NCBI GenBank assembly: GCA_965226495.1
Contig: OZ245365.1
Coordinates: forward strand, 1,568,001-1,632,000
Direction: 5' to 3'
DNA: 64,000 nucleotides
Source of the DNA: Candidatus Marinacidobacterales bacterium
Lineage (GTDB): Bacteria > Acidobacteriota > Vicinamibacteria > Marinacidobacterales > DATDRI01
Shown here: one piece after another, positions 1 through 64,000 of the stretch
Layout of the letters: every line of letters begins with the position of its first letter
How positions within the stretch are numbered: position 1 is the first letter of the stretch
The notes under the pieces: generated by a model
Told to the model about the DNA's origin: nothing
Database searches by the model: none
Seen by the model: only the letters and a program-made list of their open reading frames with translations
Made by a program: the position numbers and the translations under genes

Positions 1-478
1 GGACGCCCGCCAAAATGGGGCCGATGCACGGCGACCAGCCGAAGGCGAATGCGAGTCCGATCACGAAAGAGCCGGCGAACCCCATCGGCTTCTTTTGTGT
101 CTGAAAGCGTTTTTCGTAGTTGAGCCATTTGATGGGGGTGAGCCCCATGGTGTGGAGGCCGAAGAGTATGATCACGGCGCCTGCCACCGGCGCCAATACC
201 GTGCGGTTCGCGGCGAACCAGTTCCCGATGTACGTCGCCGATGCTCCCATGACGACGAAGACGACCGAGAAGCCGAGAACGAAGAACACGCTGTTGAGGC
301 CGACCTGCCGAAGAAGGCGCCGTCGCTTTTCTTCGTCCATATCACGGTTGCTTTCGAGATCTTGAAGCGACACGCCGGATACGAACGAGATGTAGCCGGG
401 AACGATGGGGAGAACACAAGGGGAGATGAAAGAGATGATGCCTGCTAGGAACGCTGTGACCAGGCTTACATTTTCCAT
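1..478 (-). CDS. ccdA: Cytochrome c biogenesis protein CcdA (runs off window start)
   Basis: Manual translation from ATG 478: MENVSLVTAFLAGIISFISPCVLPIVPGYISF...LAFAFGWSPCIGPILAG, containing both CcdA/DsbD-beta SPC motifs; absent from ORF track because it is open at the edge. Confidence 0.9.
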   Translation of the reverse strand, partial: MENVSLVTAFLAGIISFISPCVLPIVPGYISFVSGVSLQDLESNRDMDEEKRRRLLRQVGLNSVFFVLGFSVVFVVMGASATYIGNWFAANRTVLAPVAGAVIILFGLHTMGLTPIKWLNYEKRFQTQKKPMGFAGSFVIGLAFAFGWSPCIGPILAGV

Positions 479-608
479 TCGCCTCTACCCCTTCGGTTCG
501 ATGCTCCATTTTACCTCGAAGTGATTAACCTTGCATGAGCCCGCTCACATATAAACTTTGTGGGCCGCCAGGGTACAATGTGGCCTCTGGACCAGGAGGT
601 AACGGGCG

Positions 609-986
609 TTGATTTGTGGGGTGGGAGTCGATTTGGTCGAAACGTCACGTATGTCAGACGCCTATTCTCGGCGCGGCGAACGGCTGGTACGTCGAGTTTG
701 CCTGCCAACAGAGTCGGAAGCGGTGCTGCGAAATTCTCAGCCGGTCACGAAGCTCTCACAGGTTTTCGCAATTAAAGAGGCAGTCATGAAGGCTCTCGGG
801 ACAGGGATGCGCGGTGTCGGATGGAAGGAGATTCGAACCGACGGGGCGACGGAAGGGCCGGTCGATGCTCTTCTTTCCGGTCGCGCCCTCGAGGTGGCGC
901 ACCGAAAAGGAGTCGAGCGTTATGCCGTTTCCGTAACCGTCTCTCGGGACCTAGCAATCGCGACCGTTTTGCTCAGCCGAGCATGA
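609..986 (+). CDS. acpS: Holo-[acyl-carrier-protein] synthase
   Basis: GVGVDLVE and FAIKEAVMKALGTG motifs, 125 aa. Confidence 0.9.
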   Translation: MICGVGVDLVETSRMSDAYSRRGERLVRRVCLPTESEAVLRNSQPVTKLSQVFAIKEAVMKALGTGMRGVGWKEIRTDGATEGPVDALLSGRALEVAHRKGVERYAVSVTVSRDLAIATVLLSRA

Positions 987-1066
987 GACTCATGGATCCT
1001 TGGACTGTGATACTGGGTTCTCCAAGTACTCTGCGGCGCAGCCGAATCGGACTCTTTGGCCTCCTC

Positions 1067-1549
1067 ATGCTCGTCAGGCTCGTCAGCCTCGTGAGCTTGT
1101 TCGCAACGATCTTAGCGGTTCCAGCGGCGGAGGCTGGTGGCGTAACCGGTTTCATACAACGAGCCTCACCCAACGGTCGGCCCGGGATCGGCTTGGGTTT
1201 GTCCCTGTCGGTCTTCACGGAGATCATCTCCATCGAAGGAGAATATTCGCGAGCAAGTGAGGAAGACCGTTCACCGTCCTTAACCATTTGGAGCGGCAAT
1301 CTATTGCTCGTCTCTCCGGTATCGGTCCTGCGTCTGCGCCCGTATCTCGTTATGGGGCTCGGCATGTACCGCCAATCCTTCATGCAGGTTCAGGAGACTT
1401 CGCTAACTACTTCACAGGGGTTTGGAGTCTATTTACACCTCACCGGACCTACCAACCTGCGCGTCGACTATCGGACCATCCAACTCCAAGGAGATCCCCT
1501 CCAAGAGGGCCAGAAGCGGTTCTACAGCGGGCTCACGCTGCGCTTTTAA
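1067..1549 (+). CDS. Small outer-membrane beta-barrel protein
   Basis: Signal peptide MLVRLVSLVSLFATILAVPAAEA, alternating beta strands, RPYLVMGLG, C-terminal GLTLRF; start chosen at ATG 1067. Confidence 0.7.
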   Translation: MLVRLVSLVSLFATILAVPAAEAGGVTGFIQRASPNGRPGIGLGLSLSVFTEIISIEGEYSRASEEDRSPSLTIWSGNLLLVSPVSVLRLRPYLVMGLGMYRQSFMQVQETSLTTSQGFGVYLHLTGPTNLRVDYRTIQLQGDPLQEGQKRFYSGLTLRF

Positions 1550-1654
1550 GGGCGTCCTGCCACGGCCGGTTACTGGCACGGCCCGGATTGGACAACCGCA
1601 GTACTGACTGCCGGCGCGGGAATTTTGCACGCGGGAAACCGTCAACCGAGCCGC

Positions 1655-1684
1655 TTGACGTGCGGTTGCCGGAGCGGGTAAGAT
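1655..1684 (+). promoter_or_regulatory. Putative sigma70 promoter for the MglA-like gene
   Basis: TTGACG-N18-TAAGAT upstream of AAGGAG RBS. Confidence 0.4.
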
Positions 1685-1727
1685 GTCTTTATCTATTTGA
1701 AATCTAAGGGGTAAGGAGTAGCACTCG

Positions 1728-2919
1728 GTGGTTTTCTTCAACTACACGACGATGCAGGTTTCGGCGAAGATCGTCTACTACGGTGCCGGCTTGTGTGGTA
1801 AGACCACCAACCTGCAGCACATTCACAGTAAGACCGACCCTCATTCTCGGGGGGAGATGGTCAGTTTGGAGACGGAAGCCGATCGAACCCTCTTCTTCGA
1901 TCTGCTGCCCCTCGAGGTTGGGAAGATCGGCGGCATGCGGGTACGTGTGCAGCTCTATACCGTACCCGGGCAGGTCTTCTACAACACGACGCGCAAACTG
2001 GTTCTCAAGGGAGTCGACGGCATGGTATTCGTCGTGGATTCTCAGGTGCCGGCGCTCGATGCCAACTTGGAGAGTTTTGAGAACCTCAAGCAAAACCTCG
2101 AGGAGCTGAACCAACCTCTCGACAGCATTCCGTTCATATTCCAATTCAATAAACGTGACATCCGCAACATCCACTCCGTCGACATGCTGAACCGGTGTCT
2201 GAACGCGAACGGATACGAGTTTTTTGGTGCCGCTGCACTTCACGGCATCGGTGTGTTCGAGACTCTTAAGGCTATCTCACGGAAGACACTCGCCGCCGTG
2301 CACCGAAGGATTTCTGGCGATGGACCGGCGGAAAAACCACAGGTGGTGGTGCCAACCGGCGGGGTTTTCGATTTAGCGGACGAGCCCGCTCCCAAATCCA
2401 TAGTGCAAACAACGGCTTCGTCTTACTCGACCAGCACCGCCGCTCAAGAGCGGAACCGACGAGGTTCGGGTAGAATTTGCAGCGAGCCTGGACGCGACCC
2501 CGGCTCCCATTCCGGCAGGTCAATCGAGTTCGGCGAGTTCGGCGAGTTCTGTGCGTAGGATCGCGACCAAGTCATCGCACCACGTGGAACGGGAGCTCGA
2601 AAAGCTCCGCCGGGTGGCATTGGGGCACTCTTCCGGAGTCGCGAAGAAGAAGCGGGCTCCGGCTGCCCAACGTGTCCAGCCAACCCAGCAGCTTGTCCAG
2701 CGCCAGGAAGAAGAGTGCCGGGAGTTGAAGGTGACCGTGCCGAAAGCCGCTCTTGAGAACGCCAATCAACTCTGCCTGGATTTGAGCCTGGCGGGCTCGG
2801 GGGCTAGCGGTGATGTTGCCGAGTCGTTCCAAATTGACTTACCGGAGCGCCTAAGCGAAATGACTGGAAAGAAAAAGCGCCTCAGGATTACACTCGATAT
2901 CGAGGAAGACGATTCCTGA
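1728..2919 (+). CDS. mglA: MglA-family small GTPase with C-terminal extension; frameshift between ~2404 and 2460
   Basis: KIVYYGAGLCGKTTN, TLFFD, YTVPGQ, NKRD motifs; the frame of ORF 2551..2919 is open back to 2404 (TDEVRVEFAASL...), implying one gene. Confidence 0.8.
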
Positions 2920-2959
2920 ATCGAGCCCGTCTTGCCTTCTTTTCTTAGTAGCTTAACGG

Positions 2960-3570
2960 CTATGGCTTTTCGTCTGCTTCGGACCGCGCGGGGTGCGCTG
3001 TATTCAACGACGCCGTGCTGAGCGCCGTGTTGCTCCGACCACACTCCGTGTGGCATCGCATGAGAAGGCTTACCTTTTCGTACCTGCTATCGTTCCGGAA
3101 GGACAGTTGCTTCTTCGCCCGATGGCATCGCATGAGAAGGCTTACCTTTTCGTACCTGCTATCGTTCCGGAAGGACAGTTGCTTCTTCGCCCGCTCAAAA
3201 TCCAGCTCCGCTCTCCGGCTGTATAGATTGCCGTGGGATCGACGGCGAGACGGCCGATGAACGGGCTGTCGTCATCGGTTCGAACTCCCTCCACTCGCAG
3301 CTCAGTGACTTTCGGTAAGAGTCGCTTGAGGTCGGGATAATAGGTGAAGAGGAAGATCCGCTCGATGGGAAGATCCCCCACGCGTTGATCCTCGACGTAC
3401 AGGGTTGCCGCGGTAAGGTGCTCGCACACCCTGAGGGAAACGGGTATGTAGAGGCTCCGATTCAACAACTTGCCCTGCTCGGCTTTCACCGGGCCGTTAG
3501 AGACGAGCACCATCACCATCATCATCAGAAGCAAACCCGCTGCGCCGTAGCGTCCGATTCTCGTCTTCAT
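2960..3570 (-). CDS. Secreted hypothetical protein; frameshift near 3208 and in-frame 72-bp duplication
   Basis: Signal peptide MKTRIGRYGAAGLLLMMMVMVLVS; shifted frame continues ELDFERAKKQLSFRNDSRYEKVSLLMRCH (x2)...EKP* at 2960. Confidence 0.55.
3051..3192. repeat. Exact tandem duplication, period 72 bp
   Basis: 3051-3120 is identical to 3123-3192. Confidence 0.95.
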
Positions 3571-3772
3571 GGCAAGACTCTCCCCTTGATCCGAAGGGTC
3601 CACATTCAGGAAATCGCGGGAGTCCTTCGGATCCTCCCGAGTTCCCTTGTTTTGTGTAGAGGAAACCTTAGAAAGAAGACGAAGGCTTGTGATCGTTGGG
3701 TGCGGCGCGATTCTTTCTCGGCCCGCCGAACCCTGGTGAGTTCAACTTGGTGTCGCCTTGCTAATTAGAAAT

Positions 3773-3788
3773 TGCAAGAAGGGTGCCA
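3773..3788 (-). promoter_or_regulatory. Sigma54 (-24/-12) promoter
   Basis: Minus strand reads TGGCAC-CCTTC-TTGCA, a full consensus match, pointing at the 3570 gene. Confidence 0.7.
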
Positions 3789-3971
3789 AAGAAAAAAGAA
3801 TCTGTGCGGGTGAAGCGGTAGTTCAGGTCGTGTTCCTAAACTCGGACGACTAATGGATCACTGGGGGGTGCGCGGTCTAGCAGCTCAATCTGGGATCAAA
3901 CATGGTGACATGCAGTGCTAGCACTCTCTGCCACTCGTGTAGTGGAAACACCACGGAAGTGTGAGGGTAGT

Positions 3972-4009
3972 ACGAGACAGGGAACATCACGGCTGTTCCC
4001 CGTCCTCGT
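3972..4009. terminator. Hairpin just downstream of the 4016 gene
   Basis: GGGAACA-7nt-TGTTCCC stem with extension; no U tract. Confidence 0.35.
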
Positions 4010-4015
4010 TGAAGT

Positions 4016-4933
4016 TTAAGTTCCGGGCTGCGGATCGATATAGAGATGGTAGACCCGTAGACCGAGCTGCCTGGGATCTCCGCCCGTTCCAAGTTCCGAA
4101 GGAACAAACGACTGGTTGTTTACGATTCTGAGGTCGACCCAATCCTCAGAACTCAGTGCAGCCGCGGGGATGGGAATCTTGACTAGAAAGGGATACCTGT
4201 CTTCCACAGTGATCTGAGTGAGCTCCGTGTCTCCCACGAATATTTGGACCTGGAGCGGCTCCGGGAATGCCTCGATATTGGTGTCCGCCTTCAGATAGAG
4301 GAGAGCGTCAACTTTCGGGTTCTTGAAAGAACATACCGCTTCCTGCTTCGTCCATTGCCACTCGATGGCGGGGTTCTCAGGTGAGGACTCAAGGGGATGC
4401 CAACCCTCCTTGTAGACCAAGAAGATGTTCTCCTTCTGGTCGAGAAGAGTGAGCTCTCCTACCTGGTAGGCCGATTGACCGGTATCGGCTCCGCTCAGCC
4501 CCACGCGTTCGCCGGTTTCGGGATCGTAGAGTCCCATTTCGATAGTAGCGGTTCCCAAGTAGGGGTAGAGAGGAACGAAGACGGTTCGGGAGTATTGGAC
4601 GGTGGATCCTGGCTTCCACGAGCTGGTCGGCTCCACAGGTTGGTGATCGTCGGTGAAAAGAAGCTCATCATGAGAATCGAGAAAATGCACAAAAGCAACG
4701 TAATCCCGCGGGAAGGATTCGAAGTCCGAGCCCACGTCGAAGCGATACGTCACTTCGATTGGACTGCCAATCGGCGCTCGCGGCTTGTTGAGCTCGACGG
4801 CTGGAGTCACCGGGGTGACATCGGCGGCTCCGTTACCCTGACAACCTTGAATGGAGCCGGCAGCCAGGGTAGCTATCCCCGCGAGAACGATTTGAGTAAC
4901 CCGCTGCTGAAATACCTTCATTCTTGCGCTCAC
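4016..4933 (-). CDS. Hypothetical lipoprotein
   Basis: 305 aa; hydrophobic N-terminus then IQGC lipobox-like; beta-rich, FVHFLD...DDH. Confidence 0.75.
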   Translation of the reverse strand: MSARMKVFQQRVTQIVLAGIATLAAGSIQGCQGNGAADVTPVTPAVELNKPRAPIGSPIEVTYRFDVGSDFESFPRDYVAFVHFLDSHDELLFTDDHQPVEPTSSWKPGSTVQYSRTVFVPLYPYLGTATIEMGLYDPETGERVGLSGADTGQSAYQVGELTLLDQKENIFLVYKEGWHPLESSPENPAIEWQWTKQEAVCSFKNPKVDALLYLKADTNIEAFPEPLQVQIFVGDTELTQITVEDRYPFLVKIPIPAAALSSEDWVDLRIVNNQSFVPSELGTGGDPRQLGLRVYHLYIDPQPGT

Positions 4934-5085
4934 CTCGTTGATACGAATAATTTGGGTTCTGTGTTTCGGCGGCCCCGGAGGGGCTCCGGGGGGCTGAGCA
5001 AGCCAATCACTATGTCACAATCAGGGCCCCGAGTCAATTCTTCGACGTACACGCCGCGTCCCGGAGGCCGCGGCTAAGTCTTGCC

Positions 5086-5115
5086 TTGACCAGCTCTTCC
5101 ACACGATGCTATATT
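5086..5115 (+). promoter_or_regulatory. Putative sigma70 promoter of the BMC locus
   Basis: TTGACC-N18-TATATT with TGn extended -10. Confidence 0.5.
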
Positions 5116-5130
5116 GCGACCCTCGCAGCG

Positions 5131-5335
5131 GGCGCCTGACGTCGTCGATAATAGCAAGCTCGATGTTTTCGCGCTCGGTAGGAGCTGAAAAGGGGCGCCT
5201 GGCTAGTCGGATGATCGCAACGCGATATTTTGGCGCCCAACAGGATCAAAAAAGGCGCCGTTCATGCTCACCCAGGCCGAACCCGCCGAGGCAGGCTGAG
5301 CCTTGCAGGTCGGGTTTGGCACCAAAGTAGGAAGT
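5131..5335 (+). repeat. Two to three ~60-bp degenerate repeat units in the BMC-H leader
   Basis: Units start GGCGCC at 5131, 5194, 5254; pattern GGCGCCTGRC...GCAA...TTTTSGCGC...AGGA. Confidence 0.7.
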
Positions 5336-5381
5336 TGCCACGAGGTACCTTGTCGGGCGCCGGTCTGAATAGGGAGAGACG

Positions 5382-5669
5382 ATGAAAGCAAACGGCTTAG
5401 CCTTGGGCATGGTCGAAACCAAGGGGCTCGTGGGCTCGATCGAGGCGGCGGATGCTATGGTCAAGACTGCCAACGTCACTCTTGTCGGCCGCGAGTACAT
5501 CGAGCACGGGCTAGTGACCGTATTCGTGCGGGGAGATGTGGGGGCAGTCAAAGCCGCCGTGGACGCTGGTGCCGGTGCGGCGCGCCGAGTCGGCGAGCTC
5601 GTCTCGGTCCACATCATTCCAAGCCCGGACGCTGAAGTGGAACAGATTCTCCCAACGCTGCAAGGGTAG
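5382..5669 (+). CDS. BMC hexamer shell protein (EutM/PduA family)
   Basis: [26 protein letters not shown]...[14 protein letters not shown]...VHIIP. Confidence 0.95.
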
Positions 5670-5885
5670 CAGGGTGCTGAGAATGCAGGGCACCCTGCGC
5701 GAGGAGCCATCAGCTGGACGGTGGGGTCAGATCGTGCCGGGCGCTAAAAGAGGTCGGTGCTACTAATCGACATCGCCAGACGGGCTTTCAGATCATGGTG
5801 GCCGTCAAACTAGGTTGTGCCATCGAACGACGTGGCCAGACGGCGGTGGGGCCCCGCCGCACTGATGACGGAGCGAGCCCTGAGG
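5667..5885 (-). repeat. Mosaic intergenic element (hairpin end, GCTGATGGCTC box, two 61-bp units, GGGGCCCCAC hairpin)
   Basis: 5667-5716 matches 42120-42171; TCAGATC...GCCAGACGG units at 5727 and 5788; homologous to 38837-38950. Confidence 0.75.
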
Positions 5886-5927
5886 CGATCGAGAGACTAA
5901 ATTGACTCTTCTTCGGGAGGCTGACCC

Positions 5928-7709
5928 GTGGCGATGAGCGTGAAAGATGAAGACCTCCTCTCCTTACAGGAGGCTCGGACCTTACTGCGCCGGGCGCGCG
6001 AGGCCTGGAATACGCTCGCTCACTTTTCCCAAGAAAAAATCGATGGCATCGTTGCCGCCGCAGCGGAGGCGGCTTCCGACGCTTCCCTGGAGCTGGCCAA
6101 GCTCGCGGTCGAAGAAACCGGGTACGGTGTCCTCGAGCACAAGTTCTTAAAAAATAAGTTCGCCGCGGTTGAAGTTTACTCTTCCATCAAAGACATGAAG
6201 ACCGTGGGCGTGATCCGTGAGGTTCCCGAGAAGAAACTCTACGAGATTGCGGAGCCGGTCGGTGTAGTGGCAGCGGTCATTCCCTCGACCAATCCAACTT
6301 CGACGGCGATCTACAAGATCCTGATCAGCCTTAAGGCACGCAACACGATCGTGTTGTCCCCTCACCCGGCGGCCAAGCGGTGCATCTTGGCCACTGCAGA
6401 AATCATGCGCGAGGCGGCGCTCGCTGCCGGCGCACCTCAAGGCTCCATCGAGTGTATGGAGCACGTTTCCATCGAAGGCACGCAGGAGCTCATGCGGAAT
6501 CGCGAGACGTCGGTCATTCTGGCCACAGGTGGAATGGGTCTGGTGCGCGCCGCCTACAGCTCGGGAAAGCCTGCCTTTGGGGTAGGTCCAGGAAACGTTC
6601 CCGCGTACATAGAGTCCTCGGCGGACGTGGTCAAGGCGGTGAGGGACGTCATTACCGGAAAAAGCTACGACAACGGAACGCTGTGTTGTTCCGAACAGGC
6701 GCTTCTCTGCGACGAGGCGATCTCTCAGCAAGTCAGGGAACGCGTGGTAGCGGAGGGCGGTGCGTTTTTGACCGTGGATCAAATGCGTGCCGTGGAAAGA
6801 GTCGCGATCATGCCGACTCGCCTCGCCAACCCTCAAATTGTTGGCAAGAGCGCGACGTTCATTGCCGAGAAGGCGGGAGTCAAGGTCCCGGTGGGGACAA
6901 AGGTTTTGGTGGCGGAGCTAGAAGGTGTGGGCCGAGACTACCCGTTGTCGATTGAGAAGCTCTCACCTATTCTGGCGTTTTACGTGGTCAAAGATTGGCG
7001 GGACGGCTGCGAGCGGGCCAAGGAAATACTCGGCTACGGTGGAATGGGACACACGTTATCCATTCACTCCCAGAACCGGGACATCATCATGGAGTTCGGT
7101 CTTCAGAAACCGGCCTTCCGCATCATTGTCAACTCTCCCGCAACGCACGGAGCGGTGGGCTTCAGCACCGGCCTGGCGCCGGCGATGACCCTCGGCTGCG
7201 GTGCTTACGGTGGCAATATCACCTCGGACAACATCACTCCGTTGCATCTGATCAACATCAAACGGCTGGCGTTCGAGATTCGCCCAGTCGATCTGCAAGC
7301 GGCGTTGGCGGAGTATGGATTCGAAACTGGAGGTCGTTCGACGAGCGCGCCTAGGACGAGGGCGGCCGCTGCCACCTCGTCGGGCCAGTCGGTTGAGGAA
7401 CGGGTTGCGGGTTACTTGGCTAGTCGTGGCCTCCTAAGTACGTCAGGCACGTCAGGCTCGCCGAGCGGCTCCACCTTTCCCGACGGTGCGGCTGGCAGTC
7501 CCGCGAACCTATCCCAAGCCACAACAAACCCCAACCCGCAGCCCCCGTCGGTACCTGCTACCCCTACCACGGCCCTGGACTTCGTTTCCGAGGAAGATGT
7601 GCGCCAAGCGCTCGACGATGGGCGGAAGCTTCCCGTCGGACCGGACACCATCGTGACGCCGTCGGCCCGCGAGTTCGGGAACGAAAACGGCGTCTTCGTC
7701 CGAGTCTAG
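5928..7709 (+). CDS. CoA-acylating aldehyde dehydrogenase (EutE/PduP-like) with C-terminal extension
   Basis: [38 protein letters not shown] motifs; next to BMC-H. Confidence 0.92.
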
Positions 7710-7761
7710 GCGACAACGCATGAAGCTAGGCGGTTCTCGATGGGGCGGAAGAACACGGGTC

Positions 7762-7790
7762 TTGACACGCCCCTGCTACGGTGGTACATT
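7762..7790 (+). promoter_or_regulatory. Sigma70 promoter
   Basis: TTGACA-N17-TACATT with TGn. Confidence 0.6.
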
Positions 7791-7898
7791 CGCTGTGAAT
7801 TCGTGTGAAGGTCCTCGACTGAAAAGGTACGATCCCCTCAATGCTCAAGGTAGTCCCTTGTGCCTTCACTCCCCCAAGGACTGAAGAGTTGGTGAGGC

Positions 7899-8285
7899 AT
7901 GGAAGCGGTGAAAGAGTTCAAGACCGAGCACGAAAAGCACCTGAAGTCCGCCATGGACGAGTTGACCAGCGCCGGTGCCGCAGGGGCTGAAGAAGGCTTC
8001 GTCATCTTTGAGACCGACGGGGGCAAGTTTCTCCAGCTCACCTACAACATGGGGGAAGGCCTCACGTTCGACCTGCCACGGGTGAGCCTGTCTGCCGAGG
8101 AGCAACAAAAACTCATCGGCCTCGAAGGAATGGAGGCGGTTTCCGAGACCGAGACCTCTTACCTGCTTAAAGTAGGCACCGATACCAACTTGGGTGCCGA
8201 GCTGGCAAACCGCATCTTTCTCGAGGTGTTCCAGTGCCGGAACGGCTACCCAGTGGTTGCCACGCTAGATATCGAGACTGCGTAA
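7899..8285 (+). CDS. Hypothetical acidic protein
   Basis: 128 aa ORF with GAGG RBS and own promoter. Confidence 0.7.
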   Translation: MEAVKEFKTEHEKHLKSAMDELTSAGAAGAEEGFVIFETDGGKFLQLTYNMGEGLTFDLPRVSLSAEEQQKLIGLEGMEAVSETETSYLLKVGTDTNLGAELANRIFLEVFQCRNGYPVVATLDIETA

Positions 8286-8384
8286 TAGCTCTTTTCCCGA
8301 TCGCCCATCCCTAATCGAGCCGAAAGCCGGGTCGGAGTGCGCTTCGAGGGGAGGCTTCTTCCCGTTTTTTTCGTCTCTTCGAAT

Positions 8385-9909
8385 GTGTTCGCGCGTACGG
8401 TAACCGGGGCGACTCGGGGCATCGAAGGACTCCTCGTGCGGGTGGAAGTCTACCTGAGTGACGGCGTTCCGTCGTTCCGCACGGTGGGACTACCCGACGC
8501 ATCGGTGCGGGAGGCGCGCGAAAGGGTTCGAGCCGCGCTCCGTACGAATGGTTTCGAATATCCGGCTGGGAGGATTACGCTCAGCCTCGCTCCAGCGGAG
8601 GTCCCCAAACAGGGCGCGGGATTCGACCTGGCGGTCGCTATCGGTCTGCTGGCGGCGCGGGACCACGTGCCCACTGACAGGCTGAGCAGCACGCTCTTGA
8701 TGGGCGAGCTGGCGCTCGACGGGACGCTTCGTCCAGTGAGAGGGGTACTTCCGGTGGCGGTCGAGGCTCGATCGGAAGGCGTTCGGATGGCGGTGGTTCC
8801 GCAAGCAAACGGAGTGGAGGCGGCCATGGTGGATGGTCTGGCAGTGTATTCGGTCGGTTCTCTCCGAGAGGCGGTAGATCTCTTGTCCGCGGAGAACCTT
8901 CCAGCGCCCCTGCCAACGAACAGGACCTATCTGTCGAGGCGGAAGCCGTTGCGCGACCTCGCGGACGTAAAGGCTCAGTACCAAGCAAAACGGGCTCTCG
9001 AGTTGGTCGCCGCCGGGGGTCACAACCTACTCTTCTATGGACCTCCCGGCGCGGGCAAGACGTTACTCGCACGTTGCCTGCCCTCGCTGCTGCCCCCGTT
9101 GAGCTTCGATGAAGCGATCGAGGTAACGAAGGTTCATTCCGTTGCCGGGAGACTGCCTCCTAGTGTCGGTTTGTTAACCGATCCGCCGTTTAGGGCCCCG
9201 CACCACACGATTTCTTGGGCGGCGATGGCCGGCGGAGGCATAGGGGCCGATGCCTGGCGAAGTAAGCTTGGCGCATCGAGGCGTCTTGTTCCTGGACGAG
9301 CTCGCCGAGTTTCCCCGTAACGCGCTCGAGGCGCTTCGCCAACCTTTGGAAGAAGGAAGCATTCTTGTGAGCCGCGTCGGTCGATCGGCTCGATTGCCTA
9401 CCGAGTTCGTTCTAGTTGCCGCGATGAATCCCTGTCCGTGCGGATACTCCGGAGCCGAGGCTCGTGGATGCATCTGCTCGCCCGCGGTTGTGAGTCGGTA
9501 CCAGTCGCGGGTCTCTGGGCCCTTGATCGATCGCATCGACCTGCAGGTCTACGTCCGCGCCTTGACCGGCGAGCAAATGCTCGCCTCGCCTTCATCCGAG
9601 CGAAGCTCGGTCGTACGCGACCGAGTGATGAGTGCCAGGGAGTTGCAGAAGGAACGCTTTGCCGGCTCCGGTCATCGTCTCAACGCTGCGATGTCGCCCC
9701 CGGAAGTGATGCGATTCTGCGAGTTGAGCCCCGCCGGAAAGGAATCCCTACGCCAAGCTGTGGATAGCTTGGGTCTTTCGGCGCGCGCGTTCGACCGGAT
9801 ACTCAAGGTGGCGCGAACGATGGCCGATTTGGACGGGGGGGGAAGCATCGAGGACGCACACCTTCACGAGGCCATCCAGTACCGTATCCTGGAGAGTCAG
9901 CAAGCGTAG
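8385..9909 (+). CDS. comM: ComM/YifB Mg-chelatase-like AAA+ ATPase; +1 G frameshift at 9243-9246
   Basis: VGLPDASVRE, GPPGAGKT, PFRAPHH in ORF 1; PGEVSLAHRGVLFLDE, NPCPCG, SGPLIDRID in ORF 2; GGGG run restores frame if GGG. Confidence 0.9.
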
Positions 9910-9928
9910 CAGGTGTTAGCATCTGCCA

Positions 9929-10026
9929 ATGTCGGACAAGAATGTCCTCGCCAAGGCATCAGACCTCTTCAACCGTAAGCTTTACTTCGAATGTCACGAC
10001 TTGCTTGAAGATGCATGGGCCGGTGC
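9929..10026 (+). pseudogene. Truncated 5' fragment of a DUF309 gene (allele A)
   Basis: MSDKNVLAKASDLFNRKLYFECHDLLEDAWAG, then runs into a repeat element. Confidence 0.75.
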
Positions 10027-10449
10027 GGGAGCCGTCAGCCGTCGCGCAGGTGCGCCGTCACCGGAGCGACAGGCATGGGGGTGGGGCCCCATGCCATTGA
10101 GAGATGCCGCCGCGAGCACCGGCGAGGCTTAGGGGTTGCGGTGGGTTTGAACGACGTTCTGGCGAAGGCGTCGGAGCTTTTCAACCGAAAGCTGTATTTC
10201 GAATGTCATGACATCCTAGAGGATGCTTGGGCCGGTGCGGGAGCCGTCAGCCGTCGCGCAGGTGCGCCGTCACCGGAGCGACAGGCATGGGGGTGGGGCC
10301 CCATGCCATTGAGAGATGCCGCCGCGAGCACCGGCGAGGCTTAGGGTTGCGGTGGGTTTGAACGACGTTCTGGCGAAGGCGTCGGAGCTTTTCAACCGAA
10401 AGCTGTATTTCGAATGTCATGACATCCTAGAGGATGCTTGGGCCGGTGC
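10019..10449. repeat. Tandem ~212-bp unit = repeat element + DUF309 5' end (allele B)
   Basis: GCCGGTGC at 10019, 10231, 10442; copies differ by one G in a homopolymer; hairpin GGCATGGGG-GTGGGG-CCCCATGCC at 10072-10095. Confidence 0.9.
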
Positions 10450-10717
10450 TCGCGGCCCGGAACGCGATTTCCTCCAAGCGTTGATACACATCGCCGTCGG
10501 CATGTACCACGTGGCGGGGGGAAACCAGAGAGGAGCGGTGAGTCAGCTCGAGCAAGGAGTGCGCGCACTCCAGCCGTTTCGCCCGGACCGCGAAGGACTC
10601 GATGTGGAGCGCCTCATCATCGGCGCCGCGCGGTGTCTCGAGAAGTTCGAGAACGATGCCTTCCCGGATTGGACCGCGGAGGACATTCCGAGGATGAATT
10701 ACCGCCGATTGGTGTAG
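10352..10717 (+). CDS. DUF309 domain protein
   Basis: LFNRKLYFECHDILEDAW...FLQALIHIAVGMYH...GN.RGA signature. Confidence 0.85.
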   Translation: MGLNDVLAKASELFNRKLYFECHDILEDAWAGARGPERDFLQALIHIAVGMYHVAGGNQRGAVSQLEQGVRALQPFRPDREGLDVERLIIGAARCLEKFENDAFPDWTAEDIPRMNYRRLV

Positions 10718-10778
10718 GATCGGCATTCCGCCCGGTTCGACGCCAGGCCCAGAATGTCCAAGAATAATTGAGACACCA

Positions 10779-12182
10779 ATGAAGAAGGCGTATGTCGTAG
10801 CACTGGTCCTCCTCGCCGGCCTGTTTCTATATCTGGATGTCGCCGTTCAGCGAGCCGATCGAAAGGCCGATCGAAACGATGTCGCGGCGGGGTCGGCGTA
10901 TAGGGTCATGATCCTCGGCTTCGATGGAACGGATCCCGAGTTTCTCCACTCCTTGATGTCGCAGGGCAAGCTGCCGAACTTCGAGCGGCTCCATCGGGAA
11001 GGAGCCTATGGCCCTTGCCGCACGTTCAAACCGACGAAGTCGAATGTGATTTGGACTTCCATAGCGACGGGCAAGCGAATGGAAAAACACGGCATCATCG
11101 ATTGGATGGTGCTCTCCGATGATGGCCAGGAAAGGCTTCTGACAACGGGAAACCAAAGGCGCACCGAGGCGCTATGGAATATTGCGACAGCAGCCGGGAA
11201 AAGCGTGCAACTGATCAACTGGTGGGCGACTTGGCCTGCGGAACACGTGAATGGTGAGATGGTCTCGAATCATTTCACAAAAACACGCAAGACTCGCATC
11301 GATGAAGCGACATATCCAGCGACTCTCAATGACGAGTTGGAACCACTCGCCGCCTTCGGAGACGCCGGAGTTCACGAGGAGATGCGTGCGGCGGGAATCC
11401 CGGTGTATTCGGACGAGCTCGCGGAGAGTGTCTTTCGTCCTTCCGAGAATTTCAGGAGGCGTTTCGAGGCGTCGGTAGAGCTATTCGCCGAGGATATGCT
11501 CGTCGAGAAAGTTGCGAGTCACCTCATGGAGACCCGCGGGCAAAGGGATCTCTTTGGAGTGATCTTCCGGAACGCGGACATTTTTACACACTTCCTGTGG
11601 CGATTCATCGATGTGCGCTTAGCCAAGCAAGTGTACGACCACCTCAACGAGGATAAGTTGCCGCTCACTTCAGAGATCGAGCAGGCGATGAACGAAGCCT
11701 ACGCCGCGGTCTTGCAGGCGGTGTACATTCATGAAGACCGCCGACTGGGGCGGCTGATGGCGATGGCCGGGCCGGACACGGTGGTGATCGTGGTTTCCGA
11801 TCATGGGTTTCAGTTCCGGAACTATGGCTTTTATCACTACGCTCTAGGTCCGCCGGGGGCGAGAGCGCCAGGAAGTGTGGAAACTTTGGCCCCCCCTGGG
11901 GTAATTTTCCTATGGGGTCCGCCGATCCGGGGCGGCACCAAGCTCACCCACGCGACGGTGTTCGATGTTTCGCCAACCGCCCTGTATCTTCTAGGGCTGC
12001 CGGTCGGGGAGGACATGGACGGGAGGGTTCTGGTCGAAGCCCTTGCCCCTGAACTACTTGCGGAAAGACCCGTCGAGTGGACTCCTACTCACGACAGCGG
12101 CATGCGGGGAGGAAAGCCTCGCCGAAGCCCCATCGACAAGGATATTTTGAAAGAACTGCAAACCCTCGGATACGTGTCTTGA
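10779..12182 (+). CDS. Alkaline phosphatase superfamily (NPP/sulfatase-like) exported protein
   Basis: ILGFDG, WTSIATG, VVSDHGF, C-terminal LQTLGYV. Confidence 0.85.
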   Translation: MKKAYVVALVLLAGLFLYLDVAVQRADRKADRNDVAAGSAYRVMILGFDGTDPEFLHSLMSQGKLPNFERLHREGAYGPCRTFKPTKSNVIWTSIATGKRMEKHGIIDWMVLSDDGQERLLTTGNQRRTEALWNIATAAGKSVQLINWWATWPAEHVNGEMVSNHFTKTRKTRIDEATYPATLNDELEPLAAFGDAGVHEEMRAAGIPVYSDELAESVFRPSENFRRRFEASVELFAEDMLVEKVASHLMETRGQRDLFGVIFRNADIFTHFLWRFIDVRLAKQVYDHLNEDKLPLTSEIEQAMNEAYAAVLQAVYIHEDRRLGRLMAMAGPDTVVIVVSDHGFQFRNYGFYHYALGPPGARAPGSVETLAPPGVIFLWGPPIRGGTKLTHATVFDVSPTALYLLGLPVGEDMDGRVLVEALAPELLAERPVEWTPTHDSGMRGGKPRRSPIDKDILKELQTLGYVS

Positions 12183-12358
12183 GAGGGCACGCGCTTTGCA
12201 GGGATCTAAGGAAGAAACCTGGTCGGAACCTTTGAAAAAATCGGGTTCTTCTTTTTGGCTTGACAGTTGTCTCACGGCTGTAGTAAGAAAAAGGGCGCTT
12301 TTTGTGCATTTTGGGTCGGTTTTCCTCTTGATGGAGCCAACCGCGAGAGGTCGGTGGT

Positions 12359-13300
12359 ATGGCTAAACGATTTTATACATTTATCTTAGTTCCTCATGCA
12401 GAAGCGAAGTTCCGCAAGATTCATTTGTCCAAACGTATCGCCATTCTTTTAATTTCCTTCCTTGGGTTGGTGGCTGTCATGGCCGGAACGTTGACTTTCC
12501 ACTACGTAGAGTTCTACGGGGACATGCACGAGCTCCGGCGACTGAGAATGGTTAACGCCGAGCTACGACGACAAAACCTGGACTATGAGGTTTCAGTCGA
12601 GCATCTGAACAATCGAGTCACTTCACTCCAGGATTTTGTCAAGAAGCTCTCGGTCATGGCCGGGCTCGGGACCGAGCTACCGGACGAATCCGGTGCCGGT
12701 ATGGGAGGATTTCGCGACGATGACGGCGTCTCCCCCGCGAGCGCCTACGAGCAAGTCAAGGGCAGTCTTCATCAAATGGCCAGCGACTTGACCGCTCTCG
12801 ACGCAAAAGGGCGCGTCCTGGAAAGATTCTACGAGGAGCATTCGCTCATGCTTGCCTCCACGCCGTCGATATGGCCGGTACGCGGTTATTTATCTTCGTC
12901 GTACGGTCGTCGTCGCGATCCGTTCACGGGTGAGCGCGAGTTTCATCATGGAATCGATGTCTCGACGCCTATTGGACGGTCGGTCGTGGCCCCCGCCGAC
13001 GGAGTTGTGCTGTACGCAGGCAAGCGTGGAAGCTACGGTAACGTCATCGTCATCGACCACAAGTTCGGGACGATGACCCGTTATGCGCATCTTTCTCGTT
13101 TCAATGTGGGCCCCGGCAAGAGAGTGAAGAGGGGGGATGTCGTCGGTTACGTTGGAAGTACCGGTAGGAGCAACGGCCCGCATCTCCATTACGAAGTTTG
13201 GGTGGCCGATCGCCCGGCGCACCCGCTCAACTACATTCTCGAGTATAATAAGACCTTCACGGTTTCAGGCCGCGGCAGCAGATCTGCTGGCGGACCATAG
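12359..13300 (+). CDS. M23 family peptidoglycan endopeptidase
   Basis: TM plus coiled coil; HHGID, YAHL, GPHLHYEV. Confidence 0.93.
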   Translation: MAKRFYTFILVPHAEAKFRKIHLSKRIAILLISFLGLVAVMAGTLTFHYVEFYGDMHELRRLRMVNAELRRQNLDYEVSVEHLNNRVTSLQDFVKKLSVMAGLGTELPDESGAGMGGFRDDDGVSPASAYEQVKGSLHQMASDLTALDAKGRVLERFYEEHSLMLASTPSIWPVRGYLSSSYGRRRDPFTGEREFHHGIDVSTPIGRSVVAPADGVVLYAGKRGSYGNVIVIDHKFGTMTRYAHLSRFNVGPGKRVKRGDVVGYVGSTGRSNGPHLHYEVWVADRPAHPLNYILEYNKTFTVSGRGSRSAGGP

Positions 13301-13377
13301 CTCTAGCAGGCCCAGAAAAAACTGCCATCGTCTTTCACTACATTGCTTCGGCGTTCACTGCACCTAGCAGACACTTC

Positions 13378-14157
13378 ATGAAGCTTGCCACTGCTCCCAC
13401 GATCCTGGGGCTTGGCACCATCTATGCCCTCGCAGCTGTGGGATGCGGCTCCAGTGCCGCGCCCCTGTCCCCGTCTCCGGTGGGGTCCGAGGCATCCAGT
13501 TCAGGCAGTTCAGACTCGCTCGGCTCAATCTCCGCCATACCTGCTCGGGACGGTGCCAAGAGAACGATCCTGTGTTTCGGCGATAGCTTGACTTTCGGTA
13601 CGACTAGCCGGGCGGCGCCCGGATTCGCGACTCTATCGATGATTGAAGGCTACGTCCCCAAGCTACAGCATCTGTTGGAAGACGAGCTGGATGGGCAGCT
13701 GAACATGGTCAACTCTAGCCGTGGGGGAGGGGATACCAACGAGGGGCTCGCGCGACTTCCTAACGATCTCCGCATCCACAACCCCGACCTGGTTCTGTTA
13801 TGGCTGGGCGTCGTCGATATCAACACCAACGATAAGGCTCGGTTCACTCAGCTACGCGAAAACCTCGTCGCGATGATGCGAATGATTCAGCGCGAGGGAG
13901 CGGCGGTGGTGATCGGAACCTATCCTCCCATGGATCCTGAAGGGTTTCGCGCCCTGGCCCCGGAGAATGTGGAACGCCTCAATACCATCATTCGTCAGGA
14001 AGCGAACGCGGAGCGGGTTCCGATTGCGGGACACGAGATCGCTTTCCGCAACGACCCAGCCTCGTTTCTGGGGAGCGACGGCCTTCACCCTAACGACAAC
14101 GGCTACCAGCTCATCGCCGAGACGTGGTTCGAGGTTGTGAAAGACCTGGACTTCTGA
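13378..14157 (+). CDS. SGNH/GDSL hydrolase lipoprotein
   Basis: AVGC lipobox, FGDSLT, DGLHPN. Confidence 0.88.
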   Translation: MKLATAPTILGLGTIYALAAVGCGSSAAPLSPSPVGSEASSSGSSDSLGSISAIPARDGAKRTILCFGDSLTFGTTSRAAPGFATLSMIEGYVPKLQHLLEDELDGQLNMVNSSRGGGDTNEGLARLPNDLRIHNPDLVLLWLGVVDINTNDKARFTQLRENLVAMMRMIQREGAAVVIGTYPPMDPEGFRALAPENVERLNTIIRQEANAERVPIAGHEIAFRNDPASFLGSDGLHPNDNGYQLIAETWFEVVKDLDF

Positions 14158-14174
14158 TTACCCTCCGAAAGACT

Positions 14175-14235
14175 AGTAATCAGTCTTCAGTTATTCCTGA
14201 TCACTGATGACTGTTAACTGTTCACTGTTCACTAG
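14175..14235. repeat. Heptamer short tandem repeats in inverted arrangement
   Basis: AATCAGT CTTCAGT ... ACTGATG ACTGTTA ACTGTTC ACTGTTC ACT. Confidence 0.7.
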
Positions 14236-14331
14236 GCCATGCCGTCCGCCAGGACGGCAGATGTTGATTAGCCTACGGCCATTTGCTAGACTGGCGGATT
14301 ATCAATCGGAGCAAAAGGTCAATTACTTCTG

Positions 14332-17070
14332 ATGTTTAACACCATTCTCACAAAAGTAATCGGGAGCAAGAACGAGCGCGAGCTCAAGCGGGTCCGACCC
14401 CGGGTCGCTGTCATCAACGAGCTCGAACCGCAGATGCAGGCCCTCTCCGATTCGGATTTGGCGGCGAAGACTCCCCAGTTTCGGGAGAGGTTGAGTCGCG
14501 GCGAATCTCTCGACGATCTCTTGCCCGAGGTCTTCGCAGTATGCCGGGAAGGCGGCCGTCGCGCGCTCAACATGCGTCACTTCGACGTCCAGCTCATCGG
14601 TGGGATGGTGCTCCATCAAGGGAAGATAGCCGAGATGAAGACCGGCGAGGGTAAGACCCTTGTCGCTACGCTCCCGGTCTACCTCAACTCCCTGGCCGGC
14701 AAGGGAGTGCACGTGGTAACGGTGAACGACTACCTCGCTCGGCGGGACGCGGAGTGGATGGGTAGGCTCTACCAGTTTCTCGGCTTGACGGTGGATACCA
14801 TCCAACACGACTTCACAGATGCCGATCGGCAACGCGCCTACCGGGCGGATGTGACTTACGGCACCAACAACGAGTTCGGGTTCGACTACCTACGCGACAA
14901 CATGAAGTTCGACCCTTCGCTCTTCGTGCATCGAATCTTTCCTCGCACCACGAAGGACAGAGACGGCAAAGAGGTCGAAAAACTCTTCAACTTCGCCATT
15001 GTGGACGAAGTGGATTCGATTCTCATCGACGAGGCTCGCACCCCGCTGATTATCAGCGGACCTGCGGAGGAGTCCACCGACCTCTACTACCAGATCGACC
15101 GCGTCATTCCCAAATTTAGAAGGGATTTCGATTTCACAGTTGACGAGAAGTCACGCACCGTGACCTTGACCGAGGACGGCGTGCCTCACTGCGAATCGTT
15201 GTTGGGAGTGGATAACCTCTACGATCCGTCTCAGATGCACATTCTTCATCACGTCTACCAAGCCCTCCGGGCGCACTCGTTGTACAAGCGGGACGTCGAC
15301 TACATGGTGAAAGATGGGCAGGTCGTCATCGTCGACGAGTTCACGGGTAGGTTGATGCCGGGGCGACGTTGGTCTGACGGGCTCCACCAGGCGATCGAAG
15401 CGAAAGAGCACGTCAAGATCGAAAGAGAGAACCAGACTCTCGCCACGATCACTTTCCAAAACTACTTCCGGATGTACGAGAAATTGGCAGGCATGACGGG
15501 AACCGCAGAAACCGAGGCTCCCGAGTTCGAGAAGATTTACGACTTGGAAGTCATCGTGGTGCCAACCAATCGAAATTTGATTCGTGATGAATACGCCGAT
15601 CTCGTCTACCGTACGGAACGAGAGAAGCTCAATGCCGTGGTCGACGAGATCAAGGAGCTCAGCGGGGCGGGCCGCCCCATTTTGGTAGGTACCACGTCCA
15701 TCGGCAAGAGTGAAAAGGTGTCCCAACTCCTCAAACGCTCCGGTGTGAAACATGTCGTGCTGAACGCGAAGTACCACGAGATGGAAGCCGAAATCGTGGC
15801 GCAAGCAGGCCGGATCGGCGCGGTTACCATCGCCACCAACATGGCGGGGCGCGGCACCGACATTCTCTTGGGAGGCAACCCGGACTACATGGCACGAACC
15901 GCACTCAAGGACAAAGGTGTGGACTACCGCGAGGCAGAAGAGGGAGTTTGGGAGGAAGAGTTCAAGAAGGCCACGAAGCAAGTCGCGGAGGCCCACGATA
16001 AGGTCGTGGGGGTAGGCGGGCTTCACATTTTGGCTACCGAGCGACACGAGGCGCGTCGCATCGACAACCAGCTCCGTGGTCGGGCCGGTCGGCAAGGCGA
16101 CCCAGGCAGCTCTAGGTTCTTTCTCTCGCTGGAAGATGACTTGATGCGGATCTTCGGAAGCGAGCGCATCAGCGGGCTCATGCAGAGATTGGGCATGGAG
16201 GAAGGAGTGCCCATCGAGCACAACATGGTGACGCGGGCCATCGAGCGCGCTCAAAAACAGGTGGAAGGCCAGCACTTCTCCATCCGGAAGCACCTGCTCG
16301 AATACGACGACGTCATGAACAAGCAGCGGGTGGCCGTATATCGACTGCGACGCGAGATCCTGGAAGGGAAAGACGAGCGGGAGTACGTCTTGGAGCTGGC
16401 CGACGCGCTGCTCGACTTTAGCGTCGACCGCTTCTTGCATGAGGAGAACGACCCCAGCGAGTGGGATCTGGACGGTTTCAAAAGAGAACTAGCGCGGCAG
16501 TACGGTTTGGACAGCTCGGGGATACAGGACCTGGATTGGGACGGGCTCAATCGCGACGAGATTCGAGAAACTCTTCGCACCAAGATCAAGGCCAAGTACG
16601 AAGAGAAAGAAACGCTTATCGGCCCCGACCTGATGCGTACTCACGAGCGCATCGTGATGCTCCAGATCGTGGACTCGCAGTGGAAGGACCACCTCTACGC
16701 GATGGACCACCTGAAGGAAGGTATCGGGCTCAGGGGCTACGCACAGCGCGATCCACTCATCGAGTACAAGAAGGAAAGTTTCCAGATGTTCGAAGCGACG
16801 TGGGATCGCATCGAGGAAGAGATCGTTCGTTACCTGTTCCTTCTGCAGCCAGTTCGTGAGCGTGTCAGCGAGCCGGCACCGACACGCCGCCCTACGCGAC
16901 TGCAGTTCAACGATCCCGGGGTGTCGTCATCCGCTTTCGCTAGACGCGAATCACAGGGCGGTGCGAACGCCGCAGTGAAGACCGTCAAGAGAGCAGCGGC
17001 AAAAGTCGGTAGGAACCAACTCTGTCCTTGTGGAAGCGGAAAGAAATTCAAAAAGTGCTGCGGTGCCTAG
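14332..17070 (+). CDS. secA: Preprotein translocase ATPase SecA
   Basis: [26 protein letters not shown] motif [13 protein letters not shown]. Confidence 0.99.
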
Positions 17071-17147
17071 TGTTGTTCCAACCTGTTCGAGCCGATTTAG
17101 TTGGAACGGCACTCGTCCGCCGCAAATTGCAGCAGGGAGCGTGAGCC

Positions 17148-18611
17148 TTGAACAATGACGACAAATTTCCAATCGCTCTCACCTTTGAAGATGTCCTCTT
17201 AGTTCCCCAGAAGTCCGACGTCCTGCCGTCCCAAGTCGATACCAAGACCAAGTTCAGCCGCCGCATTCAACTCAATATTCCCATCGTCAGTTCGGGAATG
17301 GATACCGTTACCGAGTCACGCTTGGCCATCGCGATCGCGCAGCTCGGCGGATTGGGCGTCATTCACCGCAACATGACTCCACAGCAACAAGCAGACGAGG
17401 TCGACAAGGTAAAACGCTCGGAGAGCGGTATGATTGTTGATCCCATCACCATGACCCCCGACCGGTCCATCGCGGAGGCGCAGGCGGTCATGGCCAAGTA
17501 TCGGTTCTCCGGTGTCCCGGTGGTAGTGGACGGCAAACTCGTCGGCATTCTCACCAATCGCGACCTCAGATTCGAGACTCGAATGGATCTTCGAATCTCC
17601 GACGTTATGACGAAGGAAAACTTGATCACCGTTCCGGTTGGAACCAATCTTGCCGAAGCCAAGGAGATTCTGCACGAGCACAGGGTGGAAAAACTCCTGG
17701 TCGTGGACGAGGAGTACAACCTGAAAGGGTTGATCACCGTCAAGGATATTCAGAAGGCCATAAAGTACCCGCTTGCCTGCAAAGACACGCTGGGCCGTCT
17801 GCGATGCGCCGCCGCAATCGGAGTAGGGGAGGAGGCTCTGGAGAGAGCCAAAACACTCATTGATGCCCAGGCGGATGCCCTGGTAGTGGACACCGCACAC
17901 GGTCACAGCACGAAAGTGTTGGAGACGGTCGAGAAACTCAAGAGAAACCATCCCGACGTCGATGTGGTAGCGGGAAACGTTGGCACCGGGGAGGCGGCCC
18001 GCGATTTGATTCAAGCGGGAGCCGACGCGGTGAAGATCGGTATGGGGCCGGGCTCGATCTGCACGACGCGTGTGATTTCGGGCGCCGGTGTTCCTCAGAT
18101 CACCGCCGTGCTCGATTGTGCCGACGCTGCGAGCCAGTTCGACGTGCCACTGATTGCGGACGGCGGAATCAAGTTCAGCGGAGATATCACCAAGGCCATT
18201 GCCGCGGGAGCCGACGCGGTCATGGTCGGTGGCCTTTTTGCCGGCACCGATGAGAGCCCCGGCGAGATGATCCTGTACCAGGGACGGACGTTCAAGACCT
18301 ATCGGGGAATGGGGTCACTGGGCGCCATGAGCGATGCCACTCGAGATCGCTATTTCCAGCAAGACGTGGATGCTTCGAAGTTGGTCCCGGAGGGGATCGA
18401 GGGGCGGGTTCCATCCAAGGGGAGTCTGTCCGGCGTAGTGACCCAGCTGGTAGGAGGGCTACAGGCGGGCATGGGCTATTGCGGCTGCCGGAACATCAAA
18501 GAGTTGCAAACGCGCGCCAAGTTCGTGCGCGTGACGCAAGCGGGGCACCGGGAAGGCCACGTCCATGATGTCATCATCACCAAGGAAGCCCCCAACTACC
18601 AGCTCGATTAA
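17148..18611 (+). CDS. guaB: IMP dehydrogenase
   Basis: CBS pair; GPGSICTTR; ADGG; YRGMGS. Confidence 0.99.
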
Positions 18612-18671
18612 GAAACGAACCTCACGGTGAGAACTTCTCACCGTTTCGAAATCATCCTGAGAACTTTCCAA

Positions 18672-19670
18672 ATGTTCGCTTGGCTCCGGTTTCGGCTTCT
18701 CGCAGCGGCGGTGACAACCGCCTGGATCTCCGCGTGCGCCGGGGTTTCGCAGACGCTCGTCACCGCCTACAGCCCTCTGCTGGCGATATCCATACCCATC
18801 CCAGCCGGCTGGAGTACCGAGATCGGTTCCCAGGCGGGATTCAAGATGCAGATTTTCACTGGGCCCTCGGTCGATGTGCCCGAGCGGCCGGGTATCCGAG
18901 TCCAAGTCATGACCGGCCCGATACCAGACGGGGTGACGGTGGACGAGATTGCAGAGCGGTACGTCGAAGGGCAAGAGGTGTCCCTCGCGCGCGGACATTC
19001 TTTGCATGGTTTCGCCGGCAAGAGTTGGTACTTCTCGTCCCAGGATGGTGCCGAGCAGTCCCGTCTCATGTTGACCCCGATCGAGGGGATACTGTACGGC
19101 ATCTACGCCCACGGCGAAGCGGGGACCGTCGAGTCCTACGGTTCGGTACTGGACGCGATGTGGGACCAATTCTCGGTAGAGCGGGAGCCGTTTTTCGAAA
19201 CCTACTCTCGGCCGGAGCTATCGTTGCAGTTCCGCCATCCTCGTTCCTGGAATAAGACTATATCCCTTGGGGAGCCTGGTAAATCCTTTTTTGTTGGTTT
19301 CCGCAGCCCGGCTTTGGCCAAAGAAGAAGCAGGGACCAGCATCCACGCGACGCTGGAAGTCAGCGTGAACACTCTCTCTCCAGGAACAACATTGGAGGCG
19401 TTCTACACGGAGCGGACGGAAGCGTTGGGCGACAATTACCGTCTGGTTCGTCACGAGCAGTGGGCGGGCGGAAAGGGTATTTCCAATCTCTACGGGACCG
19501 AGACGCAGCTCGCCAGCTACCTGGAAAGGACGTTCTATTTTGTGCATGACGGTAACAGCCTTGTCTACAAGTTCATCGTTCAAAACGTGGTCTACACCCA
19601 GATCGAGCCCTGGATCGAGGAGATCGCCAAATCGTTTCCCCCTGCTTCCGAGGCCGCCGAGCCTCGTTGA
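18672..19670 (+). CDS. Hypothetical lipoprotein with two similar PsbP-like domains
   Basis: ISAC lipobox; repeated YS...L...P..W pattern at the start of each half. Confidence 0.6.
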   Translation: MFAWLRFRLLAAAVTTAWISACAGVSQTLVTAYSPLLAISIPIPAGWSTEIGSQAGFKMQIFTGPSVDVPERPGIRVQVMTGPIPDGVTVDEIAERYVEGQEVSLARGHSLHGFAGKSWYFSSQDGAEQSRLMLTPIEGILYGIYAHGEAGTVESYGSVLDAMWDQFSVEREPFFETYSRPELSLQFRHPRSWNKTISLGEPGKSFFVGFRSPALAKEEAGTSIHATLEVSVNTLSPGTTLEAFYTERTEALGDNYRLVRHEQWAGGKGISNLYGTETQLASYLERTFYFVHDGNSLVYKFIVQNVVYTQIEPWIEEIAKSFPPASEAAEPR

Positions 19671-19709
19671 GAACGGACATTGATGTGAGATATACTGGTT
19701 GGCAATTCT

Positions 19710-21317
19710 ATGGCTACCGTGTTCGATAGAGTGGGCGCACTGCTAGGTCGAAAGTCCGAGGCCCGAACGGTTCTGTCCGTCGAGCCTGACCCAGTGAACT
19801 CGGTGGTAAAAAGCGCGGACGGATCGCTTCGTCTTGCCAACGAGGGCGATGGTCGATACGAACTCGTCGAGCTTGAGGACCGCCTCGGTGCCACTCCCGA
19901 CCGGCAGTCCCAGTACCTGTACCTTTTGCTATCACCAGAGTTGAAGGCCAAGCTGGCCGAACGTCTGGTTATCGAGATTGAATACTACGGAAAGTCATTC
20001 GGAACCTTTAGGTTGCAGTACAGCTCGACGGATCGGTCCGCACCGCACGACGGCCGATACAAAGAAGCAGAGCAGTTTTGGATCGGAGCGGAAACGGCTG
20101 AGCCGACATGGAAGAAGTGCCTTTTCGTCGTTGACGATTTCGACGCGGACGGTTCTCAAAACCTGGACGCGAGCTTCCGGCTCGAACTGAGGCAAGACTT
20201 CTACGTGTCGCAGGTTGTGGTGTCACCCGAGCTGCCCGAAGACGCCGCTACGTTCTCCGTTAAGGCGCCGCTTCCTTCGCTGCGCAAGTCGCCCAATCGG
20301 GTCTACCCCATCTGGTGGCTCTTCGTGGAGCTCACCAATGTCTGCAATTTCCACTGCACGTTCTGTCCAGATGAAATCATGGAGCGCAAGCGCGGAATGA
20401 TGGATTTCGCCGAGGCGCGACGCCTCTTCGACATGATCGCGAGGGAAAAGCAAAGAATAGGACCACTGTATCCGGTCAAACTGCACCAAATGGGCGAACC
20501 GACCCTTCATCCGAATCTGGTCGAGATCGTTGCCCACGCGGAATCGCAAGGTGTTCCTATCGAGCTCAACACCAATTGCAGCATGCTGACCCCGGAGCTA
20601 GTGGACGGTCTCTACCGGGCCGGCCTAACCAATTTCATTCTGAGTTACCAGACGCCGGATGAAGAGTCCTTCAAGACGCGGAAGGTAATCAACAAGAATC
20701 TGACGTTCGATATCTATATGGAAAAGGTCCGGATGGCAGTGGAGCGTAAGGTGACGCTCTCCGCCTCTACCTATCTCGAAATCGATGTCATGAATACGGC
20801 CGGCTCCCACGAGATCCAAATCGTCAACGAGGAGACCCGCGCTAGTCGCGTTCTACTCGAATGGATAGCATTCGCCCGTTCGCTCGAGAGAAAGTACAAC
20901 TTGCCTCTCACCTCGCATAACCTCGACTCCGTTCAGGGGGGCTTTCGTTTCCTCGACCATGACGAGGACACTGGTCGCTACACCCTGTTGCCGGGAGTAG
21001 ACCTCATCTGGAAACGCCTCCATACCTGGGGCAATGTCATCCAACCGGAGGAAGTCCGAAAGACCGTTGATGGCTATTGTCCGGCACCGAACGAGCAGTT
21101 CGTCATCTTATGGGACGGTCGGGTGACGGTGTGCTGCACCGACTACGAGGGCCGGCTATCGGTGGGGGATATCAAGAAGCAAACCATCGAGGAGATTTGG
21201 AACGGCCCCGGATGGCGTCACATGCGGGAACAAATGTGGAACGACGTCCTCGAGAACGAGACCTGCCGCGTCTGTAAAGGCGTGGAAGCTCCGAAGTTGG
21301 TTCAGATTTCTGTGTAA
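19710..21317 (+). CDS. Radical SAM/SPASM(twitch) protein with extra N-terminal domain
   Basis: CNFHCTFC, GEP, NTN; C-terminal CPAP...VCCTD...CRVC. Confidence 0.9.
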   Translation: MATVFDRVGALLGRKSEARTVLSVEPDPVNSVVKSADGSLRLANEGDGRYELVELEDRLGATPDRQSQYLYLLLSPELKAKLAERLVIEIEYYGKSFGTFRLQYSSTDRSAPHDGRYKEAEQFWIGAETAEPTWKKCLFVVDDFDADGSQNLDASFRLELRQDFYVSQVVVSPELPEDAATFSVKAPLPSLRKSPNRVYPIWWLFVELTNVCNFHCTFCPDEIMERKRGMMDFAEARRLFDMIAREKQRIGPLYPVKLHQMGEPTLHPNLVEIVAHAESQGVPIELNTNCSMLTPELVDGLYRAGLTNFILSYQTPDEESFKTRKVINKNLTFDIYMEKVRMAVERKVTLSASTYLEIDVMNTAGSHEIQIVNEETRASRVLLEWIAFARSLERKYNLPLTSHNLDSVQGGFRFLDHDEDTGRYTLLPGVDLIWKRLHTWGNVIQPEEVRKTVDGYCPAPNEQFVILWDGRVTVCCTDYEGRLSVGDIKKQTIEEIWNGPGWRHMREQMWNDVLENETCRVCKGVEAPKLVQISV

Positions 21318-21492
21318 GGGGGCCCCACCCCCAGGCGCCGGCCCTCACTCCTCAATTAATGGCGCGGGGCCCCACCCCCACGCCTCATGCTTCGCCGACT
21401 ACGCGACTCCGCATGGGCTCATGGCTGCGTTCGGCCCCTGGCCTCCGCTCGGCAGCTCGCTGCGGCCGGCGGGCGCGCGGGCTGAGGGCTCT
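21318..21492 (+). repeat. Mosaic intergenic element
   Basis: Two GGGGCCCCACCCCC cores; 27-mer at 21428-21454 identical to reverse of 32818-32844; ends GCTGAGGGCTC. Confidence 0.8.
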
Positions 21493-21512
21493 CCTACGCG
21501 CTCGAAGCGTTT

Positions 21513-22967
21513 CTATCGTTCCGTCTCCTTTTTGCTTCCCTTGCTCAAGTAGCCGAGGGCTTCTAGGTTTCGAAGGGTTTCCTGCGACAGCTGCTCATCC
21601 TGTCGGGCGGGGGTTCCACCGCGATTGCGATCCGTCTCCTGTTGCCACGCCACCGTTCGAGTCTTGAAGCTCCCGAGTTCCGCCTGAAGGCGAGCGATGG
21701 ATGCCTGAGAGCTCTGGTAGCGGTCTTGCAACTCGTCCGGATCCCGCCATGTATCGTAGAGCTCGTAGCGGCCTTTTCCCTCCGGCTTTTCTGGATAGTG
21801 GATCAATTTGAGTCGGCCATTGCTGATTCCCACTTGATGCTGATCGTTTTGAAAGAAGAACTGATCGTGCAGCCGATCTTGGCTGCGTCGCACCGGGGCT
21901 AGTAAGGATCGGCCCTGCAAGCCAGGCGGAAAAGTGACCTGAGCGAGATCCAAGACGGTAGGGAAGATATCCAAGGTCGAAACGGCGGCCTGAACAACCT
22001 CGCCTCGAGGAAGGATTCCCGGAAACGACAAGATCAGCGGAATGCGCAGCGACGGATCGAAGAGATCGTTTCCGTGATCGAAGAAGTAATCGTGCTCGCC
22101 AAGGCTCTCGCCGTGATCGGAAGTGAGGACGACCAGGGTTGAGTCGCGGTGAGCGCTTTCGTCGAGGGCATCCAGAATGCGCCCGATTTGACGATCGGCG
22201 AAAGCGATCTCCGCGTCGTAGTGGTCGACGTAGTCTCCCCAGCGAGACTCCCCGGCAACAGGGAGACGGCGATTGATTCCACCGTGATAGCCGACCACTT
22301 GTTCAAGCTTCGGGCCACGCGGCACGACGTCGTCGTCCTCGAAGGACTTCAAGAAGTCCTCGGGCGGGTCGTAGGGGGTATGTGGATTCACGTAGTGGAT
22401 CCAAAGGAAAAACGGCTTCGCCTCGTCGTGGTTTGCTAGAAAGTCGAGCGCGAAGCTCGTGAGGTCCTCGGTTTTTTCCGCCTCGGTTTCCCCGGTGAGC
22501 CAGACCTGTTCGTAGCGGTCGAATCCTTGAGCAAACCCTAGTGCTCGATCCAGGTTGCCATTGTCCACCGCCGCGGCTGTCGAATACCCGGCGTCTCTCA
22601 GCGTTTCGGCCAGAGTTTGGTTGTAGTCCGGCAAATCACGGTCGCGGACGGTGAGGCCGTTCTGCGCGGCATAGAGTGACGTGAACATCGCTGCAAAACT
22701 TCCGCGCGTCTTCGGCCAGTAGGTAAACGCATTATCGAAGAGAACGCCGCGGGCTGCCAAACCATCTATCGCCGGGCTCGTCTGCCGAGGGTAACCGTAG
22801 GAGCTCACGTGATCGGCGCGAAGCGTATCGATAGTGAGGAGCAATACATTGATGCCGGCGTTGGTCACTACAGGCTCGACTTTCTCAGGTTCACGCCGAC
22901 AGCCGGCCAGAATGAGCACAGTAAAAAGTTGAGCAACAATGAGGGTTGCCCCCCAACTTCTCATCAA
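21513..22967 (-). CDS. Sulfatase-like lipoprotein
   Basis: LAGC lipobox, IDTLRAD, TSDHGE, LEALGYL. Confidence 0.88.
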   Translation of the reverse strand: MMRSWGATLIVAQLFTVLILAGCRREPEKVEPVVTNAGINVLLLTIDTLRADHVSSYGYPRQTSPAIDGLAARGVLFDNAFTYWPKTRGSFAAMFTSLYAAQNGLTVRDRDLPDYNQTLAETLRDAGYSTAAAVDNGNLDRALGFAQGFDRYEQVWLTGETEAEKTEDLTSFALDFLANHDEAKPFFLWIHYVNPHTPYDPPEDFLKSFEDDDVVPRGPKLEQVVGYHGGINRRLPVAGESRWGDYVDHYDAEIAFADRQIGRILDALDESAHRDSTLVVLTSDHGESLGEHDYFFDHGNDLFDPSLRIPLILSFPGILPRGEVVQAAVSTLDIFPTVLDLAQVTFPPGLQGRSLLAPVRRSQDRLHDQFFFQNDQHQVGISNGRLKLIHYPEKPEGKGRYELYDTWRDPDELQDRYQSSQASIARLQAELGSFKTRTVAWQQETDRNRGGTPARQDEQLSQETLRNLEALGYLSKGSKKETER

Positions 22968-23863
22968 CGGTTCACTTCCGCCTTCGCGGCCCTCGAATGG
23001 ATTTCGATGAGTTTCTGTTGCGCATCGTGCTCCGGGCTGCGAAGTGGTGCTCGTGCAGGGCCGCCGTAGAAGCCGGTTTGATCGAGGAGGAATTTGAGGC
23101 CCGCAACGCCGAAATTGATCGTCACCGCGTTGTTGATGGGCACCAGCGCGTGCTGCAGCTTGCGCGCACGCTCCAAATCTCCGCGCTCGAAGGCCTCCAT
23201 GAGATCGACTGCGAGATCGTAGGCGGTATTGGCCACCGCCAGGATGGCTCCCTGGGCGCCCACGGTCAACGCGGCCAGCAGAAGGCTGCCCGAGCCGGTC
23301 AAGACCGAAAAATCTGCGGGGGCGAGGCGACAGATCTCTTGAACTTGGAGCATGTCTCCTGCGCTATCTTTGATCCCCACGATGTTCGGATGAGAGGCGA
23401 GCTCCACCGCCAATTCGGCGCCCATGTTGAGCATCGTAAAGATGGGTACGTTATAGAGTACGATCGGTATCGGACTTTGCTCTGCAACCTCCACATAGTG
23501 GGCTCGCAACGCATCCGATGACATGGCCCGTTTGTAGTAGGCGGGAGTGACTACCATTGCGAAGTCTGCTCCCGTTTCTCCCGCCCAACGAGTAAGAGCA
23601 ACGGTTTGCCGGGTCGACTCACAGCCGGTTCCCGCCAACATGATTTTGTCGCTCCCGATTTCTTGTCGTGCTCGTCCTAGCACTCTCTTCTTCTCTTCTT
23701 CGGTGAGGTAGACGAATTCACCGGTTGAGCCGAGCACCGCGAAACCGGCGAGCCTCGTCTTACTCCAACGCTTGATGTTGTCGGCCAGGCGATCGAGCGC
23801 CAACTCTTCGTTGTCATCGAAGGCGGTCGGGATGGGTGCAACGATGCCCTTTAACTCTTTCAC
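22964..23863 (-). CDS. DHDPS/DapA-family aldolase (HOGA-like)
   Basis: GSTGE, LYNVP, GIKDS. Confidence 0.9.
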   Translation of the reverse strand: MKELKGIVAPIPTAFDDNEELALDRLADNIKRWSKTRLAGFAVLGSTGEFVYLTEEEKKRVLGRARQEIGSDKIMLAGTGCESTRQTVALTRWAGETGADFAMVVTPAYYKRAMSSDALRAHYVEVAEQSPIPIVLYNVPIFTMLNMGAELAVELASHPNIVGIKDSAGDMLQVQEICRLAPADFSVLTGSGSLLLAALTVGAQGAILAVANTAYDLAVDLMEAFERGDLERARKLQHALVPINNAVTINFGVAGLKFLLDQTGFYGGPARAPLRSPEHDAQQKLIEIHSRAAKAEVNR

Positions 23864-23864
23864 T

Positions 23865-24347
23865 TCAGGCTCCTCTCGTCTCGGGTTGGGAGACCCGAAT
23901 CTCGCGTGTTTGTTCGTCCAGAGCTTTCAAGTGGATCCACACTGCTGCGGAGCGAAAACCGCGCCCCAGCTGGGCGAGTTTACTCGGCCACTCTACCACT
24001 ATGGCCGCACGCCGTTCCTCGACTTCGTCTTCCAGCTCCTCCAGTCCCAGTTCGTCGAGCTCACGCTCGTTTTCGATACGGTAGAGGTCGATGTGATAGA
24101 CGACGTGACTTCCGCCGCTGTATCGATTCACCAAGGCAAAGGTCGGGCTGACGACGCGGTCGGGCTCCACCCTGTAGCCGGAAGCGATTCCCTTGGCGAG
24201 TAGTGTCTTCCCGGCGCCGAGATCCCCGTCGAGATAAAAACAAGCTCCGTCGGGATGAAGGTCTGCGAGCGCCTTCCCGATGGCCATGGTCTCCTCGGGC
24301 GAACCGCTGCGATGGAGGGTCTCCTTCGAGGCGGATGAGGTCTTCAA
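23865..24347 (-). CDS. tsaE: t6A biosynthesis ATPase TsaE
   Basis: GDLGAGKT, SPTF, HIDLYR, VEW. Confidence 0.95.
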   Translation of the reverse strand: MKTSSASKETLHRSGSPEETMAIGKALADLHPDGACFYLDGDLGAGKTLLAKGIASGYRVEPDRVVSPTFALVNRYSGGSHVVYHIDLYRIENERELDELGLEELEDEVEERRAAIVVEWPSKLAQLGRGFRSAAVWIHLKALDEQTREIRVSQPETRGA

Positions 24348-25897
24348 TCGTCTTCCAAGCTGCGAATACTGTTCGGCAGCTTACGAATCAAATCGGTTGC
24401 GATGAGGGACGTTTCCCCGACTTCTTCGGCCGCAAGATCACCGGCACGGCCGTGCAGAAAGACTCCAAGGCGCAGAGCAACATCGACCGGTTGTCTCGAG
24501 AGAAGCGCTCCCACGATACCGGTCAAGACATCCCCGGTGCCTCCGGTTGCCATCCCGGGATTCCCGGTCAGGTTAATGTAAACCTCGCCGGCGGGATCAG
24601 AAATGAGACTGCGAGAACCCTTGAGCACAACGAATGCCTTTGTCAACGACGAGAGTTTACGCACAGACTCGAGCCGGTTCGCTTGAATTTCACTCGGGGT
24701 GCACCCGAGTAGTCGGGCGGCTTCGCCGGGATGCGGAGTGAGGCCGAGTGGCCTGTTCGGTGGGAAAGCGGCAGCGTCTCCCTCGAAAGCGTTTAGGCCA
24801 TCAGCGTCGACCACTACTGGGAGTTCCGTTTCCTGCACCAGCTTCTTCACCAAAGCTATGGTGTCGGGATCCCGACCGAGCCCGGGGCCGATCGCCAGAG
24901 CGGTTTTGCCGACGAGGAGCTCTTGCAAGCGAGCGTATGCGGCTTGGGAGATAGCGCCGTTCGTCGTTTGCTCGAGAGGCTCCCACATGGATTCTGGCAG
25001 AGTAGGAGCCATGAGGGGAAGAGCCCCGCTCGCTGAGGCCACGGTTACGATACCGACCCCTGAACGGAGCGCCGCATTCGCCGCCATCACTGCGGCTCCC
25101 GGTTTCCCTACCGACCCACCGACGATCAAGAGGTGGCCGAAGTCACCTTTGTGCGCATCGGACTTACGTTTGGGCAGGAAGGCTACCAAAGACTCGGCCT
25201 CGACGGTTTGAAGACGACTGCCGACGGTTTCTAGCACTGGTTCTGGGATTCCGATGTCCACGACCTCGAGCCGACCCACGCGAGTAGAGGCGGGAGGGAG
25301 CATGTGGCAGACCTTCGGAGCCGCCAGGGCTACCGTGAGGTCGGATCGGATAGCCTCGCCGGGTATCTCTCCTGTATCCGAAGAAAGACCGGACGGCACA
25401 TCCACCGAGACCTTGAAGCTGGAAATCCTGTTGACGTCATGGATCGCCGCCTGGAGCAGGCCACGTGCTTCCTTGGTCAAACCGGTTCCCAACAGGGCGT
25501 CGACGACGACGTCGGAGCGAGCGACCTCGGGGAGGACGGCGCGCCATTTCGACTCATCGGGCACTGCCTCGACGGAGAGGCCCAGTTTCTGAGCCGCGTC
25601 GAGGTTGTCTTTCGCATCGCCTTTCAGCTCTTCGAATCGGCAGAGCAGCCAAGCACGGGCGGCGATGCCGTGAGTCGCGAGATATCTCAAAACCACTAGC
25701 CCGTCGCCTCCGTTGTTGCCCTTTCCACATAAGACGGCGACCCTTCGCGAGCTAAGGTTGGGTAGCGTTCGCTCGATCGTCCGAACCACCGCCCGCCCCG
25801 CGCTCTCCATGAGAGCCCGGCCTGGGATACCGATTTCCTCGATAGTGCGTCGATCCGCCTCACGCATCTCGGAAGCCGTGAACACTCGCATGATCAA
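24344..25897 (-). CDS. nnr: Bifunctional NAD(P)HX epimerase/dehydratase
   Basis: GKGNNGGDG, DVPSG, HKG, GPGLG, DAD, TPHPGE, GTGD. Confidence 0.95.
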   Translation of the reverse strand: MIMRVFTASEMREADRRTIEEIGIPGRALMESAGRAVVRTIERTLPNLSSRRVAVLCGKGNNGGDGLVVLRYLATHGIAARAWLLCRFEELKGDAKDNLDAAQKLGLSVEAVPDESKWRAVLPEVARSDVVVDALLGTGLTKEARGLLQAAIHDVNRISSFKVSVDVPSGLSSDTGEIPGEAIRSDLTVALAAPKVCHMLPPASTRVGRLEVVDIGIPEPVLETVGSRLQTVEAESLVAFLPKRKSDAHKGDFGHLLIVGGSVGKPGAAVMAANAALRSGVGIVTVASASGALPLMAPTLPESMWEPLEQTTNGAISQAAYARLQELLVGKTALAIGPGLGRDPDTIALVKKLVQETELPVVVDADGLNAFEGDAAAFPPNRPLGLTPHPGEAARLLGCTPSEIQANRLESVRKLSSLTKAFVVLKGSRSLISDPAGEVYINLTGNPGMATGGTGDVLTGIVGALLSRQPVDVALRLGVFLHGRAGDLAAEEVGETSLIATDLIRKLPNSIRSLEDD

Positions 25898-25934
25898 CAG
25901 TATATATCGCCGCTTAGTTGACGGTCACGACGTC

Positions 25935-25963
25935 TTGACGCACTCTGCAGCGCAGTTTAGGCT
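25935..25963 (+). promoter_or_regulatory. Putative sigma70 promoter
   Basis: TTGACG-N17-TAGGCT before the aminotransferase. Confidence 0.45.
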
Positions 25964-25995
25964 TAAGCGCTTCTGCGAGATGTCTGGGAGATTCC

Positions 25996-26862
25996 ATGGC
26001 CATTCGGATCAACGTGAACGGAAAGTTAGGCAGCGAGCACGATCTCATGCTGTCTCCGCTGGATCTGGGGTTCGTCTTTGGCGCCAGCGTTTATGAGACG
26101 ATCCGCACCTATAACGGCCGCCCGTTCCTTTTGGAGCGGCATCTGAAGCGGCTTAGGGAGTCAGCATCGAGCATTCACATCTCAATCGATGTGACCAACG
26201 AGGAGCTCTCCGGTCGTATCGAAGAGACCATCGCAGTAGCATCCAATGCGGAGTCCTACGTCCGCATCATCGTGTCCGGGGGGGTAGGTGCGATCGAGTA
26301 CCGGCGAGGTGAGGGAGAGGCGCCGCACCCTACGGTCGTGATTCTAGTGAAGCCTCTTCCCATAGTTCCACCCCGGCTCTACAAGGAAGGTGTCGGTGTT
26401 GCAATGGTGGGAGTGGTTAGAAACCACCCCCAGAGCGTGAGCCCTCGTATCAAATCCTCGAGCTTACTCAACAACATGTTCGCGATGCGGGAAGCACAGT
26501 CTCGTGGTGCCGAGGAAGCGGTGATGTTAAATCACCGTGGGGAGGTCGCGGAAGGCTCGCTGACGAACATCTTCTTGGTCAAGGATGGTGTGGTGCGGAC
26601 TCCTTCCGTGGAGGTTGGCATCTTGGCCGGCATCACTCGCGAGTTGGTGCTCAACTTGGCTAAAGAATTAGGGTTCGAGACGCGGGAGGGCATCCTATTA
26701 CCCGACGAGCTTGTTCACGCGGACGAGGTATTCCTTACCAGCAGTACGAAGGAGATCCTTCCGGTCGTAACCGTCGATGACAAGCAAATAAGGGACGGCC
26801 GTCCAGGATCGGTGACGCTCGCGCTGCTCGGGGCATATCGGGAGAAGGTGAGCCGCAACTGA
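25996..26862 (+). CDS. Class IV PLP aminotransferase (IlvE/DAAT-like)
   Basis: YETIR, HLKRL, IKS, EGSLTN, LAGITR. Confidence 0.92.
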   Translation: MAIRINVNGKLGSEHDLMLSPLDLGFVFGASVYETIRTYNGRPFLLERHLKRLRESASSIHISIDVTNEELSGRIEETIAVASNAESYVRIIVSGGVGAIEYRRGEGEAPHPTVVILVKPLPIVPPRLYKEGVGVAMVGVVRNHPQSVSPRIKSSSLLNNMFAMREAQSRGAEEAVMLNHRGEVAEGSLTNIFLVKDGVVRTPSVEVGILAGITRELVLNLAKELGFETREGILLPDELVHADEVFLTSSTKEILPVVTVDDKQIRDGRPGSVTLALLGAYREKVSRN

Positions 26863-26868
26863 CGGGAG

Positions 26869-28461
26869 CTATATCCGTCGTTCAACTTCCGGGAAATTCT
26901 GCCACACGGGGACTCCGCAAAACCGATCGCCTTCCGTGCAGCGCGGTGAGGCGACGCCGTTTCGTATCACACACGGCGGTCCCATGTAACGAGCAATGCC
27001 AGGATGCACTCGGCGCACTTGTTCCAGCTCGTCGATGGAGGCTCGATAGATTTCCTCCTGGGCGTTGAAACACGTCCGCATTGTCCATTTGTGCATGAGG
27101 TAGATGAGCGCGCCGGACTCTACGAAACGGACCGACTTCGCATTGGGTAACACGTAAAGCGCCCATTCGAGCGGCACGCCTAACTTCAGCAGACGATTCT
27201 TGGTGTCCCAAGCCTCGTCCATAGCCTCGCGATAGAGAGACAAAGCAGTGGGGTTGGCTTCGATCAACATCGGGACGATGTAGTCGGGCTGTGTGGTGTC
27301 GGCCAAGGTCATGAGCGGTCGCGAGCCGGGAACCATGCGGTGCCGTTGATCCTGAGAATCCGCGGTATGGCTGATCTTCTTCGAGAAGGCGTAGCTTGCA
27401 TGGTAGAGAGCGCGCATGATGGGTGAGTGCACCGCGACGTTCAGGGTGTCGGTTCGGAGGGGATTGAGATGCGGATCCAAAATGCGACCGAGTGCCTCCT
27501 CGGTCGTGAGCTGCTCGCTTGATTGTCCGAGAACCGCGCGCAAGGCGTCGGCGACGACGGTTTCCGCCTCATCGGAATAGTCGATGAGTTTGGCGGTGCG
27601 TCCATCGAGTTTGCGGTCGAACTCCTCGCAGAAAGAGTCGGCGTTTTGCTGCGGCTGTGGGAAGCCGAATTCCGGAAGCTCGTCCCTGCCAAGTGGCGGC
27701 TCGCCGATCTTTTCAAAAAACAGGGGATCGATATCGCGGACGGCATTGACCATGGCGTCGATCACCAGGCCTGCTTCGTATGGAACATCGCTGGCCTGCT
27801 GCATTCGTCGGAGCCGGTGGAGGGTGATCCCGGAAATGGTGTGAATCATGGACGTGAAAGCAGCGATCGGGATGACGTAGCGCGCCGTCTCGATAGCCTT
27901 TTTCTCTGCTTCCCGGGCAATTCGCTTTCGCCGCTTTTCGTTCTTCGTCGAGCCGTTCTCGTGGAAGTGGCGGAGGTCGGCCATGATCTTCCAGGTGTCG
28001 CTCTTTAAGATCTCTGTGAGTCGCCGATAGTTTTCCCAGGCTCCGACGATGGCCGATTCGTAAACCGCCCCAGCCTCACCGTCTAGGGGGGGGACGAAGG
28101 CCTGCACTTCATCCAGGCGGACGTAACGTTGGCTCGACTGTTCGGAGTTGTAGAACGGATAGCTGTGCAGGAAGCTCCAAACGAACTGGCGGGAGATATT
28201 CTCCATCCCGAATGCGAAGTGCGCGTGCTGATAGACGGTATGATGCCCGCCGTCGTAGGTGGCCCTGCTGATGGAATCTCGCTGCCGGTCGGTGATCTCC
28301 GAGCTTTCCACGACCCGCGGCGAATAGCACGTACGAGCGGCGGCCATCGAGAGGTCGAAGGGATCGCTGAAGAAGGAGAGGAGCCGAATCCGGGGCGACT
28401 GCTTAACGAGTTTTTGGGCGGGTTCCGTAACCATCCTCGATTGAATTCCTGAGGGCGCCAT
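26869..28461 (-). CDS. thyX: Tandem-domain FAD-dependent thymidylate synthase ThyX-like protein
   Basis: AARTCY, GHHTVYQH, SEQSSQRY, ARY in domain 1; SQDQRHR, LYVLPNA, R.C..AQEEI in domain 2. Confidence 0.75.
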   Translation of the reverse strand: MAPSGIQSRMVTEPAQKLVKQSPRIRLLSFFSDPFDLSMAAARTCYSPRVVESSEITDRQRDSISRATYDGGHHTVYQHAHFAFGMENISRQFVWSFLHSYPFYNSEQSSQRYVRLDEVQAFVPPLDGEAGAVYESAIVGAWENYRRLTEILKSDTWKIMADLRHFHENGSTKNEKRRKRIAREAEKKAIETARYVIPIAAFTSMIHTISGITLHRLRRMQQASDVPYEAGLVIDAMVNAVRDIDPLFFEKIGEPPLGRDELPEFGFPQPQQNADSFCEEFDRKLDGRTAKLIDYSDEAETVVADALRAVLGQSSEQLTTEEALGRILDPHLNPLRTDTLNVAVHSPIMRALYHASYAFSKKISHTADSQDQRHRMVPGSRPLMTLADTTQPDYIVPMLIEANPTALSLYREAMDEAWDTKNRLLKLGVPLEWALYVLPNAKSVRFVESGALIYLMHKWTMRTCFNAQEEIYRASIDELEQVRRVHPGIARYMGPPCVIRNGVASPRCTEGDRFCGVPVWQNFPEVERRI

Positions 28462-28537
28462 CCTATCACACCCGTACCTCCGAGGCGCCAGGGTAGATGG
28501 TTTTAAAGAGAGGGGATTTCGGGGGAGCGGTGAGCGA

Positions 28538-28554
28538 CCCTACGACCTGCAGGG
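28538..28554 (-). promoter_or_regulatory. SECIS element for the C-terminal UGA
   Basis: CCCUGC-AGGUC-GUAGGG hairpin starting ~10 nt after UGA 28567; shares UGCAGGUC with the E. coli fdhF SECIS. Confidence 0.8.
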
Positions 28555-28555
28555 A

Positions 28556-28780
28556 TCAGACGGCTCAGGTTCCGCCCCAGCCGACGGTTACTTTATCGTC
28601 TTCGACGATAACCGGGACGCTTCGCCTGCCGTCCGAGAATTCGAGCATTCGCTTCATCCCTTCGGGAGCCTTCTTGACGTCGACGTAGTCGACCGGGGTG
28701 TTCTTCTTGGCGAATTCCTCACGGGCCGCCGAGGTGTAGGGTCAGCCCGCTTTGCCGAAGATGATGACTGCGTTCTCCAT
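28556..28780 (-). CDS. Glutaredoxin-like UXX-star selenoprotein (Sec13 and Sec72)
   Basis: MENAVIIFGKAG-U-PYTSAAREEFAKKNTPVDYVDVKKAPEGMKRMLEFSDGRRSVPVIVEDDKVTVGWGGT-U-AV*; missed by ORF track. Confidence 0.88.
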
Positions 28781-28822
28781 AGTTCCATTGTATCAGGCGC
28801 GAAGAGTCAGTGAGTGGTGCTC

Positions 28823-29599
28823 CTAGTCCATGGTTTGGCCGCCGCAAAGGTTGTACGTCTGGCCGGTGATCATCGATGCGTCGTCCGATGCCAAGTAGAG
28901 CACGAGCTTCGCCACTTCGTCCGGCTCTATAAACCGTTTCAGAGGGACCCCCGCGATCGCTTCCTCCCGAAACGCCTCCGCGGAGATCCCTAGAGCCTCC
29001 GCCGTTTCCTGAATGCCCTGTTCCGCCATGTCCGTTGTGACCCAGCCGGGACAAATGGCGTTGGCCGTGATCTGCCGGGACGCGAGCTCCAACGCCAAGG
29101 CGCGTGTAAAACCGAGCAGACCATGCTTGGAGGCGCAGTAGGCGGCGTAGGCAGGAACGCCGAACCGTCCCAGGACGGAGGAGATATTGATGATGCGCCC
29201 CCATCCCGAGCTCATGAGATCGAGCGACGCCTTGGTGATGAAGTAGGCTCCGGTTAAATTGGTGTCCAATATTTGGTGCCAACGGTCATCGGAGGGATCG
29301 TCGATCGGAGTGCGGCCCGACACGCCGGCGTTGTTCACGACCACATGCAGCTTTCCCCACGTGCGGCCGATCTCGGATATCGCCTCTTCGACCTCCGACT
29401 TGACCCGAACGTCACAACGAAGCGCAATGGCGCGCCTTTCCTCTCGATTGAGGGACTCCGCCAACTCTTCGATCTGCTGTACGTTCCGTGCCGCCAACGC
29501 CACATGGGCTCCCTCAGAGGCGAAAGCTTCGGCTATCGCGCGACCGATGCCGCGGCTGGCGCCGGTGACGAGTGCGACTCTTCCCATAAAACGTTTCAT
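28823..29599 (-). CDS. SDR family oxidoreductase
   Basis: TGASRGIG, NNAG, YCASK. Confidence 0.93.
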   Translation of the reverse strand: MKRFMGRVALVTGASRGIGRAIAEAFASEGAHVALAARNVQQIEELAESLNREERRAIALRCDVRVKSEVEEAISEIGRTWGKLHVVVNNAGVSGRTPIDDPSDDRWHQILDTNLTGAYFITKASLDLMSSGWGRIINISSVLGRFGVPAYAAYCASKHGLLGFTRALALELASRQITANAICPGWVTTDMAEQGIQETAEALGISAEAFREEAIAGVPLKRFIEPDEVAKLVLYLASDDASMITGQTYNLCGGQTMD

Positions 29600-29609
29600 A
29601 ATTTAGTGC

Positions 29610-29722
29610 TCGCTCTTCAATTAATGGCGCGGGGCCCAGGCTTCTATTAGTCGCGCCCGCACTCCACGTTCGGGCGCTAGCCGCTACGCCGCCTTCGCGG
29701 CTGCGCGGCAGCTGAAGGCTCT
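29610..29722 (+). repeat. Mosaic intergenic element (degenerate)
   Basis: TCAATTAATGGCGCGGGGCCC as at 21352; GCGCCCGCACTCCA as at ~52036; ends GCTGAAGGCTC. Confidence 0.7.
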
Positions 29723-29734
29723 CCGCCTGGCGGC

Positions 29735-30250
29735 TTACGCGCCGGGCATGAAGCGCCGAATATAATCACGGATCGCGTCTCTCGTACTAGTGAAGGCCAG
29801 CTCGTCCCAAGGGATCCTTTCTGGCTCGTAGCCTCGCACTTCCAGGCACTCATCGGCCGCCATGAGCTTGCCTCCGATGACTTCCGCGGCAAAGACCAAT
29901 ACCACAACCGGGGTGTTGGCGTAGGAGTAGACGTTGAGCAACTCGGAGAGCTGGACCTCTACGTTCATCTCCTCTTTCGTCTCTCTGAGGGCCGCCGCTT
30001 CGATGGTTTCGCCCCTATCCACGAATCCACCAGGAAACACCCACTTGCCGTATGACGGTTCGATCGCGCGTCGAGCGAGTATAATCTTTCCGTCGAGCGC
30101 GAAGATCGTTCCGGCGGCGACTTTGGGGTCAAGAAAGAAAACGAACTCACACTTCGAGCAAACCAGACGCTCAGGTTCTCCCAACTTGAGGAGTCTGGAT
30201 TCTAGTTGCCCGCCACAGCGGGGACAAAACTTGTACTCTTCGCCCGCCAA
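29735..30250 (-). CDS. NUDIX hydrolase with N-terminal zinc ribbon
   Basis: FCPRCG...CSKC; GGFVDRGETIEAAALRETKEE. Confidence 0.93.
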   Translation of the reverse strand: MAGEEYKFCPRCGGQLESRLLKLGEPERLVCSKCEFVFFLDPKVAAGTIFALDGKIILARRAIEPSYGKWVFPGGFVDRGETIEAAALRETKEEMNVEVQLSELLNVYSYANTPVVVLVFAAEVIGGKLMAADECLEVRGYEPERIPWDELAFTSTRDAIRDYIRRFMPGA

Positions 30251-30379
30251 CGATCGTCCCTTCGCCAGTTGGAGGAAACGATTTGATTCACCGATGATGA
30301 AGCCGCGAATGTATCACTCCCGTTCCGCGAGTGTCAACGAATCCACGCCCCCTGTCAGGTCGAGAAAGGACGAAGTCCC

Positions 30380-31330
30380 ATGGCTCTGTTCTTCACCGAA
30401 GAAGATGTAACACGCCTCCTCACCATGGATGACGCGGTATCCGCAGTCGAAGATGCGTTTCGTCAGCTTGGCGAAGGAAGCGCCGTCAATTGTCCCCGGG
30501 CGCGGGTTGGACTTCCCGGCACCATGCTGCATGTGATGCCCGCTGGAAGCGCCGAGTGGGGGCTGCTGGGCCTCAAAGCCTACATCGCGAAGCGTACCGG
30601 GGCTCGATTCCTATTCTACTTATACGGTACGAGTGGAGCTCTCCAGGCGGTGATAGAGGCCGATCGCTTGGGACAGATGCGGACGGGTGCCGCGAGCGGA
30701 GTCGCAACTCGATTCATGGCTCGGGAAGATGCGGCGACGGTTGGTCTGTATGGAACTGGCTGGCAGGCTCGCTCTCAGCTGGAGGCGGTGGCAAGGGTCC
30801 GACCGTTGAGCCGGGCGCGCGTCTTTGGCCGAGACCGAGAACGCCGGCGCCGATTTTGCGAGGAAATGAGCGAGTCCTTGGGCCTTGACGTGCAACCGAC
30901 AGAGGTACCAGAGGATATTCCTGTGGGCGCTGACATTCTCATAACTGCAACGACGTCGCGAGAGCCGGTCTTGCGCGGAGATTGGTTGCGCCCCGGGCAG
31001 CACATCAACGCCATCGGCGCGAACTTTGCGTACAAGAGGGAAGTGGACGGCGGGGTAGTGCGACGGTCGTCGTGCATCGTAGTTGACTCCAAGGAGCAGG
31101 CACTCCTGGAGTGTGGCGACCTCATTACTCCAGAATCGGAGGGCGAGCTCGCGTGGGACAACGTTTCGGAGTTGGGTCAGCTGGTGTGCGGAAAAGCGTT
31201 GGGTCGCAGGACGGACGAGGACATCACGCTTTTCGAATCGCAAGGAATCGCCATCGAGGACGTCGCGGTCGCGCGTAGGATCGTCGAGCTGGGACGGGAG
31301 CGGGGGGTGGGCGAAGTTCTACCCTTTTGA
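30380..31330 (+). CDS. Ornithine cyclodeaminase / mu-crystallin family protein
   Basis: RTGAASG, GTGWQA, HINAIG, FESQGIAIED. Confidence 0.92.
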   Translation: MALFFTEEDVTRLLTMDDAVSAVEDAFRQLGEGSAVNCPRARVGLPGTMLHVMPAGSAEWGLLGLKAYIAKRTGARFLFYLYGTSGALQAVIEADRLGQMRTGAASGVATRFMAREDAATVGLYGTGWQARSQLEAVARVRPLSRARVFGRDRERRRRFCEEMSESLGLDVQPTEVPEDIPVGADILITATTSREPVLRGDWLRPGQHINAIGANFAYKREVDGGVVRRSSCIVVDSKEQALLECGDLITPESEGELAWDNVSELGQLVCGKALGRRTDEDITLFESQGIAIEDVAVARRIVELGRERGVGEVLPF

Positions 31331-31783
31331 CTTCGGACCTCCCTCCAACAGGGTGCGGGTAACCTGCTGCCCGTGCTCAAGCACTTCCTCCAGACGGCTT
31401 TGAAAGTGGATGCGGTTGGCCAGCTCCGCCAGTGGCCCGAGTGGAAGCTCGTACTCGATAATGTCGGTCATTCGCGTCCCTGCCCCTTCGGGGACGAACA
31501 GGTGAGTGTGGCGGTAATTCTGAAAAGGCCCCTCTGCCTGAACGTCCACGAACTGCGAAGGGGCTTCGTACTCCACGACCTCACCGGTCCAGTCGAACCG
31601 TAAGGGGCCAACGTGCATCGCGTACTTCAAAACCGCACCTTGCTTCAGGTACTTCGGCACCTCGACGATGTCAACGCGAAGATAAGGAGGAAGGATCTTG
31701 AGCAGATTACGTGGATTGTCATGGAATTGAAAGACCAGCTCGGTCGAGCCATTGATTAGGGTTGTACGCTCGACTCGGCTCAT
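31319..31783 (-). CDS. SRPBCC family protein
   Basis: FHDNPRNL, FVDVQAEGPF..YRHTH. Confidence 0.85.
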   Translation of the reverse strand: MSRVERTTLINGSTELVFQFHDNPRNLLKILPPYLRVDIVEVPKYLKQGAVLKYAMHVGPLRFDWTGEVVEYEAPSQFVDVQAEGPFQNYRHTHLFVPEGAGTRMTDIIEYELPLGPLAELANRIHFQSRLEEVLEHGQQVTRTLLEGGPKSKG

Positions 31784-32259
31784 GGCCGATCTGCCTCCCC
31801 TCGTTCCAGTGCTGCCCTCACGTTTTCCAGTCCGGTGCTGACTAGTTCTTCGAGCTTCTCTCGTACATAGAGTCTGTGGGCGACAGAACTGACCAGTCCT
31901 TTAGGCATCCGATACCTCAAGAGCTCTTGAACGCGAGTCGACGTTCCTTCCGGAGCGAAATGATGCTCATGGCTCCATTGAAGAAATCGACCGCGGCTCT
32001 GAACGTTGATGAAGCGCTCGGGTGGTCGGTATTCAGATACCAACGCCTCCCAGCTGAGTTCTAGCGGCCAGCCGCGAAGACGATACCCGAAGATCGCCCC
32101 GGGCCGAAGATCTTTCGGAAGTCGTTCTAGCTCGACGCCCGATGTGCTTGGTGTCACGAGCCGAAGATTCTCCGGAGTGTTGTAGAAGGCAAAGACCTCG
32201 TTGATGGGCCGCGCAATCTTGGTGCTGTGTTCGATGAGGATGCTTCCTCCATTCCTCAT
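31780..32259 (-). CDS. SRPBCC family protein (tandem paralog)
   Basis: FYNTPENL, FINVQSRGRFLQWSHEH. Confidence 0.85.
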   Translation of the reverse strand: MRNGGSILIEHSTKIARPINEVFAFYNTPENLRLVTPSTSGVELERLPKDLRPGAIFGYRLRGWPLELSWEALVSEYRPPERFINVQSRGRFLQWSHEHHFAPEGTSTRVQELLRYRMPKGLVSSVAHRLYVREKLEELVSTGLENVRAALERGEADRP

Positions 32260-32271
32260 GGGGGCCCTATC

Positions 32272-32670
32272 CTATGTCCGGGGGGTGTCGGAATTCAACG
32301 ACGTCTCGAGAAGCGGCAGGAGCCGGGCCGTCGCTGATTCGACGTGCTCGATGGCCTTTTGGCGCCGCCGGCCGGTCAGCGCTTCGTTGAGGACGACGGT
32401 TACCAGCGCCCGTGAGTTCACCTGGCGCACCAATACGGTCGGATACGGATCTTCCTTTCCTTCACCGAGGAGTGCCCCCAGTAACGGGGTCATGGACGCA
32501 AGAGGGTAAGGGAGCGGGAGGTCGACGTTCCCGAACGCGCCAAAGGGAGTTCCCGCCTCATCTACCAAGAAGGCCGAGCGCGCACCGAGCTGCGACACCA
32601 GGTCGGCGAGCACCTCGCGAATCGGCGCTATGGCTCCGGGGCGCGAAAGAATTTCGTCCGACAAAGACAA
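32272..32670 (-). CDS. Roadblock/MglB-like small protein
   Basis: LADLVSQLGARSAFLVDEAG resembles the roadblock N-terminus. Confidence 0.5.
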   Translation of the reverse strand: MSLSDEILSRPGAIAPIREVLADLVSQLGARSAFLVDEAGTPFGAFGNVDLPLPYPLASMTPLLGALLGEGKEDPYPTVLVRQVNSRALVTVVLNEALTGRRRQKAIEHVESATARLLPLLETSLNSDTPRT

Positions 32671-32696
32671 CGTTTCACTCCAGTTGATATGTTATG

Positions 32697-33000
32697 AACA
32701 GCCTTGAGCCAGCGCGAAGTCGCCGCCGGCCGCGGAGCCTTCAGCCGCCTCGTAGCCCGAGGTTGCGGAGAGGCTGGCGACGGGGGTGGGGTCCCCGTCG
32801 CATTGATAAGCGACGCTTGCCGAGCGGAGGCCAGGGGCCGAACGAAGAGTGAGGCCCCGAGTACTTGAGGTCGACGAAGCGCGACCCGTTGGGGGGTGTC
32901 CGCCTCCGCTCGCGTTGAGGATTGGCCTTCGCGAGCTTTGGCGAGACCGCGCCGTAGCCCGCAGGGTCCGGTTGTGGGCGTAGGCGGGGGGCCCCGACGG
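32697..33000 (-). repeat. Mosaic intergenic element
   Basis: Perfect hairpin GCGACGGGG-ACCCCAC-CCCCGTCGC (32777-32801), GCTGAAGGCTC, GGCTCAAGGCTGTTC (also at ~52189). Confidence 0.8.
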
Positions 33001-33022
33001 AGTCAATATTTCCAGGAGGCAC

Positions 33023-33640
33023 GTGACGAGCAAGAATTCACTTATAGCGGTGCCTCTTTCGCTCAGCGACACCGTTCTGATGGGTCTCTACATTGGGGCA
33101 GAGCTGGCCGCCAACGTGACGGAGGCCAAGCCCGTCCATTTGTGGGGACTCACTGTCGATGGCGGAACGCTCATCTATGCCCTCACCTTCACTTTGCTCG
33201 ACCTATTCCACGAGAAGCAGGGGAAAAAAGGGGCACAGAAACTGGTTATAGCCACCTTCGCTGCCAATTTGCTTCTCGCCGCCTACGTGCATCTTACCGT
33301 CCTACTGCCTTACCCGTCCTTCTACGAAGGCCAGGAGAGTTATCGGCAGGTGCTCGGGGCGACCCCTCGCATCGTAGCGGCTAGCCTCACCGCGTTCCTC
33401 CTGGCCTCGCTGCTCGATGCCGAAGTCTACGCATGGTTCAAGCGGAAAATTCGTGGCCATCGTTGGCTCTGGGTCTTGAGCAGCAACGCCGCGGCGACTT
33501 TCTTGGACAGCGTCCTTTTCATCACACTCGCTTTCTACGGTCGCTTTCCCCTACTGCCTCTCGTCATCGGCAACTTCATCGTCAAGATGGTGGTGACCGT
33601 GATGAGCCTGCCCTTGATTTACGTCCGTGGGCGCTCGTGA
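33023..33640 (+). CDS. Queuosine precursor transporter (VUT/YhhQ family)
   Basis: ANV, G.LIY..TF...D...E..G, PRIVAASL.AF, DS.LF..LAF. Confidence 0.85.
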   Translation: MTSKNSLIAVPLSLSDTVLMGLYIGAELAANVTEAKPVHLWGLTVDGGTLIYALTFTLLDLFHEKQGKKGAQKLVIATFAANLLLAAYVHLTVLLPYPSFYEGQESYRQVLGATPRIVAASLTAFLLASLLDAEVYAWFKRKIRGHRWLWVLSSNAAATFLDSVLFITLAFYGRFPLLPLVIGNFIVKMVVTVMSLPLIYVRGRS

Positions 33641-33703
33641 TAGGATGCCCTGGGTGTTCCAAAGCGGCACCCGAGTAGGCCTAACAGCTTAGCGGAGACT
33701 AAG

Positions 33704-33904
33704 ATGCTTTTACCATTGGTATTTGGACCGCTCGGTATTCCCGAGCTCCTAATTATCCTCTTCATCGTCTTTCTGATCTTCGGTGCGAACAAGCTTCCCC
33801 AACTTGGTGCTGGATTGGGAGAGGGGATTAAAAACTTCAAGAAATCCATCAAGGGCGATGGCGAAGAGCTGCCCGGCAAGAGCTCCGACGAAAAAGAAGA
33901 TTAA
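33704..33904 (+). CDS. tatA: Twin-arginine translocase TatA
   Basis: GIPELLIIL...[22 protein letters not shown]. Confidence 0.92.
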
Positions 33905-33947
33905 CCGTTTCCCCCCTGAGTCGGTGTCGGCTGTATCGACGCTTCGC

Positions 33948-34466
33948 TTACCGCGCAATGTCCGTAATGATGAGTGTGTTGGTGCGTTCGTCGAACGCAA
34001 CCTCCCCGCGAGGAGACAGGGTTCGCTGAAGAACCGGGGCTAGATCGCGCGCGCGGGCGTAAGAGAGTCGACGATAGCTCGTCTGGAGCGGACCGGATTG
34101 ACGCTTTTCCTCTTCGTACTTCCTCCGCTCCGCTTGCTCTTGAGTCAATCGCGCCAAAGTTGCCACACGGATCAAGTTTTCACCCATGCGGTCTTCAACG
34201 AGCCGGCAGTTTCTAAGCGTTAGTTCCATCACTTGACGCCAGGTTACGCTCTTTACAGCCAACGTGAATTGGCACTGCACTTCCGGATCCGCGACCAAAT
34301 TGAAGTCGCCCACCTCAGCGAGGAGCCGGAGGATGTCCAAGACGTTTGCGTCTTTAACGTCAAGGTCGATGAGAGTTTCCGAAGTCTCTCCGGGTTGTGA
34401 ACTCCGTTCTGCAGGGACGTTGGGCGACTGTAAGAGTAGCAGGCTCAAGAGCACCGTCGACGTCAC
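33948..34466 (-). CDS. Secretin N-terminal-domain-only protein (PilQ N0/N1-like)
   Basis: IDLDVKDANV.DILRLLA, LSYARA..L, DERTNTLIITD, then stop. Confidence 0.75.
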   Translation of the reverse strand: MTSTVLLSLLLLQSPNVPAERSSQPGETSETLIDLDVKDANVLDILRLLAEVGDFNLVADPEVQCQFTLAVKSVTWRQVMELTLRNCRLVEDRMGENLIRVATLARLTQEQAERRKYEEEKRQSGPLQTSYRRLSYARARDLAPVLQRTLSPRGEVAFDERTNTLIITDIAR

Positions 34467-35269
34467 AAGTTCACCTCTTGGCCGTCGTCCGCCAATTCGA
34501 AACCAAGCTGGGAGCGTCGGCTGAGAACATCCTCTCCCGCATGTAACAGGAGCGTCCGCTTCGCGCCGATCTCACTGCGGTGCTCCTCCAGTTCCTTGTA
34601 GGACATGTGAAATTCGATTTTTTCCTCGTAGGACGAGCACTCGCAAATGAAGAGGTCTGCCCCCTGGGTTTGATGGGCAAGTTCATCCGTCCACTCGGTG
34701 TCGCCGGAGTAGACCACGGTGCGTCCGTTCAAGCTCAGTCGGTAGCCGAACGCGATACCCTGCGGGAAATGGCGTACCGGGAACGCCGTCGCCTCTAGAC
34801 CACCCCACCGACCGGTTTCTCCTGCCTTCATCTCGCGAAAGACCAAATCGAAATTTCGTGGCTTCGCCTCGAGTCCCGGAAAGAGCAGGGACACGGCTTG
34901 TGCAATCTTGTCTTTGGTGCCGTCGGGCCCTACGATCGTCAGCCCGCGATCACGGGCCTGCTGGTACTGGAACTCCAGCAAGAGGAACGGCACCCCCGAG
35001 AAGTGGTCCCCGTGATGATGGCTGATGAATACCATATCGATACAGACCGGTGACTCATTCAAATGTTTCATCATTCGAAGAGCGGAAGGGCCGCAGTCGA
35101 GGAGCATGCCCATCTCCTCTGACTGAACGAGGATGGAGATGGGATTTCGGCCGCCACTCCCGAAAGCATTTCCCGTTCCGAGGAAGAGGACCTTCAATGT
35201 TTGGCGTTCCGCTTCCGATTTAGGACGGGGGTTTCGAGTTGCGAGGGAAAAGGAGGATTGAGTCTCCAT
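34463..35269 (-). CDS. MBL-fold hydrolase (RNase Z-like)
   Basis: FLGTG, DCG, SHHHGDH, YSGDT. Confidence 0.88.
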   Translation of the reverse strand: METQSSFSLATRNPRPKSEAERQTLKVLFLGTGNAFGSGGRNPISILVQSEEMGMLLDCGPSALRMMKHLNESPVCIDMVFISHHHGDHFSGVPFLLLEFQYQQARDRGLTIVGPDGTKDKIAQAVSLLFPGLEAKPRNFDLVFREMKAGETGRWGGLEATAFPVRHFPQGIAFGYRLSLNGRTVVYSGDTEWTDELAHQTQGADLFICECSSYEEKIEFHMSYKELEEHRSEIGAKRTLLLHAGEDVLSRRSQLGFELADDGQEVNL

Positions 35270-36650
35270 TTTGTCGCTCGCCGGTTGGATCGGAAGGCGA
35301 GTTCACCAGCCGGTTGCGCACTGCCATTGCGGTAGACCCGCCACCATCTAGGTTCATCGCAGAAACCGCACCGAGCTCGATGAATAGATCGGTCAACTCG
35401 GCGAGCGACATCCCGACGCTCGTTCGGGGTTGGCGGCCGTCGACGGTGACAAACAGCAACGTGCCGTCGGCTCCTACTCCGATTCCAGTTCGCGGGTGAC
35501 GAGAGTGGTAGAAGGCTTGGGATATAGATTCAGTCTCTGGGTCCTCGATCCGCCTCCCCTCGGAAAGAAGCAGAGGTCCGCCTCCGACTATCGACGTGGC
35601 CTCACTCCAGTTTCCCCGGTACTCGGATCGGGATGGCACGACGGAGAGGTCGAGACTCAAGTTGTGACCGACCTGGAATCGGGGGAGCAACTCCACAGCT
35701 CGCGAAGTCGAAATGGAAATGACAAACCCCTCGCGAGGTATGACAGAGCTTCCGCTCTCCGACCTGATCTCGTCGATGCGGTTTTCGCGCACCACGATTT
35801 CTGCACCACCCGGTGGGGTAAGAGTTGTTCTATGGAACTCCGGCGTGTAGAGGACGATTTCCTTCCGCCCTCGGCGGCGATTGACGCCGTCGAGTTTTTG
35901 GCGTGTGCCGTTTTCGAAGACCAGCTCTCCTCGAAAGTGAAGTCTCCCAAACAGGAAGTGTGTCCTTCCCGCGCTATCCAGAATGCCCAGGGCGGCACGC
36001 CCCCGATCCGGCTCGGAGAGGAGCGCGCCTTCCACTCGAAGCACACCTAGAGCGTCGCCTTGGAGGATGCCGGTCCGCAGGTAGTAACCACCGTTAATGG
36101 CGGCGATGGCACCGCGTCGGCGGGCAAGACCGCTCGTTGTCTCGAGTCCGATAGCCGCGTCGTAGGCGTGGGCAACCTGCACCCGAGTTTGAATGGGGTC
36201 CGCCTCGAGGATGTGGATCTCCCAAGGGCCGTCCGGGTTGGTCACGTCCTGACCGTATTCTTCAATGGTCATGTCCGCGGTGAAGCCCGAGGCGCTCAGC
36301 ATCTGTCGTTGTGTCTCCGCGGTTTGCCGATCGGGCAGGGCCTCTACGCAGATTCGATAACGAAGGCCACGGTAGTGAGGCGCGGCGGCTACTCCTTCGT
36401 TTTTCACGCGGGTAAGCATCGCATCGGCCTGGGTTTGAGAGTCGAACGAGCCGACCAGGATCCGGTAACGAACGGATGAAGAAGTGCTACCCCGAAGGAT
36501 TCGCGTGTGTCGGAGCCCCGGTGCGAGGAGCTCTTCGGTTCTCTTATCGAGCGGAGACGATCCGTAAGCGTCCGGAAAGCTCCAAATGGCAAGACAAACG
36601 GCGGCGAGGCCCACGGGCCAAGATAGGAAGGACTGGACAAGCCGGGTCAT
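35220..36650 (-). CDS. SPOR plus phosphodiester glycosidase (NAGPA) domain protein
   Basis: AAINGGY, HPRTGIG, VDGRQ, NLDGGGST; VGSF SPOR-like N-terminus. Confidence 0.85.
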   Translation of the reverse strand: MTRLVQSFLSWPVGLAAVCLAIWSFPDAYGSSPLDKRTEELLAPGLRHTRILRGSTSSSVRYRILVGSFDSQTQADAMLTRVKNEGVAAAPHYRGLRYRICVEALPDRQTAETQRQMLSASGFTADMTIEEYGQDVTNPDGPWEIHILEADPIQTRVQVAHAYDAAIGLETTSGLARRRGAIAAINGGYYLRTGILQGDALGVLRVEGALLSEPDRGRAALGILDSAGRTHFLFGRLHFRGELVFENGTRQKLDGVNRRRGRKEIVLYTPEFHRTTLTPPGGAEIVVRENRIDEIRSESGSSVIPREGFVISISTSRAVELLPRFQVGHNLSLDLSVVPSRSEYRGNWSEATSIVGGGPLLLSEGRRIEDPETESISQAFYHSRHPRTGIGVGADGTLLFVTVDGRQPRTSVGMSLAELTDLFIELGAVSAMNLDGGGSTAMAVRNRLVNSPSDPTGERQNGDSILLFPRNSKPPS

Positions 36651-36652
36651 GA

Positions 36653-36952
36653 TCAAGGGGGTGAAGGGGCGCAGTCCCCGCACAGGAACCTCGATTTGGG
36701 GCTGTCGGTGTTGACGACGCGGGAACAACGAGCGCATTCCCTACGATCGCGTCCCAGGAAATGCTCCGCTTTGCGGTCCACCAAGTCGCCGAGATAGCGC
36801 TTGAGTGCGGCGAGGTCTCCACCCGCGAACCACTGCGAATCCTCGCTCGGATCCTCCCCCGGGTGGCTGCGCTCGGAGGTCGATACCTCGATGCGGCGGC
36901 CTTCGCCATCGTCAGTCTGCCAGGAGCTTTCGATGCGGATCTCGATGGCCAT
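36653..36952 (-). CDS. Hypothetical protein with C-terminal CxxC...CxxC
   Basis: 99 aa, GAAGGA RBS, fits operon spacing. Confidence 0.55.
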   Translation of the reverse strand: MAIEIRIESSWQTDDGEGRRIEVSTSERSHPGEDPSEDSQWFAGGDLAALKRYLGDLVDRKAEHFLGRDRRECARCSRVVNTDSPKSRFLCGDCAPSPP

Positions 36953-37003
36953 AACGTCCTTCGTCTGAAACGGAGAACCGGTTTATCGTCTCGGAAGGAG
37001 GGA

Positions 37004-37885
37004 TTATACCACCGGGAGCTTCAAGGCTGGAAGCACCTCGTTCAGGCTTCCAGTCCGGTAACCTTGGAGGTCGACGGTCACGTACGTGAAGCCGAGCTCT
37101 TTGAACGTCGTCAGCAACTTTGGAACCATGTTTGCCGACAAAGCGCGGGCGATTTCCTCGGGTGCGAACTCGAGCCGTACGAGCTGGTCGTGGTGGCGTA
37201 CTCTAAAATGACGAAATCCCAGCTCACGCAGCGCGCTCTCACCGTCTTCCACCGTTTTGAGCTTTTCGGGTGTTACGGGACTTTCATAAGCGATGCGCGA
37301 GGACAAGCACGCCGATGCGGGCTCGTCGGCGGTGGGAAGAGAGACTTGGTGAGAGAGGTAACGTATCTCCGACTTCGTTAAACCCGCTTCCTCGAGTGGG
37401 CTCCTCACGCTCAAGGCTTTGGCCGCCCGTCGTCCGGGGCGGAAGTCCCCCAAATCGTCGGCGTTCGAGCCGTCAGCGACGCAGTCGAAACCTCGCTCGT
37501 CGGCCAAGCTTGCGAGCCGGGTGTACAACTCGTTCTTACAGTGAAAGCATCGGTCGCTTCCGTTTGCACGATAGGCCTCGATTTCGACCTCGCTCGTTGG
37601 GACGAAAACGTGGGGAATGCCGAATTGGGCACTGATTCGCTTCGCCATTTGCCTTTGATAGTCAGGGTAGCTCGGGCTTTCGCCGGTGACCGCGAGCGCC
37701 GCTTTGCCGAGTGAACGGTGGGCCGCATAGGCCAAGTACGCGCTATCCACTCCGCCGCTGAACGCCACCACAACAGAGCCCATCTCCTTCAGGATCGACT
37801 CCAGCGTCGCGCGCTTCTTCTCCGCCCTCTCGATCAAAGTCTCTCCCGATCCAGCTCCTTCCGTCTTGGTGTCCTGTTCTCTCAA
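37004..37885 (-). CDS. larE: LarE-like PP-loop ATP-dependent sulfur transferase
   Basis: AFSGGVDS, RCFHCK, DLGDFRPG, SACLSSRI, RVRHH, GYRTGSLN. Confidence 0.9.
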   Translation of the reverse strand: MREQDTKTEGAGSGETLIERAEKKRATLESILKEMGSVVVAFSGGVDSAYLAYAAHRSLGKAALAVTGESPSYPDYQRQMAKRISAQFGIPHVFVPTSEVEIEAYRANGSDRCFHCKNELYTRLASLADERGFDCVADGSNADDLGDFRPGRRAAKALSVRSPLEEAGLTKSEIRYLSHQVSLPTADEPASACLSSRIAYESPVTPEKLKTVEDGESALRELGFRHFRVRHHDQLVRLEFAPEEIARALSANMVPKLLTTFKELGFTYVTVDLQGYRTGSLNEVLPALKLPVV

Positions 37886-38055
37886 ATTTCACCCCATTCT
37901 CCGCCTTCAATCGGTGCCAGCTCTAGTTCAATCGGGCCGACGCTCAACACTCGGAGATCCACGCCGCACTCCGGGCAGCTGATCACTTCGCCTTGGTCTA
38001 CATCCAGATCATCAATTTCGATCTCGGACTCACATTCTGGACAATCAGGATGCAT
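37882..38055 (-). CDS. LysW-like acidic zinc-ribbon protein
   Basis: MHPDCPECESEIEIDDLDVDQGEVISCPECGVDLRVLSVGPIELELAPIEGGEWGEI*; GAAGAGG RBS; 57 aa, below ORF-track cutoff. Confidence 0.85.
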   Translation of the reverse strand: MHPDCPECESEIEIDDLDVDQGEVISCPECGVDLRVLSVGPIELELAPIEGGEWGEI

Positions 38056-38287
38056 AGCCTCTTCCGTAAAGTACTATGAGACAGTATTGGGTCAATAAAT
38101 TTCACTTCCGCTGTCGTTCTCGAGCCTTCACGAACTGAGATTGAGCGTCAAGAGCTCGTTGTGGATCTCTGCTACTCGTTCCGGAGCAGAATTATAGCAA
38201 CTCTCGAAATGCCATCGCAAGCTTGCCATAATCCTCGATACTATTTAGAATCAAACCTTTAGTTCGACGGTCCGAAGGGGGGAGAGG

Positions 38288-38692
38288 TTGACCGAGTTAG
38301 ACGACCAGGCGCGGAGCGTGTTGGATGCCGTTCTTCAAATCGTTTCTGCCTTCGATCGCAGAGATCTCGACAGCTTGATTGCCGCCCACTACCAGGGATC
38401 CGAGTCGAGTATGATTCCCGCCGGAGTGAGCACTCGGGCAAGCGGCTGGGAAGCAGTTCGAGACCGATTGGAGACCTTGCTCGGCGAATTCCAGCACTCG
38501 AAGACAACCGTGCATGAACCCGAGGTATCGCTTTTCGGCGACGTGGCCATCATCGACTACAAAAAGAAAATACACAGCAACGTTCATGACATCGAGTTCG
38601 CCTGGGAGGGATGGGTTACCGACGTGATGGTTCTTCGCGAGGGACGGTGGTTGAGAGTCCACCATCACGCCTCGGACCGACGCCAGCCTTAA
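38288..38692 (+). CDS. NTF2/SnoaL-like protein
   Basis: AFDRRDLD, GWEAVR, T.V....G.WL.VHHHAS. Confidence 0.85.
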   Translation: MTELDDQARSVLDAVLQIVSAFDRRDLDSLIAAHYQGSESSMIPAGVSTRASGWEAVRDRLETLLGEFQHSKTTVHEPEVSLFGDVAIIDYKKKIHSNVHDIEFAWEGWVTDVMVLREGRWLRVHHHASDRRQP

Positions 38693-38960
38693 GGGGGCAG
38701 TGCGCGCTCAGTTTTTCATCAGCGCTCGCGGGGGCCCCACCCCCACGAGCTACAACTGGGCTGATGGCTCCGGCTCTCGCTTCGCGTCTCGCTGCGCTCG
38801 GGCTGAGGGCTCTCATTAATGCCGCTGGGCCCCACCGCCGTCTGGCTAGCTCCGGTCAAAGCAACCTCCTAATTTGACGGCCAGCAGGAACTGAGTGCCC
38901 GCCTGGCTAGCTCCAGATTGGCTACAACCTGTTTTGGCGGCAAGCAGGGCAGGTGGGTGC
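38693..38960 (+). repeat. Mosaic intergenic element with two 61-bp units
   Basis: Hairpin 38724-38750; GCTGATGGCTC and GCTGAGGGCTC boxes; units at 38837 and 38898. Confidence 0.8.
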
Positions 38961-38969
38961 CTGCCTCTG

Positions 38970-41526
38970 CTAGGGGTTTAGGAGAAGGCGGCTTTCCACG
39001 GCTCCGTCGATCTGTACGCGGTCGAAAAGCAGAGGATGGTTGCGACCCGCTTGCCAGTCTCCGTTCTGGTCGAAATAGTGGGGACTCAAAGGGTGGCCCG
39101 ATGCTCCGGTGGGGACTACAGAGCTGGTTGCATTCCAATTGGCGACGTCCATCACTAAACGCAGGGACGTCCCGGCGGGGGCGGCGAACGGATCGCTGAG
39201 TGAAACCATTGCGTTCGCGATGGTGTAGGTCGAGCCGCCAAAAGGTGAGGGGCCGCGATTGAAAATCCACCCGAGCAGGGGGCTCTGTCCCAGCGGGTGC
39301 TCGAACAAAACACCGTGCAGTGCCGCCCAGTCCCATCCCGAGGGATCTTGGCCTTGCCGAGTGCCCAGGAGTGCGATGGCTTCCGCAAAACTTTGCATGA
39401 AAATCGCGTTGCGATCTTCCACTGCCGGCGTGGTGCGGTTGTCCCACCATTCAGAGTTGGGGTCGTCGACGATCGCATAGATGCCACCCGGATGCCCCAT
39501 TTCGACGAAGTCCAAGAAATCTGAATAGAGGGCGTCTGAAATGTCGTCTTGAAAGGTGTTCGCCAGCAGCCGCGCGTAGAATGCTTGATAGAGCGCGGGA
39601 GCGGCACCCCCTCCCATTCTTCCGTCCCAGGTTCTCAATAAACTCTGTGCGTCGCTCGCATCACCGGGATCTACGTTCAATGCCACCACGTAACGGAGTA
39701 GCGACTCGGTTGAGATGTCGTATCGATCCGCCTGGATGGCTTGGAAGTCGGCGGCTCCCAGCTGGGCACGGGATCCGACGAGCGCCGCGATACGGTTGGC
39801 TCGGAACGGGGCCAGTTGATCCCGGCCCAAGGGATAGTCCGTTTCGTCCAGCACCATCTTGTGGTTTGCTGAAATGATGAAGCCTTCTTCGGGGTTCAGG
39901 ACGCACGGGCTTCAACTCATGCGGGATATAACCTTGCCACTCGAATTGCCCCGACGCACCGTCGACGGGTGTGGTCGTCCAGTCGAAACCCGTTCGAACC
40001 GGCACCTCGCCCGCGGGGAAGAAACCGATGTTGCCTTCGACGTCGGCGTAGACGAAGGCGAGCGCCGGGCTCGTCAATGTCCGAAGCGCCTCGGTGAATT
40101 CGAACCAGCCGCTAGCGCGATTCAACCTTAGCAGAGCGAGCGCACTATCACCGTTCCACGGGGCGTCCCAGCGGAGGGCGAGCATTTGGCCGTTCTGCGG
40201 TTGCTCGGAAACGACCACACCGTGTCGACTATGCTGGATCGGTAGGGTGACGGGAGTCCCTCCTGCCACCGAGATTGTCTCCTGAAAGCTCTGAAAGCTT
40301 TCCCATACATCACCCACCGCGTATTGCCCCGGGTCGGACGGGTTGATCCTCTCGACGTAATGGTCTTGGACGTCCGCATAGAGCGCGGTGACTCCCCAAG
40401 CGATGCGATCGTTGTGTCCGATGATCACCATGGGGAGACCGGGGAGACTTGCTCCCGCCACGTTGAGACCTGCGCCAGAGAGATGAATTTCATACCACGT
40501 CGAGGGAATACCGAGTCGCAAGTGCGGATCGGATGCAAGGAGGGGTGCACCGGTCGTCGAGCGTGCACCTGATACGACCCAAGCATTGCTAGCGCCCGCC
40601 CGCAGAAAGCGATGACCGGAGGGAGCGGACAGAGACGCCAGCTTTCCCAGGCCCTGGCCCGCTTCCGTGTTGTTCGCGCTGTCGGTGGGCGGTGGTGCGA
40701 GTCCGGTTAGGAGGTAAGCCGCTTCGATCCCCACCGTTTCTGTCAGTTGTGAGCGCAATAGTTCGACCGATGCGTTCTCGGAGAGCAGAAGCGACATCCA
40801 TTTAACGATGGCCAGACTGTCGGCCGGTTCCCAGGGGCGCGGTTGGAAACCGAGGATCTGGAACTCCGGCGGAAGGCTGCCCTTTTGTGCGGTCAAGTAC
40901 GCGTTCACCCCCTGCGCGTATGCATCTAGTACGGCACGGGCCTCCGGATCCGTTCGTTCCAGCTCCGTGCGGGCGGCCAGACCCAGGCCGAGCCGACGAA
41001 CTCTACGGTCGAGTGATAGCCCGGGCTCTCCCAGAACTTCGGCCAGCGTTCCCGTGCCCATGCGGCGCGAGAGCTCCATCTGGAACAGACGATCTTGCGC
41101 ATGAACGAAACCGGTGGCGCGGGCAACGTCTTCGACACTGGTCCCGAATATGTGAGGGACGCCGAAAGGATCGCGAAGCACCTCGACGGGAGCGGAAAGA
41201 CCGGTCAGTTTCAGCGAGCCGTCGAGCTGAGGTAGTGATGCTTGGGCACGGTAATACAGGTAGCCACCACTGCCGAAGATAACGAGCACGAGGGTCAAGA
41301 ATAGGATCTTCAGCCACAGCGCCATAGGTCCCCGGGGTTGCTTGGGACGGGGAGGGGCCTTTTTACGGGGTGGCTTTCGTGATGGAAGTGCCGCGGGAGG
41401 GCGCTTCGGCGCGCCCGGTTTGCGAGGTGGCGGAAGCTTTTTCGATCCACCGGGTGGGCGAGGTGGTCGGGGGCCCCGGCCGACGATGCTTCGAGGTCGT
41501 CCGGCAGGTTTCATTCGCGGTCTCAC
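38970..41526 (-). CDS. Penicillin acylase (Ntn hydrolase) family protein; frameshift near 39905
   Basis: RDPFGVPHI, HAQDRLFQM, SNAW nucleophile, DPHL; shifted frame VLNPEEGFIISANHK continues to GASGHPLSPHYFDQ. Confidence 0.88.
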
Positions 41527-42014
41527 TTTGCTTCCTGTCGTACATAGGGTCCGCTTCGTCCACCCGACTTTGAGAGAAGGCGGACGTCGTCGATGACGAC
41601 CGCCCGATCGACCGCTTTCACCATGTCGTAAATCGCAAGCGCGGCGACGGAAACGGCAGTGAGTGCTTCCATCTCGACTCCTGTCTTCGCGTTCGTGCGC
41701 ACGGAGGCCTCGATCTCGAAGCCGGTCCCGATATCTCGAATCTCGATCCCCACGTGCTCCAGCGGAAGCGCATGGCAGAGCGGAATCAACTCCGAAGTCT
41801 TCTTCGCCGCCATGATGCCGGCCAGGCGAGCGGTTTCCTCGACGTTGCCTTTGGCGATTTGCCCGTCTCTCACTTTGTCCATCGCTTCGGGAGATATGCG
41901 GACGGTGCCCGCCGCCACCGCCTCCCGCCGGGAAACGGCTTTATCCCCTACGTCCACCATTCGGACGCTCCCGCTCGGGGAAACGTGGGTTAGCTTGGTT
42001 GTGCGGCGTGCCAT
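41523..42014 (-). CDS. moaC: Cyclic pyranopterin monophosphate synthase
   Basis: MVDV, LIPLCH, TGVEMEAL, YDMVK, KSGG. Confidence 0.97.
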   Translation of the reverse strand: MARRTTKLTHVSPSGSVRMVDVGDKAVSRREAVAAGTVRISPEAMDKVRDGQIAKGNVEETARLAGIMAAKKTSELIPLCHALPLEHVGIEIRDIGTGFEIEASVRTNAKTGVEMEALTAVSVAALAIYDMVKAVDRAVVIDDVRLLSKSGGRSGPYVRQEAK

Positions 42015-42032
42015 CGGTCCTCTCTAGTGCCT

Positions 42033-42171
42033 CAATGCGCGCTCACTCGTCGATAGGTGGCGCGGGGCCCCACCCCCACCCCCACACCGCCGTCCCTTCG
42101 CCGGCATTCGGCTGCGGGACAGCTGACGGCTCTTGGCGCAGGGTGCCGTGCATTCTTCAGCACCCTGCCAG
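42033..42171 (+). repeat. Mosaic intergenic element overlapping the moeA stop
   Basis: GGCGCGGGGCCCCACCCCC; CAGCTGACGGCTC; CAGGGTGC...GCACCCTG hairpin shared with 5667-5716. Confidence 0.8.
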
Positions 42172-43431
42172 GTAAAGAAATCGGTCCAGAGGATACACCT
42201 GGACTGTCTGTCCCGCGGCGAGCCGATCCTCGTCCTCGGGTACGATCAACAACGCGTTTGCTTTAGAGAAAGCGACGATGTCGGCGGACCCGCGTGTCGA
42301 GATCGGATGGGCCGCAATGCCCTCGCCCTCGGGTTCGATCCACCCCGGTAGGAACGCGCGTCGGGCTCCCCTACTCGATAGAGAATCTCGGAGCGTGGCC
42401 GACAGGAGAGGGCGGTGTGGCTCGCTGCAGCCCTCCATCTTGGCCAGAGCGGGACGAACGAAAAGCTCGAACGTCACCATGGTTGATACGGGATTGCCGG
42501 GAAGGCCGAACACCAGTCCGCCGGCGTCGGCCGAGATCCCGAAAACGAGTGGTTTTCCTGGTTTAAGGGCCACACGATCGAAAAGCGTGCGCACGCCGAG
42601 CTCGCCGAGAACGCCCTCCACCAAATCGAAGCGGCCCATCGAGACACCGCCGGACAGCAGGAGCACGTCTGCACGCAGTCCGTCTCGGATCAACTCTCGA
42701 AGCGATTCTTCCGTGTCTTTCGCCACACCTAGATACTGCACCTCCGCTCCGGCGGAGCGTGCCTGGGCGACTAGAGAAAAACCGTTGCTGTTTCGAATCT
42801 TGCCCGGCCCGGGTTTGGAAGCAGGATCGACGAGCTCGTCGCCGGTCGCGATGACGGCGAGGCGAGGGCGACGGCCTACCGATACCTTGACTCTGCCGAC
42901 CGTTGCCGCGACCGCCACCGAGGCCGCATCCAAGCGAGTACCCTTCCAGAGAACGACGTCACCCTCCTTGACTTCATCACCGCGGGGCGCGATGTTTTGC
43001 CCCGAACGTACGGTCTCAATGATCTCGACGAGCTCTCCCTCGAGGCGCGTTTTCTCAACCATCTGTACCGCGTCTGTTCCTTCGGGTACGGGAGCGCCGG
43101 TCATCACTTGAGCGGCCTCGCCACCGTTGACATGGAATGCGGGTGAAGCTCCAGCGGGGACAACACCGACGACGCGAAGCTGGGATGGTGGTGATTTCAC
43201 ATCTGCAGAACGCAGTGCAAAACCGTCTACGGCAGACCGAGGAAAGGGAGGCAGATCGAGATCGGAAACGATGTCTTCGGCAAGCAGGCGCCCCGGCGCG
43301 TCTTGAAAGTCGACGTTTTCCGTCGGAAGCGCGCGCGCGTTGTCGAGAACGATTTCGAGTGCTTTTTGGACGGGGATCAAATGCGGCTCCTGGAGAGCGC
43401 CCATCGTATCCAAACGTGGATCGAGTGTCAA
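42157..43431 (-). CDS. moeA: Molybdopterin molybdenumtransferase
   Basis: SAVDGFA, MTGA, TGDEL, SGGVSMG, KPGKP, LPGNP. Confidence 0.96.
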   Translation of the reverse strand: MTLDPRLDTMGALQEPHLIPVQKALEIVLDNARALPTENVDFQDAPGRLLAEDIVSDLDLPPFPRSAVDGFALRSADVKSPPSQLRVVGVVPAGASPAFHVNGGEAAQVMTGAPVPEGTDAVQMVEKTRLEGELVEIIETVRSGQNIAPRGDEVKEGDVVLWKGTRLDAASVAVAATVGRVKVSVGRRPRLAVIATGDELVDPASKPGPGKIRNSNGFSLVAQARSAGAEVQYLGVAKDTEESLRELIRDGLRADVLLLSGGVSMGRFDLVEGVLGELGVRTLFDRVALKPGKPLVFGISADAGGLVFGLPGNPVSTMVTFELFVRPALAKMEGCSEPHRPLLSATLRDSLSSRGARRAFLPGWIEPEGEGIAAHPISTRGSADIVAFSKANALLIVPEDEDRLAAGQTVQVYPLDRFLYLAGC

Positions 43432-43451
43432 AAAATATCGATGGGTCTCGC

Positions 43452-44489
43452 TCAGCTCAAAAGCCGCTGGATTTTCTCCTCCAGTTCACGGAGTTTCGCC
43501 TTCAACCGAGGGAGGGCTCGCATCTCTGCCAGCGCGCGCAGGACTTCGCCATGGGGGCGGGCGGGATATCCAGAGACCTTGGTCCCAGCTGGAATGTCGC
43601 CGATCACGCCTGCCTGGCCGATGAGGATAGCATCGTCGCCCACCTTCACGTGATCGGCCATGCCGACTTGACCGCCCATCATGACTCGTCTTCCGATGAC
43701 GGTGCTACCGGATATGCCACACTGCGCGGCCATGACCGTATCCTCACCTATCTCGACGTTGTGGCCGATGTGGACTTGATTGTCGAGGCGCACACCGCGT
43801 CGTATCAACGTTCGACCGAAGGTGGCGCGGTCGATCGTTGCGTTGGCGCCAATCTCGACGTCGTCCTCCATGACCACTGTGCCCACGTGACGGATCTTGA
43901 AGAAGTGGCCGTTTCGTCGAGCGAACCCGAAACCGTCGGCGCCAATCACCGCCCCCGGGTGAATGATTACGCGAGAACCGATCGAAGTGCCTTCGCGGAT
44001 CACCACGTTCGGCCATACCGTCACATCTACTCCCAATCGAACTCCCTCACCGACGTACACGCCGGGGTGAAGCACGGTTCTCGCACCGATCGATGCTTCG
44101 GCTCCGATGCAGACGAAGGGGCCGATTGAAACTCCTGCCCCGATCTCCGCAGAGCCCGAGATCTTCGCCTGAGGATCTATTCCGGGGGGAGGCCTCAATT
44201 GATCTGGAGGGTTAAAGAGATCGACGAGTCGATTGATGCTCAGAAACGGATCGGACACCAGGATTTGCGGGATGGCGAGCTCAGGAACGTTGTCGACCGA
44301 GAGGATGGCTCCCGCGCGCGTGTGGGCCAACGCGTCGGCGTACTTAGCGCTGGCAACGAAGCTGACGTCGGTCGGTCCCGCGTCTGCAAGCGAGGCTACC
44401 CCGGTGATTTCGACGCTACCGTTACCGACCAGGTCCCCTCCAACCTGCTTCGCTAACTCGTCGACCCGGAAGGTTCGTCGGTTACTCAA
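43452..44489 (-). CDS. lpxD: UDP-3-O-acylglucosamine N-acyltransferase
   Basis: Hexapeptide repeats, [19 protein letters not shown]. Confidence 0.95.
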
Positions 44490-44637
44490 GGCGTTTTTCT
44501 CTCTCTTGTTGATCGGGCTCGAGCCTCGGGGGCATTTTAGGGAAAGCGAATCTCGAAGTCAAAGAGACGCGGTTCTGGAGTGTAAAGGGTTCTCGGAGAG
44601 CCGTTTGGGAGGACTTCATGGAGATTCTGGGTAGGAG

Positions 44638-46911
44638 CTATTGGAGGTTCTCGAGCTCCTGTTTCGCCATCTCCGCATTGAGGTCATCGGGTGCAAGGAG
44701 AAGGAAAGCCTCCAAGTGAGTCTTACTTTCCTCGGCGGTGCAGTTCGTCTCTCTGGCGCAGAGCACTCCGAAGGTGAGCCGGGCGTCGCTATGCCGCGGC
44801 GCCACTTCGAGAAGCTCTCGCAATACCGCGGTAGCCGTTTCGATGCGTTCGTCGGTGAGGAGGAGCATGGCGAGGTTCCAGAGGACCTCCGGTTGATCTC
44901 GGCGTACCTCGAGAGCTCTTTCGTGTAAGTCGGCCGCGCCTTCGAAGTCGAGCACTTCGTACCGCTCCTGGGCCTTGCTTAGAAGGGCGCTGATTTTCGT
45001 CTCTTCCATGGCGGTCAGCGTTTCTTTCTGCAAGTATGACTTCTCGAGTAGACCAAGCTGACCGTACAGATCGACGAGCGCTCTTCGGGCCTTGAGGTTC
45101 TCCCCATTCAACTCGAGAACGCGCTCGAACTGTCGGGAAGCGTCTGCATCGCGCCCCTGACCGTAGAGAGCTAGCGCAAGGTTGTAAGTAAATTCTTCGT
45201 CTCGAGTTAAGCGAAGCGCCTGGCGGGCGGTGGTCTCCGCGAGGCGGTACATCCCCTTATCGATGTAGAGACGGGAAAGCGCCCTTAACGTTCGGAGCGC
45301 GTCTGGGTCGAGACGGTGCGCCGCCTCGAAGGCTTCCAAGGCTTCTTCTCGCCGCTCGACTCGAAGAAGCAAACTTCCTAACTTCCACAGGGTCGTCGCC
45401 GAGGGAGGATAGCGCTCGTAGTGCTCGAAAAGCTCCTGGATCACCAAAGGCACCGTCGCCGGCGTGTAATCCCACGGCTCCCCGAGAGGATCGAAATAAC
45501 GAAAGGCTAGATCGGTGAGTCGCCCCGAGCCATCCGCTTCTTGCGCGAAGAGAAGGGCGGTGTCGTCGAAGAACAGTAACGTCAGCTCTGGGGTCTCGGC
45601 CAGCTGTGCTTTTTCCCGGCGCGCGAAATCGCGATCGACTAGAACGAATTCAAGATCATGGTGCTCGAGCGTCTCAGTGAGTCGACGCGAAACAGTCTCG
45701 CGCTCGAATGCCTCGAGGGACGTGGAACGCAAGTACGCGAGCGGCGTCAACTCAGAGCCACCCCGCCAGCTGGCAAGTCCGCCTGCGCTTGGAACGTTGA
45801 AGATCGGGCGCTCTAGGCCGTGCTCGGTGATAAAGCTCATCACGGTTTGGAAAGGGTGTTCTTGCGGTGTTGTCGTCGCATTGGGGAACACGAGTACAAG
45901 GCCCACGATGAGGGCGGCCGCAGGGTTTGTGAGTGCCCCGAGCAACCGACGTGGAGTCGGTGGGACTTTCTCTGCGAGTTTGGTTAGGGACCGGCTGCTG
46001 GGTGGCATCGCGACCGCAGCGAAGAACAGGACGAAATGCCTGGAAAAGAGCGAGGAGATCAGAAAAGAGCCCATCGCCAAGGTCTCGAACGGCATCGCGA
46101 GAGGTGGAGCCGCGAGGGCTAGCAGGCCAGTGATCGTGGCCAGCACGAAGAACAATGTGTCTTCTCGAACCGACACCGGGTTCCAGGAGGAGATCCCCGC
46201 TTCTTGCAAGAGTGCTATCTCGGTGAACGGGTTGTCGATGTTCTGCCATCCTTGCGGACTCGCGCTGATGAGTATCGCCGCCACCACCCCTACGCCGATC
46301 AAGATCAGCGGCTCTTGGAAGACCACCCAGCGTTTTTCCGGCTCTGCACCCCGTGCCAGCCTGATCGCACGAATTAGAAACGTGAACATCGCCAGGCCCG
46401 CCAAGGTCAATCCTAGCAACGCATCGCGATTGAGGAAGGACCAGGCGCTCAGAGGAACGAGAAGCAGTAGTAGCCACCACTTGTTCTTTTCTCGGAGTGT
46501 GGTCAAACAGAGGACGACCGTCGATAGGAGCGGCCAAGAAAAGAGGAAGGTGGATAGATCAAGTGTGGTGGCGACTAATGAAACCGCGCCGCACGCGGTT
46601 ACGAATCCACCGCTGCTCGGCCGACAGAGGAACAACAGTAAGGCTCCGCCACCCAGGCAGGCTGCGGCCAGAACGCGCAGACCAAGCTCGCCGCCGAGAC
46701 GATGGACCTGAAAGAGAAGCCAACTTCCCAGCCAACCGCCCGTCTTCTCGGCAATTCCTGGCGAGAGGACCGTGTCGGGTGGTGCAGGCCGGCCGGTAAC
46801 GCTTATCTGACGTCCCTGGGCCAGGTCTAGATAGCCGCCGTCGGCGAATGGTAGGAGAGCGCCTAACCAGCCTCCGAAAAGAACGAGAATTATTGGAAGG
46901 AGGCGGGTCAC
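44638..46911 (-). CDS. Polytopic membrane protein with C-terminal TPR repeats
   Basis: About 10 hydrophobic segments followed by TPR-like helices. Confidence 0.75.
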   Translation of the reverse strand: MTRLLPIILVLFGGWLGALLPFADGGYLDLAQGRQISVTGRPAPPDTVLSPGIAEKTGGWLGSWLLFQVHRLGGELGLRVLAAACLGGGALLLFLCRPSSGGFVTACGAVSLVATTLDLSTFLFSWPLLSTVVLCLTTLREKNKWWLLLLLVPLSAWSFLNRDALLGLTLAGLAMFTFLIRAIRLARGAEPEKRWVVFQEPLILIGVGVVAAILISASPQGWQNIDNPFTEIALLQEAGISSWNPVSVREDTLFFVLATITGLLALAAPPLAMPFETLAMGSFLISSLFSRHFVLFFAAVAMPPSSRSLTKLAEKVPPTPRRLLGALTNPAAALIVGLVLVFPNATTTPQEHPFQTVMSFITEHGLERPIFNVPSAGGLASWRGGSELTPLAYLRSTSLEAFERETVSRRLTETLEHHDLEFVLVDRDFARREKAQLAETPELTLLFFDDTALLFAQEADGSGRLTDLAFRYFDPLGEPWDYTPATVPLVIQELFEHYERYPPSATTLWKLGSLLLRVERREEALEAFEAAHRLDPDALRTLRALSRLYIDKGMYRLAETTARQALRLTRDEEFTYNLALALYGQGRDADASRQFERVLELNGENLKARRALVDLYGQLGLLEKSYLQKETLTAMEETKISALLSKAQERYEVLDFEGAADLHERALEVRRDQPEVLWNLAMLLLTDERIETATAVLRELLEVAPRHSDARLTFGVLCARETNCTAEESKTHLEAFLLLAPDDLNAEMAKQELENLQ

Positions 46912-46939
46912 GAGCTCCTAACGGCCGACGGACCTCCCG

Positions 46940-47330
46940 GCCCGCTAGTCGGCGCGCGCTGAGGGCTTTCATCAGTGGTCTGGGGCCCCACCCCCGCCGC
47001 TCGGCTCACTCCGGTCGAAGCAACCACGTATTTTGGCGGCCGGCAGGGCGCGTGGAGTCTCCTAGCAAGCGACTGCGCGCGGGCTGAGGGTTCGTCAATC
47101 ATCAATGGTCTGGGGCCCCACCCCCAGACCTCGCGCTCCGTCGGCAAGCGACTGCGCGCGGGCTGAGGGCTCGTCAATCATCAATGGTCTGGGGCCCCAC
47201 CCCCAGACCTCGCGCTCCGTCGGCAAGCGACTGCGCGCGGGCTGAGGGCTCGTCAATCATCAATGGTCTGGGGCCCCACCCCCAGACCTCGCGCTCCGTC
47301 GGCAAGCGACTGCGCGCGGGCTGAGGGCTC
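46940..47330 (+). repeat. Tandem array of three 79-bp element units plus one variant unit
   Basis: GGGCTGAGGG at 47081, 47160, 47239, 47318; each unit has CAAT-GGTCTGGGG-CCCCAC-CCCCAGACC. Confidence 0.95.
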
Positions 47331-47371
47331 CTTTTTCAGAACCGACAAGTTCTTACCGGGGGTCTCCGACC

Positions 47372-48637
47372 CTACGGGAACAAGCCCCGGACCTTCGTGG
47401 CTTCGGCGACGCGGCCGACGGCCAAAACGTACGCACCAATGCGATTGTTAACTTTGTGCTTTTCCGCGGACTGACCTACTTCATGAAACGCGCGGATCAT
47501 AATTTTTTCGAGCCGTCGATTCACCTCGTCCTCGTCCCAGAAAAAGCCCTGCAAATCCTGGACCCACTCGAAGTAGGAAACCGTGACGCCGCCGGCGTTC
47601 GCCAAGATGTCGGGGATCACGAAGACACCTTTGTCGTGGAGAATGTCGTCGGCGCCTGGCGTGGTCGGCCCGTTCGCCGCCTCCGCAACGATCTTAGCGT
47701 TGACCGAAGCGGCGTTCTCCAGCGTGATTTGGTTCTCGAGGGCGGCCGGGACCAGAACATCACACTCCAGTTGGAGGATCTCTTGGTTCGTGATGGCGTC
47801 GGCGCCCGGGAAACCTGCGACCGAACCGGTCTCCTGCTTGTGAGCGAGAACCTTCTTGGGGTCGAGCCCATTGGTGTTCAATATGCCAGCGCGGGAATCG
47901 GATACCGCAATGATCTTCGCACCATCTTCGGCTAGCAAGTTTGCGCTGATGTACCCGGCGTTCCCGTAGCCCTGCACTGCCGCGGTGGCACCGGAGAGGT
48001 TGATCCCTTTTTCCCTGCACGCTTCGCGGATGGCAAAGAGACAACCCCGGGCAGTCGCTTCGTGCCGGCCCCGCGATCCGCCTAGCTCGATCGGTTTGCC
48101 GGTGACGACGGCAAGAGTCGAGTGTCCTTGGATCATGCTATAGGTGTCCATGATCCAGGCCATGGTTTGAGCATTCGTGTAAACGTCCGGAGCGGGGATG
48201 TCTCGATCGGGGCCGATAATGATCGAAAGCTCAGCAGCGAAACGCCGCGTCATATTCTCGAGCTCTTGTTGGGACATGTTCTTTGGGTCGCAGATCACTC
48301 CGCCTTTTCCACCGCCGTACGGGACGTTCACGGTGGCGGTCTTCCAGGTCATCCAAGCCGCGAGGGCCTTCACCTCGTCCAAAGTGACGTCGGGATGGTA
48401 TCGGATGCCGCCCTTGGCCGGGCCTCGCGCAACGTTATGTTGCACACGATAGCCTTCGAATACTTTGACTTGACCATTGTCCATCTTCGTGGGAATCGAG
48501 ACGATGAGCTGCCTCTTCGGGCTTCGGAGCACCTCGCGCATCCCCGGGTTCAGATTCAGGATATCGGCCGCGCAGTCGAATTGTTGCGAGGCGATGTGAA
48601 ACGGATTCAGGTCTTCCTTGACTTGGGTGGTGGCCAT
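47372..48637 (-). CDS. gdhA: Glutamate dehydrogenase
   Basis: GPAKGGIR, GGGKGG, PAPD, QGYGN, EAAN, NAGGV. Confidence 0.96.
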   Translation of the reverse strand: MATTQVKEDLNPFHIASQQFDCAADILNLNPGMREVLRSPKRQLIVSIPTKMDNGQVKVFEGYRVQHNVARGPAKGGIRYHPDVTLDEVKALAAWMTWKTATVNVPYGGGKGGVICDPKNMSQQELENMTRRFAAELSIIIGPDRDIPAPDVYTNAQTMAWIMDTYSMIQGHSTLAVVTGKPIELGGSRGRHEATARGCLFAIREACREKGINLSGATAAVQGYGNAGYISANLLAEDGAKIIAVSDSRAGILNTNGLDPKKVLAHKQETGSVAGFPGADAITNQEILQLECDVLVPAALENQITLENAASVNAKIVAEAANGPTTPGADDILHDKGVFVIPDILANAGGVTVSYFEWVQDLQGFFWDEDEVNRRLEKIMIRAFHEVGQSAEKHKVNNRIGAYVLAVGRVAEATKVRGLFP

Positions 48638-48809
48638 TATTCTCCTCCGCGGTGGGTGTCAACTGGCCCTTCGGATGTTATCGGACGTGAGCGGTGACGA
48701 TTCTGGGACCGTTTCGTCCTCGTAGAACGACTGTATGCAAGTTTAGTTCCCGTCCTGCTTTAGCCGGCGGGGTTGGAATCCTGCCTACGGCGGTCGTGAC
48801 GGCCGCGCT

Positions 48810-48838
48810 AATCTAATGGATGTGTGGCTTGCAGTCAA
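48810..48838 (-). promoter_or_regulatory. Sigma70 promoter of gdhA
   Basis: TTGACT-N17-TAGATT on the minus strand. Confidence 0.55.
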
Positions 48839-49005
48839 CCTCTCGGGCCGGTCGGGGGCGGTAATCGCCGGGATTGGGGGGAGTGCCGCAGTTACAGCAC
48901 CCAATGGGCCCGGGGGAGTGCCCGTTTTCGTGGTCCGGCGTGAGGGTCAACAACTTCGCATTTGTTTGCTAAAATAGCTACAGGTCTGAATATAGCCAAG
49001 GACAC

Positions 49006-51318
49006 ATGTCTCAAACACCCATCGGCAAACTCGGCAAGTACGAGATCCGAAAGGATCTTGGCAAAGGTGCTATGGGTGTTGTGTATCTCGCCTGGGATCC
49101 GGTCCTCGAGCGCGAAGTGGCGCTCAAGGTCATGGCCAGCACCATCGTATCCGATGATGACTTGCGAGAGCGTTTCGCGCGTGAGGCCAAGGCAGTCGCC
49201 AGGCTCCAGCATGCCAATATTGTCACCATCTACGACCTTGGGTACGACGATGCCGGGTCTCCCTTCATCGCGATGGAGCTCCTCAAGGGAACCGACCTCG
49301 AGCGAAGAATTCGCAAGAACCCCCCTTCGTTCGGGCAGCGTTTGGAAATCGTAGCTCAGGTGTGTCGGGGTTTGGCGCATGCCCACGGCAACGGGATCGT
49401 GCACCGCGACGTCAAGCCCGCCAACGTCTTCGTTCTGGAGGGTGGTGGAGTCAAGATCATGGACTTCGGCGTGGCGCGGTGGATGCAGTCCTCGCAGACA
49501 CAAACCGGCGCCGTCCTCGGCACTGCCGACTACATGTCCCCGGAGCAAATCCGCGGTCAAAAAGTAGACGGTCGGTCCGACATTTTCAGCGTTGGCATCA
49601 TTCTCTATCGGCTACTGACGAACAAGAAGCCCTTCACCGGCGAGAACATTCAAGCGACCTTCTATAAGATCCTGACAAACGATCACCCGCTGCTCGTTCT
49701 ACCTGATGGACAACAGGTCGACCAGCTCCAAGACATCGTCGACCGCGCCTTAGCGAAAGACGCCGACGAGCGATACGGGTCCGCCGAGGAAATGGCGGAT
49801 GACATCAAGGAGTTTCTCCGTGTCTTCGAAGGCGCCCTTTCCGAAGATACTCTTTTCGATACGGCTTTCGATCCGGAGGCGGCGCCCCCGCGGGACACTC
49901 CCTCCGGGGTGGGAAGTGGAAGACGGGGCACCATGCGCCCCGGTAGCACGGGTCGCGGGGGACGAACTTCTCCCGGCAGCACCGGTCGCGGTTCCCGAAC
50001 GGCGCGCGGAACCTCGGTTCCGCCCACCGCTATGGGAGGCGCAGGGCAGACGGTTACCGGCCAGACCCAGCACACGGCGATCGCGGGCAGGACCTCGATA
50101 AGTCCTGCGACACGCGTCGTCGCCAGGCCCGCCCCTCGTAAGAGCTCGGCGGGGCTCCTTGTCGCGGTGACGGCGGTCGCGGCGATCGGTGCGGGAGCGG
50201 CGTACTGGTACTTCAACCAGCCCGTACCGGGAGCGGGGAATACGGCATCGGGAACGAATGCCGCAACAACGACCACGCCCTCTCCCGAAGTCCTGAACAG
50301 CCGCTTCGATTTCGCAGAGGGCTTGCTAGAAAAAGGACAAGTGGCACAAGCGTTCGAGGTCGTTCAGAACATCCTTACGATCGCCCCCGACAACGAGCGT
50401 GCCTTGGAGCTTCAGGCCCGCATTCAAGAAGCATCCGCGAAGAAGGGTGCCGACGGGTCGGCTACGACCCAGCGGGGAGGTAACTCGGCCGCTCAGTCTT
50501 TGTCCGCAGACGCTTCTATGGCGATTGCGGGCGGGCAACTGGAACAGGCCAGGTCCCTCATCGCCCAAGGGCGCGAGGTGGATCCATCCAACCCGCGTTG
50601 GGATCAATTGAGCCGACAGGTTCAGGATCGCGCCAGACAGCGCCAAGCCCAGGAGACTCAGAGAAAAAAGGTGGAGCTGCTGTCTGGACATCTGCAGCAA
50701 GCGACGAAGCATGTCGAAGTCGGGGACTACGACAGCGCGATTGCCGCTTACGACGTCGTTCTTAGTGAGGACCCGACCAACGCTGCAGCACTCAGTGGAA
50801 AGGTGCAGGCCACGGGTCTGAAGCAGCGAGTGGAACTGGATCGTAAGCGTCAGGAGGAGTTCCAGCAGAAGACCGCCATCGCCCCTACCCGGCGCATCGC
50901 CGAGGGTAAAACCGAATACACGGCGCCGGGTGGGCCAGAGGGGCCGAAGGGCTTCGAGAGCGGCGGAGTCCAAGTGAAGAAGGCCACCGGTGCGCCTACC
51001 TTCCCGGCCCAGGTCATCATCGAAGTGAATCCGCCCAACGCTCAGCCGGGGCAACCGTATGTGCTACGAGTCAGGATGCACAACGAAGGAAACAAGCCCA
51101 TTCACGCCAAGACTATCGAGTTGGTAAGCACGTACAGCGGTAGCACGACCGGCAAGGGACAACAGATTCCGGTCCGCACAGCGCGAGTCAACCCTAGGGC
51201 CACCGCCATGTTGCTCGAGGTTTCCGGCACCTGGTCGGAGGAGCAGAACAAGGGCCAGATCGTTGCCCATGTTTCGCTGATGGGTGGTGGCTCCCTGACT
51301 AAAACGATCAAATGGTAA
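49006..51318 (+). CDS. Hanks-type Ser/Thr kinase with TM, TPR and C-terminal beta domain
   Basis: GKGAMG, VALK, HRDVKPAN, DFG, YMSPE. Confidence 0.93.
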   Translation: MSQTPIGKLGKYEIRKDLGKGAMGVVYLAWDPVLEREVALKVMASTIVSDDDLRERFAREAKAVARLQHANIVTIYDLGYDDAGSPFIAMELLKGTDLERRIRKNPPSFGQRLEIVAQVCRGLAHAHGNGIVHRDVKPANVFVLEGGGVKIMDFGVARWMQSSQTQTGAVLGTADYMSPEQIRGQKVDGRSDIFSVGIILYRLLTNKKPFTGENIQATFYKILTNDHPLLVLPDGQQVDQLQDIVDRALAKDADERYGSAEEMADDIKEFLRVFEGALSEDTLFDTAFDPEAAPPRDTPSGVGSGRRGTMRPGSTGRGGRTSPGSTGRGSRTARGTSVPPTAMGGAGQTVTGQTQHTAIAGRTSISPATRVVARPAPRKSSAGLLVAVTAVAAIGAGAAYWYFNQPVPGAGNTASGTNAATTTTPSPEVLNSRFDFAEGLLEKGQVAQAFEVVQNILTIAPDNERALELQARIQEASAKKGADGSATTQRGGNSAAQSLSADASMAIAGGQLEQARSLIAQGREVDPSNPRWDQLSRQVQDRARQRQAQETQRKKVELLSGHLQQATKHVEVGDYDSAIAAYDVVLSEDPTNAAALSGKVQATGLKQRVELDRKRQEEFQQKTAIAPTRRIAEGKTEYTAPGGPEGPKGFESGGVQVKKATGAPTFPAQVIIEVNPPNAQPGQPYVLRVRMHNEGNKPIHAKTIELVSTYSGSTTGKGQQIPVRTARVNPRATAMLLEVSGTWSEEQNKGQIVAHVSLMGGGSLTKTIKW

Positions 51319-51866
51319 GAGCCCTAACTGCGTTCCTCGCCTTCGCTTTCTCCGCCGCACCTGTTTTTTCCGAGGAGCCCTTGTTAGATCATCAACCCAT
51401 CGTTTGTTCGCTTCCCGGCAAGAACCCCCGAGTCCGAGGAGCCCTTGTTAGATCATCAACCCATCCCGGCAAGAACCCCCGAGTATGCGCGTACGTTGCC
51501 GATGACGGTGAAATAAAGAGAGTCCGCTCGTATTTCCGAGCCAGGGGCAAGGAATACTTCTATTGGAGCGAAATGGCGTTCGACGGCATCCAATACTGTG
51601 CGACCCTCCCGGTTGCCAAGAACAACGTGAAAGGCGTCGAGTACTACATCTGGGCCATCGACGATAGCTTCCAGTCTCGGCGAACCCGTACCCACAAGAT
51701 GTCTCTGGTCCCCGAGGTTCCCTGCGAGTATCCAGTCTTCGACGATGATCCGGAGCGAAGCTCCAACCTCGTCGTCAACGCCACCTCGCCCAAACAAGGC
51801 AACTCCATCTCCGACTTCAGCGAAAAGGGCATTGTCCGCTACGTGGCGGTAGGGCAGAAGGAGTAG
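51312..51866 (+). CDS. Secreted hypothetical protein with internal duplication
   Basis: Signal peptide; YFR...Y....M, VEYYI.A.D pattern; overlaps the kinase stop. Confidence 0.7.
   Translation: MVRALTAFLAFAFSAAPVFSEEPLLDHQPIVCSLPGKNPRVRGALVRSSTHPGKNPRVCAYVADDGEIKRVRSYFRARGKEYFYWSEMAFDGIQYCATLPVAKNNVKGVEYYIWAIDDSFQSRRTRTHKMSLVPEVPCEYPVFDDDPERSSNLVVNATSPKQGNSISDFSEKGIVRYVAVGQKE
51369..51484. repeat. Imperfect 64-bp tandem duplication (second copy lacks 13 bp)
   Basis: TCCGAGGAGCCCTTGTTAGATCATCAACCCAT and CCCGGCAAGAACCCCCGAGT each occur twice. Confidence 0.9.
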
Positions 51867-51899
51867 TTTTTCCGCTTCTAACTTCTCTGTAACAAGCTC

Positions 51900-52203
51900 G
51901 CCGTCGGGGCCTCCGGCCCGTCAGCGCTCGCGGGGACCCCACCCCCGCTCGCTACTCGCTTCGCGACTCACTTCGTTCGCGCTCCGCTCGGGCTCAACGC
52001 TGCGCTCGGGCCGAAAACCACGGCCGGTGCCCTTGGCGCCCGCACTCCATGAGCCAATCGTCCGCCTTGGGGCTCCTTCGAAGGAATCAAATGAGCCAGT
52101 ATCACTTCGAAGCTACTCCCCTGGCTTAATTCCTCCCGGCCGTCGGGTCTCGAGCCCGTCAGTGGCGCGGGGACCCCACCTCCGCTCGGGCTCAAGGCTG
52201 TTC
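51900..52203 (+). repeat. Mosaic intergenic element
   Basis: TCAGCGCTCGCGGGGACCCCACCCCC (cf. 38719), CAGTGGCGCGGGGACCCCAC, GGCTCAAGGCTGTTC. Confidence 0.75.
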
Positions 52204-52286
52204 CCCGGTGGCGGTTGATCTAAGCACCCCGAAAACGGGTAGAATCTCCCCCTACCAGATCTTCACCGTAGAGGGGGGGCGAGGAG

Positions 52287-53756
52287 GTGTTCATGCTACC
52301 GCGAGCCAACATCATTCTCCCCGCCCTGGTGCTCGTCTGTGTGAAGCTCTCTTTTGCGGAGCAGCAGCCTTACCCATCGTCTGGGGAGCTCGATGCGCGA
52401 GTTCTCTCTCTCGAGGAGGCCGTTAACATGGCCCTCGCGGACAACCTGGGCCTCCAGACGACAATCGACAACGTATCCAGTTCTCAGATAAGTAAAGGAC
52501 TTGCCGAGTCCCGCTTTGACTTCAAACTGACCCCTTCCTTCGCCGGAGGCTTCGGCTCGGAGATCGGGCGAGACCGCGTCTTCGGTTTCGAAGCAGCCAA
52601 GCTACTGCCCTATGGAGCGACAGTGACTGCGAGCGCCCAGAGTGACTTCACACGCAACCAATTTGGCGAAGTGACCGGCTCCCATTTGACGTTCACCGTG
52701 ACTCAGCCGCTGTTACGTGGTTTCGGCTTGAAGACGACCCAGTTCGATTTGACGAACGCCAAGCGGAATTTGCAGAGTTCGGGGCGAAACCTCGAGATAA
52801 GCCGCCAACGTTTGGCGGTAGAGGTCGTCGCCAGCTACTACAACATCGTCAGGCAGCAGGGCCTGGTCGATGTCGCGGACAAGTCGGCAGAGCGTAGTAG
52901 GGAGTTGCTCCGCGCTTCGGAGGCGCGGCTCAAGGTCGGACTCGCTTCGAAGCTAGACGTTTTCCGAGCCGAGCTGCAGCTCTCGCAAGCCGAACAGAGT
53001 TTGATTAATTGGGAGGAAGCGCTCGAGCTCGCCATGGACACCTTCAAGTTCAACCTCGGCCTGAACCCCCAGGACGAGGTTTATCTCGAAATGGTTGAGC
53101 CGGACTATCAACCAGTCGTATTGGATCTCGAAGCGGAGACCAGGCTCGCACTCAGTCATCGCCTGGAGATCCGGGAGGAAAAAGATCGCATCGGCGACGC
53201 GCGGCGGAGCCTGTCCGTCTCTCGCCAAAATCTACTGCCGCAGCTCGACCTGAACGTTCGTTACCAACAGTCGGGCCTGGGAGAGAGCTTCCGGCAGAGC
53301 CTAGATCTCAATGACGGGGGAGTCGGGGTTTTCTTGAGCACCAGCTATCCCATTGACCAATCCGCAGAGCGAGCCTCGGTGGCGCAATCGAACATCGATC
53401 TAGCAGCGAAGCGTCGAGCGGTGCGCTTGCTGGAGTACAACGTGACTAGAGAGGTCCGCGCGGCGGTCAGAAGCGTGGAGCGTGTCGGCAAGAGCATCGT
53501 GTTGCAGGAAAGGAATATTGAGTTTGCCGAAAAACAGCTCCGGCTGGCCAGCTTACGCTATCAGCGCGGGCTCGCGAGCAATTTCGACATTATTGATGCC
53601 GAGAACAATTTGATCTCTGCGCGCAGCAACTATGTGTCCTTCATCGCGGAGTACAATGTTGCGCTCGTAGAGCTAAAACGCGTCACTGGCACCTTGGATC
53701 TTCAAAAAGATTTTGCGCCCGGCCGCCACACGGCTCCGGCTCGACATCATCCGTGA
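52287..53756 (+). CDS. TolC family outer-membrane efflux protein
   Basis: LSLEEAV..AL..N, TQPLLRGFG, LLPQLDL. Confidence 0.92.
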   Translation: MFMLPRANIILPALVLVCVKLSFAEQQPYPSSGELDARVLSLEEAVNMALADNLGLQTTIDNVSSSQISKGLAESRFDFKLTPSFAGGFGSEIGRDRVFGFEAAKLLPYGATVTASAQSDFTRNQFGEVTGSHLTFTVTQPLLRGFGLKTTQFDLTNAKRNLQSSGRNLEISRQRLAVEVVASYYNIVRQQGLVDVADKSAERSRELLRASEARLKVGLASKLDVFRAELQLSQAEQSLINWEEALELAMDTFKFNLGLNPQDEVYLEMVEPDYQPVVLDLEAETRLALSHRLEIREEKDRIGDARRSLSVSRQNLLPQLDLNVRYQQSGLGESFRQSLDLNDGGVGVFLSTSYPIDQSAERASVAQSNIDLAAKRRAVRLLEYNVTREVRAAVRSVERVGKSIVLQERNIEFAEKQLRLASLRYQRGLASNFDIIDAENNLISARSNYVSFIAEYNVALVELKRVTGTLDLQKDFAPGRHTAPARHHP

Positions 53757-53767
53757 AAGTGTAACTC

Positions 53768-55426
53768 ATGTCATTAGCTCCTACTTCAGTGTTAGCCGGT
53801 GCGCGGGAGGCGGTCCGAAACGGCGCGGCAGCCCTTGGCAAATGGAGAAGGTGGATGAAGGACGGCATCCGCATTCCGCATCCGGCGGCGTTACCTCAGA
53901 CACTAGTGAAGGCGTCCGGGTGGGCGCACGCGAACCCTCGCCGCGCGCTGGTTGGTGCTGGCGGCTCCGTGGCGATGCTCGTCGGACTAACCATGCTGCC
54001 GTTCGCAAGCGACGACGACGGTTCACTCCTGGTTGCGGCAGTGCAAGAAGGGCCATTCGAGGTTACCATCGTCGAGAACGCAACACTTCATGCCCTTCGT
54101 TCGGTCAGCTACTCCTCTTCTATTCCCGGCAATCAAGCGAAAATCCTTTTCCTCGCCCCCGAGGGTGTAAACGTCGAGCCCGGCGATGTTCTCATTCGAT
54201 TCGATTCGAACCCGTTCGAAGAAGAGGTCCGACGAACGAATGCTCGGTTGGCCCAGTCGCGAGCCGAGCTAATCAAAACGGAACAAGACCTGAAACTCAT
54301 GCGTCTTCGCAACATGGAAGAGCTGGCCGAGGCGCACGACAAAGTGAGATCGGCGGAGCTCGAGCTTGCGAGCGTGACCGACGGGAAAGGCAAGTTGGCA
54401 GAGGCGGAGTTCAGTACGAAGTTGGGGCAATCCCGCCGCGAGTTGGAAAGAGCTCTATCCAACTACGAAGATCTGAAGCCTTTTCTCGAAGAAGGTTTCA
54501 TCACCAAGCTGGAATTGGACAGAGCCCGCCACGCGGTAGATAAGGCGAGGGAAGACCTAGAGCTTCTGGAGGTCAAGCACCAAACCTACATGGAATACAC
54601 GCGCCCCGCCGAAATCGAAGGAGCACGCGCCATGCTCCACAATCGCAAGGAGGGGCTCCGTCAACTTGAGCAGGCGGTTTCATATCGTCTATCCCAAGCC
54701 GAAGCGGCACTCGTCCTCGCCGAGAGCAAAGCATCGGAGCTGACTGCCAAGCTGGAGCTCCAGAAGGAGAACGTCCAGAACAGCGAGGTCCGCGCCACCG
54801 TCACCGGGATGGTCATATACAAGGAAGTGTTTTTCGGAAGCGAGAAGCGCAAGGTGCAGGTCGGGGACCAGGTTTGGCCGAATCAGCCCATCGTGATGGT
54901 GCCGGATCTCTCTCAAATGGTGACCGAAACCCAGATCCGTGAAACCGACATTCACAAAGTCGAGAAGAACCAACGCGTACTCATTTTCGTGGAGGCGTAC
55001 CCACAGCTCCAATTGGCGGGCGAAGTCAGTTTCATTGGAACGCTCGCTCAGCAGGAGCAGGGTGGTCCATCGGGGAAGTATTTCCAGGTGACGATTCTGG
55101 TTAAGAGGGTCGATCCCCGTCTTCGCCCCGGTATGAGTGCACGCGTCGAGCTTCTAGTCGAACAAATTGAGAACGCCCGGTACGTTCCGTTAGAGTCGGT
55201 GTTCGAAAAGGGTGGTCGCCGTTACTGCTATGTGCTTCGGAAAGGAAAGGCGCTGGTGCAGGAAGTCTTGACCGGTCCAAGCAACGAGAACCACATCGTG
55301 ATCGAAGCCGGCCTGGAGCGGGGAGAAAGGGTGCTTCTCCGTGACCCCACTGATCATGGCGGTCCAGTCGGCAACGAAGGCGCCGGCTTCTTGGACATCG
55401 TCTCGCCCACGAATTCAGGGCACTAG
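53768..55426 (+). CDS. Periplasmic adaptor (MacA/HlyD-like) with long hairpin
   Basis: EG..V..GD.L, LRPGMSA, VP..SV, GLERGE.V. Confidence 0.9.
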   Translation: MSLAPTSVLAGAREAVRNGAAALGKWRRWMKDGIRIPHPAALPQTLVKASGWAHANPRRALVGAGGSVAMLVGLTMLPFASDDDGSLLVAAVQEGPFEVTIVENATLHALRSVSYSSSIPGNQAKILFLAPEGVNVEPGDVLIRFDSNPFEEEVRRTNARLAQSRAELIKTEQDLKLMRLRNMEELAEAHDKVRSAELELASVTDGKGKLAEAEFSTKLGQSRRELERALSNYEDLKPFLEEGFITKLELDRARHAVDKAREDLELLEVKHQTYMEYTRPAEIEGARAMLHNRKEGLRQLEQAVSYRLSQAEAALVLAESKASELTAKLELQKENVQNSEVRATVTGMVIYKEVFFGSEKRKVQVGDQVWPNQPIVMVPDLSQMVTETQIRETDIHKVEKNQRVLIFVEAYPQLQLAGEVSFIGTLAQQEQGGPSGKYFQVTILVKRVDPRLRPGMSARVELLVEQIENARYVPLESVFEKGGRRYCYVLRKGKALVQEVLTGPSNENHIVIEAGLERGERVLLRDPTDHGGPVGNEGAGFLDIVSPTNSGH

Positions 55427-55443
55427 GGCAAATCCCGTCGCCG

Positions 55444-56148
55444 ATGGGGGCTTCACCTTTGCTTGAGGCCATCGACGTCAGCAAGATCTACCCTCGTCCG
55501 CGAAACGATGTCATTGCGCTGGCCGGTGTGAGTCTGTGCGTCGAGCGCGGGAGTTTCTTGGCAATCATGGGGCCGTCCGGCTCCGGGAAATCGACGCTCC
55601 TTAATCTTTTGGGTTGTCTCGACACCCCGACCTCGGGGCGCATCCTCCTCGACGGCGAAGACGTCGCGGGGCTCGACGATCGTATCGCCAGCCGTCTCCG
55701 TAATCGCCGCATCGGTTTTCTCTTTCAGTCGTTCAACCTGATCCCCCAGATGAACGTCGTGGAGAACATCGAGGCGGCTCTTCTCTATAGCAATCGACCG
55801 CAGCGCGAGTGGCGAGCGAGGGCCTTGGCGGGCCTTGAAAGGCTCGAGCTCCTCGAGAGGGCATCCCACCGGCCGGGAGAGCTTTCGGGCGGAGAGGCCC
55901 AACGCGTCGCGCTGGCCAGGGCCTTGGTCAACGAGCCGGATATTCTCTTGGCCGACGAGCCGACGGGAAACCTTGATTCCCGAGCCGGCGGCAATGTTCT
56001 CGACCTGCTTCTCGAGCTCCGTGACCAGGGGCGGACAATCGTTCTGATCACGCATGACGATACGGTTGCCCACCGGGCCGAGCGCATCATAGAGCTGAAC
56101 GATGGAAAGTGGGTGGGAACTCGAACCCCGGGTTCGGTTGCGTCATGA
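55444..56148 (+). CDS. MacB/LolD-type ABC ATPase
   Basis: GPSGSGKS, LSGGE, LADEPTGNLD, ITHD. Confidence 0.95.
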   Translation: MGASPLLEAIDVSKIYPRPRNDVIALAGVSLCVERGSFLAIMGPSGSGKSTLLNLLGCLDTPTSGRILLDGEDVAGLDDRIASRLRNRRIGFLFQSFNLIPQMNVVENIEAALLYSNRPQREWRARALAGLERLELLERASHRPGELSGGEAQRVALARALVNEPDILLADEPTGNLDSRAGGNVLDLLLELRDQGRTIVLITHDDTVAHRAERIIELNDGKWVGTRTPGSVAS

Positions 56149-57359
56149 ACCCGCGAGTGCTCTGTCCACTGGCATGGCAGGGTCTCGCCTTGCACAAACT
56201 GCGTTCCACTTTGTCGGCGATCGGAATCGTCTTCGGCGTTACGGCGGTGGTTGCGATGATGTCGGTCGGGGAAGGAGCGCGCCGCGAAATTCTCGCCGAG
56301 ATCGGACGGTTAGGTTTGACGAAAATTTCGGTCCGGGCGGGGAGGCTCTCCGGAGAAGCGGAAAGCGAATCGGTTGCTCTTCAATCGCCCGGACTCACCC
56401 TTCGAGATGCGGACGCGATCTCGCAGGTTTGTCCCACGGTGGCGAGCCTAGCACCGTTGCGGCAACGCCCGGTTCAACTCGTCGCATCCGGTCGCAGAGT
56501 GGAGGCGTTTTTAGTTGCAACGACTCCTTCGTTCGCGAGTACCGAGGATATGGTGATCGCGAGCGGACGATTCCTCTCCGACGCCGATCTGAGAGACGCA
56601 AAGCGAGTCATTGTGTTGGGATACGATCTGTCCAGGGGTTTGTTTCCGTATCAGGATGCCATGGGGAAGAGAGTGCGGGTGGGGGAGCAGTGGTACTTGG
56701 TTGTCGGAACACTCGATGCCCGCGAAAGATCGAAGCGAGGTGCTCGAATAGGAGGGCGAGACATCAATCGTTCCGCATTGACTCCGTTGACCTCTCTACC
56801 TATGCCGCGGGGCGGGGTTGACGAGATCGCGATCACGATCGTCAATTCTGACGAAGTGAGCGGTTCGGCACGGTTGATCGATTCCGTTTTGCGAAGACGC
56901 CATCGGGGGGCGATCGACTTCGAGGTGGTTGTGCCAAGGGATCTGCTCGCCGGGTACGAACGGGCGCGGTTTCAGTTCAATGTCGTGGTGGGGACGGTGG
57001 CCGCCATCTCTCTCCTCGTCGGCGGAATCGGCATCATGAACATCATGCTGGCCAATGTCAGCGAACGAACGCGGGAGATCGGGGTGCGACGGTCGCTGGG
57101 AGCCAGCCGCGTTGACATCGTCCAGCAGTTTTTGGCGGAAGCGGTGCTGCTGACGGGAGCCGGAGGCGCAGCCGGGATCCTTCTCGGCGTCTTGGCCTCG
57201 TTCGCGGTATCCCGGTTTGCAGGCTGGCCGATCGCCACCAGCGGCGCCGCACTGCTCGCCGCCTTGGTCTTGGCGGGAACAACCGGAGTGAGCTTTGGGA
57301 TCTACCCTGCGTGGGAGGCGGCGAAGAAGAACCCGGTTGAGGCTTTAAGACACGAGTGA
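56145..57359 (+). CDS. MacB-type ABC permease
   Basis: RS.LS.IGIVFG, GGIGIMNIML..V.ERTREIG, P..ALR.E; ATGA overlap with the ATPase. Confidence 0.95.
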   Translation: MNPRVLCPLAWQGLALHKLRSTLSAIGIVFGVTAVVAMMSVGEGARREILAEIGRLGLTKISVRAGRLSGEAESESVALQSPGLTLRDADAISQVCPTVASLAPLRQRPVQLVASGRRVEAFLVATTPSFASTEDMVIASGRFLSDADLRDAKRVIVLGYDLSRGLFPYQDAMGKRVRVGEQWYLVVGTLDARERSKRGARIGGRDINRSALTPLTSLPMPRGGVDEIAITIVNSDEVSGSARLIDSVLRRRHRGAIDFEVVVPRDLLAGYERARFQFNVVVGTVAAISLLVGGIGIMNIMLANVSERTREIGVRRSLGASRVDIVQQFLAEAVLLTGAGGAAGILLGVLASFAVSRFAGWPIATSGAALLAALVLAGTTGVSFGIYPAWEAAKKNPVEALRHE

Positions 57360-57361
57360 GG

Positions 57362-57712
57362 TCAGGATTTGCTGCTGCCGAAGCTCCCGATAGCCTCCGC
57401 CTCGTCCTCGAAGACTTCGAAGATCGGGAGGAGTTTCGCAGTGGCGAGAGAGCTCCGTAACTTGGGGGAGGCGCTCAAGATTTTCAGCTTGCCGCCGAAC
57501 CGCTCCACCATGCGATGGCTGGCTACGAGCTCGCCCACTCCTGCGCTGTCCATGAAATCGACTTTGGATAGGTTGATCAGGATCTTCGTCATCCCGGATG
57601 CCACCAGCGTGTCGATGGCTTCCTGAAGCATCGCTTCGCCGCCTCCCGAGGTGACTTGTCCCACGACTTCGAGGATAGCCACACCTTTTTTCTCGCGCAG
57701 GTCGAATTTCAT
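57362..57712 (-). CDS. STAS-domain anti-sigma factor antagonist
   Basis: INLSKVDFMDSAGVG. Confidence 0.92.
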   Translation of the reverse strand: MKFDLREKKGVAILEVVGQVTSGGGEAMLQEAIDTLVASGMTKILINLSKVDFMDSAGVGELVASHRMVERFGGKLKILSASPKLRSSLATAKLLPIFEVFEDEAEAIGSFGSSKS

Positions 57713-57722
57713 GGGGAGCCGG

Positions 57723-59639
57723 TCATCCTGTCAGATCCCGAAGCGTTTCCCGGTTTACCTCGACGGAGGAACGTTGCTGGAGAGCCTGCAGATAGGCGGC
57801 CCAGAATTGCTGTCGCTTTTGGGCGAGCACCTGTTCGGTGAAGGTGTTTTTCTCGGAAGCGAACTTTTCGGCATCGTATCCGGTTCGCTCGACCACACGT
57901 AGCACGACGAAACCGCCGGGCGAGGGAAGTGGCGCGGAAAAGGTGCCGGTTTCACCAGTAAATGCTGCATCTTGTACCGCCGGGGAGCGACCGGCCTCGG
58001 GTAGCTGCGTTCCTCGGTAGAAGCTCTCCGCGGTCTTGAGCTCCGTGCCCGCGGTCTTGGCGGCGTCGGCCGCAGCTAGGGCGTCCTTCAGCTTGAGGCG
58101 AATCTCTTCGGCTTTCGCGCGTGCGGCGCTCATGGCCGCCTGATCTAGCAAGTCTTTCTTCACCTGCTTCCGAACGTCTTCGAACCGAGGAAGGTGGGCT
58201 GGACTTTCTTCCAGCACTTCGAAGAAAACGTAATCTTGCCCCTGGCGGAGCGGCGGCGATACCTTGCCGATCGGGAGCTCGAAGACCAAGCTTCTGAGCT
58301 CTTGCGAGCCACCAAGCTGCGGCACGGGGTCCTGGTGCCCGAAGAAGTCGGTCTCTTGCGTGGTCAGGAGATCGTACTGTTGTGCCAATCCTTCCAAGTT
58401 CTCTGTGCTACGCAGGTATTCGCTGGCCTGGGTCACAGCCTCGCCCATCAGGTCGACGGCTTTTTCCTGATTCAGGCGACCCCGTATCTCGTCGCGCACG
58501 CTGTCGAGCGGCCGGGTCAGTGGCTCTTGCCGTTCGGTCACTTTGATGATGTGGAAGCCGTATGCGCTCTTTACGAGTTCGGACGTGTCTCCGATACTCA
58601 ACGAAAATGCCATTTGTTCAAACTCGGGCACCATTTCTCCTCGCCCGAAGAAGCCAAGATCCCCACCCTGCTCCGCCGATGTATCCCCGGAGTGTTTCTT
58701 TGCCAACGCTGCGAAATCGCCACCCGAGTTCACCTCAGCTAGGACCGCCTCGGCTTGGCGCCGCACTTCCTCTTCGTCCGCGTCCGCGGTCTTGAAGAGA
58801 ATGTGGCTGGCTTTTACCTGCAGGGGTGTTTCGTAAAGAGGAAGATTCTGATTGTAGTCGCGTTCTATTTCGCGCTCGGTAACGGTAACCGAAGCGAGGA
58901 AGGGCTGAGAGGTAATCGGTAGGTATCGGATCCTGCGTTGCAGGGGCAGCCGATACTGTTCCTTCTTTTCCTCGAAGAAAGCGGAGAGCTCTTCGTCGGC
59001 AACTTCCTTGCTTTCGTCGATCGGTTCTTTAGGCAGGTAAACGTACTCTAGCTTGGCCATCTCGTTGCGATTGCGATACTCGCGCTCGACTTCTTCGGAA
59101 CTAACGAGCACGCCATCGGTGACCAACGTCTGCAGCTTCTGGCGTAGGGCTTGGTTGCGAAGCTCGGCCTCGAACTGCCCCGCCTTCCATCCATTCTGCG
59201 ATAGTGTCTGCAGATAGGCGGCTCTTCCGATGAATTGCCCGTTACTCTGGAAGGAGGGATCTCTAAAGATGCGGCTGGCCAATTCCTCATCACTGATCGT
59301 TAGGCCCTGTCGTTCTGCCTCCACAACGAGCAGGGCGTCCTGAATGAGTCCTAGCAAAACGAGGTCCTCTAGCCCCAATTGCCGCATCAGCGCATGCGAG
59401 TACTGCTGACCGAGTTGGGCTCGATAGACCTGCTCTTGAAGACGGTAGCGTTGCTGGAACTGTTGCGCGGAGATCCGTACGCCCTCGACGCGCGCGATCT
59501 CACCGGTTAACCCAGCTCCACCCGCCGGTGCGAGGAAATCAGGAATATAGAAAGCGATGAAGGCAAAGATGACAAGCCCCAGCAGGATTACGCCCACCAT
59601 GTAACCCATTCTCTTGCGATCTCGAAAGTACTTCAGCAT
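57723..59639 (-). CDS. ppiD: PpiD-like membrane-anchored parvulin PPIase/chaperone
   Basis: N-terminal TM, SurA-like domain, ASHIL, GGDLG, YGFHII. Confidence 0.88.
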   Translation of the reverse strand: MLKYFRDRKRMGYMVGVILLGLVIFAFIAFYIPDFLAPAGGAGLTGEIARVEGVRISAQQFQQRYRLQEQVYRAQLGQQYSHALMRQLGLEDLVLLGLIQDALLVVEAERQGLTISDEELASRIFRDPSFQSNGQFIGRAAYLQTLSQNGWKAGQFEAELRNQALRQKLQTLVTDGVLVSSEEVEREYRNRNEMAKLEYVYLPKEPIDESKEVADEELSAFFEEKKEQYRLPLQRRIRYLPITSQPFLASVTVTEREIERDYNQNLPLYETPLQVKASHILFKTADADEEEVRRQAEAVLAEVNSGGDFAALAKKHSGDTSAEQGGDLGFFGRGEMVPEFEQMAFSLSIGDTSELVKSAYGFHIIKVTERQEPLTRPLDSVRDEIRGRLNQEKAVDLMGEAVTQASEYLRSTENLEGLAQQYDLLTTQETDFFGHQDPVPQLGGSQELRSLVFELPIGKVSPPLRQGQDYVFFEVLEESPAHLPRFEDVRKQVKKDLLDQAAMSAARAKAEEIRLKLKDALAAADAAKTAGTELKTAESFYRGTQLPEAGRSPAVQDAAFTGETGTFSAPLPSPGGFVVLRVVERTGYDAEKFASEKNTFTEQVLAQKRQQFWAAYLQALQQRSSVEVNRETLRDLTG

Positions 59640-59819
59640 TTAGTTGACTCCAAACCAACCATGCTAACGAATCGTGCACACTCGATCAAGCTCGATCAAC
59701 AGGGCGGTGCGATGCGATGTGGCCGGCGTGGAGCGATAACCCCAGTTTTTTCAACGAGATTGGCGTCGGGGATGCTGCCGGTAGCCTTTGAAAACTAAGA
59801 GGCGGTATGTTAAACTCAT

Positions 59820-61109
59820 GTGTCGCATACCTTTAGGCGCCAAATGTCGCAACGAAATCAGTACGGTGAACGCTCCGGCCTCCACGTCGAGTGGGTGACT
59901 ATTCGGCATAGGACCGTCTACCTTTTGGTCGCCCTCGCTGTCCTCGTGGGTGGCGGTGCTGCCGCGTTCTACTACTTCGCTTACCATGCGCCCCCCGATG
60001 TCGGCACTGACTCCGAGGCAGAGGTTGCGCTCAACACCAGCGCAAGCTTCATAGAAATCTCGGGAAGCGTCAAAGTTCGCAAGGCCGGGACGTATGCGTG
60101 GATCGACGCGCGAAGGGGAATCGCTCTATCCCGGGATGACCACGTGAGGACCGATAGTAACGCGACGGCTCGGATCCGCTTCTTCGATGGGACGGAATAC
60201 TTGGTGAAGCAGGACACGATTTTGGTGATCGAAGAAACGTACGAAGACCCGCAAACCAACGTAAGGCGCGTGGCGGTGAAGCTGACCGCAGGACAAGTGA
60301 ATCTCCAGACGCCGACCAGGAACGTCGAAGGATCCAGTTCCGAGTTGGCAACGCCGAACACCGAGGCGAGCTTCGACGAGCGGACGGTTGCGGATGTTCG
60401 GTACGATCAATCGAATCGAGTGTCTGGTTTCACGATCTTCCGGGGTGCGTCGGATCTGAAAGCGGGAGGCAAGAGAGTGAAACTCGGTTCTAGCCAGGAA
60501 GTGGAGGTTTCGGCGGCGAATAGTTTCTCGGAAATAGTCCGACTTCCGGGCATCCCATCCCCCGAGTCGCCCGCCCATCTCTCGACTGTTGTCCACCGAG
60601 ACCCGGTACGTTCCAACACCGAGTTGAAGTGGGGCGTCGTGGAGGGAGCTCGCCGATACCACGTGATGCTCGATCGCACTCCAAACTTCTCCGATCCCTT
60701 GTGGGATAGCAAGGTTAAAGGGCTCAGCGCGGTCGTCCCCGGACTAGCGCCGGGGGCCTACTATTGGAAAGTCAGCGCCGAGGACGGCGAAAATCGGCAG
60801 GGCGGCTACAGCGACTTCGCGAAGTTCAGCATTAGTACGCGGGCAAAGACGAACACACCACCAAAACTGCTGGTGTCCAATCCGACCGCGACCCTCGACG
60901 GTGTTGTTACGTTCAATGGGACGACCGATCCTGACGCTGTGGTAACCGTGAACAACGAGCGGGTCTCCGTCCGGCCCGACGGTTCCTTTCAGCACTATTT
61001 CATCATCGGAAGACCCGGTCGCCACGAGATCATCGTCAAGGCGTTCAAGCGTAGTGGGGGCACCGCGGAGAAGGTCTTTCAGGTAACCATAGGCTCCGAA
61101 GGGCCTTGA
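59820..61109 (+). CDS. FecR-domain membrane protein with FN3/Ig-like domains
   Basis: TM; G.V.VR....W, D.VRT....A.I.F.DG; YYWKVSA. Confidence 0.75.
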   Translation: MSHTFRRQMSQRNQYGERSGLHVEWVTIRHRTVYLLVALAVLVGGGAAAFYYFAYHAPPDVGTDSEAEVALNTSASFIEISGSVKVRKAGTYAWIDARRGIALSRDDHVRTDSNATARIRFFDGTEYLVKQDTILVIEETYEDPQTNVRRVAVKLTAGQVNLQTPTRNVEGSSSELATPNTEASFDERTVADVRYDQSNRVSGFTIFRGASDLKAGGKRVKLGSSQEVEVSAANSFSEIVRLPGIPSPESPAHLSTVVHRDPVRSNTELKWGVVEGARRYHVMLDRTPNFSDPLWDSKVKGLSAVVPGLAPGAYYWKVSAEDGENRQGGYSDFAKFSISTRAKTNTPPKLLVSNPTATLDGVVTFNGTTDPDAVVTVNNERVSVRPDGSFQHYFIIGRPGRHEIIVKAFKRSGGTAEKVFQVTIGSEGP

Positions 61110-61198
61110 ACGAGGGCACGGTGGCGAATCCCGTCCGAGTTCTCGGTTCCCCCGGTTACTAGTGCCACGCGCGTCCGAGTAATTAGGAAGAAGCGACT

Positions 61199-62803
61199 TT
61201 GAAGGCCACACGGCCCGATTCCTGGCGGCTTGTTAAGTCCGAGCGGCAAGCTCGGCAAGGGTCCGTCGTGCCCATGCAGAAGCACGCCGTTACCCCTGGT
61301 ACTCCCGATACCCCCGATACTGACGCTGGGCGCGCCCATACCGCTAGTAGGGCGAGCGAAGGCCGCCTTGCCCTGTTCTACTCCAACCCCGAAGTCTGGG
61401 ACTCGTTTCAGTCGCTTTCGAGCGGAGGCGTCGAGTTAGTCGCGTTCGAGATCTCTCGGTTCGCCCTAGGTACCGGAAAGGACCGCGGTCGCGTCGACAC
61501 GCCGCATAAGAGTTGGAAAAAGGGCCAGCGATTCGAAGCCATCATCGTCGAGCAATCCTCCCGCAGCTACGAAAAACTTGTGCGTTGGTTACGCAAGGCC
61601 GTTCCCGAAACTCCCATCCTTGCCTACGGGTCGCCGGTCGCTCCCAAGGAACACCCTGGCGTATCCCTTCACCTGACGGAACTACCGACGACCGACGCTC
61701 TGCCCTTGATTCTGATCGATGCGCAACGGATTCATCGTTTGAGTCGGAAATCGGCCTTGCTTACTCGGCGGCTGAAGGAAACAACCCGACGCCTGCAAGT
61801 GCTCGGTGACATAGTTGCAACCGCCAACTCGGTGCTGGAACCTCAGCGCGTCGTTGCCGTGATCATGTCCCACATCCAGCGGCTCATACCGTCCGAAGCT
61901 TGGTCGATCTTGCTCGTCGATGAGACGAAAAAAGAGCTCACCTTTGAAATGGCGTTGGGGGAGAAGGGACAGGACTTCAGCGAGATCCGCCTGAAGATTG
62001 GGGAGGGCATTGCGGGTTGGGTGGCCGAGACCGGCAAACCGGCGATCGTGAACAACGTCGCCAGCGACCCTCGCTTTCAGGGGAGGTGCGACGCGCAGAC
62101 CCAGTTCCAGACGCGCTCCATTCTCTGTGCCCCGTTGGTTTCGAGAGGCGCAACAATTGGGGTGGTGGAGATTCTAAATCGCTCCTCGGGAAGCCGATTC
62201 ACCAAACAGGATCTCGATTTGCTTCTCACGTTGGTCGAGCCGGCCGCCATCGCCTTGGAGAATGCGCTCCTCTTTCAACGGGCCGAAAAATTAGCCATCA
62301 CCGATGACCTAACGAAACTCTACAACTCCCACTACTTGAACACCTGTCTTGGGAGAGAGATCGAACGGTCCAGCCGCGAACGAATGTGCTTCGCGTTGAT
62401 TTTTCTGGACCTCGATGGGTTCAAGGGGGTCAACGATCAGCATGGACACCTCTGTGGGAGCCGGACCCTGTTCGAAGTGGGTTCAATCCTTAGGCAAGCG
62501 GTCAGAGGAGAGGACGTTGTGAGCCGCTACGGGGGAGACGAGTTTGTGGTAGTGCTCCCGAACACCGACAGCCAGGGGGCGCTCTCGATCGCCCGCCGCA
62601 TCCGAAAGGGTCTCAAGGATCATGCCTTCTTGGGAGAATTCGGCCTCGCGGTGCATTTATCTGCCAGCTTTGGGATTAGCAGCTTTCCGCAGCACGGCCG
62701 GACGCCGCAGGATCTCATTCAAAAGGCAGACCAGGCGATGTATAGTGTCAAAGAAAGGGGGAAAGACGCAGTTGCGCTAGCTGGAAGCCTAACCGAGCCG
62801 TGA
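61199..62803 (+). CDS. GAF-GGDEF diguanylate cyclase (start may be ATG 61274)
   Basis: GEGIAGWV, D.RF, TDDLT.LYN, RGED I-site, RYGGDEF. Confidence 0.92.
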   Translation: MKATRPDSWRLVKSERQARQGSVVPMQKHAVTPGTPDTPDTDAGRAHTASRASEGRLALFYSNPEVWDSFQSLSSGGVELVAFEISRFALGTGKDRGRVDTPHKSWKKGQRFEAIIVEQSSRSYEKLVRWLRKAVPETPILAYGSPVAPKEHPGVSLHLTELPTTDALPLILIDAQRIHRLSRKSALLTRRLKETTRRLQVLGDIVATANSVLEPQRVVAVIMSHIQRLIPSEAWSILLVDETKKELTFEMALGEKGQDFSEIRLKIGEGIAGWVAETGKPAIVNNVASDPRFQGRCDAQTQFQTRSILCAPLVSRGATIGVVEILNRSSGSRFTKQDLDLLLTLVEPAAIALENALLFQRAEKLAITDDLTKLYNSHYLNTCLGREIERSSRERMCFALIFLDLDGFKGVNDQHGHLCGSRTLFEVGSILRQAVRGEDVVSRYGGDEFVVVLPNTDSQGALSIARRIRKGLKDHAFLGEFGLAVHLSASFGISSFPQHGRTPQDLIQKADQAMYSVKERGKDAVALAGSLTEP

Positions 62804-62935
62804 TATCCTTTAGCTCGCTGTTGAAACTCGTCGGTGCCACAACCGGTCTGACACAGTGAGGTTTTCGCCTCGAGACCCCAGCGACGGGGCCGGTGAGGCA
62901 CTTGGTAACCACTCAAATACTGCCGAAAGGCAAAA

Positions 62936-63961
62936 ATGAATCTGCGTTCTGTTTTTAGCGTTTTTTCTAACGATCTCGCCATCGACCTCGGGACGGCGAA
63001 CACTCTGGTCTTCATCGAGGGAAAGGGAATCGTAGTCTCCGAGCCCTCGATCGTTGCCATTAACCAGGTTACTGGGAGAGTCGAGGCGGTCGGGAGGGAA
63101 GCGAAGGAAATGCTCGGTCGCACGCCGGGCAATATCACCGCGATTCGGCCGATGAAGGACGGGGTGATCGCCGACTTCGAGATCACTGAGAAGATGCTGG
63201 CGTACTTCATTCAAAAGGCGCACAACCGAAAGGTATGGGTCGCGCCCCGGATCGTGATCGGGATCCCCTCCGAGATCACGCAGGTGGAGAAACGCGCGGT
63301 GAAGGACAGTGCCCTGCGTGCGAAGGCCAGCGAGGTCTTCCTGGTGGATCAGGCGATGGCGGCCGCCATCGGGGCTGGTCTTCCCGTCACCGAACCGTCG
63401 GGCAACATGGTCGTCGATATCGGCGGTGGGACCACGGATATTGCCGTTATTTCGATGGCCGGCATCGTCTACAGCAGCTCGGTGCGCGTGGCCGGCAATG
63501 AAATGGATGAGGCGGTCATCAAGCACCTCCGCAAGAAGTACAACCTTCTCATCGGAGAACGAAGCGCCGAGCAAGTCAAGATCGAGATCGGTTCCGCATA
63601 TCCATTGGACAAGCCGATGACCATGGAGATCAAAGGGCGGAACCTGATCGAGGGTGTTCCGAAAACGCTGGTAGTAACGGATGAGGAGATACGGGAGGCG
63701 TTGGAAGAGACGCTCGCGGTCATCGTGAACGCGGTGAGGGTCGCGCTCGAACGGACTCCCCCCGAGCTTTCGGCGGACATCGTCGATCGCGGCATCGTAC
63801 TGACCGGAGGCGGTGCTCTTCTGAAGAATCTGGACAGGAGGCTGCGCGAGGAGACCGGGCTTCCGGTTTCCATGAGCGAGGACCCGCTCTCGTCGGTCGT
63901 GCTGGGGACGGGCAAGATGCTCGCCGATTTGAAGTTCCTTAGGAAGATCTGTCTGGATTGA
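62936..63961 (+). CDS. mreB: Rod shape-determining protein MreB
   Basis: [19 protein letters not shown]. Confidence 0.98.
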
Positions 63962-64000
63962 GAATCTGTTACGCGGCAGCATCGGCTGCGCCGGTGACGA

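What the first reader, a model, noticed from the sequence alone, without database searches (positions are those of the whole stretch)
10019..10456. Element carries a 15-nt reverse complement of its own junction site
Seen: GCCGCGAGCACCGGC (10109-10123 and 10321-10335) is the exact reverse complement of the uninterrupted gene sequence GCCGGTGC|TCGCGGC (10442-10456), and the element is joined right after GCCGGTGC. The match spans both sides of the breakpoint (8+7 nt) and lies ~13 nt from the conserved hairpin. Inference: a base-pairing guide for target choice (conceptually like IS200/IS605 ssDNA guides or intron EBS/IBS). Alternatives are a fold-back/inversion scar, or an inverted repeat enclosing the start codon that sequesters or inverts it. 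I could not see an equivalent match at the other element copies.
Basis: partly seen in the sequence, partly recalled or inferred. Interest (0 to 1): 0.75.

Follow-up and report, generated by a model that had tools for sequence, protein, structure and literature searches.

The report
Repeat element insertion matching its target
A small hairpin repeat, carrying a foreign copy of a gene's first 33 codons, sits twice in tandem inside that gene, and 15 bases beside the repeat pair exactly with the insertion site; no other copy of the repeat shows this.

Summary
GCCGCGAGCACCGGC (10109-10123, 10321-10335) is the exact reverse complement of 10442-10456. No shuffle of the region gave a 15-nt inverted repeat (0 of 2000).

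The native DUF309 gene is interrupted at GCCGGTGC|TCGCGGC by two tandem 212/211-nt units. Each unit holds:
- a ~78-nt two-hairpin REP-like element, one of 191 hairpin cores in this 6.3-Mb Vicinamibacteria genome;
- about 36 nt of flank, which contains the 15-mer;
- the first 33 codons of a foreign DUF309 allele, ending in GCCGGTGC again.

Short-read contigs from four studies carry every junction.

The complementarity is not a family trait. None of the 104 other full elements, and none of the 189 other cores, shows it. Most of the 15-mer is family-type sequence, so it was probably not copied from the gene.

My best reading (confidence about 0.4) is a one-off read-through mobilisation. The element moved with its flank, cut at the next copy of its insertion motif, and inserted at the same motif in the resident gene. 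The pairing accidentally acted as an extended guide or splint. Template-switch or recombination scars remain a serious rival. A family-wide guide system is not supported.

The parts
9250..9909 (+). 3' part of the upstream comM/yifB-like gene (Mg_chelatase and Mg_chelatase_C domains). It is the native upstream neighbour, syntenic in G001, G002 and L065.
9929..10026 (+). A1: the native 5' end of the DUF309 gene (ATG at 9929, 33 codons). It ends in GCCGGTGC (10019-10026). It is now a truncated 67-aa ORF that stops at TAG 10130.
   Evidence: DUF309, E 1.6e-8. Its upstream region is like G002 and L065. 75 of 87 nt are identical to L065.
10027..10104 (+). X, copy 1: the two-hairpin REP-like element. 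P1 is 10041-10070, P2 is 10072-10095 with the conserved loop GGGGGTGGGGCCCC, and the AYTRA tail is 10096-10100.
10109..10123 (+). 15-mer, copy 1: GCCGCGAGCACCGGC, the reverse complement of 10442-10456.
10124..10140 (+). Y, copy 1: a short leader with AGGGG before the GTG at 10141. It is not similar to the native upstream region.
10141..10238 (+). A2, copy 1: a foreign allele of the first 33 codons of DUF309, ending in GCCGGTGC.
   Evidence: 69 of 87 nt identical to A1, with 16 of 18 differences at codon position 3; 68 of 87 identical to L065..
10239..10316 (+). X, copy 2. It is identical to copy 1 over 106 nt (P2 at 10284-10307).
10321..10335 (+). 15-mer, copy 2.
10352..10717 (+). The intact DUF309 reading frame now in use: the A2 copy (GTG 10352 or TTG 10358) fused at 10449/10450 to the native remainder B.
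   Evidence: (PF03745, E 2.7e-22). B is 246 of 267 nt identical to L065.
10442..10456 (+). The uninterrupted site GCCGGTGC|TCGCGGC. It forms the right arm of the 15-bp inverted repeat, and the right end of the tandem insertion falls at its centre.
   Evidence: The stem is predicted in both the MFE and the centroid structure, as RNA and as DNA.

Best explanation
The locus is a compound insertion, not a simple element with a built-in guide.

What is there. The native DUF309 gene (A1 + B) is interrupted after GCCGGTGC by two tandem copies of a 212-nt unit. Each unit consists of:
- a ~78-nt two-hairpin REP-like element (X);
- about 36 nt of non-coding flank, which contains the 15-mer and a start region;
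- the first 33 codons of a DUF309 allele from another lineage (A2), ending again in GCCGGTGC.
Because A2 is joined in frame to B, an intact gene is kept.

Most likely history.
1. In a related lineage, X lay just upstream of DUF309.
2. X was mobilised together with its 3' flank. The cut fell not at its normal 3' end but at the next copy of a sequence resembling its usual insertion motif. That motif is GCCGGCCG-like, and in the gene it reads GCCGGTGC.
3. The unit was inserted 3' of the same motif in the resident gene, without a target duplication.
4. This regenerates the target at the right end, which allows a second copy in tandem.

Role of the 15 nt. They are mostly family-type sequence that happens to be complementary to the gene. 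In single-stranded DNA they pair in cis with the unit's own 3' end (8 bp) and with the target's downstream half (7 bp). I propose that this pairing acted as an accidental extended guide or splint that fixed the breakpoint at its centre.

Shown: the anatomy; that the locus is real; that A2 is foreign; the family's conserved structure and strand; the motif preference; and that the pairing is unique.
Inferred: single-stranded mobilisation, read-through, the causal role of the pairing, and the enzyme.
For: Anatomy
- 212/211-nt units, with the 15-nt arms 100% complementary.

The locus is real
- Contigs of 4 runs from 4 studies carry A1-core|X (9700-10045), A2-core|X (10209-10257) and A2-core|B (10420-10800) with 0 differing letters.
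- The unit contig lies at about 1.5-2.6 times the flank depth.

Native versus foreign
- G001, G002, L065 and L066 all have one uninterrupted gene with an A1-type upstream region.
- A1+B with the insert removed aligns collinearly to L065 at 90.3% over 2352 nt.
- A2 differs from L065 at 19 of 87 positions, B at 21 of 267 (Fisher p 0.0008).
- 16 of 18 A1/A2 differences are at codon position 3 (p 1.7e-6).
- X is at most 88% identical to any other copy in this genome or in the 54 other genomes of the order.

Family structure
- 97.1% of cells are paired and 12 of 19 pairs show compensatory changes; slid controls give 31-48%.
- G.T wobbles number 15 against 4 A.C mismatches, so the folded strand is the GAGCC...ATTGA strand.

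Insertion behaviour
- One filled/empty pair (G000 about 32733-32808 versus G002) shows insertion right after GCCGGCCG(C) with no duplication.
- CGGCCG lies at the left end in 12 of 106 elements, the 2 here not among them, against 0.78 expected.
- 98 of 191 cores have a same-strand neighbour within 250 nt; 0 have an opposite-strand neighbour.

The 15-mer is family-type
- GCGAGCAC occurs within 60 nt downstream of 7 of 191 cores, including the 2 here, against 0.45 expected.
- A copy in G008/G022 (another family, at a locus unrelated to DUF309) reads ATTGAAAGATGACGCCAGCGAGCACC. The sequence here reads ATTGAGAGATGCCGCCGCGAGCACC.

Chance is excluded: 0 of 2000 shuffles.

Precedent for the geometry
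- IS608 was engineered with 8-13 nt of extra complementarity placed 3' of its left-end hairpin. It then selects 12- and 17-nt targets (PMC5934647; abstract and section 13 read).
Against: - The complementarity is unique. None of the 104 other full elements and none of the 189 other cores shows it. The one long match among 84 cores in relatives is an ordinary local stem-loop.
- No transposase is linked to the family. The RAYT-like gene scores 72.4 bits, below its cut-off of 80, and is flanked by different 47-nt inverted repeats. No hairpin core lies within 6 kb of either Y1 gene. No core lies within 5.8 kb of any of the 10 IS91-type (Y2_Tnp) matches.
- No donor arrangement was found: not in 55 genomes of the order, nor in 41 metagenome loci.
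- The model still needs the complementary flank to have lain upstream of the donor's own DUF309. That is itself a coincidence unless it arose by local correction.
- The motif at the gene matches the usual left flank at only 6 of 8 positions.
- Only one filled/empty pair supports the claims of 'no target duplication' and of the normal 3' end.
- No excised, circular or empty form was seen, though contigs drop rare forms.
Confidence: 0.4

Rival explanations
1. A scar without function. DNA from a related lineage, carrying X-flank-A2-B', entered the cell. It was fixed by homologous recombination on one side and by an illegitimate, microhomology-based join on the other (homology-facilitated illegitimate recombination; recalled, not read). 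Alternatively, a tandem duplication arose by template switching at a stalled fork. The 15-bp inverted repeat would then be a short chance complementarity between a family module and the gene, perfected by quasi-palindrome template-switch correction (recalled). The second unit arose by unequal crossing-over between the 11-nt or 100-nt direct repeats.
For: - The feature is unique to one locus.
- A2, Y and X all look foreign, so gene transfer is needed in any model.
- Tandem arrays with many different unit lengths (36-214 nt) are common in this genome. This shows that local duplication is frequent.
- The 8-mer GCGAGCAC is a common family module. A chance complement to a nearby gene, in one of about 190 copies, is therefore not absurd.
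- No linked transposase was found.
Against: - The join on the element side falls exactly at the family's 5' terminus and at a sequence resembling its usual left flank. A random illegitimate join does not predict that.
- The breakpoint sits at the centre of the 15-bp match, which this model leaves unexplained.
- 12-13 of the 15 nt are shared with a copy in G008/G022. At most 3 nt would therefore remain to be 'corrected', so the pre-existing chance match would already have been about 12 nt.
Confidence: 0.27
2. A regulatory structure. The 15-bp stem is a long-range leader-to-coding pairing that encloses the start region (GTG 10352) and the first 30 codons in a 106-nt loop. It would tune translation or mRNA stability of DUF309. 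Alternatively, the two arms are the inverted repeats of an invertible switch.
For: - The stem appears in both the minimum-energy and the centroid structure, as RNA and as DNA.
- The arms flank the start codon.
Against: - G001, G002, L065 and L066 have no such upstream complement.
- This reading does not explain why the tandem junction lies in the middle of the arm, nor the duplicated 5' end.
- The fold z-scores are modest, at -1.65 and -2.19.
- No inverted joint was seen in contigs of 4 runs.
- No recombinase gene lies among the neighbours within about 2 kb.
- No promoter-like site was found in 9800-10800.
Confidence: 0.1
3. The repeat family is a programmable mobile element. Each copy would carry, 3' of the hairpin, a guide complementary to its own target site.
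For: - The match at this locus.
- The family's IS200/IS605-like traits: a strand-specific hairpin structure, insertion next to a motif, and no target duplication in the one pair examined.
Against: - 0 of 104 other full elements and 0 of 189 other cores show it.
- 83 of 84 cores in relatives show nothing, and the one exception is a local stem-loop.
- The distributions equal the permutation controls.
Confidence: 0.04
4. An assembly artefact: a mis-assembled tandem from mixed strains or from long-read errors.
For: - The genome is probably a long-read assembly.
- A nearby gene is frameshifted at a G-run.
- The two units differ by one G in a G-run. That difference is not confirmed: the short-read contigs listed show the 223-nt form in X1 and X2 and the 222-nt form in X3 and X7.
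Against: Every junction is present without differences in short-read contigs of 4 runs from 4 studies. The unit lies at roughly twice the flank depth. 20 runs from 8 studies hold the stretch.
Confidence: 0.02

Closest known systems
REP / REPIN elements mobilised by RAYT transposases
   Same: - A short G+C-rich hairpin with a conserved short tag at one end (here AYTRA 3' of the hairpin).
- More than 100 copies.
- Often clustered, with segments of flanking DNA reiterated along with the repeat. PMC3733652 (passages read) describes such clusters.
- Occasional insertion inside genes, as with the Rickettsia RPEs mentioned in the same passages.
   Different: - The tag is neither GTAG nor CGTC.
- The element has two hairpins (~78 nt).
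- 0 of 191 cores form inverted doublets, so there are no REPINs.
- The only RAYT-like gene is below its cut-off and is flanked by a different repeat.
IS200/IS605 (IS608) single-strand transposition with DNA guides, including engineered extended guides (Morero et al. 2018, PMC5934647)
   Same: - A hairpin near the end of the element.
- Insertion 3' of a specific sequence, without a target duplication.
- Target read by pairing with element DNA. In the engineered form, 8-13 nt placed 3' of the left-end hairpin pair with the target upstream of the cut. Here 8 nt placed 3' of the hairpin pair with the target upstream of the junction.
   Different: - No second (right-end) hairpin and no linked TnpA.
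- The pairing also covers 7 nt downstream of the cut.
- It occurs at one locus only.
- The mobilised unit includes 134 nt of flank and gene.
IS91-type rolling-circle, one-ended transposition (recalled from memory; no paper read)
   Same: As I recall, when the terminating end is missed, the transferred DNA ends at a copy of the target sequence in the donor flank, and tandem multimers arise. Here the unit ends in the same 8-11 nt as the target and is present twice in tandem. The Y2_Tnp family gives 10 matches in this genome, 4 of them near full profile length without stops.
   Different: - The target is not GTTC/CTTG.
- No family copy lies within 5.8 kb of a Y2 gene.
- No ori/ter ends were recognised.
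Quasi-palindrome correction and template-switch duplications (recalled; no paper read)
   Same: A perfect inverted repeat close to a tandem-duplication junction in hairpin-rich DNA.
   Different: Most of the 15-mer pre-exists in family copies elsewhere. The join uses the exact terminus of the element.
Integrative elements that carry a replacement end of their target gene (for example islands in tRNA genes; general knowledge)
   Same: The insertion brings its own copy of the displaced gene end, so the gene stays intact. The displaced native end remains as a fragment.
   Different: - It replaces the 5' end rather than the 3' end.
- The unit is only 212 nt.
- There is no integrase.
- The identity block is 11 nt.

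Membership tests
REP/REPIN-RAYT | High-copy, short, G+C-rich imperfect palindrome | tested here: met
   141 exact and 191 one-mismatch hairpin cores in G000, against 0 for the control pattern. Covariation supports the stems.
REP/REPIN-RAYT | GTAG or CGTC tetranucleotide at one end | tested here: not met
   The conserved tail is ATTGA/ACTGA/ATTAA. The definition is taken from passages of PMC3733652.
REP/REPIN-RAYT | Inverted doublets (REPINs) | tested here: not met
   0 of 191 cores have an opposite-strand neighbour within 250 nt. 98 have a same-strand neighbour.
REP/REPIN-RAYT | A cognate RAYT gene flanked by the repeat | tested here: not met
   NF047646 scores 72.4 bits, below its cut-off of 80. 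The gene is flanked by unrelated 47-nt inverted repeats. No core lies within 6 kb.
IS200/IS605-type DNA-guided single-strand elements | Insertion 3' of a specific short sequence, without target duplication | tested here: inconclusive
   One filled/empty pair fits. CGGCCG lies at the left end in 12 of 106 elements against 0.78 expected. Other subfamilies have other left flanks.
IS200/IS605-type DNA-guided single-strand elements | Cleavage or target site paired with a guide inside the element | tested here: inconclusive
   For 6 nt or more: met only at this locus (15 nt), and in 0 of 104 and 0 of 189 other copies. Guides of 4 nt could not be tested.
IS200/IS605-type DNA-guided single-strand elements | Hairpins at both ends and a Y1 transposase that acts on them | tested here: not met
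   There is a single type of end. Two Y1_Tnp genes exist, but neither is near a copy.
IS91 rolling-circle elements | A Y2 HUH transposase linked to the ends, and a GTTC/CTTG target | tested here: not met
   Y2 matches are present, but the nearest core is 5.8 kb or more away. The target here is GCCGGTGC.
Group I / group II introns (IGS or EBS-IBS pairing) | A catalytic RNA core recognisable by covariance models | tested here: not met
   No Rfam match better than E 7.7 in 9800-10800. The repeated letters at both boundaries cannot give both a U-ending 5' exon and a G-ending intron (read from the sequence).
Invertible DNA switches | Both orientations present in a population, with an invertase nearby | tested here: inconclusive
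   No joint was found in contigs of 4 runs, but contigs drop rare forms. No recombinase lies among the neighbouring genes.

The most novel reading that the evidence does not exclude
This would be a natural single-stranded mobile unit that uses a long (15-nt) DNA guide placed 3' of its hairpin. The guide would pair with the unit's own 3' end in cis and with the target in trans. It would therefore set both where the unit is cut out and where it goes in. The unit also carries a replacement 5' end, so the hit gene survives. This would be the natural counterpart of engineered long-guide IS608. It would also show how a REP-like repeat can turn adjacent gene sequence into part of a new, gene-specific mobile element.
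Probability: 0.15. Interest if true: 0.85.

Novelty: new variant of a known kind. Interest (0 to 1): 0.5.

Why it matters
If the pairing really fixed the breakpoint, this is a natural example of long DNA-guided target choice by a tiny non-autonomous element. So far that has been shown only by engineering IS608. It would also give a concrete route by which REP-like repeats capture flanking gene sequence and move it between lineages.

Even if it is only a scar, the locus has value. It documents a gene whose first 33 codons were replaced by a foreign allele through a 212-nt unit. It also defines a new two-hairpin repeat family that clusters strictly head-to-tail and occurs in multiple copies in two families of an Acidobacteriota order (Vicinamibacteria). 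The mobilising enzyme of that family is unknown.

Tried and rejected
Checks that led nowhere or were rejected
- Rfam scan of 9800-10800: nothing better than E 7.7.
- Group I and group II intron readings: rejected (see Membership tests).
- Assembly artefact: rejected.
- Inversion between 10335 and 10442, and an empty A1-B form: no joint in contigs of 4 runs. Contigs cannot show rare forms.
- Expression: no RNA holder listed.
- Donor lineage for X-15-mer-Y-A2: not found in 55 genomes of the order, in 41 metagenome loci or in 22 genome-contig loci.
- Other loci where an element is flanked by diverged direct copies of non-element sequence: none among the 191 cores. Every direct-repeat hit I inspected was an element array.
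- IS110 / bridge-RNA idea: no DEDD_Tnp_IS110 match in the genome. A contiguous reverse complement is also not the bridge-RNA layout as I recall it.
- Promoter and terminator scan of 9800-10800: 0 sites.
- Apparent shared 'TGAAC' join with G003: rejected, because the codon register differs by 1 nt (read).
- Pattern search: it was mis-specified by one base relative to the window copy, which has a 1-nt gap. It therefore missed the window's own copies, and only G008 and G022 matched exactly. I use it only for those two.
- Supplementary files of papers were not consulted.
- G007 is unpublished. Its counts appear in the outputs, and a locus (L157) was fetched but not read. No claim here rests on it.
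Full report
**1. What the sequence shows**

The window is G000:C1:1568001-1632000 of a closed 6,337,479-bp genome. Its relatives are titled Vicinamibacteria / 'Candidatus Marinacidobacterales', Acidobacteriota.

Between a comM/yifB-like gene (9250-9909) and a phosphodiesterase gene (10779-12182) lies a DUF309 gene. Its 5' end occurs three times:
- 9921-10026, which is 70% identical to the reference copy;
- 10133-10238;
- 10344-10449, which is 100% identical to the second copy.

The repeat unit is 212/211 nt.

GCCGCGAGCACCGGC at 10109-10123 and 10321-10335 is 100% complementary to 10442-10456. GCCGGTGC at 10019-10026 and 10231-10238 is followed directly by GGGAGCC, the first bases of a repeat element. 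In 2000 dinucleotide-preserving shuffles of 10239-10717, none had an exact inverted repeat of 15 nt, and the maximum was 14 nt, reached in 2 shuffles.

**2. The repeat element**

A search with 10027-10132 finds 72 BLAST matches in the genome. All share the left boundary at 10027-10029, and most end about 74-80 nt in.

- The loop GGGGGTGGGGCCCC occurs 141 times exactly and 191 times with up to one mismatch.
- 106 of these are full elements with the left arm at the standard distance.
- In an alignment of 31 distinct copies (31 of the 106, those lying in loci L002-L030), the two-hairpin structure is paired in 97.1% of cells. Compensatory changes occur in 12 of 19 pairs. Slid controls give 31-48%.
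- G.T wobbles outnumber A.C mismatches 15 to 4. The strand that folds is therefore the one reading GAGCC...hairpins...ATTGA, which is the gene's sense strand at this locus.
- The loop is multi-copy in many genomes of two families of the order, for example 50 copies in G002, 51 in G032 and 50 in G028. It is absent or at chance level (0-2 copies) in the third family.
- There is no Rfam match.
- Copies cluster strictly head-to-tail. 98 of 191 cores have a same-strand neighbour within 250 nt and none has an opposite-strand neighbour. Array periods range from 36 to 214 nt.

**3. Native and foreign parts**

G001 and G002 (same genus) and the metagenome contigs L065 and L066 each have one uninterrupted gene. 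Its upstream region matches that of the first copy, A1.

- With the 423-nt insert left out, the locus aligns collinearly to L065 at 90.3% over 2352 nt.
- A1 is 75 of 87 nt identical to L065. The repeated copy A2 is 68 of 87 identical. The rest of the gene (B) is 246 of 267 identical.
- A2 is significantly more diverged than B (Fisher p 0.0008). A1 is not (p 0.13).
- A1 and A2 differ at 18 of 87 positions, 16 of them at codon position 3 (p 1.7e-6). Both therefore evolved as coding sequence, in different lineages.
- The element copy X at this locus is identical in both units, but it is at most 88% identical to any other copy in this genome or in the order.
- No relative shows the leader Y or the 15-mer.

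So A1 + B is the resident gene, and [X-15-mer-Y-A2] x 2 is an imported insert.

**4. The locus is real**

Twenty runs from 8 studies hold the stretch. In contigs of 4 runs from 4 studies, every junction is present with no differing letters:
- 9700-10045 (A1-core|X);
- 10209-10257 (A2-core|X);
- 10420-10800 (A2-core|B).

The unit contig lies at 12.6-18.7 depth, against 4.9-11 for the flanks. No skipping or strand-changing joint was reported.

The listed unit contig is the 223-nt form in X1 and X2 and the 222-nt form in X3 and X7. The one-G difference between the two units in the assembly is therefore unconfirmed. I draw nothing from the ATG at 10316 being in frame.

**5. Is the complementarity a family trait?**

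No.
- Among the 106 full elements, only the two here have 8 nt or more of the abutting left flank repeated as reverse complement in the 70 nt after the hairpin. The rest follow the permutation control.
- Among all 191 cores, only these two exceed 13 nt of complementarity between the 46 nt after the hairpin and the surrounding +-400 nt. The others, up to 13 nt, are explained by neighbouring repeats and match the control.
- In 84 cores from G002, G032 and G028 (84 of the 90 loci fetched had full flanks), one shows 15 bp. It is a local stem-loop with a 19-nt loop at a gene start, with no duplication.

**6. Where the 15-mer comes from**

The canonical element ends about 9 nt after the second hairpin. 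This rests on one filled/empty pair: window about 32733-32808 is present in G000 and absent in G002. The 15-mer therefore lies in the flank.

That flank is nonetheless family-type sequence.
- GCGAGCAC occurs within 60 nt after 7 of 191 cores (0.45 expected), and CGCGAGC after 30 of 191 (2.5 expected).
- Four G000 copies share GAGAGAT..CCGCGAGC.
- A copy in G008/G022, in another family and at a locus unrelated to DUF309, reads ATTGAAAGATGACGCCAGCGAGCACC. The sequence here reads ATTGAGAGATGCCGCCGCGAGCACC.

So about 12 of the 15 nt were probably there before the element met this gene. That argues against the 15-mer being an inverted copy templated from the gene.

**7. How the element side of the join looks**

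In the one filled/empty pair, the element sits right after GCCGGCCG(C), with no duplication beyond a 1-nt ambiguity. CGGCCG lies at the left end in 12 of 106 elements (the two here are not among them; 10 belong to the GAG/GGG/CGG-AGCC subfamily to which X belongs), against 0.78 expected. The gene offers GCCGGTGC, which matches at 6 of 8 positions. The join A-GCCGGTGC|X thus looks like a normal family insertion, whereas the right end of the inserted DNA is not the element's normal end. It is a second GCCGGTGC inside the carried gene fragment.

**8. Mechanism**

The simplest account that uses all of this is as follows. The element moved together with its 3' flank. It was cut at the next target-like motif and inserted 3' of the same motif in the resident gene. 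That regenerates the target and permits a second, tandem copy.

This resembles one-ended events of HUH-type elements. For IS91 I rely on memory. For IS608 I read the abstract and section 13 of PMC5934647. There, 8-13 nt placed 3' of the left-end hairpin pair with the target upstream of the cut and give 12- and 17-nt specificity.

Here the 3' 8 nt of the 15-mer pair with GCCGGTGC, which is both the unit's own 3' end and the upstream half of the target. The 5' 7 nt pair with TCGCGGC, the downstream half. Both RNA and DNA folds put this 15-bp stem in the minimum-energy and the centroid structure.

I therefore propose an accidental extended guide or splint, at confidence about 0.4.

What is inferred: the single-stranded form, the read-through, the causal role of the pairing, and the enzyme.

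Candidate enzymes exist but are unlinked:
- two Y1 genes, one of them RAYT-like but below its cut-off and flanked by a different repeat;
- IS91-type Y2 genes that are not near any copy;
- no IS110.

**9. Rivals**

- A functionless scar, from gene transfer plus illegitimate recombination or template switching, with quasi-palindrome perfection of a chance match, remains serious (0.27). It fits the uniqueness and the lack of an enzyme. It does not explain the exact element terminus, the motif, or the centring of the breakpoint.
- A regulatory stem or invertible switch (0.1) is not conserved in relatives and does not explain the junction.
- The family-wide guide (0.04) and an assembly artefact (0.02) are close to excluded.

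**10. Comparison and novelty**

The family works like REP-type repeats and like IS200/IS605-type single-strand elements. It fails membership tests for both:
- it has no GTAG or CGTC tag;
- it forms no inverted doublets;
- it has no cognate RAYT;
- it has no second end.

The locus is best filed as a new variant of a known kind: a REP-like element with a transduced flank, a replacement gene end, and a one-off long complementarity to its target.

Supplements of papers were not seen.

Noticed in passing
window 8337-9909 (G-run near 9241-9247): The comM/yifB-like gene is split into two overlapping ORFs in different frames (8337-9320 and 9250-9909). Removing one base of the GGGGCC run would give a continuous ...GGGIGPMPGEVSLAH... 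reading. This is either a true frameshift in a gene family linked to natural transformation, or a homopolymer assembly error.
   Followed up: partly
whole genome G000 (e.g. window 47065-47330): The hairpin repeats cluster only head-to-tail. 98 of 191 cores have a same-strand neighbour within 250 nt and none has an opposite-strand neighbour. Array periods run from 36 to 214 nt, and some units include other modules nested in a hairpin loop (G000:C1:6207560-6208100).
   Followed up: partly
window about 32733-32808: An element copy is present in G000 and absent at the orthologous place in G002. It is nested inside another repeat module, right after GCCGGCCG(C), with no target duplication.
   Followed up: partly
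L035 (G003), reverse strand about 1440-1500: In another genus, a copy of the same subfamily with its first hairpin deleted lies directly upstream of DUF309. The gene's ATG falls in the element's tail (GAGTGATGCC). Two further copies lie just upstream.
   Followed up: partly
L051 874-920 and 1936-1982 (G000:C1 about 1,859.6-1,860.7 kb): A 279-aa RAYT-like gene (NF047646, 72.4 bits, below its cut-off of 80) is flanked by its own 47-nt inverted repeats built on GGGTCTGATCC. This is a different repeat family.
   Followed up: partly
G000:C1 30074, 1370593, 1915123, 3797404 and others: Ten matches to the IS91-type Y2 transposase family, four of them near full length without stops. None lies near the hairpin repeats.
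   Followed up: partly
L246 (G032), reverse strand about 1540-1590: A perfect 15-bp stem with a 19-nt loop lies about 20 nt after a repeat copy, at the start of the downstream ORF (frame-0 translation).
   Followed up: partly
window 10132-10135 versus 10344-10346: The two units differ by one G in a G-run. The short-read contigs listed show the 223-nt form in runs X1 and X2 and the 222-nt form in X3 and X7. The difference may lie between populations or may be an assembly error.
   Followed up: partly
window 3051-3193 and 51369-51465: A perfect tandem duplication of 71 nt with a 72-nt period at 3051-3193, and a perfect 33-nt direct repeat spaced 64 nt at 51369/51433. Both are unrelated to the hairpin family.
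   Followed up: no
run X7, window 10397-10517: A second contig with 10 differing letters carries an uninterrupted gene that resembles the G001 sequence. A relative without the insertion therefore coexists in that sample.
   Followed up: partly
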